From Nitrospinales bacterium (lineage in GTDB: Bacteria; Nitrospinota; Nitrospinia; Nitrospinales; VA-1): a DNA stretch of 64,000 bases. Where the stretch lies: assembly GCA_965262115.1 (NCBI GenBank), contig OZ253496.1:448001-512000 (forward strand), in the 5' to 3' direction. Each line of letters starts with the position of its first letter. Positions within the stretch are counted from its first letter, which is position 1. The position numbers were made by a program, and so were the translations under genes. Below, in pieces: positions 1 to 64,000 of the stretch. The notes under the pieces were generated by a model. It had not been told where the DNA came from. It was given only the letters and a program-made list of their open reading frames with translations, and made no database searches.

Positions 1-1430
1 AGGCGCTTCCACCCTATAACAACGGCGGTAATGCTAAAGAAAAAACCCACGCTAAGCAGTATCAAGATCAAAACATCCCATAAAGGTCTGTGATTTGCCA
101 AGCCGGGCAAGTCTAGGCTATGTAAACCATTGAACAACCACCGATATAGGCGCCGACTTTTATCCATGACCGATACTATTTGTCCCGATTCCATATCAAT
201 ATGTACCCAAGTTTGCTCCGGGTCATCCAATATTACTCTAAGGGTATTTTGAGGCAATGATCCTTCGCGCAGATGCCCATATATATCAGACTCTTCAGGG
301 TTTTGAGTGGATTGGATTTTTACATCAGGCCAAGCTTTCTTTACTGCATCAATTATTTCTGGCTTTAAAAATTTGGTCGGAGAAAGGGAATCAGGGACCA
401 TAGGCTTAAATAATTTCATTCCAGCTGGACTTCTTGACATTACAAAGGTTTGTCCACCGGTTGCAAACACCTCAACCTCATTGGAATCGTCCAAGGATTT
501 TAAAGCCTCAAGAGAAATTTCTTTCACTGCCTGATTTATTGATTTTCCGCGAAATTTTTGTATCTGACTGGTACTAGGACTTGGCTTTGAAAAAATTCGC
601 CCATGATCCATAGATAACCACCCACTAAATATCCAAGTTAAAATAAATATTCCCGCGAACAATCCCAAAATATGGTGTGTTCGTAACCAACCCTTGAAAG
701 GGCTGGACATAGTCAATCCAAATTTAATTTTTGCCTCACGAAATCGAACTATGCCCAGATACATTCCAGCCAAAGCTGTTACCACACCAAAAAGGGAAAT
801 CCACCAGACCACTTGATCCCATAAGGCCCAATTACTGCGTAAGACTGTGGGATAGATCCAATGGGTAATTGCACCGATATAATTCCACATACGCTCATTA
901 CCTTCGGTTTTTTGCAGAACTTCCCCTGTCCGCGCTGAAACATAATATAACACCGTTTCTTTTTGATCCTGCATGGAAACACGATAAAACGGTCGGTAGG
1001 TATCATAACGGTTCGGCACAATCCATTGGTCGTAATCGAGAGGCCCTTCAACTCTTAAAGCAGATTCCCCGAAAAAATTTTCCGCGACCCTTCCAGCTGA
1101 TCGCGTCTGAAGAAGATCTGACGACTTGCCATCGTGCGCATTCACAACCTTTATTCCACTATTGAGACTATGGAATACATAAATGGGCCACCCTTCCAAA
1201 TCGATCAACCTGAGACGATCCAAGCTAATACTTCCGATGCCCTTGACGGCTTTTGTCGGGGAAATAAGAACTTTTGAAAGATCCACCTCTGGACTACGGG
1301 AAAATCGGTCCGCTTGCGAAAGCGAAGGGAAAGGATGGTAAATCAGAACGGCGCCACTTAAAAACCAAACCGCAAAAAATAAACACAGGACTACTCCCAT
1401 CCAGCGGTGAGCCAGTGTCAGAAAACGCAT
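1..1430 (-). CDS. PepSY-associated TM helix domain protein (runs off window start)
   Basis: Both ends translated by hand and share a frame: ATG at 1430 gives MRFLTLAHRWMGVVLCLFFAVWFLSG..., and the frame reads ...FFFSITAVVIGWKR at the window edge. It lies directly downstream of the TonB receptor. Absent from the ORF track, consistent with no stop codon inside the window. Confidence 0.85.
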   Translation of the reverse strand, partial: MRFLTLAHRWMGVVLCLFFAVWFLSGAVLIYHPFPSLSQADRFSRSPEVDLSKVLISPTKAVKGIGSISLDRLRLIDLEGWPIYVFHSLNSGIKVVNAHDGKSSDLLQTRSAGRVAENFFGESALRVEGPLDYDQWIVPNRYDTYRPFYRVSMQDQKETVLYYVSARTGEVLQKTEGNERMWNYIGAITHWIYPTVLRSNWALWDQVVWWISLFGVVTALAGMYLGIVRFREAKIKFGLTMSSPFKGWLRTHHILGLFAGIFILTWIFSGWLSMDHGRIFSKPSPSTSQIQKFRGKSINQAVKEISLEALKSLDDSNEVEVFATGGQTFVMSRSPAGMKLFKPMVPDSLSPTKFLKPEIIDAVKKAWPDVKIQSTQNPEESDIYGHLREGSLPQNTLRVILDDPEQTWVHIDMESGQIVSVMDKSRRLYRWLFNGLHSLDLPGLANHRPLWDVLILILLSVGFFFSITAVVIGWKR

Positions 1431-1449
1431 AAGGGTTATCTCGATTTAA

Positions 1450-3627
1450 TTAAAAATCAAACTGAGCGCTGATTTCAAAGGCCCGTGGAGAACCCAGAAT
1501 TAACTGGTTTTTATAAAACTCGTCTCCCCAAAGCGCATAAGCCTTATCGAACAGATTCGTCAATCTTGCGGTGTACCGACCATTTCCTTTGTAGTAAGTG
1601 GCATGAAGATCCACCGTTTCGTAGGCCAGCATTTTCACTGTATTGAATCGGGTGTTAAAACGGTCCCCGACATAACGAAAACTACCTCCCACATCTATGG
1701 GAAGTCCTGCAACACCGCGATAATTGGTCCAGATATTAGCCACCCATTCAGGAACATTGGAGGGGGTATTACCTGAGACGTCTTCAAAAACACCGAACTC
1801 TGCATCGGTATAGGCAGTATTGGCACCAATCCGCCATTTTGGTGTCACCAGAATTGAGCCTTCCAGTTCAAATCCTGTCGACCGCTGACCTCCATCGCCG
1901 CCCAGAACACTATCGTTTGAATCTTGTATCAGGATATTTTGCCTTTCAATGTGGTAGACGGCCAATGTCATTTCCGCTTTCCCATTCAGGAACCGGGACT
2001 TCAACCCCGCTTCCCATTGTTGCGAAGTAGAAAGGTCAAAGTTTTGGTTACTATTGACAAGAAAAACATCTGATCCCAAAGGATCGGTGCCGGAACTCGT
2101 TTGGGCATAAACGTTCCAGGATGGAGCAATTTCGTAAACCGCGCCCACCCGCCAACTGAAAGGATTATAGGTGCGTTCAAATGATGTTCCGGGAGTGGGA
2201 TCATTAAAGTTGAGCCGGAACAACTCTATATGATCCTGACGCATACCCACAACCAACCTTAATTTCTCTGTAACTTTTAAAGCATCCTCAAAAAAAGTAG
2301 AAACCGTGATGATACGGGTAGGGTTAAGCCTGAAGTTTGTCGGGTTTCCCCCAACGCTCCCCCCGACGGGTGAAAAGGGATCCACAGAACCGGGATTTGC
2401 AAGCGGCTGCGACTTTCTTTCAAAGTCCACATAACTGGCATCGACACCGAAAAGAGATTGGTTCTCCATCCCGGCAATGGTATTTTTGTACGTCGCACTC
2501 AACTGATTACCAACTGTGTTTTGCAAATGGGCCACAAAAAAGGTGTCACGGTCAATCACTCCTGCATTAAATGTATAATTTTCTGAGTTGCGCCATTCCC
2601 GGTCCGCATTGAGAAAGTAAGTATAATTGCGAAACGAGAGTTTATTACTGTGTTTTCGCTTGGCATCTATCGTTGTTAAAATTTGATACGAGTCTGCCAC
2701 CTCATCATCAACATTGTAATTGACAAACCGCATTCGCTCGTCGATGGCCGCTCCAGCCCCTGTCACCACCCCGGTGAGGGGCTGGGTGGCAAATGCTTCT
2801 GTCACGATGGGGGTCCCCCAATAGTTTTGCAGTTTATCTTCCAGGTAATCAATGCCGAAGGTCACATCCAACTGATCATTAGGCTTCCACAATAGCGAAC
2901 CATTGAAGTTTCTTGATTTGGGATCGGCATTATCGACGTATCCATCCGAGCTGTATTCACTGCCATCGATCCGAAACCATAAGTTTTCACTCATTTGCCC
3001 ACCTGCCCCGACACCGAGCTTGACCGTGCCATAGCGACCGTAGGAGGTTAAAAGCTCATAAGAGTTTGTGCTTTTAGTCGTCGGTTTTTGGGTGATCATG
3101 TTCAGGGTGGCACCAATTGCTCCCTGGCCATGCAATACCGAGGCAGTACCTTTGAGGACCTCGATCCGATCCAGATTGAAACCGTTTTGGGGACGTCCGG
3201 TGATCAATGCCGGTCCCAACCAGATTCCGTCCCGTTGAATCATGACCTGATTGGAGGTGAAACCACGCATGGAATAATTGGCAGGCTCTGCGGGAGGATT
3301 TCCCCAAACGAACCCGGGTGATCGCTCGAGAGCTTTTCCCACTTTCTGATACCCTCCACCTTTCAATTCAGAATTACTGATAACGGTTATTGAAGCCGGG
3401 GTCTCAAAAGCCGGAAGGTCCAGACGACTACTGGTATTGAGTGAAAAATCGAAATTAAACACACTTGGAGTAACAAGTAATTCATCCAACTCCAAAACTG
3501 GAGGTGAGGAATTATCATGATTTTTATTAGGAGCATCATTTTGAGCCCAACTCATAGAAAATGCTTGAAACAGTAAAACGAAAGTTGAAACCAATACCAA
3601 AAGAACTTTATTCATGTTTTTTTCCAT
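1450..3627 (-). CDS. TonB-dependent outer-membrane receptor, cobalamin-riboswitch controlled (B12/cobalt uptake likely)
   Basis: Signal peptide, plug motifs (ETPASITVI, RGF, DRIEVLKG..SVLHG), C-terminal aromatic residue (QFDF). Start may be 3627 or 3615. Confidence 0.92.
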   Translation of the reverse strand: MEKNMNKVLLVLVSTFVLLFQAFSMSWAQNDAPNKNHDNSSPPVLELDELLVTPSVFNFDFSLNTSSRLDLPAFETPASITVISNSELKGGGYQKVGKALERSPGFVWGNPPAEPANYSMRGFTSNQVMIQRDGIWLGPALITGRPQNGFNLDRIEVLKGTASVLHGQGAIGATLNMITQKPTTKSTNSYELLTSYGRYGTVKLGVGAGGQMSENLWFRIDGSEYSSDGYVDNADPKSRNFNGSLLWKPNDQLDVTFGIDYLEDKLQNYWGTPIVTEAFATQPLTGVVTGAGAAIDERMRFVNYNVDDEVADSYQILTTIDAKRKHSNKLSFRNYTYFLNADREWRNSENYTFNAGVIDRDTFFVAHLQNTVGNQLSATYKNTIAGMENQSLFGVDASYVDFERKSQPLANPGSVDPFSPVGGSVGGNPTNFRLNPTRIITVSTFFEDALKVTEKLRLVVGMRQDHIELFRLNFNDPTPGTSFERTYNPFSWRVGAVYEIAPSWNVYAQTSSGTDPLGSDVFLVNSNQNFDLSTSQQWEAGLKSRFLNGKAEMTLAVYHIERQNILIQDSNDSVLGGDGGQRSTGFELEGSILVTPKWRIGANTAYTDAEFGVFEDVSGNTPSNVPEWVANIWTNYRGVAGLPIDVGGSFRYVGDRFNTRFNTVKMLAYETVDLHATYYKGNGRYTARLTNLFDKAYALWGDEFYKNQLILGSPRAFEISAQFDF

Positions 3628-3680
3628 TTTTGGAATAATAAAATTTACCCCCAGCCTCAAATCTTGCTGGAAAATTAAGC

Positions 3681-3719
3681 AAAAAAAAACCTCGCACCTC
3701 CAAATGGAGGACCGAGGTT
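3681..3719 (-). terminator. Intrinsic terminator in the expression platform of riboswitch 1
   Basis: Minus strand aacctcggtcctcc-attt-ggaggtgcgagg followed by a T run, between aptamer and receptor start. Confidence 0.8.
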
Positions 3720-3791
3720 GATTGCACCCTGTTTACTTGTATCAACATTTTTTGGGCAGACACCAATATTCCGCGACAGGTGGAACCCTTA

Positions 3792-3975
3792 TTGTTTCAG
3801 GCAGGTCTTCTGACTCGCGTTCAGCCTACTTTCTGCACCTTCCCAACGAGTAACGTCAGTGGCTTTTTGCAGATTTCGTCACGCTCACAGCGGCGGGACC
3901 GTGGTTGAATTTCACAACCTTCCCTATTATTTCCTGAAAGAAAATCAAATTTTCGCTTCCAGGAAACCTGAAAAT
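3792..3975 (-). promoter_or_regulatory. Cobalamin riboswitch 1
   Basis: AGGGAA...GTGAAATTC...CCCGCCGCTGTGA...GCCACTG...GGGAAGG...GAGTCAGAAGACCTGCC (B12 box). Confidence 0.95.
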
Positions 3976-3983
3976 CTTCCGAC

Positions 3984-4011
3984 AGCATAAACCAAAAAAT
4001 TCACGCGTCAA
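3984..4011 (-). promoter_or_regulatory. Putative sigma70 promoter for the riboswitch 1 leader
   Basis: TTGACG-N16-TATGCT just upstream of the aptamer. Confidence 0.45.
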
Positions 4012-4651
4012 GTAATTTATAAAAAAACACCCTGCCCGTTATTACAACTGCCTGTTAACCTGAGATATTCACTCTCCCCTGCTCCAGTAAAAACAAGCAG
4101 TTCACCGCCCGCATGAAAACCGAGCACCTCAGAAGGAATTTTTAGTGCCCGGTACTCTCCAAAAGAAAAACCAGTCAGCCTTAGCAAGGTACAGAATATG
4201 TCCTGATAAATATTCATGCTTTGTCTGATACCGCGCTATCTAAATTCTTAATTATCTTAAACAAAGTTGAAAAGGTATTGGGAGTATCGGGTAACCGAGG
4301 CGCAGGAGTTTTCCTTATCCTGCGCCGGTTCGGTTTTTCAAGACGTTCACCTACTGGACCTGCTTCCTCTCGTCCGCACGAAAACCGATATCTCCATAAT
4401 TTTGATTTTCAAGAGCGGGGTTGAAGCCAAACCCCACACCACATTGCGCCTGACCTTAGCCATTGACCCCTTCTCCCCCTGAATATAAGGGTATATCTAC
4501 TGATCCATAACACCTTGAATTTAAGGGACATGAAATCGAAAGAAACGCGCGTTGAAGTTGACAAATAACCAAAAACCAAGGAAATGATTGAAATCGTATT
4601 TATTACTTGTAAATATCTGGAAGTTCTACAATAATGGCGCTTGAAATTATA

Positions 4652-4816
4652 TGTTTTAGGTTTCCTGTATTTAGGGAATGAAAAGGGAAGGTTGTGAAAT
4701 TCAACCACGGTCCCGCCGCTGTGAGCGTGACGAAATCTGCAAAAAGCCACTGACGTTACTCGTTGGGAAGGTGCAGAAAGTAGGCTGAACGCGAGTCAGA
4801 AGACCTGCCTGAAATT
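4652..4816 (+). promoter_or_regulatory. Cobalamin riboswitch 2
   Basis: Same conserved motifs as riboswitch 1; 4684-4814 is the exact reverse complement of 3795-3925. Confidence 0.95.
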
Positions 4817-4883
4817 ATAAATATTACCTTTTGGGTTCAAAAGGTAAGTCTATTTGGTTGATTAAGTAAACCAGGGTGCGATC

Positions 4884-4922
4884 AACCTCAGTCCTCAATT
4901 CAGAGGGATGAGGTTTTTTTTT
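4884..4922 (+). terminator. Intrinsic terminator in the expression platform of riboswitch 2
   Basis: aacctcagtcctc-aattca-gagggatgagg followed by T9. Confidence 0.8.
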
Positions 4923-5000
4923 ACCGTTTTTAATTAAGAGTAACTGTTTACCCATATAGATTTGGCCAATTCATTTTAAAATTTAATGAGAGGTTTCGCC

Positions 5001-6191
5001 ATGAAAAAAATAGTAGCCCTTTTTTGCCTCATTGCTTTTCTTAACCCGGTAAATCTTTTTGCTTTTGATTGGAAAAACCATGATTTGTCCCATCTAGTGG
5101 TGGTCACCAATCGCGATGCAGATGAATTGACCATCGTCGACATGACAACAGATGAGGTGATCGGCAAACAGAAAGTGGCACTAAACAGTCAGGCCCATAT
5201 GACGGCCTTTTCTCCGGATGGCAAAAAGTTGGCCATTGCCGCTACCGCGAACAACAAAGTTGCAGTCCTGGATCTGAGTACCAACAAAGTGAGTGAAATT
5301 AATGTGGGGTCCGGTCCCGAGCATATGGATATCAGCAAAGATAATCGCTGGTTGTATGTCGGGAACATTGAAGGAGGAACGGTTTCAGCGATTGATTTGG
5401 ATCAAAACCGGGAAGTAGCCCGTCTGAAAGGTTTTCGTGAACCTCATGGCGCTACCATCATGGCTTCTGGCAATAAAGTTTATATTCCCAACCGCGGCGC
5501 CCAGTTGGTAGGGATGGTGAATGTGTCTGAACAATTTTCTACCAGTGATATTCTCGTCGGATCTCTTACCGGTTTGGCCTCGTTCGACAGAGATCAAGCA
5601 GGAGCTGCCATGCACCGTGAACGATCTATACCAGTAAATGGAGTGGCGAATGTCACCCTGACCCTGGATGAAAAATTCGCTTATATCGCCACCGGTGATA
5701 CAAATTCTGTGACGGTTTTAGATACCGCAACGGATAAAATAGTCCGCACTATTCCTGTCGGCTTGGACCCTTGGAGAGCGTACGCTTCCCCGGATGGAAA
5801 ATATATGGTTGTTCCCAACAACGGCGATCAAACGGTCTCAGTCATTGACGCGCAATCCCACACACTCGTTGCCACCCTCTCCGGAGCGGTCGATATGACA
5901 GGAGTGAATTTTGCCAGCAACAAAGGATATGTGATCAGCCGAGGGTCGAGCCTAGTTTTAGTCTACGATTTCTCGACACTTAAAAAAACGGGTCAACTGG
6001 ATATGGGTAAGAGCGCACGGCTAGAAACCGCAAGCACTTCCCCCGCTGGCAACAAAATTTATGTGGCCTCCTCCTCCAATAATTCCCTTTACGTCATTGA
6101 TGTTGAGTCGGATCGCGTCAAGCAGATCAAGGATGTCGGTAATTTCCCCTGGGGAGTCAGCATTTACAAGGGGCAGAATTACTGCCATTGA
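5001..6191 (+). CDS. Secreted YVTN/YncE-family beta-propeller protein
   Basis: Signal peptide MKKIVALFCLIAF..., repeats such as VGSGPEHMDISKD, VGLDPWRAYASPDG, TVSVID; C-terminal NYCH. Confidence 0.85.
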   Translation: MKKIVALFCLIAFLNPVNLFAFDWKNHDLSHLVVVTNRDADELTIVDMTTDEVIGKQKVALNSQAHMTAFSPDGKKLAIAATANNKVAVLDLSTNKVSEINVGSGPEHMDISKDNRWLYVGNIEGGTVSAIDLDQNREVARLKGFREPHGATIMASGNKVYIPNRGAQLVGMVNVSEQFSTSDILVGSLTGLASFDRDQAGAAMHRERSIPVNGVANVTLTLDEKFAYIATGDTNSVTVLDTATDKIVRTIPVGLDPWRAYASPDGKYMVVPNNGDQTVSVIDAQSHTLVATLSGAVDMTGVNFASNKGYVISRGSSLVLVYDFSTLKKTGQLDMGKSARLETASTSPAGNKIYVASSSNNSLYVIDVESDRVKQIKDVGNFPWGVSIYKGQNYCH

Positions 6192-6267
6192 TTGAGATGC
6201 CCTTTTGGCCTGGTCCGTTTTTGGGTGATCGCCGGATGGGCCAATATGAAATTGTCGAATCAGGAAA

Positions 6268-7215
6268 ATGAACATGGATGAAACTGCGGCTCTGCCCGAC
6301 AATTATGCCATATGTATCGCAGGCCATGGAAGCCGCGATAAGGAAGGCATTCAGGAATTTTTGACCTTGTCCTCAAAGTTCAAGGAAAGAGAGCCTCATA
6401 GAATTGTGGAATGCGGCTTTCTGGAGTTTGCAAAACCTACGATCGACGAAGCCATTAGTAAATGTGTGCAGGATGGGATCAACAATATTGTTGTGATTCC
6501 GGGGGTGTTGATGGCTGCGGGTCACGCCAAGAATGATATGCCCAGTGAAGTCCTGTCCATGGCTCGAAAATTTCCTGCCATGAATATTCAATATGGTCGC
6601 CCTCTGGATATCCATCCAAAAGTTTTAAAAGTTTGCGCTGACCGCATTGAATCGGCCGAAAACTCCTCCGCGCAAAAAACTCTGCGTTCCGACACTTTGC
6701 TCATGACAGTGGGACGCGGTAGCAGTGACCCGGATTCCAATTCCAATATCGCCAAAGTCTCCCGGATGTTGTGGGAGGGAATGGGGTTTGGCTGGTCAGA
6801 AACAAGCTTCATTGGGATCACACAGCCTCTGTTGCCAGACGCTCTGGATAAAGTCGTTAAAATGGGATTCAAACGCATTATCGTCTTTCCCTTTTTCCTT
6901 TTCACAGGCGTGTTAGTAAAAAGGATTTTTTCCATAACCGGTGATTTTCAGAAAAAATACCCGGGCACGGAATTTCTGAAAGCTCCTTATCTGAACTATG
7001 ATGATTTGATCGTCGATGTTTTCATGGAAAGAGCCCGGGAAATTCCTTTTGGCCTGCAGGATATGAATTGCCAGCTTTGTAAATACCGCGAGCAGGTGAT
7101 AGGTTTCGAGGATCAGGTGGGGCAACCCCAGGTAGGCCATCATCACCATGTTCGGGGTATTGATGGCCATCATTTGGACCATGAACATCATAGTCATTCA
7201 GACCATGAGCACTAA
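6268..7215 (+). CDS. cbiX: Sirohydrochlorin cobaltochelatase (long form, His-rich tail)
   Basis: GHGSR, AAGHAKNDMP, GRGSSDPD, MNCQLCKYR Fe-S motif, poly-His C-terminus. Confidence 0.95.
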   Translation: MNMDETAALPDNYAICIAGHGSRDKEGIQEFLTLSSKFKEREPHRIVECGFLEFAKPTIDEAISKCVQDGINNIVVIPGVLMAAGHAKNDMPSEVLSMARKFPAMNIQYGRPLDIHPKVLKVCADRIESAENSSAQKTLRSDTLLMTVGRGSSDPDSNSNIAKVSRMLWEGMGFGWSETSFIGITQPLLPDALDKVVKMGFKRIIVFPFFLFTGVLVKRIFSITGDFQKKYPGTEFLKAPYLNYDDLIVDVFMERAREIPFGLQDMNCQLCKYREQVIGFEDQVGQPQVGHHHHVRGIDGHHLDHEHHSHSDHEH

Positions 7216-7244
7216 ACGGTTTGATTAAGAAATGAGATACTTTA

Positions 7245-7883
7245 ATGCCCACCTACCAACCACATCCTATTGAAGCAAAAAGTTATGAAATCATAGATGG
7301 ATTGGTGGATTTTTCATGCTACCCCGAGGCGCACAGGGAAATTTTCAAACGCGTCATTCACACGACCGGGGATACCGAATTTATCAAGGGATTAAAAATT
7401 TCAGAAGGCGCCATTCAATCTGCGGTTAAGGCCATTTCTAATAATGCTTTGATATGGACAGATGTGACCATGGTGCAGACTGGTTTGAAGAGAGACCTTC
7501 TGAAAAAGCTGAACTTGAAAACCTGCTGCATGATTCATGATCCGGAAACCTTTCAGAAGGCGGAAGCCGAAAATACCACAAGGGCGGTAGCAGGCTTGCG
7601 GCGTTTCATTGAGCAAAAGGTAGATTCCCCTAAAATCCTGATCATCGGGGATGCCCCCACGGCCCTTCAGGAGGCAGTCGACCTTGCCCTGAACGACCAA
7701 CTTGGTGCTGATTTGATCATTGGAATTCCGGTAGGTTTTGTGGGAACAGAAGCCAGCAAGGATTCATTGAGCCGGCAAAATAAAATCTCATTCATTACTA
7801 ATGCGGGAACCCGTGGCGGTTCCACAGTCGCCGCCTCAATTTTTAATGCCTTAATGATCTGGACTCTCAACGAAAAGGCTTGA
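7245..7883 (+). CDS. cbiC: Precorrin-8X methylmutase
   Basis: IEAKSYEII, RVIHTTGD, GDAPTAL, PVGFVG, RGGSTVAAS. Confidence 0.93.
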   Translation: MPTYQPHPIEAKSYEIIDGLVDFSCYPEAHREIFKRVIHTTGDTEFIKGLKISEGAIQSAVKAISNNALIWTDVTMVQTGLKRDLLKKLNLKTCCMIHDPETFQKAEAENTTRAVAGLRRFIEQKVDSPKILIIGDAPTALQEAVDLALNDQLGADLIIGIPVGFVGTEASKDSLSRQNKISFITNAGTRGGSTVAASIFNALMIWTLNEKA

Positions 7884-7893
7884 GGAGATTTGC

Positions 7894-9042
7894 ATGTCAG
7901 CCCCTTTCATTGATTTAACCATCCCGGCTTCAAACGGAATGGCACGAGGCATCACGACGGGTAGCTGTGCTACGGCGGCAGCCAGATCAGCACTCGAATT
8001 CTTGATTTTTAATTCTGAAAAACAACAGATAGAGATTGATTTACCTTCGGGAGAAAAATTACGGGTTCCAGTAAATTTTTGCCGTAAAACGAAACGAGGG
8101 GCGATGGCGCAGGTGACCAAGAACGCAGGCGATGACCCAGATGTAACAGACAAATGCAAGGTGGAAGTGGAGGTGAAGCCTAGTGAGAAGAACAATGGGA
8201 TTCATTTTTATGCGGGAGATGGCGTCGGAACTATTACCGAAGATGGACTCCAGATTCCCAAGGGGGAACCGGCAATCAATCCCATTCCCAGAAGCATGAT
8301 CCGCCAAAATCTGGAGCATATTCTTAAAGACCCAGCAACTCCTGAGGCATGGAGAGATTGCGGTTGGAATGTGGTGGTCAGTGTTCCCGGCGGAAAAGAT
8401 ATTGCCCTAAAGACCTTTAACCCGAGATTGGGAATTGAGGGTGGGATTTCCATCCTTGGTACAACGGGCATTGTTGAACCCATGTCTCTCAGCGCGTGGA
8501 AAGCCTCCGTCGAAATTTATATTGATGTGGCGCTGGCTACGCAATCAGAATTTATTGTATTCAGCCCAGGGCGATGGGGACAGAAATTTTTTCACCAGGA
8601 GAGAGGTATCCCGCTAAACCGCATATGCCTGGTTTCAAATTTTATCGGATTCGCATTGGATCATTTAAAGCAACATTACAATTCAGAAAAAAATCAGGTA
8701 AAAACCCTGGTCCTGGCCGGTCATCCGGGGAAATTGGCAAAAGTGATTGAGGGCCATTGGAACACCCACTCCAGCGAATCCCCCTCCGCACTTCCTGCAA
8801 TATTAAAAATTGCGGAAAATATTTTTCCAACGGACATGAAAGAAATATTGCTATCATCGAGAACGGTGGAGCATTTGATACAACTCAGTAAAAGCAATCA
8901 AATAAGCGATATTTTATTTCAAGTGGTGGCCGAAGAAATATCGAGAACCGTTTCCAAGTATCTGGGGAAAGCCATTCAGGTGGAGGTCTTGTTGGCAGAC
9001 TTTAAGGGCAACTTGATCGGGCAGGCGGCAACTCATGACTGA
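7894..9042 (+). CDS. cbiD: Cobalt-precorrin-5B C1-methyltransferase
   Basis: GITTGSCATAAA, KNAGDDPDVT, TFNPRLGIEGGISILGTTGIV. Confidence 0.96.
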   Translation: MSAPFIDLTIPASNGMARGITTGSCATAAARSALEFLIFNSEKQQIEIDLPSGEKLRVPVNFCRKTKRGAMAQVTKNAGDDPDVTDKCKVEVEVKPSEKNNGIHFYAGDGVGTITEDGLQIPKGEPAINPIPRSMIRQNLEHILKDPATPEAWRDCGWNVVVSVPGGKDIALKTFNPRLGIEGGISILGTTGIVEPMSLSAWKASVEIYIDVALATQSEFIVFSPGRWGQKFFHQERGIPLNRICLVSNFIGFALDHLKQHYNSEKNQVKTLVLAGHPGKLAKVIEGHWNTHSSESPSALPAILKIAENIFPTDMKEILLSSRTVEHLIQLSKSNQISDILFQVVAEEISRTVSKYLGKAIQVEVLLADFKGNLIGQAATHD

Positions 9043-9775
9043 TCATTGTGGAACATTTATCGGCATCGGTGTTGGACCGGGCCCTGCGGAATACATCACC
9101 ATTAAAAGCCTCAATGCCTTGATGGGGGCTGACAAGGTTTTGGTTCCCCGTGCCAAGGGAGCCAAGGACTCCGTGGCTTTAGCCTGCATAAAGGATATTG
9201 ATGTCCCTCGCGAGAAAATTGAATTTCTCGACTATCCCATGTCCAACGATGAGAATTTACTCAATTCCATTTACCGGGATATTGCCGAAAAGATTATTGC
9301 GAATCTGAAGAAAAAACTGAACCTTGTTTATATTACCATTGGGGATCCCTATATTTACTCCACTTACTCTTATACCGTCCATGCCTTGAAGAAAATGATG
9401 CCGGATATTTCCATTTCAACTTATCCAGGAATAAGTTCCTTTCAGGCATTATCCGCCGCTCTCGATTTTCCCCTGGCCCAAGGTAAGGAAAAAATTCTGA
9501 TTCTCCCCTGCCCCGAAACCCCAGCAGAGTTAAAAGAGCAAATTGAGAGAAACGAAAATATTGTCTTGATGAAAATCGGGGACCGCTTTGATTGGGTTCG
9601 TGAATTATTAAAGGAAATGGATATTTTGAAAAATTGTGTCCTGGGAAAAAGGATTGGCTTGGATAATGAAATCTTGTCCTGTGACCTTACAGGGTTAAAT
9701 GGAGACGACAAACCCGGTTATTTATCCGTAATGCATATCCGAAAAACTCCCCTCTCAGGGAGAAATGGGCAATGA
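9035..9775 (+). CDS. cbiL: Precorrin-2 C20-methyltransferase
   Basis: GIGVGPG, YPM, GDPYIYST, PGISS, VLMKIG. Confidence 0.92.
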   Translation: MTDHCGTFIGIGVGPGPAEYITIKSLNALMGADKVLVPRAKGAKDSVALACIKDIDVPREKIEFLDYPMSNDENLLNSIYRDIAEKIIANLKKKLNLVYITIGDPYIYSTYSYTVHALKKMMPDISISTYPGISSFQALSAALDFPLAQGKEKILILPCPETPAELKEQIERNENIVLMKIGDRFDWVRELLKEMDILKNCVLGKRIGLDNEILSCDLTGLNGDDKPGYLSVMHIRKTPLSGRNGQ

Positions 9776-10536
9776 AGGTCTATTTTATAGGAGCGGGCCC
9801 GGGGGATGTTGGACTGATGACCATAAAGGGGAACCGGCGGTTGCATTCCTGTCCCACTGTCATGTATGCAGGTTCGCTGATCAATCCGCAAATTTTATCT
9901 GCCCTTCCCAAATCTACACGGATTCACGACACTTCAAAATTAGACCTTGAACAACAAGTAGCCATATACAGTGAAGCCAAAGACGCGAATCAAGATGTCA
10001 CCCGATTGCAAAGTGGAGATTTGTCTATATATGGAGCGATTGCGGAACAAATGCGGGCTCTTGACAACCTTGACATTAAGTATGAAGTGGTCCCCGGCGT
10101 CTCATCAGTGGCCGCGAGTGCTGCAACTTTGAAAAGTGAACTGACACTTCCGGAAATTTCACAAACCGTCATTCTCTCCAGGGTCAGCGGAAGGACCCAG
10201 GTTCCCCCTGATGAGGACCTTGAAAAACTGGCTTCTCATAAATGTACCTTGTGCCTTTTCTTGTCTATCCACAAAATTAAAGACGTTGTCAAAAAGCTCT
10301 CCATCCATTACCCACCGGAAACTCCGGTCATCGTGGTCTACAAAGCAAGCTGGGAGGATGAAAAAATTATAAAGGGAGACCTCCAGACCATTGCCGACAA
10401 GGTAAAAGAAGAAGGAATCCGTTTGACAGCCCTAATTCTGGTGGGCGCAGTTTTTAACTCTAAAGACTTCGAAGATTCCCGTTTATATTCAAAGGAATAT
10501 TCTCATCTCTTTCGGAATAAAAATGTCAGCAAATAA
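9772..10536 (+). CDS. cbiF: Precorrin-4 C11-methyltransferase
   Basis: FIGAGPGD, YAGSL, RLQSGDLSIYGAIAEQ, ELTLPEISQTVI, SRLYS. Confidence 0.95.
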   Translation: MKVYFIGAGPGDVGLMTIKGNRRLHSCPTVMYAGSLINPQILSALPKSTRIHDTSKLDLEQQVAIYSEAKDANQDVTRLQSGDLSIYGAIAEQMRALDNLDIKYEVVPGVSSVAASAATLKSELTLPEISQTVILSRVSGRTQVPPDEDLEKLASHKCTLCLFLSIHKIKDVVKKLSIHYPPETPVIVVYKASWEDEKIIKGDLQTIADKVKEEGIRLTALILVGAVFNSKDFEDSRLYSKEYSHLFRNKNVSK

Positions 10537-11326
10537 TAGAATCGCAATTGTTGTCATTCGCTCTGAAGGTTTAGAAGTTGCCCGGAAACTTCGACAGGCC
10601 TGCCCTTCCTGGGATATTTGGGCACCAGAAACTTCAGGCATCGAACAGGGCGAGAAGGCCTATAACTCAAAATTCAAAGACTGGCTGAGCGAAAATTTCC
10701 AGAACTACGAAGGCTTTGTCTGCATCATGGCCGCCGGAATTGTGGTCCGTGCATTGAGCACAATGATTCCGGATAAACGGACCGGGCCAGGAGTGGTGGT
10801 TTGTGATGAGTTTGGCCGCCATGCAATATCCCTCCTTGGAGGGCATGAAGGCGGCGCCAATGAATTGGCTCATGAAGTGGCTAGCAAGACAGGTTCTGTT
10901 CCCACCATCACTACGGGAACTGAATCCATGAAAAACTATATTCTGGGCGTGGGTTGCAGGAAAAATGCGGATTATGAGTCTCTAAAAGGACTCGTTCTCG
11001 AAGTCCTTAAAAATGCCAAAGTCTCTCCTGATCGAATTAGGCTGATCACCACCATTGACCTAAAAGAGAAAGAACCCTGCATTCTAGAATTATCAGATGA
11101 ATTTGCCTGGCCCTTGTTAATTTTTTCCAAAAATGAAATTAATGCCACTAAAATTCAAGTTTCACCTTCTAGTTTTGTTGAAGAAAATATTGGTGTGCCC
11201 GGTGTCTGTGAACCAACGGCCTTGATGGCTTCTCATTTTGGGGAGTTGGTCGTTCCCAAAACCACAGAAAACGGCTGTGCGGTGGCTCTTGTACAGGAGC
11301 CGGAAATCAAAGGCCGGAGACCATAA
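10523..11326 (+). CDS. cbiG: Cobalt-precorrin-5A hydrolase
   Basis: MAAGIVVR, ISLLGGHEGGANELA, LGVGCRK, GVCEP. Confidence 0.93.
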   Translation: MSANNRIAIVVIRSEGLEVARKLRQACPSWDIWAPETSGIEQGEKAYNSKFKDWLSENFQNYEGFVCIMAAGIVVRALSTMIPDKRTGPGVVVCDEFGRHAISLLGGHEGGANELAHEVASKTGSVPTITTGTESMKNYILGVGCRKNADYESLKGLVLEVLKNAKVSPDRIRLITTIDLKEKEPCILELSDEFAWPLLIFSKNEINATKIQVSPSSFVEENIGVPGVCEPTALMASHFGELVVPKTTENGCAVALVQEPEIKGRRP

Positions 11327-11330
11327 GCCA

Positions 11331-12071
11331 ATGGGCAGACTCTATTTAGTTTCTATTGGTCCGGGAGCGCTCGATATGATCACTCCCCGCGCCTCTGAAG
11401 CCTTAAAAAAATGCCAAATAATAATTGGCCATCAACTATACCTGGACTTAATTCAAACTCTGATTCCGGGTAAAAGTCAAATCGCAACCCCATGGGGAAG
11501 CGAAATCGAAAGAGTTGATCTCGCAATTCAAAAAACTGCAGAAGGAAATAATGTCAGCCTTATTTCCAGCGGAGACATAGGAGTCTATGGACTGGGTGGC
11601 CTCGCTCTGGAAAGACTTGGGGAAAATGATTTGGCCATCGACTATGAAATCATCCCAGGGGTAACCTCGGCAAATGCGTGTGCGTCCATATTAGGAGCGC
11701 CCTTGGCCCATGATTTTTTGACATTATCTCTTTCCGATTTACTGGTTTCAAGAGAAACAATTTTAGAAAGGGCCGAGCATGCCGGAAAAGGGGGCTTTGT
11801 TTCTGTCCTTTATAATGTTCAGAGTCCGAAGAGAAAAGAGTTGGTGTATGAGGTGCTGGACCAGTTCAAACCTCATCGGGCAGCCCAGACACCTTGCGGG
11901 GTGGTTTCGAACGCTTTCCGGCCGGACGAAAAAAGTAATATTGTGATTTTTCAGGACCTGTTCTCGATGCAGTTCGACATGCTGACAACCCTTGTTCTGG
12001 GAAATGATGCAACACGGGTAGTAAAGAACAAACTGGTCACACAGCGAGGTTATTCTTTTAAAAATGCTTAG
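11331..12071 (+). CDS. cbiH: Precorrin-3B C17-methyltransferase
   Basis: IGPG, SSGDIGVYG, GAPLAHDF..SLSDLL, LYN, VTQRGY; ATG at 11331 just after the cbiG stop. Confidence 0.93.
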   Translation: MGRLYLVSIGPGALDMITPRASEALKKCQIIIGHQLYLDLIQTLIPGKSQIATPWGSEIERVDLAIQKTAEGNNVSLISSGDIGVYGLGGLALERLGENDLAIDYEIIPGVTSANACASILGAPLAHDFLTLSLSDLLVSRETILERAEHAGKGGFVSVLYNVQSPKRKELVYEVLDQFKPHRAAQTPCGVVSNAFRPDEKSNIVIFQDLFSMQFDMLTTLVLGNDATRVVKNKLVTQRGYSFKNA

Positions 12072-12837
12072 GGAAAATAAAATGCTCTGGCTATTCTCTG
12101 GAACCTCAGATGGAAATAAAATTGCTCAGGATCTAATTTCCCAAAAATGCCATCTAAAAGTATTTGTAGCTACCCAATATGGAAGAAAAGTCGCCGCCGA
12201 AACTTTACCACAACAGGTTATAGAAACAGGAAGAATGAATGAGAGTGAAATTTTTCAGCGTGCAGAACTGGAGGCCCCCGAAAAGGTGATTGATGCGACC
12301 CATCCCTTTGCATTGGAAATCAGCAAGAACCTGATGGAGTTCTGTCAGGCCCGCCAGATCCCTTATATCCGCTATGAACGACCGGAAGAACCTATGGACG
12401 GAGAAAATATCCATATTGTGAATGACATGGAACAGGCATCGGAAAAAGCCAAAATCATGGGAAAACACATTTTATTGACGGTGGGTTCCAAAAATATTGA
12501 ACCTTTTCTCGGCGAAAACTTTCAAGGTCGAATCTATATCAGAATGCTCCCTGACCCACCATTGATTCAACATTTATTGTCGAAAGGAGTCCCTCCTGAT
12601 AGAATTATCGCAATCCAGGGTCCGTTCAGCATTTCAATGAACCGGGCGATGATGGTTGATTTTTCCATCGATTGTCTGGTCACCAAATCTTCGGGGAAAG
12701 AAGGCGGGGTACCCCAAAAGATTGCTGCCGCAAAGGAACTGGGAATATCCGTTATTGTTATTAAACGACCAGAAATAAAGTATCCCTTATTATTTAGTGA
12801 CAGGGATGAAGTGGTAAAACACATCAACAACTCTTAG
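12064..12837 (+). CDS. cbiJ: Precorrin-6A reductase
   Basis: SGTSDG, IDATHPFA, YIRYERP, QGPFS, VTKSSG..GG..KI. Confidence 0.94.
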   Translation: MLRENKMLWLFSGTSDGNKIAQDLISQKCHLKVFVATQYGRKVAAETLPQQVIETGRMNESEIFQRAELEAPEKVIDATHPFALEISKNLMEFCQARQIPYIRYERPEEPMDGENIHIVNDMEQASEKAKIMGKHILLTVGSKNIEPFLGENFQGRIYIRMLPDPPLIQHLLSKGVPPDRIIAIQGPFSISMNRAMMVDFSIDCLVTKSSGKEGGVPQKIAAAKELGISVIVIKRPEIKYPLLFSDRDEVVKHINNS

Positions 12838-12855
12838 CGAGGCAGGAACTTAAAA

Positions 12856-13524
12856 ATGATTTATGCTGTGGGGATTGGGCCAGGCGACCCGGACATGTTG
12901 CCCCATAAGACCGTATTATTATTGCAAGAGGCGGATGTTATTTCCGGCTTTGATACAGTTTTAAACCTGGCTGAAAAACACTTTAATCCCAATGCGACTC
13001 GGATATCGATGGGCTACAAAGACCAAAGTGAAAAACTTGGCCAAGTGGGAAAATTATCTAGAGAAGGTAAAACATGTGTGGTTTGCTTTATGGGTGATGT
13101 CAATTTTTCCGGATATGAATACCTGGAAAGAATAAATAATGATTGCCATGAACCCAACCCTGTAATCATTCCGGGAATCAGCTCTGCCCAGATAGCAGCT
13201 TCCAGGACTTTGACAGCCTTTGAAACCAGCGTGTTCCTGACATTTCATAAGCGGGGAGATATTTCCAAAGATAAGGAATTTTTAGTTTCCGCGCTCAAGC
13301 TGGGCAAATCAGCAATCGTCATCCCTCTGCCATGGGATTTTATGCCGGCAGAAATCAGTCACTACCTGATCGAGCAAGGGATTCCGTCCCAGACTAAAGT
13401 AAATATTTTTGAACATCTGACCTGGCCCGAAGAAAAAGCCTATAGTAGAACACTGGATAATTGTACAGAAAAATTCTCTGACGTTTCTATAATGGTCATT
13501 TCTTCCATAAACGCACAATCCTGA
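12856..13524 (+). CDS. cbiE: Precorrin-6Y/7 C5-methyltransferase (CbiE domain only)
   Basis: VGIGPGD, GDVNFSG, PGISSAQIAASR, EHLTWPEE; no CbiT domain. Confidence 0.85.
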   Translation: MIYAVGIGPGDPDMLPHKTVLLLQEADVISGFDTVLNLAEKHFNPNATRISMGYKDQSEKLGQVGKLSREGKTCVVCFMGDVNFSGYEYLERINNDCHEPNPVIIPGISSAQIAASRTLTAFETSVFLTFHKRGDISKDKEFLVSALKLGKSAIVIPLPWDFMPAEISHYLIEQGIPSQTKVNIFEHLTWPEEKAYSRTLDNCTEKFSDVSIMVISSINAQS

Positions 13525-13558
13525 AAGTAATTAAAATGGTGACAACTAAAATTAACAG

Positions 13559-15343
13559 GTGCCTATGACTACCCCCTATTTCCCGTTTTCTGCCATCGTT
13601 GGACAGGAAAAATTAAAAGAAGCCCTGGTGCTAAACGCTGTCAATCCCTCCATTGGCGGAGTATTGATTTTTGGACAAAAAGGAACAGCAAAATCAACTG
13701 CAGTGCGGGGTTTAAAAAACATATTGGGATTGATCTCCTCCAAGAAGAAGGATGTTCCTTTGGTAGAACTTCCCCTGTCAGCCACGGAAGAAATGATCGT
13801 GGGAACCATGAACATACCCAATACCCTGAAATCCGAACAAATTCAGATTGAATACGGTCTGCTGCATAAAGCAAATAACGGAATCATTTACATCGATGAA
13901 GTGAATCTGCTGGAGGACCATCTGGTGGATGTGATTTTGGATGCTGCCGCGATGGGAGTCAATAGAATTGAAAGAGAAGGAATCAGCCATGAGCACCCGG
14001 CAAACTTCATCCTCATAGGAACCATGAATCCTGAAGAAGGAGAATTGCGCCCACAACTTTTGGATCGGTTCGGAATATCCGCAAAAATCAGAACAGAAAC
14101 AGAGGTGGGTATAAGGAAGGAAATTGTTAGCCGTAGACTGGCATGGGAAGAAGAAAAGCAAGGCTTCACAAAAAAATGGCAGCAAGATGAAAACTGCATG
14201 GGTGAGTCGATTGAAAAAGCCAAGCAGCTTCTGCCCAAGGTAGTCTTGAGCGAAAAGTATTTGGAGTTGGCCATAAACCTTACGTTGCAAGCCAATGTGG
14301 AGGGCCACCGGGCCGACATTATTATATCCAAAACGGCTAAAACCCTGGCCGCCTTAGCGGGGAGACTGGAAGTCAATGAGGACGATATCTATCGTGCTGC
14401 CGAGTATGCTCTGAACCATCGCACGGATTCTATTCCCACTCCTCCATCAAATGAATCTCCGGATAAGAAGACGGAAACACCCGCTCAGAATGAAACCAAC
14501 AAAACCCAGTCTGGCAACAAACCTCAATCGTTCCAGACCGAGCAATCCCCGGCCACTCAAAATTTTGAGACTCTCGATATCATTACAAATGCTGCTCAAA
14601 ATAATGTAGCAGGGAGAACCATGGATAGAAAACAAAAGGTTCGGCGGGGTAAAGTAATTGGCTCTATGGATTCGAACACACAAGCAGCAAACCTGTCTGA
14701 AATCGCCTTTTTCCCTACCCTTCTAAAGGGAATTCGAAGAGGAAAAAAGAAACTTTCTGATATTGCTCCCGACGATCTCCGTTTCAAGCGAAGAATTTCA
14801 GGCAGGAAAGAGCTGCATGTTCTTGTTGTGGACACCTCAGCATCCATGGGAACCTTACAACGCCTTTCCTATGCAAAGGGTCTGATGCAAAGGATCCTCA
14901 AGAATGATTATCAAAAGAAAAATTATGTCGCTGTTGTCGGAACTCTGGGGGACCGCGCCAACGTGGTGTTAAAACCCACACGCAATTTTTTTCAGATAGA
15001 TCAGGTCATGGATTCCATCAAGGCAAAAGGGAAGACCCCCTTACTGCATGCTATTGACAGCGCCTTGAATCTTGTTGAAAGCTTCCACAGGCAAAACAAA
15101 TTCCTGACAAATTTACTTGTAATTATATCCGACGGGAAACTGAACGTCCCCTTCCAAAAATCAGTCAGCGAAGATTTACAAGGTCTGGGAAAGCGTATCA
15201 AGAAACTTAATTTGAACAATTTTATTGTCGATTCTAATCAAAAATTCAACCGTTCCTTTCTGTTACAAAAAATGGTCAGCATTTTTGATGGCCGATATAT
15301 GGTTATGGAAGACACCCTTCTTCAAGGAAAGATTTCTCTTTGA
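13559..15343 (+). CDS. ChlI/ChlD-type chelatase ATPase subunit (AAA+ plus vWA), probable CobN partner
   Basis: [40 protein letters not shown], Pro-rich linker, vWA DTSASM and GKTPL. Confidence 0.9.
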
Positions 15344-15360
15344 ATCTTTATATTTAAAAA

Positions 15361-18300
15361 ATGGCAGTATACTTTTTTGTATCCGTTTCATCGGATTTGC
15401 ATCTCTTCTCCGAGAATATCGATGAGATTAAAGCTCTAGGAATTGAGGCACACGTCAACTACCTCTCAGAGTTTTCCCAGTATGAGTCGCGGTTGAGTTC
15501 AAAGGATGTTGTTGTTTCAAGAAATTTTGGCGGACTTTCTTTTCAAGGCGAGATATTGACGCGCATCAATTCCGTTGCCAAAAAGAACCGCATCCCCTTT
15601 CTCTGCCTTCCCAGTTTCAAGAATGATGATCCATCAGTACTCGCCCTATCCACCGCCCCTCTTGATATTTGCAACCAGCTCCTTTCCTATTACGAATCGT
15701 TTTCGTTCCCGAACCTGAAGGAATCGCTGAAGTATTTGAGTGACCTGTATCTCGGAACATCTTTGGGATGGGTTGAACCTGAGGTTTGTCCTGAATTTGG
15801 TCTGCTTCCTGGATACGAGGACATCCTTTCAAAGTTAAAGTCGGATAAATCCAGGAAAAAAGTAATAGCCATTCTTTTTTACCGGGCCCATTTTCTTGCA
15901 GATGATTTTGAGCCTATCCAAATGGCCATCGACTCCATTGAAAATTCCGGATCCGTGGCCCTGCCCATTTACTGCAGTATGATGAAGCAATCAGACGGAG
16001 AGACACACCCAATTGAAAAAATTCTAAAGAATGATCAAGAGGGATACATCGCAGATGTGGTGATCGATTGTCTTTCCTATGCAACAGCTAATTTATCCAC
16101 CACCGGAAATATAGTGAAGGGCGATAAAGATTCCGATGGCCTGTTCGTAAAATTAAATTGCCCAGTTCTTCACGCCCTTTACAGCTCAGAATCTGAAAGC
16201 GCTTGGCTCCAAAACCCTAAAGGGATGAACCCTCGTGACATGGCCATGAAGGTGGTCATGCCGGAATTTGACGGGAAAATCATCGCCCACCCCATTGGGT
16301 TTGTGGAGCAAGCACATAAAAATGGTAAAACCGTACCTTTATATAAAGGCAATTCTGAACGCATTGAACGATTGGTTTCCCTGGCCAACAACTTTGCTGA
16401 ATTAGCTTTCAAGGACAATAAAGATAAACGGATAGCTATTATCCTGACAAATTATCCCACTCAGAATGCCCGGATCGGCAACGCAGTCGGACTAGACACT
16501 CCCGCATCCCTGATCCGTGTCCTGAATGAGCTTAAAAATAATGGGTACGACATCGATAGCATTCCCGAAACCGGTGATGACCTGATCCATTCTCTTATCG
16601 ATCAGGTCACCTACGACACTGAATTTCTAACGGAAACCCAAATTGAGTTAGCTCCCGCGCAAGTGGATTCAAAAGACTACAAAGATTGGCATGGATCTTT
16701 CCCCAAAAAAAACCAATCGGAAATGGAAAAGGACTGGGGACAACCTCCTGGTAATGTCTACACCCACAAGGGAAAATTTTATTTGCCGGGATTATTTTTT
16801 AAAAATGTGTTTGTAGGCATTCAGCCCCCACGCGGATTCGGGGAGAACCCTGTCGCAATTTATCATAGTCCGGAAATTGTTCCCACTCATCACTATCTGG
16901 CCTTTTACCGCTGGCTTAAAGAGGGCTTTAATGCTGATGCTGTCATTCACATCGGTAAACATGGGAACCTGGAATGGTTGCCTGGGAAATCTGTAGCCCT
17001 CGCAGAAACCTGTTATCCAGACCTTGCCATTTTTGACCTCCCCTTCTTTTATTATTTTATTATCAATAATCCCGGTGAGGGCTCGCAGGCGAAACGCAGG
17101 ACAAATTCAGTACTGATCGACCACATGGTCCCGCCTATGACAAGGGCCGATCTTTATGATGATCTGGCGCGGATAGAACAATTGATTGAAGAGTGGACAT
17201 ATATTCAAAGCGTTGATCCCGACAAGGTTGAAATTGTTCAAAATCAGATATGGGAACTTTGCGAATCCACTCACATCAATCATGACCTTGGGTTTGATTC
17301 TCCCCCTGAACATTTCAAAGAGTATCGAAAGGCCATTAACGGTTTTCTGTGCGAAATTGGTAATACCCAGATTCGGGAAGGCCTGCACATACTGGGCGAT
17401 ATTCCCGAGAGGGATCAACTCATCAACCTGTTTGTCAGTTTGGCACGTATTGATACTCCTCCCTACAAAGGCACGCAGTCTTGCTTTATGGAGGTTTGCG
17501 CCATAAAGGATACCTCTTATTTCATCAACCAAGCTGAGGAATTGAATTGTAAAATTCCCGCAGCCATTCTGAAATTTTACGGAAAACCTGTTGAATCGCG
17601 GGGTGATTTATTACAGATGTTCGACATCCTCTCCTTCGCGATTATCGATCATTGCCTCAAAAATAATATCCACACGCAGGAACTCATTGACGCCGAGATC
17701 GAATCATTATTGAGCGTTCCAATCCCCGACCTGGCCAACACGATCCATTTTCTATTAAAGGATATCTACCCAAAGTTGAAACAGGTCGATGAGGAGATCA
17801 TTCACCTCATGGAAGCATTAAAGGGAGAATTTGTTGAACCGGGGCCTTCGGGAGCCCCCACAAGGGGGATGGCCACCATTCTTCCGACCGGGAGAAATTT
17901 TTATTCCGTCGATATTCATTCCTTGCCCACGACGACTTCGTGGATCATGGGGAAAAAACTGGCTGAAGCTCTATTGAAGCGATATGAAATGGAATCGGGG
18001 AAATTTCCTGAATCCGTGGCGATGATTCTTTGGGGAACATCCAATATGAGAACCAAGGGCGATGACATTGCACAAATCTTTTACTTGTTGGGGGTCAAAC
18101 CGGTCTGGAAACCGGAAAATAAGAGGGTCATCGTGGTTGAACCCATTCCGTTAGATGAATTGAAACGACCCAGGGTGGATGTATGCATTCGTATCAGTGG
18201 GTTTTTCCGAGATGCGTTTCCAAACCTGGTTGAATTGATGGACAAAGCAATAAATTTAGTTGCCCAACTTGACGAGCCTGTAGAAATGAACTTTGTGAGA

Positions 18301-19068
18301 AAACATTATCTGGAATCCAATTCCAAAAATATATTTCGTATTTTTGGCGCCGCACCGGGAAGATATGGGACAGGCATTCTTGAAGCCATCAATTCAAAAA
18401 ACTGGGAAACCAAGCAGGACCTGGCAGACATCTTTGTGAATTGGAGCGGCTTCGCTTACACAACCAATGAATATGGCATAGAAAAAAAAGAGGAATTCAA
18501 ACAACAACTCTCGCGAATGGATGTTGTCTCCCAGAACCAGGACAACAGGGAGCATGACATTTTTGATTCCGATGATTACCTCCAGTTTCACGGTGGATTG
18601 ATCAATGCCGTCAACCAAATAAAATCCAGCCAGGGTAAGGGAAAGGTCCGGGAATATTTCGGCGACTCCTCCAATCCTGCCGCAGTGAAAATCAAGAGTT
18701 TGAAGGAAGAAGTCCGCCAGGTCTACAGGGCTCGTGTCGTGAATCCGAAATGGATTAACGCCATGAAACAACATGGCTACAAAGGGGGGCTGGAAATGGC
18801 GGCAACCCTGGATTACATGTTCGGCTACGACGCGACAACGGATGTCATTGACGACCACATGTATGAAGGTGTTTCGGAGAAATATCTCATTGACCCTGAT
18901 ACCCAGGAGTTTCTAAGAGAAAAAAATCCGTGGGCTATTCGTGCAATGGGAGAAAGATTGCTCGAAGCAGCTAATCGAGGCCTATGGGAAAACCCAGATC
19001 CCGACAGATTGCTTGATATTGAATCCCTTGTTGCCTCTGTGGAAGGGGATACCGAACAAGATCTTTAA
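15361..19068 (+). CDS. cobN: Cobaltochelatase large subunit
   Basis: MPEFDG, VGLDTPAS, QPPRGF, HIGKHGNLEWLPGK, LPTGRNFY, RISGFFRDAFP, NPKWI..M..HGYKG. Confidence 0.96.
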   Translation: MAVYFFVSVSSDLHLFSENIDEIKALGIEAHVNYLSEFSQYESRLSSKDVVVSRNFGGLSFQGEILTRINSVAKKNRIPFLCLPSFKNDDPSVLALSTAPLDICNQLLSYYESFSFPNLKESLKYLSDLYLGTSLGWVEPEVCPEFGLLPGYEDILSKLKSDKSRKKVIAILFYRAHFLADDFEPIQMAIDSIENSGSVALPIYCSMMKQSDGETHPIEKILKNDQEGYIADVVIDCLSYATANLSTTGNIVKGDKDSDGLFVKLNCPVLHALYSSESESAWLQNPKGMNPRDMAMKVVMPEFDGKIIAHPIGFVEQAHKNGKTVPLYKGNSERIERLVSLANNFAELAFKDNKDKRIAIILTNYPTQNARIGNAVGLDTPASLIRVLNELKNNGYDIDSIPETGDDLIHSLIDQVTYDTEFLTETQIELAPAQVDSKDYKDWHGSFPKKNQSEMEKDWGQPPGNVYTHKGKFYLPGLFFKNVFVGIQPPRGFGENPVAIYHSPEIVPTHHYLAFYRWLKEGFNADAVIHIGKHGNLEWLPGKSVALAETCYPDLAIFDLPFFYYFIINNPGEGSQAKRRTNSVLIDHMVPPMTRADLYDDLARIEQLIEEWTYIQSVDPDKVEIVQNQIWELCESTHINHDLGFDSPPEHFKEYRKAINGFLCEIGNTQIREGLHILGDIPERDQLINLFVSLARIDTPPYKGTQSCFMEVCAIKDTSYFINQAEELNCKIPAAILKFYGKPVESRGDLLQMFDILSFAIIDHCLKNNIHTQELIDAEIESLLSVPIPDLANTIHFLLKDIYPKLKQVDEEIIHLMEALKGEFVEPGPSGAPTRGMATILPTGRNFYSVDIHSLPTTTSWIMGKKLAEALLKRYEMESGKFPESVAMILWGTSNMRTKGDDIAQIFYLLGVKPVWKPENKRVIVVEPIPLDELKRPRVDVCIRISGFFRDAFPNLVELMDKAINLVAQLDEPVEMNFVRKHYLESNSKNIFRIFGAAPGRYGTGILEAINSKNWETKQDLADIFVNWSGFAYTTNEYGIEKKEEFKQQLSRMDVVSQNQDNREHDIFDSDDYLQFHGGLINAVNQIKSSQGKGKVREYFGDSSNPAAVKIKSLKEEVRQVYRARVVNPKWINAMKQHGYKGGLEMAATLDYMFGYDATTDVIDDHMYEGVSEKYLIDPDTQEFLREKNPWAIRAMGERLLEAANRGLWENPDPDRLLDIESLVASVEGDTEQDL

Positions 19069-19092
19069 TCGAAAGTTAATAAAAGGAAACCT

Positions 19093-20472
19093 TTGCCTAA
19101 CAAATCCAAATTCTTACCCGGTTTAGTAATAGCCGGAACCCATAGCTCCGTGGGGAAGTCCTCGGTAGCCATTGGTTTAATGCGGTTATTAAAAAATAAA
19201 GGGTGGAGAATAAGGCCGTTCAAGGTCGGCCCTGATTATATCGATCCCGGCCACCATAAAAGAGCGTGCGACGAGCCGAGTTATAACCTGGATACTGTCA
19301 TGTGCACCCCGAAATACGTCAAGGACTTGTTTGGCGATATTATGAATGAGGGGGATATCGCAATCGTTGAAGGAGTGATGGGACTGCATGACGGCGCATC
19401 GCCTAAAACCGAAAAAGGTTCCACCGCAGAGGTCGCTAAATTGCTTGATCTTCCCGTCCTGCTTGTCATTGACGGTAGAGCCATGGCCCGATCCTCAGCG
19501 GCTCTGGTCATGGGATATATGCAGCTTGACCCAAAGCTGAATCTGATCGGCATCATCGCCAACAACATTAACAGCCCCAGGCATGCAGAGTTCATAAAAA
19601 ATGCAATCGAGCACCACACGTCCGCAAAGCTTCTTGCCTGCCTGCCAACCTCTTCAGACTTGAGCATACCCAGCCGTCACTTGGGACTGCATCAGGGTAT
19701 TGAGCAAAAACAGGACATCTATCAGAAATGGGCAAAGCATGTTGAGTCCCATATCGATCTAAAACTATTTTTAAAACTATTCAAATTAAAAAAACCATCG
19801 CGGTCAGCCTCCAATGCCAGGTCAGAGCCTAAGCGCTGGAGAACAAAGTCCAGGCCCTGCACATTTAATATTGCCGTGGCCAAAGACGAGGCGTTTCAGT
19901 TCATTTACCAGGACACTTTGGACTTTTTGACTCATCAGGGTTTTAAAATTTCCTTTTTTTCGCCTCTCCGTGATCCCCATTTGCCAGAAAATATGGACGG
20001 TTATTATTTTCCAGGGGGCTATCCGGAATTACGCGCGGAATCTTTAAACAAAAATCGTTCGCTTTTAAGGGACATCAAAAAGGCCGGATCAGCAGGGAAA
20101 ATGATTATAGGAGAATGCGGTGGACTCATGTATCTGGGGAAACACCTTACCAACCACAAGGGCAAGAAAATACCGATGGTGGGCCTGTTCGACTTTTCCA
20201 CATCTCTGAAAGTCAGAAAATTGTCGTTGGGCTACCGAAAACTAGTCAAAGCCTCAGCCAACAACAAAAAACTAATCCTCCACGGACACGAATTCCATTA
20301 CTCCACCTTCACGATTAATAATGAACGGCCAAAATGGAATAGCATTCATCCTAAAAATGGGGCGGTTTTAAAAGATGGCTTTACCACCAAAAACTGCCAC
20401 TCTTTTTATACGCATATTTACTGGGCGTCCAATAAAGAGTGGCTGAATCATTTAATGGAATCGTATTCATGA
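19093..20472 (+). CDS. cobB: Cobyrinate a,c-diamide synthase (CbiA/CobB)
   Basis: FKVGPDYIDP, EGVMGL, PSRHLGL, GGYPE, ECGGLMYL, GHEFHYS. Confidence 0.95.
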   Translation: MPNKSKFLPGLVIAGTHSSVGKSSVAIGLMRLLKNKGWRIRPFKVGPDYIDPGHHKRACDEPSYNLDTVMCTPKYVKDLFGDIMNEGDIAIVEGVMGLHDGASPKTEKGSTAEVAKLLDLPVLLVIDGRAMARSSAALVMGYMQLDPKLNLIGIIANNINSPRHAEFIKNAIEHHTSAKLLACLPTSSDLSIPSRHLGLHQGIEQKQDIYQKWAKHVESHIDLKLFLKLFKLKKPSRSASNARSEPKRWRTKSRPCTFNIAVAKDEAFQFIYQDTLDFLTHQGFKISFFSPLRDPHLPENMDGYYFPGGYPELRAESLNKNRSLLRDIKKAGSAGKMIIGECGGLMYLGKHLTNHKGKKIPMVGLFDFSTSLKVRKLSLGYRKLVKASANNKKLILHGHEFHYSTFTINNERPKWNSIHPKNGAVLKDGFTTKNCHSFYTHIYWASNKEWLNHLMESYS

Positions 20473-21023
20473 GAAAACCTTCAGGAGCAGACCCGAGAAA
20501 ACGCAAAGGACTAATCATTGTCAACACTGGAGATGGAAAGGGGAAGTCCACCGCCTCATTCGGCCTGGCCATTCGCGCGGCGGGAAACAAGATGAATGTA
20601 TTCATCATGCAGTTCATGAAGGGGCAATGGAAAGCTGGCGAACGAAAATCTTTCGAAAAACTGGCCCCTTATGTTGAGTTTGTTGCTATGGGAGATGGAT
20701 TTACCTGGGACACAAATGATATCGAGCAGGATAAAGCCACCGCCCGCAAGGCCTTTGAAATCGCCAAAGAAAAACTCTTCAGCAGCAAGTATCAAATGGT
20801 CATTTTTGAGGAAATCAATTACGTTCTTCACTATCAGTTTTTTCCAGAGGAAGAGTTTTTGGAAACATTGCGTAACAAACCTGAATCGGTTCATGTTGTT
20901 TGCTCAGGAAGAAATGCGTCCGAAAAATTGATAGAAATGGCCGATCTTGTGACAGAAATGAAGATGATCAAACACCCTTTCAAAGAACAGGGAATTCCTG
21001 CTCAAAAGGGCATTGAATTTTAA
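20469..21023 (+). CDS. cobO: Cob(I)yrinate a,c-diamide adenosyltransferase
   Basis: GLIIVNTGDGKGKSTA, QFMKG, ADLVTEM..IKHPF, AQKGIEF. Confidence 0.95.
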   Translation: MRKPSGADPRKRKGLIIVNTGDGKGKSTASFGLAIRAAGNKMNVFIMQFMKGQWKAGERKSFEKLAPYVEFVAMGDGFTWDTNDIEQDKATARKAFEIAKEKLFSSKYQMVIFEEINYVLHYQFFPEEEFLETLRNKPESVHVVCSGRNASEKLIEMADLVTEMKMIKHPFKEQGIPAQKGIEF

Positions 21024-21043
21024 TCTATTAAAATGCGTGCGAC

Positions 21044-21775
21044 TTGAATTTTTTATCCGCCATTGGTTTTTTAACCACGATACCCATACCTGCCTGGGCG
21101 ATCCGCAGCGATGGCAGGCAGGTTCTATACTTTCCTCTGGTCGGCCTGTTCATAGGGTGCCTGCTCTGTGGTGTAGACCAACTGCTGAATCTGGCAGATT
21201 ACTCTGAACTTCGTATAATCGGAGATGTGTTATTTTTAGCCGTTATATCCGGCGCCTTGCATTTGGATGGATTGGCCGATACCGCAGACGGTTTTTTCTC
21301 CCACCGGCCCAGGGAACAAATACTGCAAATCATGAAGGATTCCCGCATCGGAGTAATGGGAGTCCTGGCGCTGTTGTTTTGCATTCTCTTGAAACTCGCA
21401 GGAGTGGCTGGGATAATCCATTCAGAATCATTAATATGGCTGGTCCTGGCACCGGCTCTGGGCCGAACCGCTCAAGTCATGGGGCTGGTTTTAGTTGGCC
21501 ATGTGCCCTCAGAAAAGACGCTGGCGGAACAATTTTATCAGCGGGGAAGCCTTTTTCTTTTAATTTTTTGTCCGCTCCCCTTCGCAATCTTGTTTTATAT
21601 AAACTGGGCCTTGGCCTTGGCAAGCCTAATCATATTTGCCATTCTACTCGCTGGCTTGCTATTATTTTTTAAAAACAAAATTGGGGGCATTACAGGAGAC
21701 ACTCTTGGTGCCGCAACAGAAATTATAGAAACCGTATTTTTATTAATCGGTGGAATGGGCGCTTCGATATTTTAA
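21044..21775 (+). CDS. cobS: Adenosylcobinamide-GDP ribazoletransferase (cobalamin synthase)
   Basis: GALHLDGLADTADG, IMKDSRIG, GGITGDTLGA. Confidence 0.95.
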   Translation: MNFLSAIGFLTTIPIPAWAIRSDGRQVLYFPLVGLFIGCLLCGVDQLLNLADYSELRIIGDVLFLAVISGALHLDGLADTADGFFSHRPREQILQIMKDSRIGVMGVLALLFCILLKLAGVAGIIHSESLIWLVLAPALGRTAQVMGLVLVGHVPSEKTLAEQFYQRGSLFLLIFCPLPFAILFYINWALALASLIIFAILLAGLLLFFKNKIGGITGDTLGAATEIIETVFLLIGGMGASIF

Positions 21776-21804
21776 GAAGACCATTACTAATACAGGATGA
21801 TTTT

Positions 21805-23064
21805 ATGTCTGGAAAAACTATTTTGGTCACAGGTGGAAGCCGGAGTGGTAAAAGCCGTCATGCTCTCCAATTAACCAAGAATATTAATGCCGCGAAAATA
21901 TTTTTGGCCACCGCAGAGCCTCTCGACGACGAAATGGCTGAAAGAATCAAAAAACACCAGGATGAGCGCGGCAAGGAATGGACCACTATTGAAGAACCTC
22001 TTGATCCAGCAAGTGTATTAAGGGATAAAGGAAACCAGCCCGGTTTCATAATTCTCGACTGCGTCACTTTATGGTTGAGTAATATGGTCATGAAAAACAT
22101 GGCGCGGCAAACCATACTGGAACGGGTCCATGAATTTATCAGCGTATGCAAAAACTGCACGAGCCATATCATTGTCATCACCAATGAGCTGGGTTCAGGA
22201 ATTGTTCCTCTTGAACCTTCTGCAAGAGCATTTCGCGATATCGCAGGCGAAACCAACCAAATTCTCGCATCTGAATTCGATGAAGTGATCAGCATGGTGT
22301 CAGGAATTCCCGTCACTATAAAAACATCCAAAAAAACCCGCGGCACAGACCAAGCCAAGGATAAGAACCCTGAGCATGAGTTTTCGCCAGGAAAAAAGCA
22401 GGGACTCTATGAGGCCATATACAAGCGCCGCGATGTGCGCCACTTCATCCCCAAACCAGTTGATCCTGAAAAATTGGGCCGGGTTTTAGATGCAGCCCAT
22501 CACGCCGGTTCCGTAGGATATATGCAACCTTGGAATTTTCTGGTGATCACCGATCCAGAAGTAAAAAACAAAATCGTCCTGAACTTTAAGACTGCCAATG
22601 AAGAGGCAGCACAAAAATTCAGTGGCGACCAACAAAAACTTTACAACTCCCTCAAGCTGGAAGGCATCCAGGATGCCGCAGTCAATATTTGTGTGACCTG
22701 CGACCGCACACGTTTTGGACCCAATGTTTTGGGAAGAAATACGGTTTTTGAAACAGACCTTTTCAGTACCTGTTGTGCAGTGCAAAACCTCTGGCTTGCA
22801 GCCCGTGCAGAAGGGCTCGCGGTAGGCTGGGTGAGCATTTTATCCAATGACCAGTTAAAGGAAGATTTAGATATTCCCGATCATATTCAGCCGGTGGCTT
22901 ATTTATGCGTCGGCCATACTGAGTCATTTTACCCCAAACCCATGCTGGAAACAGCAGGTTGGGCCCAGCGACTGCCTGTTGAAAAATTGATTTACTATAA
23001 TAAATGGCAGGGACCATCTACAGACTTTAAGGTTCATTTTCCTGACCCTACAAAAAATGATTGA
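21805..23064 (+). CDS. cobU-bluB: Fusion of CobU/CobP adenosylcobinamide kinase/guanylyltransferase and BluB 5,6-dimethylbenzimidazole synthase
   Basis: N-half: GGSRSGKS, EMAERIKKHQ.ER, DCVTLW, NELGSGIVP. C-half: RRDVRHF, HAGSVGYMQPW, LKLEGI, LGRNT, QNLWLAARAEGL.VGWVSI. Single ORF. Confidence 0.92.
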   Translation: MSGKTILVTGGSRSGKSRHALQLTKNINAAKIFLATAEPLDDEMAERIKKHQDERGKEWTTIEEPLDPASVLRDKGNQPGFIILDCVTLWLSNMVMKNMARQTILERVHEFISVCKNCTSHIIVITNELGSGIVPLEPSARAFRDIAGETNQILASEFDEVISMVSGIPVTIKTSKKTRGTDQAKDKNPEHEFSPGKKQGLYEAIYKRRDVRHFIPKPVDPEKLGRVLDAAHHAGSVGYMQPWNFLVITDPEVKNKIVLNFKTANEEAAQKFSGDQQKLYNSLKLEGIQDAAVNICVTCDRTRFGPNVLGRNTVFETDLFSTCCAVQNLWLAARAEGLAVGWVSILSNDQLKEDLDIPDHIQPVAYLCVGHTESFYPKPMLETAGWAQRLPVEKLIYYNKWQGPSTDFKVHFPDPTKND

Positions 23065-24193
23065 AAATAAAAAGCCAGAAAAATTACAAGTGCCGAATTT
23101 CGCCTACCCCGCGCACGGTGGAGACCCGCGCACTATGGCTCAAATTGCCGGGATTGACCCGGACAAGCTCATTGATTTCAGCGCCAGCATTAACCCTATA
23201 TCCCCTCCCGGTTGCGTGTCACAATTATTACTGGAAACACCACGACTCTTGAGAGAGTATCCGGACCCCCACTGCTCCATAATTACAAAAAATATTTCTG
23301 CAGCCACAGGAGCCCCTGAAGACTGGATCCGTGTGACCAATGGTTCCACCGAAATGATTTATCTCCTGCCCCATTTGCTCAATAAAGGGCAGGAGGTTGC
23401 CATCCTTGACCCGTGTTTCTCAGAATATGATAAAGCGTTTACGGCATTTGGCGTTCAGCCCCGTTCGGTTCCATTAAAAGCCGAAACAGGATTTCAAGCC
23501 GATCCTTCCCTGCTATTTTCTCAACTAGATAGCATCCAGCAACTCGGGGCCATTGTTTTTGGAAATCCTACTAGTCCTACAGGAAAACTCTATAGTGACT
23601 TCCTGCCTCATCTGCAGGGATATTGCAAGGAGCGTAATGTTATTTTAATCATTGATGAAGCTTTTATCGATTTTTCTTCTCCCGATAACTCTGCCTGGAA
23701 TTTGTTGAAGAAGAACTCAAACCTGATTCTGATTCGATCCCTGACCAAGTTTTACTCTCTTCCTGGACTTAGAATTGGTTACGGAATCCTGCATCCGAAA
23801 AAAATCCTAAAAATTGCTCCCCATCAATACCCCTGGTCGGTGAACGCTTTGGCCCAGGCCGTTGGCGCTGAAGTCATTTCAGATAGATCTTTCCAGGAAA
23901 AGACGCGTGATTGGACCCTCCGTGAAAGAAGTTTCATGTTTCAGGCATTAACCTCTATCCGCCAAATCGAAATTTTTCCTTCCGATGCCAACTTTTTCTT
24001 AATCCGCATTCGAGGCAATGGCGCGCCTGCCGGTCTATATCAACATTTATTATCTCAGTCTCTCCTGATAAGAAACTGTGGTAATTTCAAGGGGCTTGAC
24101 GAAAGTTTTTTTCGGATTTCATTAAGAGAGCGGGAAGAAAACCAGAAACTGGTGGATTCAATTTCTGAGTATTTCTCATCCTGCAAGACTTAA
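23057..24193 (+). CDS. cobD: L-threonine-O-3-phosphate decarboxylase
   Basis: HGG, DFSASINP, YPDP, DEAFIDF, RSLTKFYSLPGLRIGY; located in the cob operon. Confidence 0.9.
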   Translation: MIENKKPEKLQVPNFAYPAHGGDPRTMAQIAGIDPDKLIDFSASINPISPPGCVSQLLLETPRLLREYPDPHCSIITKNISAATGAPEDWIRVTNGSTEMIYLLPHLLNKGQEVAILDPCFSEYDKAFTAFGVQPRSVPLKAETGFQADPSLLFSQLDSIQQLGAIVFGNPTSPTGKLYSDFLPHLQGYCKERNVILIIDEAFIDFSSPDNSAWNLLKKNSNLILIRSLTKFYSLPGLRIGYGILHPKKILKIAPHQYPWSVNALAQAVGAEVISDRSFQEKTRDWTLRERSFMFQALTSIRQIEIFPSDANFFLIRIRGNGAPAGLYQHLLSQSLLIRNCGNFKGLDESFFRISLREREENQKLVDSISEYFSSCKT

Positions 24194-24197
24194 AAAA

Positions 24198-25148
24198 ATG
24201 AGCCTGACGTTTCAAATCGTCATCGCTTTCATCGCCGACCTGATACTTGGAGATCCTAAAGGCTATCCTCATCCAGTAAAAGTCATCGCGCGCCTGGCCC
24301 ATAGTATCGAAGAGGTTTCCCGTAAATTTTTGTCCAGCCCAAAATTGGCTGGGATCATCACAGTCCTTACCGTTATCGCAGCCTCTTTTTTAACAGTATG
24401 GCTAATTATTCGCGGATTGAACTATATTCATCCATGGCTGGGTTTGACCGCTTCGATTTTTTTCATTTATACCACCCTGTCCGTTCGAAGCCTCTTTGAA
24501 GAAAGCCGCCCAGTATTGCAATACCTTAAGGAAGCCAATCTCATTAAGGCCCGGGAAAGCCTGTCAAATATTGTCGGCCGCGACACCGCCCATCTAGAGG
24601 AACACGAAATCGTAAGAGCCACTGTGGAAACGGTTGCTGAAAGTACTGTAGATGGAATCATCGCCCCTTTATTTTTCGCTGTGCTAGGTGGAGCTCCATT
24701 GGCGATCACTTACAAGGCCATCAATACCATGGATTCGTTATTTGGCTATAAAAATGAAACTTACCGGGACTTTGGTTGGGCTCCTGCCCGTCTCGATGAT
24801 CTGGCGAACTGGTTTCCAGCAAGACTGGCATTACCTATCATTGCTGTAGGTGCAGGCTTTTGCGGGTTGAGTGGCAAGAACTCAATGGCGGTAGCGATTC
24901 GAGATGGCTCCAAGCACACCAGTCCCAATTCCGGGTTTCCCGAGGCGGCTATGGCAGGGGCCCTGGGCATCCGTCTTGGAGGAACCAATTTTTATTCGGG
25001 GAAATTAAATGAAAAACCGTTCATCGGAGACAATTTGCGGGAACCGGAATTATCCGACATCACTCAAAGCCATAAAATCATGTTTACAACGTCAATGTTG
25101 GCATTGATGGTGGTGATTATGGTTGAAATGTTTCATAAACTTTTTTAG
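24198..25148 (+). CDS. cbiB: Adenosylcobinamide-phosphate synthase
   Basis: GDP..PHPV, IVGRDT, ETVAESTVDG, YKAINTMDS, SPNSGFPEAAMAGALG. Confidence 0.95.
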   Translation: MSLTFQIVIAFIADLILGDPKGYPHPVKVIARLAHSIEEVSRKFLSSPKLAGIITVLTVIAASFLTVWLIIRGLNYIHPWLGLTASIFFIYTTLSVRSLFEESRPVLQYLKEANLIKARESLSNIVGRDTAHLEEHEIVRATVETVAESTVDGIIAPLFFAVLGGAPLAITYKAINTMDSLFGYKNETYRDFGWAPARLDDLANWFPARLALPIIAVGAGFCGLSGKNSMAVAIRDGSKHTSPNSGFPEAAMAGALGIRLGGTNFYSGKLNEKPFIGDNLREPELSDITQSHKIMFTTSMLALMVVIMVEMFHKLF

Positions 25149-25206
25149 CGTAAAAAAATGCTATTCGATTAGATTTAAACCTTCTATTTCCTTTATACTA
25201 GTGGTC

Positions 25207-25946
25207 ATGACAACGACCCGACTGAAAAAAAATACTTTTTTGCCGGATTCCTCTTTTTCACCCTGACTTCGCTTGCGGAAGCCGTGGTGATCCCGGTGGA
25301 TAGCAATTCCGATGGCAAGCTGGACCAATGGCAGCATAAATCGGAGGACGGCCATCTGCTGAAAATTGAATACGATAAAAACGGGGATAAGAAGATCGAT
25401 CAAATTGATATTTTTAAGGGTAATGCAAAACCTATTCGCGTTGAACTGGACCGCAATTTAGACGGAACCCTGGATCAGGTTCAGCATTACTCCAAAGACT
25501 TTATCCTTGAGTATGTTGAGAAGGACTCCAAATATTCTGGACTGATGGACTGGCGTGAAGTATATGGCCCGAACAATAAAGTGACGCGTCTGGAGACCGA
25601 CGAAAACCAGAACGGTAAAATGGATGTCTTTCAATATTTTTCTGAAGATGGGTACATGGAGCGCGTGGAGTATGACACTTCCCATGACGGACAAATTGAC
25701 CGACGGGAAACTTTCGGGGCCAATGAGGCCCTGAAATCGGTCCGCTTCGATACCAACCAGGACGGAAATCCGGACCAGTGGCAATATTTCAAAAATTCCA
25801 CGCAATTACAAAAAGTGGCCCACGATACCAATTTTGATGGCAAGCCAAATAGTTGGGAATATTTTGACGATTCCGGAATATTGGAGCGTGTCGAAATAGA
25901 CGATAACTATGACGGTAAACTGTACATAATTAAAAGGAGACCATAA
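25207..25946 (+). CDS. Secreted protein with tandem DxNxDGxxD repeats; signal peptide out of frame at an A8 run
   Basis: ORF 25284-25946 carries repeats DSNSDGKLD, DKNGDKKID, DRNLDGTLD and others. ATG 25207 joins a signal peptide only if A8 at 25225-25232 becomes A9. Confidence 0.7.
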
Positions 25947-25955
25947 TTCCCGCCC

Positions 25956-26348
25956 ATGAAACAACTCCCTATTCTTATATCTCTCTCTGTTATTTTTACT
26001 TTTTCATGCACTCCGAAACCCACACTGGAAGTGCCGGAACCTTATAAAAAGGGGCAAGAGTATTTTCATAGAGTCTGCTCCAATTGCCACGGCCCAGATG
26101 CGATGGGCAAACATACTCAGGCTCCCAGGCTTATTGATGAGGAATACCTCACTGATAATTTCTCCGATGCAGATATCAACGAGATCGTGCTGAATGGCAC
26201 CGATAAAATGCCTCCACAAAAAAAGAATGTGACGCCTGAGGAAATCAACGAAATCATCAAATACCTGCGTTATTCGCAAAAAGCCGCAGGACTCGAACCG
26301 GAAGAAGAGGATGAAGAGGAAGAAGAACACGCTGCTAATGAGAATTGA
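25956..26348 (+). CDS. Monoheme cytochrome c lipoprotein with acidic tail
   Basis: Lipobox-like FSC, CSNCH heme motif, distal MPP, C-terminal EEEDEEEEE. Confidence 0.88.
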   Translation: MKQLPILISLSVIFTFSCTPKPTLEVPEPYKKGQEYFHRVCSNCHGPDAMGKHTQAPRLIDEEYLTDNFSDADINEIVLNGTDKMPPQKKNVTPEEINEIIKYLRYSQKAAGLEPEEEDEEEEEHAANEN

Positions 26349-26373
26349 TGGTTTATCAAACAACGAGTGAGCC

Positions 26374-27438
26374 ATGCTTGATATTATTCGTGACACCATG
26401 AAATCGATAAAACCCGTTCCGCCACTTCGACTGAAGAACGCCCAAGCCCATCTTGATTCCCTCACAAAACCGCCGGAAAGCCTCGGCCTCCTGGAGGACC
26501 TGGCCAAAAAATATGCCGCTATCCGCGACACAGATCATCTTTCCATAGACAGAAAATCGGTCATTATATTTGCGGCAGATCATGGAGTCACTGATGAGGG
26601 CATCAGCGCTTATCCTGCTGAAGTCACTCCACAAATGGTTCAGAATTTTCTCGATGGAGGAGCCGCAATCAACGTTTTGGCAAGACAGCAGAACGCAGAA
26701 GTATTGGTGGTAGATATTGGCGTTAACCATCGGTTTGGCCCACATCCTGATTTGCTGGATAGAAAAATAGCCTTAGGAACCCGAAATCTGGCAAAAGAAC
26801 CCGCCATGACCCGAGCCGAGGCCGAGGAATCCATCACCATTGGTATTCAGATAGCGACAGAACTGGCTGATAAAGGTGTCGACCTTCTGGCTACCGGGGA
26901 GATGGGAATCGGCAATACCACAGCCAGTTCCGCGATATTTTCTGTATTGAGCGGACTTCCCTCAAGCCAGGTTACTGGTCGGGGAACAGGCATCGATGAC
27001 AAGACTCTGCAAAAAAAAATCTCTGTGATTCAGCAGGCGCTGGACAGGCATACTCCAGATCCGGAAGATCCCATAGACATTCTCGCCAAAGTGGGTGGCT
27101 TCGAGATTGGCGGAATTATCGGTCTTCTGCTAGGCGCCGCTGCAGAAAGTATTCCTGTCGTCATTGACGGCTTGATTGCCAGTGCCGGCGCATCCCTGGC
27201 CATCGTGCTGAATCCATCGGTAAAGGATTATATTTTCCCTTCTCATCGTTCAGTAGAGCCTGGGCAGGAGGTATTTTTTAATCTCATTCAGGCACCTCCC
27301 CTTTTTGATTTAAAAATGCGGTTGGGGGAAGGAACGGGTGCGGTACTGGCTTTTAGCCTAATAGAAGCTGCTGTAAAAATTTATTCTGAAATGGCCACTT
27401 TCCAAAGTGCCGGCATTTCAGACCGTGCCGAAGCCTAG
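26374..27438 (+). CDS. cobT: Nicotinate-nucleotide-dimethylbenzimidazole phosphoribosyltransferase
   Basis: LTKPPESLG.LE, AADHGV, GEMGIGNTT, GGFEI, MRLGEGTGA. Confidence 0.96.
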   Translation: MLDIIRDTMKSIKPVPPLRLKNAQAHLDSLTKPPESLGLLEDLAKKYAAIRDTDHLSIDRKSVIIFAADHGVTDEGISAYPAEVTPQMVQNFLDGGAAINVLARQQNAEVLVVDIGVNHRFGPHPDLLDRKIALGTRNLAKEPAMTRAEAEESITIGIQIATELADKGVDLLATGEMGIGNTTASSAIFSVLSGLPSSQVTGRGTGIDDKTLQKKISVIQQALDRHTPDPEDPIDILAKVGGFEIGGIIGLLLGAAAESIPVVIDGLIASAGASLAIVLNPSVKDYIFPSHRSVEPGQEVFFNLIQAPPLFDLKMRLGEGTGAVLAFSLIEAAVKIYSEMATFQSAGISDRAEA

Positions 27439-27496
27439 CAATTTATCAGATTCCCTTTCCTGGTTTTCAAGCTGCGAAAAAATGGTTTTGAACGGC

Positions 27497-27525
27497 TTGA
27501 CAGGGGTCATATTTTTGGCTAGATT
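27497..27525 (+). promoter_or_regulatory. Putative sigma70 promoter of dapL
   Basis: TTGACA-N17-TAGATT. Confidence 0.6.
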
Positions 27526-27580
27526 GAGCCCTTCTTTTAAACCTTAATTAAATTTTCTTCATTATAATTTGGAGTTTCGG

Positions 27581-28819
27581 ATGTCAGATGAAAGCTATAT
27601 TCAATCCCTCTTTGCAGACCGCTTAGGTGGCAGCCAGTTTGGGAAAGATACCAAGATTTATAAATTTGAAAAAATAAAAAGAGCAAAACGCGCGGCACAG
27701 GATGCAAATCCAGGAAAAATATTATTCGATATGGGAGTAGGAGAGCCGGACGAAATGGCCGATCCCGGTGTTATAAAAACCCTGCAACTGGAAGCAGAGA
27801 AACCGGAAAACCGAGGCTACACCGATAACGGTATCGAAGAATTCAAAATCGCCGCCTGCAAATATATGAAAGATGTTTTTGGCGTCAAAGGGCTGGAACC
27901 GGGAAAGCATGTCAACCATACAATTGGCTCCAAACCTGGTCTGGCAATGGCCCCGGCAATCTTTATTAATCCCGGGGATATCACCCTGATGACCGTTCCC
28001 GGTTATCCTGTTATGGGGACCCACACCCAGTATCTGGGAGGAGAAGTTGTAAACCTTCCTCTTACAGAGACCAATCATTTTCTTCCCGACTTAAAAAGCA
28101 TCGATTCGGCCACCCTTAAAAAGGCTAAAATTTTGTATTTGAACTACCCCAATAACCCGACAGGCGCAAACGCCACTCGTGAATTTTATGAAGAAGCCAT
28201 TGAGTTTGCCAAACAAAATAATATTATCATCATCCAGGATGCGGCCTATGCAGCCCTGACCTATTCCGGAAAACGCGAAAGCTTTCTTTCGGTACCCAGA
28301 GCCATGGATGTCGGTGTTGAGTTTCACTCCCTTTCCAAAGCGTATAATATGACAGGATGTCGCATCGCCTTTATTGTCGGCAATGAACTCATTGTCAAAG
28401 GCCTTTCCCATGTTAAAGATAATGTCGACTCTGGCCAGTTCGCGGGCATCCAAAAAGCAGGAATCTATGCCTTGGAACACCCGGACATCACAGACCGAAC
28501 CGTGGCCAAGTACAAGCGCCGACTAACCATGCTGGTTGAAATCCTAAACTCAGTCGGGTTCAAGGCAAAGATGCCCGGAGGCTCGTTTTTTCTCTATGTC
28601 GGCGCACCTAAGGGAATCAAAGGTGGGCGTCGGTTTGCCAATGGTGAAGAGTTTTCCCAGTTCCTGATTACTGAAATGTTGATTTCAACAGTTCCCTGGG
28701 ACGATGTCGGTCATTACGTTCGGTTTTCAGCAACCTTTGCGGCCAAAGGTGAAGAGGAGGAAACCCGAATCATGAAAGAAATCAAAGAACGCCTTTCCGC
28801 TGTCGAGTTTGAATTCTAG
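27581..28819 (+). CDS. dapL: LL-diaminopimelate aminotransferase
   Basis: DMGVGEPD, IGSKPGL, LNYPNNPTGA, DAAY, EFHSLSKAYNMTG. Confidence 0.85.
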   Translation: MSDESYIQSLFADRLGGSQFGKDTKIYKFEKIKRAKRAAQDANPGKILFDMGVGEPDEMADPGVIKTLQLEAEKPENRGYTDNGIEEFKIAACKYMKDVFGVKGLEPGKHVNHTIGSKPGLAMAPAIFINPGDITLMTVPGYPVMGTHTQYLGGEVVNLPLTETNHFLPDLKSIDSATLKKAKILYLNYPNNPTGANATREFYEEAIEFAKQNNIIIIQDAAYAALTYSGKRESFLSVPRAMDVGVEFHSLSKAYNMTGCRIAFIVGNELIVKGLSHVKDNVDSGQFAGIQKAGIYALEHPDITDRTVAKYKRRLTMLVEILNSVGFKAKMPGGSFFLYVGAPKGIKGGRRFANGEEFSQFLITEMLISTVPWDDVGHYVRFSATFAAKGEEEETRIMKEIKERLSAVEFEF

Positions 28820-28918
28820 TGGAGTACCTCCACAGGTAATGAGCAAGTTCCTTTACTTGAGAGCAAAATTTATTGCCCATTACCACCGGGCGTTGCCCGG
28901 CCATGGCTAGTGGTTTTT

Positions 28919-29416
28919 ATGAAATATAAAGCCTTCATTGGAATCGGTTCAAATTTAGGGGTCCCGGCTGAAAACTGCGAGAAAGCGATTTGCCTTCTCA
29001 GTGCCTCACCGGGAATTGAAGTCGTAGCTCGGTCCAGCCTCTACGAGTCAGAACCCGTTGGTAAAACCGACCAAAACTGGTTTGTCAATACTGCTGTTGC
29101 CATACAAACTTCTCTGGCCCCGGAAGCATTGCTCGACGCAATTTTTGAAATTGAAAAGGCTTTCGGAAGGGAACGGCGAGAAAAATGGGGCCCGAGAATT
29201 ATCGACTTGGATTTACTGGCTTATGAGGACCGCGTGCTTCACTCTGAAGCTCTCACACTCCCCCACCCGGAAATGACAAAAAGGCGCTTTGTCCTTTTAC
29301 CGCTCAGCGAATTTGCCGGAGATTATTTGCATCCGATAGAAAATAAAACCATCCACAGACTTTTAAAAGAACTTCCGGAAATTCCTCAGGTCAGGAAAAT
29401 ACCATCGACTTCATAA
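28919..29416 (+). CDS. folK: 2-amino-4-hydroxy-6-hydroxymethyldihydropteridine diphosphokinase
   Basis: IGIGSNLG, KWGPRIIDLDLL, LPHP, RRFVLLPL. Confidence 0.96.
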   Translation: MKYKAFIGIGSNLGVPAENCEKAICLLSASPGIEVVARSSLYESEPVGKTDQNWFVNTAVAIQTSLAPEALLDAIFEIEKAFGRERREKWGPRIIDLDLLAYEDRVLHSEALTLPHPEMTKRRFVLLPLSEFAGDYLHPIENKTIHRLLKELPEIPQVRKIPSTS

Positions 29417-30598
29417 ATCATCCACTTTAATGATTTCCATCCGGGCAAGAGCGTTATCGCTTAACTCCTGCCAGGGGATTTTTTCCTCATCCCTTTCCAG
29501 AAAAGGAATCTTGCTCCGGGTGACGGGATTTTTGGGCATAAAAACTGAACAACAATCAGGCTGTGGCTCAATACTGACTTCATAGGTTCCAATTTCTTTT
29601 GCCCTCGTGATGATACTTTCTTTATTCATACCGATTAAGGGTCGAAATACATTTAAGGAAGTGACGCAAGAAACGGCGGCGAGATTCTCCAAGGTCTGTG
29701 AGGCCACCTGCCCCAGCGATTCACCGGTGACCAATGCCATGCACCCCTTACTACTAGCAATTTTCCCCGCAATGCGATACATCATCCGCCGATAAAGAAC
29801 GATCCTGTTTTCCTCATTGCAATGATCTCGGATGGCCCCCTGCATCTCCTCGAAGGGAACCACATACAGGCTTGCTCTCGCCTGAAAACGATTGATCTTT
29901 TTTGCAAGGCTTAAAACCTTGTCATACCCTCCCCTGCCAAGAAAAGGTTGGTTATCAAAAAATACAAAATGAACCCGGCACCCCCTGCATGCCATCATGA
30001 AAGCGGAAACAGGGCTGTCAATCCCACCCGATAGGAGGCAAAGTACATTCCCGGAACTGCCGACAGGGAGCCCACATAGTCCCCGCTCACGATTATCAAA
30101 GACTACCGTTTCTGAACGTCCAATTTCTATTTCAAGAACATATTCCGCCTCAGTAATATTTACCGTTAATCCCCTTGCGCTTAATTGTTTCATGATACGC
30201 GATCCCACCTCAAAGTTTACTTCGGGTGAGGTTTTGGGAAATGACTTTTCGGAACGCCGGGTCCTGACGCAAAACTTCAGGGAATCTGTGGACTCCAATT
30301 TAGGTTCAATCCATTGAATCCCTAAAGCGGCCACCGCATCGAAATTAGGACTCATTGAAATACCAATACTGAACGAGGCAATACCAGGAACGGTCTTCAG
30401 TCTGACCGAACATTCTGGGGCAAAACCTAAAGGGATATCCAAAAAAATCCTGCCCCGGGGTGAACTATAATGAACATCATCTGTGCCCGAAAGCACACGT
30501 TTGATATTTCTACGGAGATATTTTTCAAAGAACTTCCTGTTTCGTCCTTTGAGTCCGATTTCGTCATAACGGATTAAGACTGTTCTTCTTTCCGTCAT
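29411..30598 (-). CDS. thiI: tRNA 4-thiouridine synthase
   Basis: EIGLKGRNR, THUMP domain, LSGGIDSPV, GESLGQVASQT, DCC. Confidence 0.95.
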   Translation of the reverse strand: MTERRTVLIRYDEIGLKGRNRKFFEKYLRRNIKRVLSGTDDVHYSSPRGRIFLDIPLGFAPECSVRLKTVPGIASFSIGISMSPNFDAVAALGIQWIEPKLESTDSLKFCVRTRRSEKSFPKTSPEVNFEVGSRIMKQLSARGLTVNITEAEYVLEIEIGRSETVVFDNRERGLCGLPVGSSGNVLCLLSGGIDSPVSAFMMACRGCRVHFVFFDNQPFLGRGGYDKVLSLAKKINRFQARASLYVVPFEEMQGAIRDHCNEENRIVLYRRMMYRIAGKIASSKGCMALVTGESLGQVASQTLENLAAVSCVTSLNVFRPLIGMNKESIITRAKEIGTYEVSIEPQPDCCSVFMPKNPVTRSKIPFLERDEEKIPWQELSDNALARMEIIKVDDL

Positions 30599-31788
30599 CG
30601 ATGTTCAGCTTTTTGCGAAAAGGTGGGATAAAGGGTCTGGTAGGCTTTCCCAAAAGCCTCCAGAAACTGGTCAATTTCTTCTGGGATGTTATTCCGGGAA
30701 AAAGAAATGCGCAAACTACAACGCGCCTGTTCTTCGCTCAACCCGATTCCCAAAAGAATCTTGGAAGGTTCCTTAGACTGGGCACTGCAGGCACTCCCCA
30801 GTCCGACAAAAATATCTTCTGCCTCCAGATGGTGGAGAATGACTTCTCCCTCGACAGGAGGAAAGGAAAAATTAACCATCCCCGGTGATTGGCGCGTGCT
30901 ATCTGCATCAACCAACGAGTTAAAACAAATCTTCAATTCCGGTAGCTGTTCCTGTAGATTTTTCAGTCCTTGAATTAAATGCCGGGAAAGACCTTGAAGA
31001 TGAGTTTGAGTTTGCTCGATTTGGGTCACGGCATGTTTGATGGCTGTTTCCAGTCCCATTATCAGCGGTAATGGAAGCGTACCGGAACGGACTCCGAATT
31101 GTTGCTTTCCTCCATGCATCTGCGGACTAAGAACCAGCTTTGAATCATAGATCAGCAGGCCAATGCCTTTTGGCCCATGAATTTTGTGACCCGAAATCGA
31201 ATAACCGCCGAGGCCCTTCCACATCTCCGGGTCCAACCTGAGCTTACCGACAGCCTGCACCCCGTCCAAAAATAATCTGGTTTGTGGAGATTTCTTTGCT
31301 AAAGCAGAAATGATTTCCAAGGGATCGTTCACCGTGCCCAACTCATTATTCACATGAGAGAGGCAGAGAAGTTTCACACGGTTTTCCTTAAAAGCAAATA
31401 TTGAACCCAAGTCGATCCGACCTTCCCTTTGAAAAGGAAGCAGAGAAAACGGCTTATTTCCAAACTGACTGAGGAATGCCAGACTCTCGGTAACGCTTGG
31501 GTGCTCCAGCCCCAGGAAAGCGGTTTTCTTATCGGGAAAACATAACCCCTTAATAAAAAGATTATTGGACTCTGTGCCCCCGCTGGTAAACAGAATACGA
31601 TGGGTTGAGGGTATCTGGAGAGTTTCCGCAATGGATTCCGCCGATTTTTCAATGAGGACTTTCGTATCCAGCCCTATTTTATAAGGCGTGCCACTATTCG
31701 CGAACAGATCGCGCATGGCTCCATGCATCCGTTCCAAAACTTCCGCATCCATAGGGGTGGTGGCGGCATTATCGAGATAAACCATCAC
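30595..31788 (-). CDS. Cysteine desulfurase (IscS/NifS family), probably ThiI-associated
   Basis: YLDNAATT, FTSGGTESNN, SGHKIHGPKG, GSACS. Confidence 0.92.
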   Translation of the reverse strand: MMVYLDNAATTPMDAEVLERMHGAMRDLFANSGTPYKIGLDTKVLIEKSAESIAETLQIPSTHRILFTSGGTESNNLFIKGLCFPDKKTAFLGLEHPSVTESLAFLSQFGNKPFSLLPFQREGRIDLGSIFAFKENRVKLLCLSHVNNELGTVNDPLEIISALAKKSPQTRLFLDGVQAVGKLRLDPEMWKGLGGYSISGHKIHGPKGIGLLIYDSKLVLSPQMHGGKQQFGVRSGTLPLPLIMGLETAIKHAVTQIEQTQTHLQGLSRHLIQGLKNLQEQLPELKICFNSLVDADSTRQSPGMVNFSFPPVEGEVILHHLEAEDIFVGLGSACSAQSKEPSKILLGIGLSEEQARCSLRISFSRNNIPEEIDQFLEAFGKAYQTLYPTFSQKAEHR

Positions 31789-31791
31789 ACT

Positions 31792-32349
31792 TTAAGGTTC
31801 ATAGGGTTTAAGAAGGTTCTGCTCCATTCCCAACTGATCCAGAATTCGAGCGACAACAAAATCTACCAGACTGTCAAAGCTATCTTGTCCCTGATAAAAC
31901 CCGGGCGATGCCGGCAGGATCATAGCCCCCGCCTGATCGAGGGTTAAAAGATTTTTCAGATGAATGGTGCTGAAAGGAGTTTCACGCGGAACAAGAATCA
32001 GTTTACGTTTTTCTTTTAACATGACATCCGCGACGCGTTCAATCAGGGTTCCTGACACCCCGGCGGAGATTCTTCCCACCGTCCCCATGCTTGCGGGCAC
32101 CACCACCATTGCATCAACACAAAAGGAACCACTGGCAATGGAACTATTCATGCGGGAAGTTTTGTGCAGAGTCACTTGTTCACCTGAAAAATAAGAAGGC
32201 GACAAGTCCAACTCCAGCTTCAAAAGTTCAGCGCCCCGCTCCGAGATGATCACATGAACTTCTGCATGGGATTTAATGCAATCAAATAGTCGCTTGCCGT
32301 AACAAACCCCGCTTGCTCCCGTTATTGCCAGTACAATTCGTTTCATCAT
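31792..32349 (-). CDS. ubiX: Flavin prenyltransferase
   Basis: ITGASG, IASGS, PASMGT, RVADVMLKE, VPRETP, PASPGFY. Confidence 0.95.
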   Translation of the reverse strand: MMKRIVLAITGASGVCYGKRLFDCIKSHAEVHVIISERGAELLKLELDLSPSYFSGEQVTLHKTSRMNSSIASGSFCVDAMVVVPASMGTVGRISAGVSGTLIERVADVMLKEKRKLILVPRETPFSTIHLKNLLTLDQAGAMILPASPGFYQGQDSFDSLVDFVVARILDQLGMEQNLLKPYEP

Positions 32350-32951
32350 TTGAAATCAAACAGGTCTCCGGTCTCAGCCAAAACAATTTTATGCACTTCG
32401 GCAACCGAGTCGACACTATCTATAAATCTTATATTTGGCCCCTCAAAACTTTTAAATATTTTCTGAACATTTTTCAAATAATCCAGTTTTTCAAAAGCAC
32501 TTTTCTGGTCGCGAGACGTTTCAATTCTCTCCAGACATGTCTCAGGAGAAGTCAAAAAGATTAAAACCCGATCAGGAATTGGCGCAAAGTTTTCATTTCC
32601 CAACTGAATCTGCTTAGGGTCCAGTCCTAAAGCACCCTGGTAAGCCGCCGTCGAGAAATAATACCGATCCATGAGCACTACCTTGTTATCCTGCAACGCT
32701 GGCATTATATTCATTTCAATGTCCTCCTTCCGATCATTGACAAACCAGCTCAATTCTTCCTCTGGACTAACGCCTTGCCTGCCTTCACTGAGAAGCCTGC
32801 GAATTTTCGTGCCCCATGTTCCCCGAGTGGGTTCGGCCAAAGCAATATTGGGCACCTGTCTTTCGTTCAAAGATTTTGCCAGCAGTTCACACTGAGTGCT
32901 TTTGCCTGTTCCGTCTATCCCTTCAAAAACAATTAGAATTCCCTGCTTCAA
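32346..32951 (-). CDS. tmk: Thymidylate kinase
   Basis: FEGIDGTGKSTQ, EP, DRYYFSTAAYQG. Confidence 0.95.
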   Translation of the reverse strand: MKQGILIVFEGIDGTGKSTQCELLAKSLNERQVPNIALAEPTRGTWGTKIRRLLSEGRQGVSPEEELSWFVNDRKEDIEMNIMPALQDNKVVLMDRYYFSTAAYQGALGLDPKQIQLGNENFAPIPDRVLIFLTSPETCLERIETSRDQKSAFEKLDYLKNVQKIFKSFEGPNIRFIDSVDSVAEVHKIVLAETGDLFDFK

Positions 32952-33163
32952 AACAATCCTTCCTGAAGAATTTAAACCACCCTCAGTCTATAAAAATCGA
33001 ATTATTAAAGATACCCTTACTGGGCAGAGGGCGCAATGTAATAAAATCGGATTTCAAGTTTTAAAGGAGAAAAGGTAGGCAAATGTAGAAGGGATTCTCG
33101 CGAGACAAGATATCAGGCTAATCCCGCAAGAATCCCATGGGGGGAATATACATTTTTGTTAAT

Positions 33164-33563
33164 TTAATACTTAAATTGGCCGACCAGGTTTTGCAGGTCC
33201 GCAGCCATTTTTTCCAGTTCCGTGGCCGCGCTATGAGTCTGGCCAATCCCTTGCGAAGTATCACTGGCCGCCTGGGCCACACCATTAATATTCTCAGTGA
33301 TTTCACTAGCGCCCTTTGCGGCTTGCAAAGTCTGTGTAAAAATATTTTTTGCAGTTTCATACTCGTTTGACGAAACATTCAACAACGCGGCCTTTCCCAT
33401 AGCTTGGATCAACACACGCTGACGACCCAAGGCATCCATGACTATTGAGTTTTCCGCAATTTTTGTGGAATAGTGGTCTATGGCTGCTCCAGCGATCACA
33501 ACAAGAACTGACAAGACGGCAATAGGCTCCATACACTTTCTGTTGAATGGTCAAGGTTTTCAT
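33164..33563 (-). pseudogene. Methyl-accepting chemotaxis protein remnant (frameshift plus large internal deletion)
   Basis: Start MKTLTIQQKVYG is out of frame with the TM helix. DALGRQRVLIQ (NarX/PilJ-like box) is joined almost directly to an MCP C-terminus (EITENINGVAQAA...ELEKMAADLQNLVGQFKY). Confidence 0.8.
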
Positions 33564-33959
33564 CCCTCCAACTCCATTGGCAATCGTTTGCGATTTTTAA
33601 CGAAAATTCATTTATGAAAGGGTCAGTTTTCCCAAAATTAATCAGAAGGAATGAGGGACAAATAAATTTTCCGTAATTTTAAATATTGTTTTGCTATAAG
33701 GATTGAGTTTTCTACCATTTAGAATATAAATCTGTCAACAGTTCTTAGCTAAATAGTTTGTTACAATCAGATTAAACCAACAGACTTTTACAATAAGTTT
33801 CCCAGAACCTATAATTCTGACTAAAATTTATTGATAGCGGAAATAATTGCAAGCAGTTGCTTTTTCCCTGCGATTTCAGGATAATAATTTCCAAGCATTT
33901 ATCAATCAATAGTAATTCTGCTTTTTCGTAAAGAATCAAAAAAGAGTGAGGTTTACCTG

Positions 33960-34493
33960 GTGAAAAAATTCTGGAAAGTCTTTGGATGGGTATTTTTAGG
34001 CATATTTTTGCAATTCAAGTTTAACGCCCTGTATGGAATCGTGTTTCTTGAGAACCTTAATTTTCATGACCGGACCTATTGGGTCGAAATGAACATGATT
34101 CCGACAGACGAGAACCTGCGGATATTAAAAGTCAAAACCACGGTTCATCATTCCCTCGGTCCAGACTATTTCGCCAATGTGTATATTCCCGAGCACTACA
34201 AAGTTTTGAACGAAACCCATTATGCCGGGGCGGACCCTCTTCCGGGTTATCAGGCCTATAAAATGAATATGAAACGCAAATATCGCGATGTTTTAGGGGA
34301 AAAACATTTTATAATTGCCCCCTTGAAATTGACTGAGGACATTCCAGCAAAACCAATAAAAGTTCATTTTGAAAATTTGAAGCAACGCCTGCATTCAGAT
34401 GAGACTTACCAAATCTCTACCCTAAAACTTAAAACTCTGCTGGAAGGACCTGAAGTGGCAGAAGCCACCTATCCCCAGAAAATTGGAATGTAG
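33960..34493 (+). CDS. Hypothetical membrane-anchored protein
   Basis: 177-aa ORF with RBS (gagg) and N-terminal hydrophobic segment; first gene of an apparent operon. Confidence 0.75.
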   Translation: MKKFWKVFGWVFLGIFLQFKFNALYGIVFLENLNFHDRTYWVEMNMIPTDENLRILKVKTTVHHSLGPDYFANVYIPEHYKVLNETHYAGADPLPGYQAYKMNMKRKYRDVLGEKHFIIAPLKLTEDIPAKPIKVHFENLKQRLHSDETYQISTLKLKTLLEGPEVAEATYPQKIGM

Positions 34494-34504
34494 AAAATCC
34501 GCCC

Positions 34505-35368
34505 ATGGCTCGCCGAACAAAAGAGTTTAAAGACTATTATTCCATTCTGAAAGTTTCCCAGGATTCCAGCCCGGAAGAAATGAAAAAATCATTTCGCCAA
34601 CTGGCTCTTGAGCTTCATCCGGACCACAACCCCAATGACCCGGAAAGCGAAGAGCGGTTCAAGGAAATCACGGAAGCCTATGGAGTGTTGAGCGATCCAT
34701 TAAAGAAAAAGGAATACGACCGGTTTCGGGCCGATCATTTTGCCGGACGCACCACGGGGTCTTCGGATTTTCGCTATTCCCAGGAGGATATTTTTGCCAG
34801 CATGTTCCGCGGCGAAAATGCCCGTGAAATTTTTGAAGAACTCAATCGCGAGTTCAGCCGCTCGGGATTTCGTTCCGGCAATCCGTTTTTCCAGTCCCTT
34901 TTCTTCGGCGGTGCCGTAGGTGGACTTGGGAGAATCCTCCGAATGGTACCGGGTCCGATTGGAAAAATCGGCTTGGGATTAAAGCTGGCTCAAGTTGTCG
35001 GTTCATCCTTGTACGCGCTACACAAAATGAGACAGCAGAATCAACCGGGGCAGACGGTTCCTCCAAAACATGAAAACCCTTTGATGAACGGGATAAAGGG
35101 TATGTTCGGAAAAAAAGAATCCGACAAAAATCCACTGGATATGGATTTTCACCTTTCCATCCCGCCTGTCGAAGCTCTAAACGGTACCCGCAAAAAAATT
35201 TCCTATCAGGTCAGCGGGAAAACCGAAGAGCTGATGATACGCATCCCGCCAAACTTTCCCTCAAGCGGAAAACTGCGCATTAGGGATAAAGGAAAAATCC
35301 ACGACGGAAAACGCGGTGATCTGATTCTTTCCATTCATGTTGATCCGAAAATAAGTCCCGCGAAATAA
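34505..35368 (+). CDS. DnaJ-domain protein (CbpA-like)
   Basis: DYYSIL, HPD, EAYGVLSD, DnaJ C-terminal domain (GKRGDLIL). Confidence 0.9.
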   Translation: MARRTKEFKDYYSILKVSQDSSPEEMKKSFRQLALELHPDHNPNDPESEERFKEITEAYGVLSDPLKKKEYDRFRADHFAGRTTGSSDFRYSQEDIFASMFRGENAREIFEELNREFSRSGFRSGNPFFQSLFFGGAVGGLGRILRMVPGPIGKIGLGLKLAQVVGSSLYALHKMRQQNQPGQTVPPKHENPLMNGIKGMFGKKESDKNPLDMDFHLSIPPVEALNGTRKKISYQVSGKTEELMIRIPPNFPSSGKLRIRDKGKIHDGKRGDLILSIHVDPKISPAK

Positions 35369-36063
35369 TGAACAAGCAACAAATCCTCGATTTCTGGATC
35401 GGATTTTTTAAAGATATCCTGATTGGCACTTTCAAAAACCTTTTTTTATTCGGCATTTTAGGCTTTTCACTCGGCGCTCTTGCAACCTATGGCTTTGACC
35501 TGAAGGTGATCGACATCGCCGAATGGAATGTTTGGCTGGAAGGAGCAATTCTAATATTGGTGGGAGTAGGTTATCTCAGTCTCGGTTTAATGCACGGTTG
35601 GATATCCTGCAGCCTGCATCTCCTCGGCAAAAAAATGCGTGAGGCGCTGACCGGACTCCAGGAACTACTGGACTGGCTAACGCGTGAGGTGATTGGACGT
35701 TTTCCAAAATTCCAGAAGAACATCCCCAAACATGAACTGGCAGAAAAGTACGACCAGATCGGAAATGACTTACGCCAGAAGCTGAAACAACGGGGAGGCA
35801 TAACAGGGTTTTCCTCCGGCATCCTGTTTGGAGTCATACTCAAAGCGTTACGCTTTTTTTTCCTGGATGAAGTGGTAGAAGAGCTTCAAAAAAAAGATAA
35901 AGAAGAGATCACGTCTGCCGATATCGAACACGCGGTTCGCAGAGTCGGAACGGAAGTCATGATCGCCCCTATCATCGACAACCTTTTCCTGTTGCAGACC
36001 GTCAATATTATTATCGGTTTGTTCTTTTTCGCCCTGCCCTTTAGTTTGCTCTGGATGATTTAA
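35368..36063 (+). CDS. Hypothetical membrane protein
   Basis: 231-aa ORF with several TM segments, translationally coupled to the DnaJ gene. Confidence 0.75.
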   Translation: MNKQQILDFWIGFFKDILIGTFKNLFLFGILGFSLGALATYGFDLKVIDIAEWNVWLEGAILILVGVGYLSLGLMHGWISCSLHLLGKKMREALTGLQELLDWLTREVIGRFPKFQKNIPKHELAEKYDQIGNDLRQKLKQRGGITGFSSGILFGVILKALRFFFLDEVVEELQKKDKEEITSADIEHAVRRVGTEVMIAPIIDNLFLLQTVNIIIGLFFFALPFSLLWMI

Positions 36064-36156
36064 AAGACTAAAAAAAATCAAATCTATTGCAAGCGGTCTG
36101 TATCTAAATACTTTATACTAAAATCTTTATTCATTAGAGACCCAAATAAATTGATT

Positions 36157-37020
36157 ATGAGTCGTTTTTTCACAACAGTAATTTTTATCATTGGCCTGCT
36201 CCATTTATTATCTTTTCCCAATAAATGCTGGGCCGACCCCATACCCGTTTTCGTAAGCATCTTGCCGCAAAAATACTTTGTCGAACGAATTGGCGGTGAC
36301 CATGTAAAGGTGGGAGTCATGGTGAAACCGAGTGAGAGTCCGGCCACTTTTAATCCCAACCCAAAAAAAATGACTCTGCTCTCCCATGCAAAACTGTATT
36401 TCAGCATCGGTGTGCCTTTTGAAACAATCTGGATTGATCGGGTCCGATCCATCCATCCGGATCTACAATTTGTTCCTTTGCACGATACTCATAGAAACCT
36501 AGAAACCAAGCATGACTCACATCATTCTCATGATTCCAGCGACCCACATATCTGGACTAGTCCGGCAAGAGTCAATATCATGGCACAAAAAATCAAGGAT
36601 ACTCTTGTCCGCATCCAACCGGAGCAGGAAAATTTATTTGAGGCAAATCTTCAGGCATTCTCCAAAGATCTGGACGCACTCGACGGGGATATTCGCGCTA
36701 TCCTCGCCAAAAACGAGAATCGCCGCTTCATGGTTTTTCATCCGGCTTGGTCCTATTTTGCCAAGGACTATGATCTGGAACAGGTTTCTATTGAAGAGGA
36801 AGGCAAAGAGCCTGGACCCCGAGCGTTGCAAAAAATAATTCAAAAGGGCAAAAGGCTTCGGATTAAGGTAATATTTGTGCAGAAGCAATTCAGTCTTTCC
36901 ATCGCCGAGAACATCGCCAAAATGATTGGCGCCACCGTCCGCGAAATGGACCCTCTGGCAGAGGACTACCTGGAAAACATGCGGCGAACGGCTAAAGCCA
37001 TTTCTGGAGCATTGCAGTGA
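36157..37020 (+). CDS. znuA: Zn/Mn ABC transporter substrate-binding protein
   Basis: His-rich loop, DPHIWTSP, FHPAWSYFA, DPLA. Confidence 0.9.
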   Translation: MSRFFTTVIFIIGLLHLLSFPNKCWADPIPVFVSILPQKYFVERIGGDHVKVGVMVKPSESPATFNPNPKKMTLLSHAKLYFSIGVPFETIWIDRVRSIHPDLQFVPLHDTHRNLETKHDSHHSHDSSDPHIWTSPARVNIMAQKIKDTLVRIQPEQENLFEANLQAFSKDLDALDGDIRAILAKNENRRFMVFHPAWSYFAKDYDLEQVSIEEEGKEPGPRALQKIIQKGKRLRIKVIFVQKQFSLSIAENIAKMIGATVREMDPLAEDYLENMRRTAKAISGALQ

Positions 37021-37763
37021 GTACCGACTCAGTCATCAAAATAAAAAATCTCGACTTCAGTTATGGCGGTCCGATAATACTTGAAAATATCGAGATAGAT
37101 ATCCAGCGTAACGAGTTCATCGGAATGGTTGGCCCGAACGGAAGTGGTAAAACCACCCTGCTGAAAATTATCATGGGTGTTTTGACTCCCGACAAGGGCA
37201 CCGTTAAAGTGCTCGGTAATCCCCCTTCCCAATCGGTTAAAGAAATCGGCTACATGCCGCAGTTCGCTTCATTTTCCCGAGATTTTCCGATCAGTGTGGA
37301 AGAAACCGTATTGATGGGGCGCTTGGGAAAAACTTCCAGCATTGGTTTTTTTAATAAGGCCGACAAACGTGCCGCCGAAAAAGCCATGAACGATGTCGAA
37401 ATTCTAGACCTTCGCAAAAGAGTTATCGGCTCTCTCTCTGGAGGGCAACTGCAAAGGGTTCTGATCGCCCGAGCCCTCACCTGCGAACCACAAATCATGA
37501 TTCTCGACGAACCCACTGCCAATGTCGATATGAAAGTTGAAAAAGATATCTTCGATTTGCTCAAGCAGTTGAATGAGAAAATTACCATCATCGTGGTGAC
37601 CCACGACATCGGTTTCATTTCGCAATACATTCACCGGGTGGCCTGCATCAATCGCACCCTCATCTGCCACCCCACTTCAGAACTAACCGGAGAAACGATT
37701 GAAAATATGTATGGCTCCCATATGCATATGGTGCACCACCATCACGAGGATGAAAAAAAATAA
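37017..37763 (+). CDS. znuC: Metal ABC transporter ATPase
   Basis: GPNGSGKTT, LSGGQLQR, LDEP, His-rich tail. Confidence 0.92.
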   Translation: MSTDSVIKIKNLDFSYGGPIILENIEIDIQRNEFIGMVGPNGSGKTTLLKIIMGVLTPDKGTVKVLGNPPSQSVKEIGYMPQFASFSRDFPISVEETVLMGRLGKTSSIGFFNKADKRAAEKAMNDVEILDLRKRVIGSLSGGQLQRVLIARALTCEPQIMILDEPTANVDMKVEKDIFDLLKQLNEKITIIVVTHDIGFISQYIHRVACINRTLICHPTSELTGETIENMYGSHMHMVHHHHEDEKK

Positions 37764-37765
37764 TC

Positions 37766-38587
37766 ATGAGTAGTTTTTTCGATGCAGTTTCATCCCAGGC
37801 ATTTATGCAGAACGCCATTGTTGGCGGCATTCTCGCCAGCGTGGCCTGCGGAGTGGTGGGCTCTTATGTTGTGGTGAAGCGCATCGGTTATCTGGCAGGC
37901 GGCATCTCTCATTCGGTGCTTGGCGGAATGGGTATCGCCTATTACCTGGGCCGACCTCCTATCGAAGGCGCTCTGGTCGCGGCCCTGGTTTTTTCTGTTG
38001 TTCTCGGCTGGGTGAGCCTCAAAATGCAAGAACAGGAAGATACTGTCATTGGCGCCCTGTGGGCAGGAGGCATGGCGGTCGGAATATTGTTCATCTCGCA
38101 AACACCCGGATACAACGTCGACCTCATGAGTTTTCTGTTCGGCAATATTTTGATGATCTCCTCCGATGACCTGCTCTGGATCGCCGCATTGGATACCCTG
38201 ATTCTGGTCATCGTTTTTCTATTCTATAAACAATTTCTGGCACTATCGTTCGATGAAGAGTTTGCCCGCCTGCGTGGCATTCCCGTTGAAAGATTTTATT
38301 TGCTCTTTCTTTCTCTCGTTGCGCTGACCGTCGTGATTTTGATTCAAATTGTCGGACTGATTCTAGTGATCGCATTGTTGACGCTTCCGGCGGCGGTCTC
38401 CGGTCATTATGTCCGTTCACTAAATCTGATGATGCTGTTGGCCACTGTTCTTGGAATCTTTTTCACCACCGGAGGACTGGCATTGTCTTATCAACCCGAT
38501 TTGCCACCTGGCCCCACCATCATTATGCTAGCCGTGGCCTTCTATCTGGTGTCTTTGGTCATCACTCGATTTTGGAAAAGGGCCTGA
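37766..38587 (+). CDS. znuB: Metal ABC transporter permease
   Basis: ISH, FLFGNIL, FDEEFA..G, VGLILVIALL..P. Confidence 0.92.
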   Translation: MSSFFDAVSSQAFMQNAIVGGILASVACGVVGSYVVVKRIGYLAGGISHSVLGGMGIAYYLGRPPIEGALVAALVFSVVLGWVSLKMQEQEDTVIGALWAGGMAVGILFISQTPGYNVDLMSFLFGNILMISSDDLLWIAALDTLILVIVFLFYKQFLALSFDEEFARLRGIPVERFYLLFLSLVALTVVILIQIVGLILVIALLTLPAAVSGHYVRSLNLMMLLATVLGIFFTTGGLALSYQPDLPPGPTIIMLAVAFYLVSLVITRFWKRA

Positions 38588-38588
38588 G

Positions 38589-39206
38589 ATGAGCGACGCC
38601 TGTTCTCAATTAGAAAAAGATCTCGCTTCCCCACACGGCCCCAAGCGCAGGATTCTCTGGATCGTTCTTGTTCTCAACCTCATTATGTTTTTTGTCGAAG
38701 GAATTTCCGGGTGGCTGGCACAATCCAACGCCTTGATGGCCGATGCCCTCGATATGCTGGGCGATGCCGCGATTTACGGATTTTCCCTTTTCGTCATTCA
38801 ACTCGCCCCCATTTGGAGAACCCGAGCCGAGATTCTCAAGGCTGTCATCATGAGCCTTTTTGCGTTCGGCGTATTGGGCTCCGCCATTTACCGGGTTTCC
38901 CATCAAGCAGTTCCCCTAGCCACAACAATGGGCATCGTCGGCACACTGGCCCTGGTCACAAACCTGTTCTGCGCTTATTTGCTTCTGCGATTCAGAGATG
39001 ACGATATTAATATGCGTTCGGCCTGGTTATGTTCGCGTAACGATGTGCTGGCTAATCTGGGAGTTTTACTAGCCGCCGGAGGGGTGGCATGGACAAGTTC
39101 CCATTGGCCCGACCTGGCTGTTGGGGTGATCATCTCTGGACTGATCCTGCAATCTTCCTTCGGCATTTTCAAAGATGCCCGACAAGAAATGAAAGAACAG
39201 CACTAG
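38589..39206 (+). CDS. Short cation diffusion facilitator (Co/Zn/Cd) transporter
   Basis: ALMADALDMLGDA, DDINMRSAWLCSRND, WPDLAVG. Confidence 0.88.
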   Translation: MSDACSQLEKDLASPHGPKRRILWIVLVLNLIMFFVEGISGWLAQSNALMADALDMLGDAAIYGFSLFVIQLAPIWRTRAEILKAVIMSLFAFGVLGSAIYRVSHQAVPLATTMGIVGTLALVTNLFCAYLLLRFRDDDINMRSAWLCSRNDVLANLGVLLAAGGVAWTSSHWPDLAVGVIISGLILQSSFGIFKDARQEMKEQH

Positions 39207-39319
39207 TGTGCGGACAGTGTGACGCTGGACTCAATAGCAATAACTTTTTTTCCACCTGCAAGCGTTCATAACGGGTTCACAAGGTATGGCAAATGCCTCT
39301 CACCTGCCTCAAGGGGGGT

Positions 39320-41095
39320 TTACGCTGGAGCGCCTAATCGTTCTGTCAGGGAATGGTGCTGATGGTGAGCGAGATAAAGCAGGCCATCGGACAGGGAATA
39401 ATTGTGTGGAAAGGTCATCACCTCTCGTCCCAGCTTTTCGATCAACTGCTGGTACAACTCATTAGTCTCCTCAGGAGTCATGCCTATCGTCGACTCAAAA
39501 GAATAACCCAGGCTCAAATCATGTTCGGGCGGAGTGTATAGTTTGGTGATGCCCCATTCCGCCGGAGCTTTTTCAATCGGCGCGCCCCGCTCCAGATCGA
39601 ACTGGGAAAGGATGGCGGAAAAACCGGGGGAATCCAGCAGGCGCTGGTTATTGAGGATAAAGTTGATTGAGTCCATCACCTCCTCGCGGGTTTCGGTCGG
39701 GAATCCGCAAATCAGGTAAAAGTGCATGGCGATCCCTAATTGCATGCATCGTTCTGCAGTTTCATCCACCCAACTCAACTCAACACCTTTCTTCATCGAA
39801 TCCAAAACCCGCTGGTTGTAAGACTCCAACCCAAAAATAAGTTTGCGGCAACCGGATTTATATAGCAGGTCCATTCTGTCGTCTTTGAGCAAGCTTTTCT
39901 CGAACTTGAGTTCGCCCGTCCACTGAACATCCACCTTCTGCTCGATAATCTTGGCAGCAAAGGTTCGGAGAAAATTGATCGGTAGAGCTTCATCGGTGAA
40001 GAAGAAATGATTGCAGTCATATTTTTCCTGCAAAGTTTTAAAATCGTTGACCACATTCTCGGCGTACCGCACATGGAAAGTCATGTGATCGAAAGGAATG
40101 GAACAAAACGCACATTGCTCCCAATAACACCCGCGGGAACCCATCACTGGTAAAACCAGTTCCGGCGAAAGATAAAGGTCCAGAGGCAGACCGTCAAAGT
40201 CTGGGGTCGGCAAGGCATTCAGCTCTTCCTTGGCAAACGGCCGGTTTACTTTCACTTGACCGTCCTGCTTGTATATCAGATTGGGGACTTTACTGAGATC
40301 GCCGTCTCCGCGCAGGTGCTCAACCAGCTTCAGAAGCGGTGTCTCGCCTTCATGCACAATAAAGCTGTCAACAAAATCAAAAAGGTGCGAACCGTCCTTT
40401 TCCAAACGATCCACCAGTTTGGTGAACACGCTTCCGCCAATGGTGATATGGATTTCGGGGCGGTTCTGTTTGACCAGATAAGCCAGGGTCAGGCCGGAAA
40501 TGATTTGCTCCACCGAGGTGATGGAGATGCCAAAAATGTCAATGTCTTCATGGAGAATTCCCGGCAGATACCATTTCTCGTAGAGGTCGTAGAAAAAATT
40601 TTCTTCCGGGTGATTGAAAGAGTCGATCACCTCTTTAGAGGAGTACGGGGAAAACCGCATCTGACTGCCGATGACGGTCAACTGCGACGGATAATAAGGC
40701 GCGAGAATATTATCCAGCCAGACATCCATGATCTTGAGATTTTCCATATACTGGTCGATCTCATAGAACTCCTGACTGCGTTGCGAGGCCACGGCAGAGT
40801 CGATCTGGTCTTTCAAGGCCATGACGATCTCTTCCGCTTCGCGGAGTTTGTTGAACTTTTCCGCTTCCTCCTGCGTCAGTCTGGGCTTGGCACTCAGTTC
40901 ATTCAACTCACGAATGATGCGCTCGTAAAGCGGTTTGGTTTTCTCCCAAGTACACAAGTCATTGAGCAACTCAATCGCCAGATCATGCTGGACGACATCG
41001 TGCACCCCATGCATATTGAGAAACGCCTTAAGGCTGGGCAAGCTCAAATAGGGTTGCGATGGATGCCAGGATGTTGGGAAAACCAGATAAATCAT
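39320..41095 (-). CDS. B12-binding-domain radical SAM protein
   Basis: PYLSLPSL, GISI, GG, EGE.PL, SRGCYWEQCAFC, GLES, GFPTET. Confidence 0.9.
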   Translation of the reverse strand: MIYLVFPTSWHPSQPYLSLPSLKAFLNMHGVHDVVQHDLAIELLNDLCTWEKTKPLYERIIRELNELSAKPRLTQEEAEKFNKLREAEEIVMALKDQIDSAVASQRSQEFYEIDQYMENLKIMDVWLDNILAPYYPSQLTVIGSQMRFSPYSSKEVIDSFNHPEENFFYDLYEKWYLPGILHEDIDIFGISITSVEQIISGLTLAYLVKQNRPEIHITIGGSVFTKLVDRLEKDGSHLFDFVDSFIVHEGETPLLKLVEHLRGDGDLSKVPNLIYKQDGQVKVNRPFAKEELNALPTPDFDGLPLDLYLSPELVLPVMGSRGCYWEQCAFCSIPFDHMTFHVRYAENVVNDFKTLQEKYDCNHFFFTDEALPINFLRTFAAKIIEQKVDVQWTGELKFEKSLLKDDRMDLLYKSGCRKLIFGLESYNQRVLDSMKKGVELSWVDETAERCMQLGIAMHFYLICGFPTETREEVMDSINFILNNQRLLDSPGFSAILSQFDLERGAPIEKAPAEWGITKLYTPPEHDLSLGYSFESTIGMTPEETNELYQQLIEKLGREVMTFPHNYSLSDGLLYLAHHQHHSLTERLGAPA

Positions 41096-41177
41096 TTTAA
41101 TAGAAACCTAACGCTATTTTAATTTGGGCAACATATAGTTCTTTTTGAACTTGCCGGAATATGAAAAACTACTCTAT

Positions 41178-41259
41178 TCGTCATCGCGAGCGACCAAAGG
41201 GAGCGCGGCGATCCAGAAATCTGGATTGCTTCGTTGCTACTAGCTCCTCGCAATGACGA
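41178..41259. repeat. Palindromic REP/RPE-like element
   Basis: tcgtcatcgcgag...gcgatccag-aaat-ctggattgc...ctcgcaatgacga hairpin; related partial copies at 45818-45893. Confidence 0.75.
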
Positions 41260-41318
41260 GTCAAGCCGAGACAATTCTTTGCTCGCCAAATAAAGCGATT
41301 GCACATAGCCACCGACGG

Positions 41319-41645
41319 CTACGCCGGTTTGGGAGCCATAAAAACCAGCATGACCAGTTTATCATCAGTGTGGTTCACCACTCCGTGATCCTCACCAGAT
41401 GGAGCCAGGGTGATTTCGTGTTGCGAAAGCACTTTTTCTTCCGCCCCCACGGTCACCTTTCCCTGCCCTTCGAGCACATAATAAACCTTGTCGGACCCCT
41501 CATGGGAGTGGACTTTCTGGAACTGACCGGGCTCAAGACAGTATACATCACAAAAGAAATTGTCCGTGTCAAACAGGCTGATTTTTTTCATCTTTTCGGA
41601 ATTGAACTCAAACACATCCCGAACATTGACCACTTTCATTCCCAT
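41319..41645 (-). CDS. Cupin-domain protein
   Basis: LEPGQ..HSH..DKVYYVLEG.G, APSGEDHGV.N. Confidence 0.88.
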   Translation of the reverse strand: MGMKVVNVRDVFEFNSEKMKKISLFDTDNFFCDVYCLEPGQFQKVHSHEGSDKVYYVLEGQGKVTVGAEEKVLSQHEITLAPSGEDHGVVNHTDDKLVMLVFMAPKPA

Positions 41646-41942
41646 ATCTCAAATCCCGTTAATTGGATTGTTGACCTGCCACCGGCCGGTTAGTTTCCAT
41701 CCACAATTTGCCAAGGGACCGTCTATCGCTGGCGGACAAAAACCCTCAAATTTTCATGAGGTTAGAGATGATAACATAGAAGGTGAATCAAGCCAAAAAA
41801 AATAGGTTTCGCAGATTTGGCACGGCCCTATTTTATTGACATCCTCTTTGCGATCCACTATTTTGAAAAACATTCTATAGACGGAGATGCGAACAAGATA
41901 CAATCAACGCATCCCGGCACACATTCCAAGATCATTAGAATT

Positions 41943-42020
41943 CGGGACGTAGCGCAGCCTGGTTAGCGCACTTGACTGGGGGTCAAGGGGTCGGAGGTTC
42001 AAATCCTCTCGTCCCGACCA
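41943..42020 (+). tRNA. tRNA-Pro (GGG)
   Basis: CGGGACG acceptor stem, anticodon arm cttga-ctGGGgg-tcaag, GGTTCAAATCC T-arm, 3' CCA. Confidence 0.97.
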
Positions 42021-42030
42021 TTTTTAATAC

Positions 42031-42060
42031 AAGGGGTTAACCGGAAACGGTTAGCCCTTT
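42031..42060 (+). terminator. Hairpin terminator after the tRNA
   Basis: aaggggttaaccg-gaaa-cggttagcccttt. Confidence 0.65.
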
Positions 42061-42378
42061 GGTTTTGGATGGCATTTCGCCAAGAATCACGTTTTGAGTG
42101 GGGTTGCCGGAGGAAAGCGGGGTGAACTGCTCGACCTGCATTCTACGCTTCGTTTTTTGTTTCGAAACCTTACTTTGATGACCTTCTAGCAGCATCTATT
42201 AAATCTTTACTCTCACTGATGTACCAAGAATACATGGCCCCATGCTTTGTTTTGAGAATTACTGATTCCGCAAAATAGCCAGCTTTATTACTACATATGG
42301 GGCCAAGGTTTATTGCAATAACGCCTGTTTTATCTCCCCGAATAGATTCTTCATGAGTACTCCCAACGTCCGCTTAAA

Positions 42379-42630
42379 TTGAGAACCTCATTATTGGTTT
42401 TTCATCCAACAACCAATAATCTTTTTGTCGGTAGCATATCAACCAACGATGTGAGGGAGTTTAACGGATTAACCGGTGCTTTTGTCGGCAGTTTCGGTGA
42501 TACGGCAACCAATATATCAGATGGAGGAACAAAAGACATAGCATTTCACCCCTCAAGCTGTTTTTTTGGGGAACAATGGTTACGGAACAAAACACATCCG
42601 GGTTTGCCATGGAATTTATTGGGGATATGA
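42379..42630 (+). pseudogene. Fragment of an NHL/beta-propeller-repeat protein
   Basis: NLFVGS..TNDVREFNGLTGAFV resembles one propeller blade; no convincing start or continuation. Confidence 0.45.
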
Positions 42631-42727
42631 GTGATTCAAAGGCAACAAACGTCCTTGCGGGTAATGCTCAAGTTGTCGGTCCTGCCGCTCCGTAAGTATT
42701 TGTATCCCAACTGACACAGACGGAAGA

Positions 42728-43666
42728 TCAAGTTTCCTTGGACCTGGTTTTTTCCTGGATGGCGTTGAACACCGATAAGGCCTGCGCCACCATAGAACCC
42801 GCGTCACCCGTTTGGGTCGGCAATAAAACCGTATTGCTTTCCTTGGCGAGATTGGAAAAGGCTTCAATATACTGTTCGGCTAATTTCAGGGCCACTGCTT
42901 TTTCGCCACCGGCTTTATCTATTGAGGCAGCGACCATTTCGATTCCCTCTGCCGTAGCTTTGGCCACGGCCAGTATCGCCTCGGCCTCTCCCTTAGCCCG
43001 GTTGATCTGGTCGGTCATGGCCGCTTCAGATTTCAACACCACTTCCTGTTTTATTCCTTCGGCAATATTGATCTGCGCTTGTCGTTTTCCCTCGGAATTC
43101 AAAACTTCTGCCCGCTTTTGACGTTCCGCCGCAACCTGCAGTTCCATGGCCGTACGCACATTAGTGGGCGGCGTTATATCTTTAATCTCATAACGCAGAC
43201 ACTGAATGCCCCATACACTGGACGCTTCGTTGATGGACTGGACAATATTTGTGTTCAATATTTCCCGTTCCTCAAATGTTTTATCCAGGGTTATTTTGCC
43301 CAGTTCAGACCGCATTGTGGTTTGCGCCAGTTGGCTGATAGCATAGAGAGGATCGCGCACTCCATAGGAGGCTTGCTTAGGATCAGTGATTTTTAAATAC
43401 AGGATTCCATCGATCACCAGCGTCACATTGTCTCGGGTGATGGCTGATTGACTGGGAATATCGACGGCATTTTCCTTTAAGGAATGTTGGTAAGCGATCT
43501 TATCGACAAAGGGGATGATAAAGTGCAAGCCAGCAATCAGCGAATTATTGTACCTTCCCAGTCTTTCTACGATCCAGACCTTTTGCTGGGGAACTAATTT
43601 AACGCCCTTAAAAACAAAGATAAATACAACAAAAGCAATGGCTAGAAATAAATTTGGTGTTTCCAT
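42728..43666 (-). CDS. SPFH/stomatin-like (QmcA-type) protein
   Basis: VERLGRY, QSAITRDNV, AQTTMRSELG, RYEIKDI, AERQKRA. Confidence 0.95.
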   Translation of the reverse strand: METPNLFLAIAFVVFIFVFKGVKLVPQQKVWIVERLGRYNNSLIAGLHFIIPFVDKIAYQHSLKENAVDIPSQSAITRDNVTLVIDGILYLKITDPKQASYGVRDPLYAISQLAQTTMRSELGKITLDKTFEEREILNTNIVQSINEASSVWGIQCLRYEIKDITPPTNVRTAMELQVAAERQKRAEVLNSEGKRQAQINIAEGIKQEVVLKSEAAMTDQINRAKGEAEAILAVAKATAEGIEMVAASIDKAGGEKAVALKLAEQYIEAFSNLAKESNTVLLPTQTGDAGSMVAQALSVFNAIQEKTRSKET

Positions 43667-43732
43667 GACCCCTCCCCAATTTGGAAGATTCGCCTGCAAG
43701 TTTTTAAACCCATTTTTTAGAGGCCTCTATAA

Positions 43733-44200
43733 TTATTCTGTCGATGATGGACGAACAATCAGTATTCCCTGAGAAACTTCGGTGATGACGACTTCCGTGT
43801 TCAATGGAATGGGTCCCTCTAAACTATAATCTGTATCTACTTTGCACTTCATGATCGTTCCCGACCATTTCACTTTTCCCGTTTTGCCTTTAGCCAGATC
43901 TTCTCCATAAACAATTGCTGTTGAACCCACCATATCGTTATAACCACCATTTTTTCCTTTTAGGAATTTTTTCAGGGGCTTCCACAACAAACCTGTCCAA
44001 ACTCCGGTAAGAGCAAAAAATAGCATAAATTGATGGGTCGGCTCCATGACCCTACCTGAGACAAGAACCGCCCCGACGCTGATCGCACCTAACCCGGCAA
44101 ACAGAAAACCGATCCCTTCCAGAACCGCAATCTCCAGGAAAATAAAAAAAGCTCCTGCGATCAACCAGCTGGTACCGTGACTGAAATCCAGTGTTTCCAT
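43733..44200 (-). CDS. NfeD-family membrane protein
   Basis: W..G..LE TM segment plus C-terminal OB fold (GKVKWSGT); adjacent to the SPFH gene. Confidence 0.88.
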   Translation of the reverse strand: METLDFSHGTSWLIAGAFFIFLEIAVLEGIGFLFAGLGAISVGAVLVSGRVMEPTHQFMLFFALTGVWTGLLWKPLKKFLKGKNGGYNDMVGSTAIVYGEDLAKGKTGKVKWSGTIMKCKVDTDYSLEGPIPLNTEVVITEVSQGILIVRPSSTE

Positions 44201-44450
44201 AAAGTTTTCCCTTTGGGACCCGAACCATCCTTTCCCTAATCCGAACTGGTCAAATTCTGCTATAAATACCCCCCGTTTGCAAACCTTATTGCCGTGATTT
44301 CGTGCGTCAAAACTGCTCCTAACACGCTTCAGAAAGTAAAACTGGGGACTCTTTCATTGATCCATCAAAAAATTCAGGCAACACCTAAAGTTTGCCACCC
44401 ATATGACGATTAGACTAATAGCATCTTTAGGGCAAAAAAAGGAGAAAGTC

Positions 44451-44543
44451 ATGGTAAGAGACGACATAACCTTTTGGGGACTTAGTGCTTTTTTAGTAAC
44501 CGTCATTATGGTATTAACGTTCCAACCTGCTCCAATCATTTAA
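44451..44543 (+). CDS. Putative 30-aa single-TM small protein
   Basis: RBS aaggag followed by ATG; MVRDDITFWGLSAFLVTVIMVLTFQPAPII. Confidence 0.5.
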   Translation: MVRDDITFWGLSAFLVTVIMVLTFQPAPII

Positions 44544-44550
44544 AGGAACC

Positions 44551-44722
44551 CCGGTAACGGTCTCATTCGGCCTAAGCTCCATTTATGGCTATTTTGGCTA
44601 AAAGAAAAATTGGTGCTTTACCGGTGGTTCATAAAAATAAACTAGTCGGCATAATTACCGCCGCTGATATCCTCAAGGCTTTTGTAAAACTCAGAAACTG
44701 TCTCGATCAATTCGGAAAATAA
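44551..44722 (+). pseudogene. CBS-domain remnant
   Basis: PVTVS, then in another frame KRKIGALPVVHKNKLVGIITAADIL (typical CBS motif); only one partial repeat. Confidence 0.7.
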
Positions 44723-44755
44723 AAAACCCGGCTCGCTCAAGCGAACCGGGTTTTT
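44721..44755. terminator. Bidirectional intrinsic terminator
   Basis: aaaaaacccgg-ctcgctcaagcgaa-ccgggttttt between convergent ORFs. Confidence 0.8.
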
Positions 44756-44783
44756 ACTATTAATGGCAGTAGAACAATAGAGG

Positions 44784-44948
44784 TTAATAAGCCCCTTTAG
44801 TTTCGTCCACTCCCATCTTCTTGAGATCTTCTTTGCTCCATCCTTTCGAGCTTCCGGAATCACTACTTGAACCACCTGTCTGAACTCCAGCGCAACCGCT
44901 AACCACAAACATCAACATCAACACGCACAATAACATTTTCACTTTCAT
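44784..44948 (-). CDS. Small lipoprotein
   Basis: RBS ggagga; MKVKMLLCVLMLMFVVSGC lipobox; Ser/Gly linker. Confidence 0.8.
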   Translation of the reverse strand: MKVKMLLCVLMLMFVVSGCAGVQTGGSSSDSGSSKGWSKEDLKKMGVDETKGAY

Positions 44949-45175
44949 TTTCTCCTCCAAGTCTCGAAGTAAACTAGTTTTACCGCCAATAAACGCTCTA
45001 ATAAATAAAATGTGAATCGGGGTTTTTCCGCACAAAATTATTGTGCTCGCACCCCTGCTTGATCCCCCAACTCCATAACTATATATTTTTCAGCAATTAT
45101 GCTATTCTGATTGTCTCAGATTATAACAGAAAATTCCCGATTCGTCTTTAACGTTCCATAAACGGGGTTAAATTC

Positions 45176-45700
45176 ATGAAAAACTGGTTCATGCTGTCTC
45201 TAATTGGATTCGACCAGCCCAGCATGGTCGCCCGCCTGAGTGCCGGACTCTGTAAAAATGGCTGTAACCTGGGCGACTCTTCCATGGTCCGGTTGGGAAA
45301 CTATTTCACCATCATGCTGATGGTTGAGCATGAAGGCGGAAAGGAATCCTTGGAGCCCATCATTGCTTCTATTTGCGAACCCCTGAAACTCAACGCCCAT
45401 TTAGTCGAACTGGAAGATGGAACCCAGCACCATTGCGAACCGGATGTAAGAATCAGCCTGTTCGCTGAAGACCGTATGGGAATTGTGGAAGATGCCACCA
45501 CGCCCTTGGCCCAAGCCGGATTAAATATCCTGCATCTTGAGTCCAATGTCGGGGACGCCGAAGAGTCGGGCACCTATTATATCCATCTCGAGGGCACCGT
45601 TTCCAAGGGGTTGGATAACCTCTATGAAATTTTGGAAAAACTGGAAAAAGAAAAGGGCATCAAGTCCCACTTGATCCCCATCAATGCTCAGGTCACCTGA
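45176..45700 (+). CDS. Double-ACT-domain GcvR-like protein
   Basis: GFDQPSMVA..., CNLGDSSM, second ACT EDRMGIV...GLNI. Confidence 0.85.
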   Translation: MKNWFMLSLIGFDQPSMVARLSAGLCKNGCNLGDSSMVRLGNYFTIMLMVEHEGGKESLEPIIASICEPLKLNAHLVELEDGTQHHCEPDVRISLFAEDRMGIVEDATTPLAQAGLNILHLESNVGDAEESGTYYIHLEGTVSKGLDNLYEILEKLEKEKGIKSHLIPINAQVT

Positions 45701-45817
45701 CTTTTAAACGCAGAGCCTCTGCGGACAAAATGCAATGTCTGCATCCTGTGGGCAAGCGTGTTATCTCGGCTTGTGATAATTCTTCATTGGCCTTCATGCC
45801 CCGCAGGGGTACAAAGA

Positions 45818-45893
45818 GTCTTGCGAGCCGCAGAGCGGCGCGGCAATCCATAGGGGTTGCCGTCTTTGCGAACAAAGTGAAGCAATCCAGATT
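45818..45893. repeat. Degenerate REP/RPE-like half-elements
   Basis: gtcttgcgag...gcggcaatcc and gtctttgcga...gaagcaatcc match the left arm of 41178-41259. Confidence 0.6.
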
Positions 45894-45902
45894 TGAATAA
45901 TT

Positions 45903-46292
45903 ATGATACTCGGACTCGACGACATACCCGGAGGCACACCCCTCGTTTCTTTCCTCACCTGGTTGGTACTATCCGGACTGTTTTATCTGGTCTGCTACCT
46001 TGCGATTCTCAATGTTCTGGATGACCTGACTAAAAACAGCCTGCTAAAAATCCCGGCGATGCTCGGAGCAGCGATTCCTGCGGCAGGGCTGATGGCGATC
46101 TTCCATTACAAACCCTTCGCGCTGGGAGCAGTGATTTGTGTGACCAATTTTTACCGTGTACGAACCATGCAGACTTCAGAGAAATGGAAAAACCACAAAC
46201 CAAACCCCACTCTCTTTTATGTCGCCAGCTACGCTTATATTTTTCTACTGATGGCCCTGGCAATTTATATCCCCACCCTCGACTTTGGCTAA
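45903..46292 (+). CDS. Hypothetical membrane protein
   Basis: 129-aa hydrophobic ORF. Confidence 0.78.
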   Translation: MILGLDDIPGGTPLVSFLTWLVLSGLFYLVCYLAILNVLDDLTKNSLLKIPAMLGAAIPAAGLMAIFHYKPFALGAVICVTNFYRVRTMQTSEKWKNHKPNPTLFYVASYAYIFLLMALAIYIPTLDFG

Positions 46293-46715
46293 TAATCCAC
46301 TTAACTGATTAATTTTTAAATAGTTACTGACATCTTAACGGGTCGGGATTATATTGTTTCCCAGTTTAACCAACATAACTATTTGATTTATAAAATGTTA
46401 CCTATGGTTCTTCATATATTTGAAAGTTCCGAATGTCATCATCAACAGAAGCACGTTACCTCTACCCCCTCTCCGTTGGGGCTTTCTTATATGTCCGAGT
46501 GCATTCCCTGCAAAAAAATGCGGACCTTCCGTTTTGTCCGTGAGGGAAACAGAAAAGAGGACTGGTACTCGCATACATTGCTGCGAATTAATAGGAAAAG
46601 GAGCGAGAACCAATCCAATAAATCAAGAAGGAAAGATGATGGAATCGATAAGGTAGCAATCTGATTATTTTCAAAATCCCCGATAAAAAATTTTATCGAG
46701 AATAAAAAAAACCAA

Positions 46716-47189
46716 CTAGTTCAGGAGTCCTCGACAACGGGCGATATAGGTGTGGTTGATTTCGGCGTGGGGTTGAATTTCGAGGGCTTTTTGAAAACTT
46801 TGAAAACAATGAATAGCTTCTTCGTACCGTCGCAGATCAAACAAACATAGTCCCATCCCATTCAAGGCGCCAAAATGGTGCTGAATCTTTCGTAGCACTT
46901 CTTCACATTCCTTAACCGATTCTTCGTATTGTCCCATGATAAACAGGAGGGTTGCGAGTTTGTTATGCGCTTCAGAGAAACCCGGACATTTCTCGACCAG
47001 GGACCGGAACATTTCAAGAGCTTGCTCGTGTTGCTGACGATCCATCAACCGGGTTCCTTCATTCAGTTCCTTCTCCATCTCAGGCCCCAATTGGCTATGC
47101 CAGAGAATCCATAACCCCCGCGTGGCGTTCTCGCGAATGGAGGGGTCTTCACTCTTCAGGTCTGCCAAGTATTGCTCAGTTTTGTCCAT
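46716..47189 (-). CDS. TPR-repeat protein
   Basis: PGFSEAHNKLATLLF, HFGALNGMGLC, YEEA..FQKALEIQP. Confidence 0.85.
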   Translation of the reverse strand: MDKTEQYLADLKSEDPSIRENATRGLWILWHSQLGPEMEKELNEGTRLMDRQQHEQALEMFRSLVEKCPGFSEAHNKLATLLFIMGQYEESVKECEEVLRKIQHHFGALNGMGLCLFDLRRYEEAIHCFQSFQKALEIQPHAEINHTYIARCRGLLN

Positions 47190-47294
47190 GGTACTAACAA
47201 GTATAGCGGAGAACCTCCGCAGGCGTAATATCATTCATCAGTTCTCATGGACCTGTGATGTCCTTTTCCTTGAACTTCATGCCCCGGAGGGGTA

Positions 47295-47360
47295 TACGCT
47301 TATATCTTTCTACTGATGGCCCTGGCCTTTTATATTCCCACATTGGATTTCAGCGAATAG
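47295..47360 (+). repeat. Diverged duplicate of the 3' end of gene 45903-46292 (att-like scar)
   Basis: 31 of the first 32 nt are identical to 46230-46261; encodes YAYIFLLMALAFYIPTLDFSE* versus YAYIFLLMALAIYIPTLDFG*. Confidence 0.85.
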
Positions 47361-47369
47361 TCTCCACGT

Positions 47370-50300
47370 TCACACCCACTCTTTACAGAGCACTTCTGCC
47401 TGTTCCAGAATTAACTCCGTTGCCTTTTTCTCCATATCAGGAGGATAGCCGTACTGGCGCAAAATGCGCTTTACCATGATTCTGATTTTGGCTCGTGCAT
47501 TTTCACGAAGCGTCCAGTCAATGCTCACACTTTTCCTGACTTTCTTAAGCAATTCCTGAGAAAGAAAACGCAGTTTTTCATCTCCCATAACATCTCTTGC
47601 GCTCCCGTTATCGGCAAGCGCATAGTAAAAAGCCACTTCTTCATCATTAAGGCCCAATGATTCACCACGCTTTTGCGCTTCCCTCAAATCCTTTGCAATA
47701 CGAATCATTTCCTGAATGACTTCAGCGGCTTCAATAGTACGATTTTGGTATTTATTAATGTCTTGTTCTAACATCTCCGCAAATGACCGCGCTTGGACGA
47801 CGTTTTTTCGTGATCGAGTCTTGATTTCGTCATTGAGAAGTTTTTTTAGTAATTCCAAAGCGAGATTGCGCTGAGGCAAATTTTTGACCTCTTCAAGGAA
47901 TTCATCGGACAAGATTGAAATATCAAGCCTTCCCATGCCAGCGGCTTCAAATATATCAACGACCTCTGTCGATGCCACTGCCCGTGAAACAAGTTGTTTG
48001 ATAGCCGAATCCATCTCATCAAAAGTTTTTCCCTTTTCATCACCCGTGGTCTTAACTAATGCTGATCGCACTTCCTGAAAAAAACCTATGTCATCACGAA
48101 GTGCTAAAGCCTTTTCGTGAGGGACTGAAAGCGCAAACGCCTTGCCAAGTGCTGTGACCGCTGGCAGATAACGTTTTTTCCCATCGTCAAGACTCAGCAC
48201 AAACTCCATCGCCCTCATGATGCCTGAGATGCGGTCAGACGATTTGCCTTTAACAATATTCATGTAATCAAATCCGTAAAACATATCCTTGACGATTCCA
48301 TATTTTTCATAAAGGACAGTAACCGCTTGCTCCTGATCAATTGTTGCTGACCCTTTGCCGCCACTTTCCGTATAATTAGCCAGTGCCTTTCTAAGAGAAT
48401 CCGCAAGCCCAAGATAATCGACCACTAACCCGCCCGGTTTGTCACGAAATACTCGATTTACTCTGGCAATAGCCTGCATGAGATTATGACCATCCATGGG
48501 CTTGTCTGCATACATAGTGTGCATGCTCGGACAATCAAACCCGGTTAGCCACATATCCCTGACAATGACCAACTTTAATTCATCTTTAGGGTTTTTGAAC
48601 CGCTTCGCCAAATCTTCGCGCCCCGTTTTGCTTCGAATATGAAGTTGCCAGTCTAAATGGTCGGATGCAGAACCTGACATGACAATTTTCATAATGCCTT
48701 TTGTATCATCATCACTATGCCATTCCGGCTTGATCTTTCTGATAGCCTCGTGCATATCCACACAAACCCGACGGCTCATACAGACAATCAACGCTTTACC
48801 ATCCATGACCTCAAGACGTTTTTCGAAATGCGCCACTAAATCTTCTGCAACCAGATTAACGCGCCTCTTCGCCCCCACCATCGCTTCCAGCGCGGCCCAT
48901 TTGGTACGAAGCTTTTGTTTGCCTGATTCTTCTGCATCTTCAGTGATGTTTTCAAACTCAGGATCAAGCTTTGGTTTTTCATCTTCTTTCAGTTCAATTC
49001 TTGCTAACCGGCTTTCGTAATAGATCGGAACCGTTGCGCCATCTTCCACCGCTCGAAGGATGTCGTATTTGTCTATATAGTCCCCAAACACAGCAGGCGT
49101 ACTGCGGTCATCGTTCTCTATAGGTGTCCCCGTGAAACCTATGAACGAAGCATGGGGAAGCGCATCGTGCAAATGCCTTGCAAACCCATCAATAAAATCA
49201 TATTGGCTTCGATGCGCCTCATCCGCTATGACGACAATATTCTTTCTCTCAGAAAGAAGCGGGTGTGCGTCGCCCTTCTGGTCAGGCATGAATTTCTGAA
49301 TGGTGGTAAAGATGACTCCGCCAGATGCCACCTGCAAAAGCTCGCGCAAATGCAAGCGGCTTCCTGCCTGAGTTGGAGACTGCCTCAGCAGATCCTTACA
49401 GTTGGCAAACGTGCCAAACAACTGGTCATCAAGGTCGTTTCTGTCCGTCATCACTACTAATGTAGGATTGCCCATATCAGGGTGGCGAATGACTTTCCCT
49501 GCATAAAAGGTCATCGACAAACTTTTCCCGCTCCCCTGCGTATGCCAGATAACTCCAATCCTGCGGCCTCCAAAATGGTCCGTGCCGGGGCCATAGTGCG
49601 TTTTTCCCTCTTCTACGGTTAACGATTCGTTTGATTCAGGGAACCTGCCTATCAACTTGCTTTGGTCCGCAGAAATCCCGCAAGCAGAAAAAGTGCAGGA
49701 CAAGGCTTTATTGACCGCCCAATACTGATGATAGGCTGCGCCCTTCTTCTCAATAGTGGCTCCGTCATCCTCAAAAACAATGAAGTTAAGGAGATAACCT
49801 AGAAATCGCCGACGCTCAAACAGTCCGCGAACGGTCACTTCCAGTTCGGGCATACTTTTTGGGGCAAGCACTGTGCCCTCTACCGTCCGCCACGGCATGA
49901 ACCGGTCCCAGTCACTGGTGAGTGTTCCCGTTCTTGCCTGAATACCATCCGAAATCACCAACACTTCGTTGGCTACAAAAAGAGAAGGGATATCTTTCTT
50001 ATAGGTTTGCAGTTGATGGAACGCGCTTTTGACGGTGGCGTTCTCATCCGCCGGGTTCTTGAGATCCATCACAGCCAAAGGCATGCCGTTAATAAACACG
50101 ACCACATCCGCCCGTCTGTTCTTATTGTCTTCAATAACAGTGAACTGATTCAAAGCCATCCAGTCGTTGTTGTCGATATTTTCGAGGTCTACCAGCCAAA
50201 CCTTGACATGCCGGGTTCCGCCATATTCGTCCTTGGCAGGCACCTCGACATCCACGCCATCGGTCAACAACCGGTGAAAAGAGCGGTTGTTGACAATGAG

Positions 50301-50543
50301 GTCCGGAGATTCCGTGCCCGTTATTTTTTTGATGGCTTCCTCAATACCGATGCCGGGAACATCGGGGTTAATACAGGCCAGGCTCTTCCGCAACCGGTCA
50401 AGCAAAAACACTTGCCGATACTCATCGCGTTCCGCATCCGGCGTATCAGGGGCAAGATCAGGACCATGCAGGATGCCATAGCCCAACTCCCCCAGCCATG
50501 CCAGAGTCGCCTCCTCCACAGTGTTTTCGGTGATCTTAGTCAC
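47370..50543 (-). CDS. hsdR: Type I restriction enzyme R subunit
   Basis: [17 protein letters not shown] nuclease, [38 protein letters not shown]. Confidence 0.96.
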
Positions 50544-52198
50544 ACGACCGCCTCGACAAATTTCTCTGCTTCGGGGATGCGGAGTTCCCCTGACAGGAGT
50601 TTAGGAAGGAGGGTGTCTCGTTCAAGGGCTAAAGCTTTAATATCAATGGAACATACTTCTATCTTCTGATCAAAAACTCCAGCCCACTTTTCGAAATTCT
50701 CCACAAGTGCTTTGGAGCACTTAATCCACTTAAGAGCTTTGAAATCCCTTTGGCTGATGCTGCCAAAAACTGTTCCTTCTCCTTCAAACCTGTTGAAATG
50801 TTCTTCTAGTTCCTTCATTGCATAATAGGTATAAGAACGACTTCCAGATTTATGACGCACAGCCCCAACACCCCTACCAATACAACAGTTTTCTAGAGCC
50901 ATATTTACGTCACCCACAGGTGCACGCACGCTTACTAATGTGTCGTCTTTTGAAGCGAACCTCTTTGGCTTTGTGCAATAAATACGGTTCGATGGGTACC
51001 TAAAACCAAAGTCCACTCGGCCTTGAAAGAAAGGCTCCCCTTTGTTATCTTCGTTGTAGGAGTAGCCAGGAGGAGACTGGCCCATTGTCACGTCAAACTC
51101 TTCTCCAGTCGTACTCACTTCCCACCCCTTAGGTATCCAGCCTAATTCTTTGGTGTGTTCGAATTCATTGGGAAAAAGATTTTGAATTTCTTTTGGCAGG
51201 GGTTTGCGGGCATGACCAAGGTTTTTCCGCATGGCGGCTCGTTCTGCTAGTTCTTTGGGTATGGATTTGCCAGCGGCCAAAGCGTTGTCAATAACCGGAT
51301 CAAAATCCACAAACCAGCTTTTGAACAATGCCTGTGCCATGGCTTCCAACGTCTCATTCATCTTGCGGTTCAATTCAATTTTATCGTCCAGCGAACCTAA
51401 GATATGGGCAATTGCGCGTTGTTCGGGGAGAGTTGGCAATGGAACAGGAAAGCGTCCAAGGATTTTTGCGTTTGCTCCCGCTTGTGCCGAACCAGTTTTG
51501 GAGGAATTTACAAAGCCCCACCATTTTGAAGACCTCATGTTGTACCAAGTGAAAAATGGGTCAGCTAAATCAGAATTAATTTTGAAACGAATTAAGTATG
51601 AAGCAAAAACCGTTTCCTCTCTGCCTGTGAAGATATAATTTTCACCGGTACTGTTTCCCGTCCTTGCTACAACAATGTCTCCAAAACTCAACCGATACTT
51701 TTCTAAATCTTTTTCATCAATTGGGCAAAAAGGCACAGTCTTCCAGTTAACAACACCATTTTGGATATCAGTTATCCGCAAGAAATGTGGTCCAACTTTT
51801 TCCGAACTTGCGCTTTCAGTATAGCCATAGGAAACATCCGTGGCCAATTCGGATAATGAAAGCTCTCTCCACCCCTCCAGGACAACCTCACCCATGTCCT
51901 CCTGCAACACCACATGCTCGGCCTTAATATTTTTGCGGAACTTTTCCGGCACTTCATCCCAGACAAACAAGTCCATGCGGAATGGCAGGTTGCTTTCCTC
52001 GAAAGCTTCTTTCAGGTTGGAGACCTGGGGTTTTTGTTCGGGCGTGGTGAAAACCGCCATGTCGAGATCGGACTGCGGACGGGATGTCCATTTAACACGG
52101 GAACCGTAAACCCAAACGATGGTATTAGGAAGATAGCTTCTCAGCAAATCGAGAATAACCTTGCGCTGAGCAGGGGTTATATCTATGCTCACTCCCAT
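50540..52198 (-). CDS. hsdS: Fusion of a minimal nucleotidyltransferase (MNT antitoxin) and a type I specificity subunit
   Basis: aa 1-100: [16 protein letters not shown] = GSX10DXD, plus third Asp in FRMDL. Remainder: two TRDs with [29 protein letters not shown] and [12 protein letters not shown]. Confidence 0.92.
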
Positions 52199-52605
52199 GT
52201 TTCACCACTCAGGGTTTGGTAAAGGCCGATGGCATCGTCGATAAAGTCACCCATCACTTGCAACACCGCCTGCGCATTTTCTCCACTGTAGTCGTGGGCG
52301 GTGCCGATGCGCAAATCGGCGTAAAGCATCCATTGCTCCAAGGTCGAAGCAAACAGGTTATTCTCAAACGCCAGCCGAAACAAGGGTTTGGGGCTGTTGG
52401 GAACCTCGGGAAGACCCAACTCATCCTGCAAATAATGTTTCAAGACCTTCCATATACAGTCATAACAAGTCTCAAAACGCTGGACGACAGACTCTTTAAC
52501 GGCTTCCTGGATCAGGTCTGGCTGGGCTGGGTCCAGCGTTCTATAGTTCTCGTGCTGGAGTTCCAGATGTTTGAGTGACTTCTGAAATTTATCGTATTCG
52601 ATCAT
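52189..52605 (-). CDS. HEPN-domain RNase toxin (HI0074/nucleotidyltransferase substrate-binding family)
   Basis: VQRFETCYD..WK.LK, SPK..FR.A, RIGTAHDY = RX4HXY; stop overlaps the MNT-hsdS start. Confidence 0.9.
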   Translation of the reverse strand: MIEYDKFQKSLKHLELQHENYRTLDPAQPDLIQEAVKESVVQRFETCYDCIWKVLKHYLQDELGLPEVPNSPKPLFRLAFENNLFASTLEQWMLYADLRIGTAHDYSGENAQAVLQVMGDFIDDAIGLYQTLSGETWE

Positions 52606-52608
52606 GGT

Positions 52609-54222
<1,614 letters not shown>

Positions 54223-54481
54223 GGTTCGTTCCAGTCCTAATTATAAATATTGCTGTCCTGCTTCAAGCCTGCTCAAGTGCCTTTCTTCTCACATTGGATT
54301 GTCTATGCCGAATTATGGCAACCGTCATAGTACAGGAAGCCGCTTCCTAATAAAAACCCTAATATAAGCATGAAGCAATACGCCCATCAGAGGCATAGTA
54401 TGCTATTTATCATTTTCTTTTCAATGCCTTAAAAGGCTGGCTTGATTAAATTAAAAACTACTCCAACGCATCCTTAAATGT

Positions 54482-54871
54482 CTAGAGATTTCTTCGTAAA
54501 GCGTTAATGAGTCTTCTGGTTGATCTTCCTGGAGTTTTGCATTCCCAAAATGTCCACCCATTAACTGGATAGTTAGTGATTTGCATTGCCGCACTTGATG
54601 GGGAATCAAACTTTTTTCCGTCAAGGTCTAGTGCACCGTTATCAACCTTGGCGTAATAATTCTCTCCTTTGTGATGTGCATAAAATTCAGTGCCGTGTGG
54701 AAATGAGACTTTTTTCGTAATCCAGGGTTTTCCGTTCGCTAGATCATTGTTGATTTTTATTTTTGATAGGTTCAATAAGTCGCGAAGGACATCGTTGTAA
54801 GTAACCTCCTCCGTTAAACGCCTATTGGTTAACTCCTTAAAAACCTCAAAATCGATTTCAATGGCTTGCAT
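54482..54871 (-). CDS. RAMA/DUF4357-like domain protein with N-terminal RHH/SeqA-N-like segment
   Basis: MQAIEIDFEVFKEL...YNDVLRDLL; FDSPSSAA...VNGWTFW. Confidence 0.75.
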   Translation of the reverse strand: MQAIEIDFEVFKELTNRRLTEEVTYNDVLRDLLNLSKIKINNDLANGKPWITKKVSFPHGTEFYAHHKGENYYAKVDNGALDLDGKKFDSPSSAAMQITNYPVNGWTFWECKTPGRSTRRLINALRRNL

Positions 54872-54890
54872 ATTACTCTCCCAACCTAAA

Positions 54891-54952
54891 ATAGTTAACA
54901 TAGTTTATATTTTAACTATATCAACTATAATACCTTTAATATCAAGTGTCAA
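54891..54952 (-). promoter_or_regulatory. Sigma70 promoter overlapped by a symmetric four-box operator
   Basis: TTGACA (54952-54947)-N17-TATAGT (54929-54924); ATAGTT-N3-ATAGTT-N8-AACTAT-N3-AACTAT at 54891-54928. Confidence 0.8.
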
Positions 54953-55208
54953 TTGTTAGATTAGAAGGCAGAACGGGTACTTTATAGCAAGAAGAGGTCT
55001 ATGGCTAAAACAGGAACGGCAACCACATCGGGGTTTGGGAGCGGTAGTTCTCATAGTCCTCACCAAATTGCTCTTTTAAGGCCAGTTCTTCAAAGTGGAT
55101 TCTGAACTGGAAACCGAACCAGGCACAAAGTGTGCCGAGCGTTCCCCAAATCCATGAGTGGGTGGTGATGGCATAGGCAAGAATCACCAGCATCATCGTT
55201 GTGTAAGT

Positions 55209-55337
55209 GAGACCTTTGCGTAAGTCTATAAAGCAGAAAAGCGAGATGCTTCGACAAGCTCAGCATGACAATAAAAGGCTATTTTGTCATTCTGAAGAGC
55301 TATTGCAACGAAGAATCTTGGGTTATGCAAAGGTCTC
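55209..55337. mobile_element. 129-bp MITE with 15-bp TIRs and 9-bp target-site duplication
   Basis: TIRs gagacctttgcgtaa / ttatgcaaaggtctc; TSD tgtgtaagt at 55200-55208 and 55338-55346. Confidence 0.9.
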
Positions 55338-55736
55338 TGTGTAAGTGGGATGACGCATGCGGCCATGAAGGCCATCGGTTTTCAGGGTCTGTTTTTCGCG
55401 AAAGTCAATGTTGAACTTGAACCGCAAAACCCCCAACTGAACGATAGCCCAGATACGAAATACCGAGCCGACCAGAAACAGGGTTACGACCATGACCCCC
55501 TCCAAAAAAGCTACGGGAGCTTCAGTAGCACGAGAAACAAATGACATTCCCACCAGAGCCATGCAAATCGGTAACACATGTCCAAAGAGCTGTTGGAAAT
55601 ATGCCTTATTGAAGGTACAGTCTTCCGGCCTCTCGGTCAGGACGAAAATGATCATCTCAATAATGCCAAAAATCAAATTGATGAAGGAAACGACCATGAA
55701 TCGTCCAATATTGGCGTCGATCATCCCTAGAGGAAT

Positions 55737-55756
55737 GGGGGGGGGGGGGGGGGGGG
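55737..55756 (+). repeat. G20 homopolymer tract
   Basis: 20 consecutive G. Confidence 0.9.
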
Positions 55757-55900
55757 TGCCAGATAGGTGAGCCCGACCAGGATGATGTTGAAATTGAAGT
55801 TCTTGATCAAACAGGCGGCAAAAACCACGCCATAAACGGCAAAATTAATCTTTAACAGTAAAATGGCCTCCACACGTTGTTCCTCAAAATGACAATTTGT

Positions 55901-56000
55901 TCCGCCCCTGTCATGAGGGGAGGCCAGGAGGGGTGTGGATTTTCCTGACTAAATTCGTGAGCCAACCCTCCCCTAGCCCTCCCTATGAAGGGGGGGGGGA
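55901..56000. repeat. GC-rich palindromic REP-like element
   Basis: cccctgtcatgaggggaggccaggagggg ... ccctcccctagccctccctatgaaggggg inverted arms. Confidence 0.6.
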
Positions 56001-56334
56001 AGCTAAATCTCTTCCCTAAATAGTTTACCAGCACACATTATTGCTGAAACATCCGGAATCTGCTATTCTACTGTTCTTCAAGGTATTTTTATTATAAAAT
56101 ACTGTGATATTCAACGCGTAACCCCTATTTGTGACCATTTCTACCAGTTCCACAAATTCGGATTATAATTGACTCATTTTGGCGGGGCACCCCCGTTGGT
56201 AATGGGCAAAATCTTGTTAGCCGAGAAAACTTTTTGCTGGCGGATGCGATATTAAACCTAAACTTTCGTGCCCCGCAGGGGTAATAAAGTCTTTGCAATT
56301 TACCACCGGCAGTTCGCCGGTACTGAGGGAAATA

Positions 56335-58707
56335 ATGGATACAAAAGCACTGAATATTCCGGACGAGGTCCGGAAGGAAATTGATGCTTTCGCCGCAGAG
56401 GTGGAACGCCTGAACCGGGGCGAAGTCGGCGACGACGACTTCAAACGGTTCCGTCTGCAACAGGGAATTTATGGTCAGCGTCAGGATGGCGAGCAGATGG
56501 TGCGAACCAAACTGCCTGCAGGAAAAATGACCAGCGATCAATTGCATTGTCTGGCGGATTTTGCCGAGAAATATTCTCACGGCATCCTGCACATCACCAC
56601 ACGTCAGGACATCCAACTACATTATGTAAACATTCAAAACGTTGCCCAGGGCCTTGAAGACCTTGCTCAGTCAGGCGTCACCACCCGGGAAGCCTGTGGC
56701 AACACCGTGCGTAACGTAACCGCCTGCCACAAAGCGGGGACCTGCTCTACAGAAGTATTTGATGTCGCCCCTTATGCGCTGGCGGTTTCAAAATATCTCC
56801 TGCGTAAAGATTTAACGCAGAACCTGCCGCGAAAGTTCAAAATCAGCTTCGGCGGTTGTAACGGATGCGGACTGGCACCGATCCACGACATCGGGCTGAA
56901 AGCGGTTATTCAGAATGATGTACGCGGTTTCCGCGTTCTGATTGGCGGTGGGCTGGGTTCGTTCCCCCATGCCGCAAAAAATTTGGTCGATTTCATTCCG
57001 CAAGACAATTTGTTGCAGTTGTGTGAGGCCATTGTCTCGGTCTTCGACAAATACGGCGACAAAAGAAACCGCAATAAAGCCAGGCTGAAGTTTGTGGTGG
57101 ATAAGCTTGGCATGGATAAAATCAAAGAACTCTATGAAGAGGAATATGCGGCGCTGAATGGAAAGACCTACCCGGCTATTGAGGATTTAGAGAGCGGCAT
57201 TCCAGAAATCCCTGCATATAAGCCCAATAACCATCACGACTCTGATCCGGAGTTTCAACTCTGGAAAGGCCGGAACATTGAGGCGCAGAAACAAGAGGGA
57301 TTCAACAACGTCCAGATCAAATTGATACTCGGCGATTTCAATGTTTCACAGGCTAAAGCATTGGCAAGCATTGCCGAAAAATATGCGGGTGCAAGCATCA
57401 TCTGCACGGTCAACCAGAACGTGATGATCCCCTGGGTGAAAGAAGATGCCTTCGGTTGTATCTATCACGAACTCAAAAGCATCGGGCTGCATAAAGCCGG
57501 CACCGAAGAGATCCGCGATATTACTTGTTGTCCGGGTTCAGAAACCTGTAACCTCGGCATCACGGCCTCGCGCGGGTTGGTGCAGGAACTCAACAAGGAA
57601 ATGGAAAACGGGTTTGAGACCACCAAGGATCTTGACCATATTTCCATCAAGGCGAGCGGTTGCCCGAACTCCTGCGGACAACATCATATTGCTTCCATCG
57701 GTTTTCATGGAGGAGCAAAAAAATTAAATGGTATTCTAACTCCTCATTATGAAGTTTTTCTTGGTGGAAGGGTTTCGGAAGATGATGTGGTGTTTGGCAC
57801 ATCGGTCATTAAAATTCCTGCCAAAAATGCTCCAGCAGCCACAAAGCTGACGCTCGAAGACTATAAAACCGGGAAACAAGACGGCGAAATGTTTGGCGAA
57901 TATTTTGACCGTAAAGGTAAAATTTATTTCCGCGACTTGCTCACTCAGCTTAAAGCTTTACCGGAAATTGAGAAGTCCCCGGAATCTTATATCGATTACG
58001 GGTCCACAGAAAAATTCAGCCTCGAAGATCGTGGGCAGGGCGAATGTGCCGGTGCTGTCACCGACATGATCACCGACCGCATCACCGAAGCTGAGCGGAC
58101 CCATTTCCAGGGCAAACTCAGCCTGGAGAAAAAATCTTTCAAGGAAACATGTGAACACGCCAAGCGTTCGGTCATTGCTTCGGCCCGTGCCTTGCTGGTT
58201 ACCGAGGGCATGGACTTCAATGATGACTGGGAGTGTCTGAAAAAATTTCAGTCTCTGGTCATCGATATGGAAATTGTATCGGCGAAATTTGCAAAGCTAA
58301 TAGACAGCTTTGAGGCTACTCCTGAAGCCGCAGATGAAAAAATGGCGGAATGGTGGTTGTCGGATGCCGGAGAACTGGTTGCGGAAAGTAAAAAGATTCA
58401 GGGCACCATGCAATCAGAAAAAACTTTAAGAATGCGTGTCGGGGGAGATGATTCGAAAGAAAAGGCTAAATCAGCAAACGGTGGTGGCAAACAAAGCATC
58501 GACCTTCTCGGAGTCAAATGTCCGTTCAATTACGTCAAAACAAAAATCAAGCTTGAGACAATGACACCCGGAAGCGTGTTGGAAGTATTGCTGGATGCCG
58601 GTGAACCCTCCGAGAATGTGCCTCGAAGTATTAAAAATTATGGACACAAGGTTGTTTCCCTGACTGAAGAAAACGGCCATTATAAACTGACCGTGGAAAA
58701 GAATTAA
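56335..58707 (+). CDS. Ferredoxin-dependent nitrite/sulfite reductase (siroheme) fused to a helical domain and a C-terminal TusA/SirA domain
   Basis: RLQQGIYGQRQ, TTRQDIQ, LPRKFK, CPGSETC..SGCPNSCG; C-terminal DLLGVKCPFNYVK. Confidence 0.9.
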   Translation: MDTKALNIPDEVRKEIDAFAAEVERLNRGEVGDDDFKRFRLQQGIYGQRQDGEQMVRTKLPAGKMTSDQLHCLADFAEKYSHGILHITTRQDIQLHYVNIQNVAQGLEDLAQSGVTTREACGNTVRNVTACHKAGTCSTEVFDVAPYALAVSKYLLRKDLTQNLPRKFKISFGGCNGCGLAPIHDIGLKAVIQNDVRGFRVLIGGGLGSFPHAAKNLVDFIPQDNLLQLCEAIVSVFDKYGDKRNRNKARLKFVVDKLGMDKIKELYEEEYAALNGKTYPAIEDLESGIPEIPAYKPNNHHDSDPEFQLWKGRNIEAQKQEGFNNVQIKLILGDFNVSQAKALASIAEKYAGASIICTVNQNVMIPWVKEDAFGCIYHELKSIGLHKAGTEEIRDITCCPGSETCNLGITASRGLVQELNKEMENGFETTKDLDHISIKASGCPNSCGQHHIASIGFHGGAKKLNGILTPHYEVFLGGRVSEDDVVFGTSVIKIPAKNAPAATKLTLEDYKTGKQDGEMFGEYFDRKGKIYFRDLLTQLKALPEIEKSPESYIDYGSTEKFSLEDRGQGECAGAVTDMITDRITEAERTHFQGKLSLEKKSFKETCEHAKRSVIASARALLVTEGMDFNDDWECLKKFQSLVIDMEIVSAKFAKLIDSFEATPEAADEKMAEWWLSDAGELVAESKKIQGTMQSEKTLRMRVGGDDSKEKAKSANGGGKQSIDLLGVKCPFNYVKTKIKLETMTPGSVLEVLLDAGEPSENVPRSIKNYGHKVVSLTEENGHYKLTVEKN

Positions 58708-59588
58708 TGCTGATCAGTATGACCGGATTTGGCCGGGCAGAGTGCCAGGATGGAGATTATTCCTACAAGGCTGAAATCCGATCGGTCAACAACCGTTTTA
58801 TAGAAATCAATACACGCCTGCCTAAAGCTTTTCTGGATATGGAGCTCCCCCTGAAAAAGCTGATCAAGTCGCATTGTGCACGGGGCTCCATCAACATCAC
58901 CATTTCCCTGTACAACTCCAATGGCAATTCTGGAGAATGGGAAATTAAGGCCAACCTTCCCCTTGCCTCTCAATATGTAGAAGCAGTAAAAGAAATTCAA
59001 ACTTCTCTAGGGCTCGAAGGTAAGTTGAGCATTGATTCTGTGATTGGGCTTAGGGATATCTTAAAAGTGGAACCCGTTGCCATCGACCCAGCGAAAGAAA
59101 GCCTGCTCCTGAACATGGCGGAATCTGCCCTCACCTCGCTACAGAAAATGCGAGAGGAAGAGTGGCAGCATTTACAAAAAGACCTTTCAGAACGAATTGA
59201 CAGCATCGAAAAACACGCGGAGCAGATAGAAAAACGGCAACCCAAAGTCATTCAGGACTACAAAGCCCGGCTTAAGGAAAAAATTAAACTGCTTAACGAC
59301 GGTATCGAGATTGACGAGAGCCGCCTGGCCCAGGAAACCGCTATTATGGCAGACCGGTGCGACATTACAGAAGAAATCACGCGGCTGGGTAGCCACCTCA
59401 ATCAATTCAGAAATTTGTTTGACTCGTCAGAGCCTATAGGCAGGAAACTGGAATTCATCACCCAGGAAATCAACCGGGAGGTCAACACAATGGGTTCAAA
59501 ATCCAGCGATACCCAGTTGGCCAATCTGGTCATTGAGATAAAAAGAACACTTGAAAAGATACGGGAACAGTTGCAGAACATTGAGTGA
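58707..59588 (+). CDS. yicC: YicC/YloC family endoribonuclease
   Basis: SMTGFGR, IRSVNNRF, DITEEITRL, GRKLEFI.QE.NRE.NT.GSK, REQLQNIE. Confidence 0.95.
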   Translation: MLISMTGFGRAECQDGDYSYKAEIRSVNNRFIEINTRLPKAFLDMELPLKKLIKSHCARGSINITISLYNSNGNSGEWEIKANLPLASQYVEAVKEIQTSLGLEGKLSIDSVIGLRDILKVEPVAIDPAKESLLLNMAESALTSLQKMREEEWQHLQKDLSERIDSIEKHAEQIEKRQPKVIQDYKARLKEKIKLLNDGIEIDESRLAQETAIMADRCDITEEITRLGSHLNQFRNLFDSSEPIGRKLEFITQEINREVNTMGSKSSDTQLANLVIEIKRTLEKIREQLQNIE

Positions 59589-59641
59589 TTGGTTTTCTCA
59601 GTTTTCACCGCAAAATTTTATAAATATTTAGGATCGCTACA

Positions 59642-60265
59642 ATGCCTGAAGGATTTGCCCTGATACTTTCCGCCCCTTCCGGGACAGGAAAAACCACCAC
59701 CTGCAAACTTTTGCGTGAAGAATTGCCTGATTTAAAATTCGCAGTTTCTCACACCACCCGAGAAATCCGGAATGGCGAAAAGGATGGTGAGGATTATATC
59801 TTCGTATCCAAAAAAGAATTCGAAGATAAAATCAAAAATAATGGTTTCCTCGAATGGGCTCAGGTCCACGGTTTTTATTATGGCACCTCTCTGGAGTCCG
59901 CTGACGCAACTCTAAAAAGCGGACACGACACTCTTCTGGAACTGGATATTCAAGGCGTTGAATCATTGCGGAAAATGGAATACCAGGTAATTTATATTCT
60001 TATCCTTCCGCCCTCAATCGCAGAAATGGAAGCCCGGCTCAATAAACGAGGGACCGACTCAAAAGATCGCATCCAACAACGAGTAGAAACCGGAAAAGAG
60101 GAAATCAAAAAATATAAAATGTACGATTACGTCATCACCAACCATGTGGTCAAAGATACGGTGAATGCTGTCCTCTCTATCCTGCAGGCGGAAAAAGTCA
60201 AAGCCTGCCAGTACCGCCCCACCTCACCCGACATTGAAGTATTATTAAAAGATGGGGTTGATTGA
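59642..60265 (+). CDS. gmk: Guanylate kinase
   Basis: SAPSGTGKTT, SHTTR, FLEWA.VHG.YYGT, DIQG. Confidence 0.96.
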   Translation: MPEGFALILSAPSGTGKTTTCKLLREELPDLKFAVSHTTREIRNGEKDGEDYIFVSKKEFEDKIKNNGFLEWAQVHGFYYGTSLESADATLKSGHDTLLELDIQGVESLRKMEYQVIYILILPPSIAEMEARLNKRGTDSKDRIQQRVETGKEEIKKYKMYDYVITNHVVKDTVNAVLSILQAEKVKACQYRPTSPDIEVLLKDGVD

Positions 60266-61338
60266 ACATGTCTCGCGTCGACCTCATGGAGTTGGTCAGG
60301 AACAAGATTAAAGGACTGAAAGCCTATCAGGTGGAGAGCTTGGATGAGGGTACCAAGTTACACGCTAATGAGAATCCATATCCTCCCTCGCCGGAATTGT
60401 TGAAAAAAATATTTCAACAGTTGGATAAGTTTGAACTTAATCGTTATCCCGACCCCGATTGCAGGGACCTGAAACAAGCCCTCGCCAACACCACAGGCGC
60501 TCTTCCCGAACAAATCATCATTGGAAACGGTTCAGATGAATTGATTCAATATCTGATGCAAGTTCTATGTGATGAAGGGGACGCTATCGCCTTCCCGGAC
60601 CCGACATTTGCCATGTACGGCATCACGGCACAATGCCTGGGGTTGAATCCTGTCAGCTTCCCCCTCAATGATAGTTGGGATTTCGAAGCCCGGTCAGCAT
60701 TGAAAGTTCTCGCTGAACATAAGGCTCGTATAGTTTTCATTAGTTATCCCAACAACCCAACAGGAAATTGCTTTTCCGGGCAGGAAATTCAACAGATCAT
60801 TGAACAGTTTGAAGGCATTGTGGTGCTAGATGAGGCCTATCATGACTTTTCAGAAAAAAGTTTTTTCAACCAAATGGAAAAACATAACAACCTGGTTATT
60901 CTGAGGAGTTTGTCAAAAATAGGCCTAGCGGGACTCCGAATAGGTTATGGAATTTTCCCGGTTATGCTTGCAGAACAAGTTAACAAAGTTCGCCTGCCTT
61001 ATAACTCGAACTCAATATCACAATGGGTCGCGACCGAACTCCTCAATGACTTCAGCCATGTGAAAAAACAAATCCATTCTATTTTAGAGGAGCGTAATCG
61101 GCTGATGGATGAATTATCGAAACTGCCCGCCATTACCGTGTATCCCTCAAACTCTAATTTCATTTTGTTTCAGGCACCCGAGGGTGGAGAAAAGTTGTTC
61201 AATGACCTGAAAAAAAATGGGACCCTGTTGCGGAACCTGAATTCTCACCCCAGATTAAAGAACTGTCTGCGCGTTACGATAGGAACCAAACGGGAAAACG
61301 ACCAGTTCCTGGATCAGTTACGAAAAGTCTCCTCATAA
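60262..61338 (+). CDS. hisC: Histidinol-phosphate aminotransferase
   Basis: LHANENPY, NRYPD, GNGSDELI, PNNPTG, DEAY, RSLSK.GLAGLRIGY. Confidence 0.93.
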   Translation: MNMSRVDLMELVRNKIKGLKAYQVESLDEGTKLHANENPYPPSPELLKKIFQQLDKFELNRYPDPDCRDLKQALANTTGALPEQIIIGNGSDELIQYLMQVLCDEGDAIAFPDPTFAMYGITAQCLGLNPVSFPLNDSWDFEARSALKVLAEHKARIVFISYPNNPTGNCFSGQEIQQIIEQFEGIVVLDEAYHDFSEKSFFNQMEKHNNLVILRSLSKIGLAGLRIGYGIFPVMLAEQVNKVRLPYNSNSISQWVATELLNDFSHVKKQIHSILEERNRLMDELSKLPAITVYPSNSNFILFQAPEGGEKLFNDLKKNGTLLRNLNSHPRLKNCLRVTIGTKRENDQFLDQLRKVSS

Positions 61339-61345
61339 ACCGCTT

Positions 61346-62371
61346 ATGCAGAGTTGGATAAAAATAATTCTCATCACTGGTTTCTGGGGGTTTTTGGCCT
61401 TGATATGGATCGTGATAGGCATGTTCTACTATCAGGGCTCTCGCCCTGCCAGCGAGGACAGCCAGACCAGGGTCTTTGAAATACAACCGGGAATGACCTT
61501 GAAGCAGGTGGCCCACGAACTTTCCCGCCAAGGGCTGATCCGCAGTTCCAGCGCTTTTCAGGCCATCGCCTACATTCAGGACAAACAGAAGCAAGTCATG
61601 GTCGGGGAGTTCAGCCTGTCACCTTCCATGCTCCCTTCCGAGATCATTCTTCGGATCACCTCAGGAAAAACAGTCCTCTACTCTGTCACCATCCCGGAGG
61701 GTTACCGGATAACAGAAATCGCCGCACTTCTTCACTCGGTAGGTCTGGCAGACTCAGAAAGTTTTATCCGCCAAACCCGGGATGAAAGTTTAATCCGGTC
61801 CCTGGACATACCCACTGACAGCCTGGAAGGTTATTTGTTCCCGGAAACTTACCATTTCAGCAAATTCACGCCAGAAGCAAAAATTGTTCAGAAGATGGTG
61901 GATACGTTTAAGGAACAAGTTTCAAAGTCCCAAATGTTGAAGAGCGCAAAGGAAAGTCCTCTCTCCTGGCACGAAATCATTACCCTGGCTTCCCTGATAG
62001 AAAAGGAAACCGGGTTGGACTCGGAGCGTAAATTGATCGCGTCCGTCTTTCATAACCGGCTAAGGAAAAATATGCGCCTGCAAACCGATCCCACCGTGAT
62101 TTACGCGATAGATAAGTTCGACGGCAATATCCGCAAACGAGATTTGAAAATCGATTCTCCTTACAACACCTACCGATATAAAGGGCTGCCCCCTGGCCCA
62201 ATCGCCAGCCCGGGAATCAAATCCATCGTAGCTGCACTATCCCCGGTTGAGTCCGATCACCTGTATTTTGTTTCCCGAAAAAATGGCAGCCATCATTTTT
62301 CTTCGACCCTGATAGAACATAACCGGGCCGTACAAAAATATCAGTTGAGAAAAGTCAATTCTCCCAGATAA
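61346..62371 (+). CDS. mltG: Endolytic murein transglycosylase
   Basis: TIPEG, LEGYLFPETY, ASLIEKE, LQTDPT, SPYNTY..GLPPGPI. Confidence 0.95.
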   Translation: MQSWIKIILITGFWGFLALIWIVIGMFYYQGSRPASEDSQTRVFEIQPGMTLKQVAHELSRQGLIRSSSAFQAIAYIQDKQKQVMVGEFSLSPSMLPSEIILRITSGKTVLYSVTIPEGYRITEIAALLHSVGLADSESFIRQTRDESLIRSLDIPTDSLEGYLFPETYHFSKFTPEAKIVQKMVDTFKEQVSKSQMLKSAKESPLSWHEIITLASLIEKETGLDSERKLIASVFHNRLRKNMRLQTDPTVIYAIDKFDGNIRKRDLKIDSPYNTYRYKGLPPGPIASPGIKSIVAALSPVESDHLYFVSRKNGSHHFSSTLIEHNRAVQKYQLRKVNSPR

Positions 62372-62393
62372 TCCTTTTGTTCAAGAGCCCCGG

Positions 62394-62576
62394 TTAATTG
62401 TTCTGGTTCAAACATTTTTTGAACAATAACACTGGGCTCTGAATTTTTTCGTACTGTTCCCGGAGCCTGGCATATTTCTCAGTCAATTTAAGAAGTTTTT
62501 CCGCCAGCACTGCATTCGACCCATTTAGCAAAATAGCCACTTCCTTCCAATTCACCTCCTGGTCATTCGGCTCCAT
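62394..62576 (-). CDS. Small hypothetical protein
   Basis: RBS ggaggg, 60-aa coiled-coil-like ORF. Confidence 0.5.
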   Translation of the reverse strand: MEPNDQEVNWKEVAILLNGSNAVLAEKLLKLTEKYARLREQYEKIQSPVLLFKKCLNQNN

Positions 62577-62637
62577 GACTCACCCCTCCATTGAGATCGG
62601 CCATACCAAAACACTGAACTCAAATATTATTGATTAT

Positions 62638-63355
62638 GGGGCTGTCCTGGATAAGATCGAACAGGTGTTATGATGGGTAGTATGAGAAAGAGCCGATTAA
62701 GCGATTATAAACAAGGGCGTCTTCTTGAGCATTTTGTGTCGGGGTCTACGGCCCGAACCGCAGCATCCCTTGTGGGTGTGAATAAGTCTACGGCAGCTTA
62801 TTATTTTCATCGCTTGCGAGAAATCATTGCTTTCGAACTTGGGCGTGAAGGTCATGAAGTCTTTGGCGGAGAGATTGAAGTTGATGAGAGTTACTTTGGC
62901 GGACGACATAAAGGCAAGCTAAGGACGAGGTGCTGCCGGTAAAGTCCCCGTTTTTGGCCTATTGAAGCGAGGGGGTAAGGTCTCACGAAGATTATACCTG
63001 ATGCTTCTTCCTCGACTTTATATCCCGTCATTGAGCGCAAGGTTATACCTGATAGCATTGTCTGCAGCGATTGTTGGCGCGGATATAATGTGCTGGATGT
63101 GTCAGAGTTCAAGCACTACCGGATCAATCACTCAAAGCTGTTTGCAGACAGGCATAACCATATCAATGGAATTGAGAATTTTTGGAATCAGGCCAAGCGT
63201 CACATGCGCAAATTCAACGGTGCTCCAAAGGTACATTTTGGCCTATTTCTGAAGTAATGCGAGTGGCGATTTAACAACCCAAAACCTAAAACCCAGCTAA
63301 AGACACTTAAACAATGGGTTAAACAATATATGGGCTAGTTGTCTGGTACAGCCCC
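62638..63355 (+). mobile_element. IS1595-family (IS1016-like) element, 718 bp, transposase inactivated
   Basis: Imperfect TIRs ggggctgtcctggataa / ttgtctggtacagcccc. Transposase motifs MRKSRLS, EVDESYFGG, RGAAGK, HINGIENFW..AKR. Frameshifts near 62920 and 62983, stop at 63255. No matching TSD. Confidence 0.92.
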
Positions 63356-63363
63356 TATAGTTT

Positions 63364-64000
63364 TTATACCGACGGTTTATTTTGCAGAAATAGAATCTGG
63401 TTGCGGACCGTTTCATTGCAGGAAACATCTATCTTCAAATTTCGTCCTTCCCGCACAATCACTCCGTTGAGCGCTTCAATCTCTGTCTTTCGCCCTGCGC
63501 GGATATCCTGCAACATGGACGATTCGTGTTCATAGGTACTGGGCAACAACTGGCTATAAAAATCCTTAAGATAATCTCCGGCACTTTGCCAATGGCTGGA
63601 ATAGCCCAACTTTTGCATGACTTGAAATACTTCTGCAATAATCCCTTCCATGATAGACTGGCTATTTGCGTTCTCCCCCAAATGTCCGTAAGGGATTTGC
63701 AAAACAGCATCCAGGGCATTGAGCGGACAGTTATAAAGCATTTTTGCCCACAAGTCTTTGCCAATATCGCCAGTGACAGCACTAGGAATGCCCCCTTGAT
63801 GCAAAGCGTCTGCCAAGACCTGTAAGCGGGTGAAGTCGCCATTAAACAGGCTACCGAGATGAACCGGCTGAGCGTGAACAGTCACATCCACAACATGCGG
63901 TTCAGGCCGGACGAATCCTGTGATAATCCGTGCGTTAAAAATCTGCTTTTCAGGAAAAAACTGGGTGAAAATTTCAGCGTTGCCCCAGCCGTTCTGGCAA
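63364..64000 (-). CDS. panE: 2-dehydropantoate 2-reductase (5' end outside window)
   Basis: QNG at the window edge, LWAKMLYNC, SSMLQDI..GRKTEIEALNG. Confidence 0.88.
   Translation of the reverse strand, partial: CQNGWGNAEIFTQFFPEKQIFNARIITGFVRPEPHVVDVTVHAQPVHLGSLFNGDFTRLQVLADALHQGGIPSAVTGDIGKDLWAKMLYNCPLNALDAVLQIPYGHLGENANSQSIMEGIIAEVFQVMQKLGYSSHWQSAGDYLKDFYSQLLPSTYEHESSMLQDIRAGRKTEIEALNGVIVREGRNLKIDVSCNETVRNQILFLQNKPSV

Follow-up and report, generated by a model that had tools for sequence, protein, structure and literature searches.

Class I HepT/MntA systems, which are type VII toxin-antitoxin modules, consist of a HEPN protein of the PF01934 or PF08780 family that carries an RX4HXY motif and a neighbouring MNT protein that carries a GSX10DXD motif, and their physiological trigger has been named as an open question (PMC7641770). 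HEPN proteins are also connected with restriction-modification (R-M) through PrrC, an ABC-ATPase-HEPN anticodon nuclease that is inactive through its interaction with R-M and that, in the type IC system EcoprrI, was proposed to provide a second defence when restriction is blocked (PMC3710099). The same 2013 survey of HEPN proteins describes clustering with R-M operons and fusions of HEPN, not of MNT, to R-M parts; the terms ‘HsdS’ and ‘specificity subunit’ are absent from its main text, and its neighbourhood tables and figures may show the architecture that is considered here (PMC3710099). In Ronin (HsdMS plus RonA) and EcoR22I, a toxin is restrained by HsdMS until anti-restriction proteins set it free, and Ronin functions independently of methyltransferase activity (bioRxiv 10.1101/2023.04.06.535777). 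Few back-ups of restriction against such proteins are known: PrrC, Ronin, retrons, and PARIS.

Here we describe a HEPN/MNT pair whose MNT is joined to the specificity subunit of a type I R-M system and which may well be a back-up guard of restriction resembling PrrC and Ronin, a reading in which we place slightly less than even confidence. The genes lie in the order hsdM – HEPN – [MNT-HsdS] – hsdR on the minus strand of the window (the 64,000-nt stretch of a Nitrospinales genome that was analysed), with overlaps or near-zero gaps between them and the start of the 552-aa open reading frame (ORF) overlapping the end of the HEPN gene by 10 nt (Table 1). Residues 21-99 of this ORF matched Polbeta/NTP_transf_2 and MntA in a profile search, with matches to PF18765 and PF01909; the GSX10DXD motif occupies residues 32-46, and residues 109-546 matched the type I specificity model PDLC03168 end to end (E 2e-92). 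An AlphaFold2 model of the fusion (pLDDT 84) contains an MNT fold followed by two target recognition domains (TRDs) and two long helices and resembles solved HsdS subunits and HI0073; pLDDT falls below 50 around W37 (loop 34-41) and in the linker. Modelling MNT-HsdS in complex with two copies of HEPN, without controls, gave a score of 0.00, which weighs in neither direction. The operon was the sole type I system detected in the genome with the queries used here; promoter and terminator scans of the locus returned chance-level results, and tRNA genes were absent from the edges of the block.

Table 1 Features of the locus in window coordinates
Feature	Position	Strand	Remarks
hsdM, HindI-like type I methyltransferase	52738..54222	-	494 codons, then premature TAA
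HsdM C-terminal tail past the premature stop, in frame, 42 codons	52609..52737	-	88% identity to the tail of locus L001
HEPN toxin candidate, HI0074/PF08780 family, 138 aa	52189..52605	-	PF08780 E 3e-21
RX4HXY motif RIGTAHDY, HEPN residues 99-106 (R99-H104-Y106)	52288..52311	-	
HEPN helix-5 D123 + G127	52225..52239	-	conserved beside fused MNT, variable beside free MNT
MNT-HsdS fusion, one 552-aa ORF	50540..52198	-	
MNT domain, HI0073 type, fusion residues 1-100	51899..52198	-	G32, S33, D44, D46, D76 intact
W37 of MNT, fusion-associated aromatic at GS+5	52088..52090	-	Gly in aligned solved free MNTs
Linker, short, fusion residues 100-109	51872..51901	-	predicted disordered; no conserved internal start
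HsdS part, TRD1-CR1-TRD2-CR2 (CR, conserved region)	50540..51871	-	conserved regions resemble unfused HsdS
hsdR	47370..50543	-	Asp160 in nuclease motif; Glu in 41/41 matched homologous motifs

This anatomy had been proposed in a preliminary description of the sequence and is borne out by the profile matches, the ORFs, and the AlphaFold2 model: the HEPN (PF08780), the NTP_transf_2-type MNT, and the type I specificity regions were all recovered, both the RX4HXY and the GSX10DXD motifs are present as described, and the junction is spanned by contigs of two studies with 0 differences. Contigs of runs X1-X3, from one study that may be the source of the assembly, cover positions 47000-55200 with 0 differences, and a contig of run X4, from the second study, bridges the junction from 51399 to 52238, also with 0 differences. 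The window’s linker does contain a Met and a purine-rich stretch, as might be seen if the fusion were an assembly error or a private stop-loss; given the bridged junction, the fusion of 118 of the 120 best-listed homologues, and the presence of a Met in 4 of 73 linkers, the chance of such an artefact is negligible.

The pair shares both defining motifs with class I HepT/MntA, as represented by S. oneidensis SO_3166/SO_3165, the L. pneumophila HEPN-MNT, and HI0074/HI0073, and the closest solved matches are HI0073 for the MNT (1no5; E 5e-17, TM 0.86) and HI0074 for the HEPN (1jog; E 2e-9). Like the Legionella MNT, the window’s MNT is without the long fourth helix (PMC11586414). Unlike class I, its MNT is no small stand-alone antitoxin but forms the N-terminal part of HsdS, carries Trp instead of Gly at GS+5, and is encoded within an hsd operon. 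As in PrrC/EcoprrI, a gene of HEPN RNase type is found inside the hsd operon; unlike PrrC, the HEPN is small, of HI0074 type, and without an ATPase domain, and is predicted to be silenced covalently by an HsdS-fused enzyme. Ronin would be analogous under the guard reading, with an R-M-held toxin freed by anti-restriction proteins, but RonA is a 61-aa predicted membrane protein and Ronin has no hsdR and no enzymatic antitoxin, whereas the window has a HEPN effector and hsdR. As in other type I systems, hsdM, hsdS, and hsdR share one operon and HsdS has two TRDs and two conserved regions, although the HsdM of the window is not full-length.

The fusion is real and widespread. Fusion residues 1-105 were searched against proteins of 303-966 aa, yielding 1013 matches; among the best 120 listed, Methylase_S was found in 118 and GSX10DXD in all 120, which, together with the bridged junction, rules out that homologues always keep MNT and hsdS as separate genes and that the fusion is a private stop-loss or an assembly error. 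Gene order was surveyed at 90 loci, comprising all 10 genome matches and the best 80 of 454 metagenome matches, of which 46 were fused, 37 free, and 7 unclear. HEPN was upstream in 44 of the 46 fused loci, hsdM was upstream in 29/31 and hsdR downstream in 17/21 of those with enough flank, so that the order that the preliminary description had suggested surveying, hsdM-HEPN-[MNT-hsdS]-hsdR, is recurrent; at free loci the corresponding counts were 2/23 for hsdM and 0/13 for hsdR. Carriers of the fusion include MAGs of Nitrospinia, Scalindua/Brocadiaceae, and Bdellovibrionales, and a Zymomonas mobilis plasmid (ATCC 10988 pZMOB01), the latter being a different locus from the characterised R-M system of Z. 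mobilis ZM4 (PMC8432527). The first 99 positions of the PADLOC model PDLC03138 ‘Specificity_I’ match the window’s MNT (E 4e-22), and MNT-HsdS proteins are therefore already present in a public R-M library; the label of the model is type I specificity subunit only, and the public names of the homologues are plain ‘subunit S’. A full-text search of openly available papers returned no description of an MNT-HsdS fusion, and no account of one appeared in the available text of PMC10123105, PMC12671221, PMC4621449, PMC12839542, PMC2701414, and PMC13000451.

Across 73 fusions, the median identity to the window was 74% for MNT and 86% for CR1, and the TRDs were variable (median identity 16-17%), with TRD1 below 35% identity in 246 of the 368 fusion pairs whose MNTs were at least 85% identical. 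Conserved MNTs accompanied by divergent TRDs show that the fusion survives the swapping of specificities. The linker has one length in 61/73 fusions; internal restart at the junction was considered and rejected, as a Met occurs in 4/73 linkers and there is no consistent ribosome-binding site. With a short linker and no restart, every HsdS that is made carries the antitoxin, and the tethering of the antitoxin to R-M that had been suggested beforehand is borne out. The HEPN-MNT-HsdS cassette has moved among diverse hsdM backgrounds: on an HsdM tree (FastTree) it was scattered, with 14 changes, at least 11 of them forced. HindI-like operons thus carry it as a mobile accessory and not as a core part. 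It was found in 0/45 related hsdM loci of viral contigs, no MNT relative was found in viral contigs, and the HEPN had no match in the phage collection.

Several of these observations would also be expected if an ordinary HEPN/MNT pair had inserted itself upstream of hsdS and behind hsdM, become fused when a stop codon was lost, and since ridden with the operon, its toxin controlled independently of the state of R-M. Unfused M-HEPN-MNT-S-R operons exist on Acetobacter plasmids and at L098/L159 and L104/L160, fusion and fission are frequent, the free pairs (37/90 loci) mostly lack nearby R-M genes, the cassette is missing from the viral-contig hsdM loci, and both the loss of HEPN at some loci and the local hsdM stop (see below) are tolerated. 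We consider this reading rather unlikely, for reasons that emerge from the residues of the fused form.

The catalytic motifs of the pair are shown by alignment to be intact and under purifying selection. RX4HXY was present in 44/45 HEPNs beside a fused MNT; R99, H104, and Y106 were invariant in 30 HEPNs from fused loci, as were G32, S33, D44, D46, and D76 of MNT in 73 fusions, and the median dN/dS was 0.12-0.14, estimated from few pairs (6 for HEPN, 18 for MNT). At two loci (L056 and L071) HEPN has been cleanly deleted while MNT-HsdS persists; both are 95-96% identical to HEPN-bearing sisters, and the losses are therefore recent. These HEPN-less fusions, the two MNT domains in 18 of the 120 best-listed homologues, and the Gly at GS+5 in all four aligned solved free MNTs (HI0073, 1wot, MntA, 8xeo) would suit an MNT that has been retuned by the change from G to W towards regulation by DNA binding or towards modification of something else, be it an R-M subunit, a phage protein, or a nucleic acid; HEPN would then be a partner that binds substrate or plays a secondary role. 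The invariance of the HEPN acceptor Tyr and RNase motif beside fused MNTs and the recency of the HEPN losses speak against such repurposing, which we judge to be distinctly improbable.

While the toxin-antitoxin motifs are preserved, the R-M copy of the window is probably decaying, as indicated by a premature stop in hsdM, a Cys in HsdM where 57/58 have Phe, and the Asp in the HsdR nuclease motif. The in-frame TAA of hsdM (52738-52740), which the preliminary description had missed, comes 43 codons early; it is covered by the runs of study P1 only, a possible source of the assembly, with X4 having no coverage there. An alternative genetic code is an unlikely explanation, TAA being the commonest stop in the genome’s long ORFs (427/1008). 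The helix of the HsdM tail binds HsdS. The tail was present in 57/58 other HsdM rows, the exception (L136) reaching the end of its locus, and HsdM is intact in the closest relative (L001) and in most relatives. If the HEPN is expressed and toxic, the combination of a truncated hsdM with intact toxin-antitoxin motifs suggests that silencing needs no intact M2S complex.

This decay also bears on whether the pair maintains the R-M locus by addiction, in which case survival would depend on continued translation of hsdS and the locus, often on mobile DNA, would be held in the population. The HEPN gene precedes the antitoxin, with translational coupling of the two through the 10-nt overlap, the hsd block occupies a variable site at which relatives have ~2.5 kb of other DNA, and the fusion occurs on plasmids, all of which are compatible with addiction. 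However, nonsense and frameshift lesions in hsdS, hsdR, and hsdM spare the N-terminal MNT, decayed loci are indeed seen (L005, L033/L035, L044/L048, and the window), and a free toxin-antitoxin pair would stabilise the block equally, leaving addiction an improbable explanation. The earlier suggestion that the locus is addictive and that loss of the complex releases the RNase is weakened accordingly: because MNT is N-terminal, breaks in hsdS (L005, L033, L035) leave the antitoxin intact, and the clean HEPN deletions and the truncated hsdM with its intact toxin-antitoxin motifs point the same way.

The guard reading draws support from residues that accompany fusion. MNT residue 37 was W or F in 35/35 fused loci vs 2/25 free pairs, 18 of the 25 free pairs having Gly. 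As the MNT domain by itself gave a weakly resolved tree with just 2 supported pairs, a tree of 63 dereplicated rows was built from HEPN joined to MNT; the test column was removed, and rows were dropped where HEPN was short or absent or where a contig edge truncated them. On this tree fused and free loci interleave, with 14 changes of which at least 9 are forced by supported branches, and free pairs as one clade were rejected (p-AU 6e-76). Among the supported independent contrasts, which number only 8 and derive from 90 loci that had been ranked by likeness to a W-bearing query, residue 37 changed with fusion in 6-7 and against it in 0 (sign p 0.016-0.031). Mean conservation was equal in fused and free loci (0.703 vs 0.703), and the residue signature therefore does not reflect general relaxation. 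Out of sample, in a set taken from 401 and 301 genomes that comprised part of the matches and for which long frames were chosen deliberately, W was found at residue 37 in 12/13 fused MNTs and an aromatic residue in 9/37 free MNTs, and the HEPN partners shared only 24-30% identity with the window’s; 8 of the 9 free aromatic MNTs belonged to a second HEPN clade in which W was kept, and two of these 8 lie next to remnants of R-M. W is also the residue of the Zymomonas fusion, whereas G is that of the split Acetobacter operon. Exceptions exist: G occurs in the fused locus L211 and in at least 3 fused representatives, and N in the L155 fusion.

The next outliers after residue 37 were HEPN D123 (30/35 fused vs 3/25 free; 3/17 free out of sample in the same clade) and G127 (26/35 fused vs 3/25 free; 4/17 free out of sample in the same clade), which lie one helix turn apart; this helix-5 signature is limited to the window’s HEPN clade, for which the out-of-sample test consisted of free pairs only. 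Constraint at the RNA level was ruled out as the source of D123 and G127, as synonymous codons vary. Compared with its fused sister L052, the broken fusion L005 has changes at 15 of ~235 sites, W37G and G127D included. A further candidate, Q91, was fused-specific in the sample, yet was present in 10/17 free pairs out of sample and was discarded. No convincing co-adapted sites were found in HsdM (top z 3.0, in the tail adjoining the cassette), and no matching signature was seen in the stretches of the HsdS conserved regions inspected by eye. Separately, the conservation of HEPN E138 may reflect the overlap of its codon with the MNT start.

These comparisons show, at the level of sequence, that the fused form is co-adapted, with W/F37 in MNT and D123 and G127 in HEPN specific to fusion. 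As the residues are conserved almost solely in the fused setting and in both proteins, they point to contacts with an R-M subunit or complex, and we infer that W37 and the HEPN helix-5 face are contacts specific to the R-M context that hold toxin and antitoxin on HsdS. The functional link between toxin-antitoxin pair and R-M that was envisaged earlier thereby gains an additional line of support. If the pair were only a passenger of the operon, the changes in HEPN and at W37 would have to be structural accommodation to the fusion, which does not readily explain why conserved surface residues on a separate HEPN relax upon fusion loss, why W/F and the canonical G switch repeatedly, or why the linker length is narrow and fusions to HsdR have arisen independently.

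Those independent fusions were found in three relatives of the same genus or family, in which the gene after HEPN encodes HsdR with an MNT of a different, Legionella-like type attached, and 8 clusters of MNT-HsdR behind HEPN were found in total. At L155 a third MNT type is fused to a different HsdS, and the operon contains both MNT-HsdS and MNT-HsdR modules. The convergent MNTs (those of MNT-HsdR and L155) are without W at the GS+5 position. Because a gene may readily fuse with its neighbour by losing a stop codon, this convergence supports tethering only modestly.

Under the guard reading, and following the rules of class I HepT/MntA (PMC7641770), the MNT would likely AMPylate the predicted acceptor Tyr106 and silence the predicted HEPN RNase, with HEPN docked on HsdS through W37 and the helix-5 face. 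Phage anti-restriction proteins that bind or destroy HsdS would stop AMPylation; AMPylation being covalent, release would require synthesis of new HEPN or an eraser, and newly made HEPN would then stay active and arrest the cell. By analogy with PrrC and Ronin, surveillance would be the simplest use of such contacts. A strict form of the guard, with the toxin set free once the complex is lost, is hard to reconcile with the truncated hsdM and with loci whose hsdS has decayed although the MNT before it is intact; a trigger that acts directly on HsdS agrees better with these, and sensing is more likely to occur through HsdS than through the intact M2S complex. Generalised to the family, the design would be a widespread guard in which an HsdS-borne AMPylase keeps a docked HEPN RNase off and is switched off when DNA-mimic or other anti-restriction proteins engage HsdS, a proposition that we regard as possible but somewhat doubtful.

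New here is the co-adaptation of the fused form. In view of the residues specific to the fused form, the toxin is likely a back-up alarm of the restriction system in many bacteria, and the recurrent covalent fusion of MNT to HsdS offers a concrete candidate for the trigger of HepT/MntA. If the guard reading is true, bolting an MntA onto an immune machine as its monitor may be a general design, with MNT-HsdR and the ‘Cmr1-MntA’ of PDB 9z7q/9z7v/9z7x alongside. The latter, judging by its deposited name, joins MntA to part of a different immune complex, CRISPR Cmr in place of R-M, which suggests that the design has already been studied there; its chain of 438 aa has an MNT-like stretch at 353-429 that gave a weak match (E 0.02), and it is a possible precedent for MntA on an immune complex. 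With fusions filed as plain ‘subunit S’, deletion of hsdS for better transformation could unmask a toxin. Natural variation supplies separation-of-function mutants in W37G of MNT and in D123 and G127 of HEPN, and the Z. mobilis ATCC 10988 plasmid pZMOB01 provides the locus in a tractable host.

At two related loci (L056 and L071), which share 95-96% identity with HEPN-bearing sister loci, the HEPN gene has been cleanly deleted and an intact MNT-HsdS directly follows hsdM; at four others (L011, L020, L026, and L058), two HEPN-MNT modules are stacked upstream of or inside one hsd operon, the additional component of the L011 stack being an extra MNT. MNT domains were also found joined to the restriction subunit in three loci, as MNT-HsdR fusions of approximately 1045 aa, and the L155 operon bears a second, separate HEPN/MNT-HsdS module alongside. 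Further elaboration was seen in the tandem pairs of MNT domains carried by 18 of 120 long MNT homologues (the best 120 of 1013 matches) and in nuclease-like insertions (DUF559/MTES_1575, GIY-YIG) that separate the target-recognition domains of some MNT-HsdS proteins (homologues P0003, P0043, and P0086, and locus L010). A chain deposited as Cmr1-MntA, known here by that name, is present in PDB 9z7q/9z7v/9z7x, for which a literature search found no publication.

Features in and around the window's R-M block and of related MNT-HsdR loci
Feature	Position	Strand	Remark
RAMA-like protein gene, 139 aa	window 54482-54901		directly upstream of hsdM
~130-bp repeated element	window 55209-55338		abuts end of ICMT-family gene
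68-nt direct repeat, 82%	window 46230-46297 and 47295-47362		second unit at R-M block edge
Premature in-frame TAA and intact 42-codon hsdM tail	window 52609-52740	-	tail still in frame
HEPN, then MNT-HsdR fusion	L155:4039-7577	-	different type I family
HEPN, then MNT-HsdR fusion	L156:5123-8682	+	different type I family
HEPN, then MNT-HsdR fusion	L157:2617-6140	+	different type I family

A gene for a small membrane protein has its 3' end repeated at the edge of the window's R-M block; this direct repeat is possibly an insertion scar. The ~130-bp element has at least seven near-identical copies elsewhere in the genome and others in relatives, and the RAMA-like protein has a paralogue at 63% identity elsewhere in the same genome. 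Because unusual substitutions in HsdM and HsdR accompany the premature hsdM stop, the window's R-M copy looks to be decaying.
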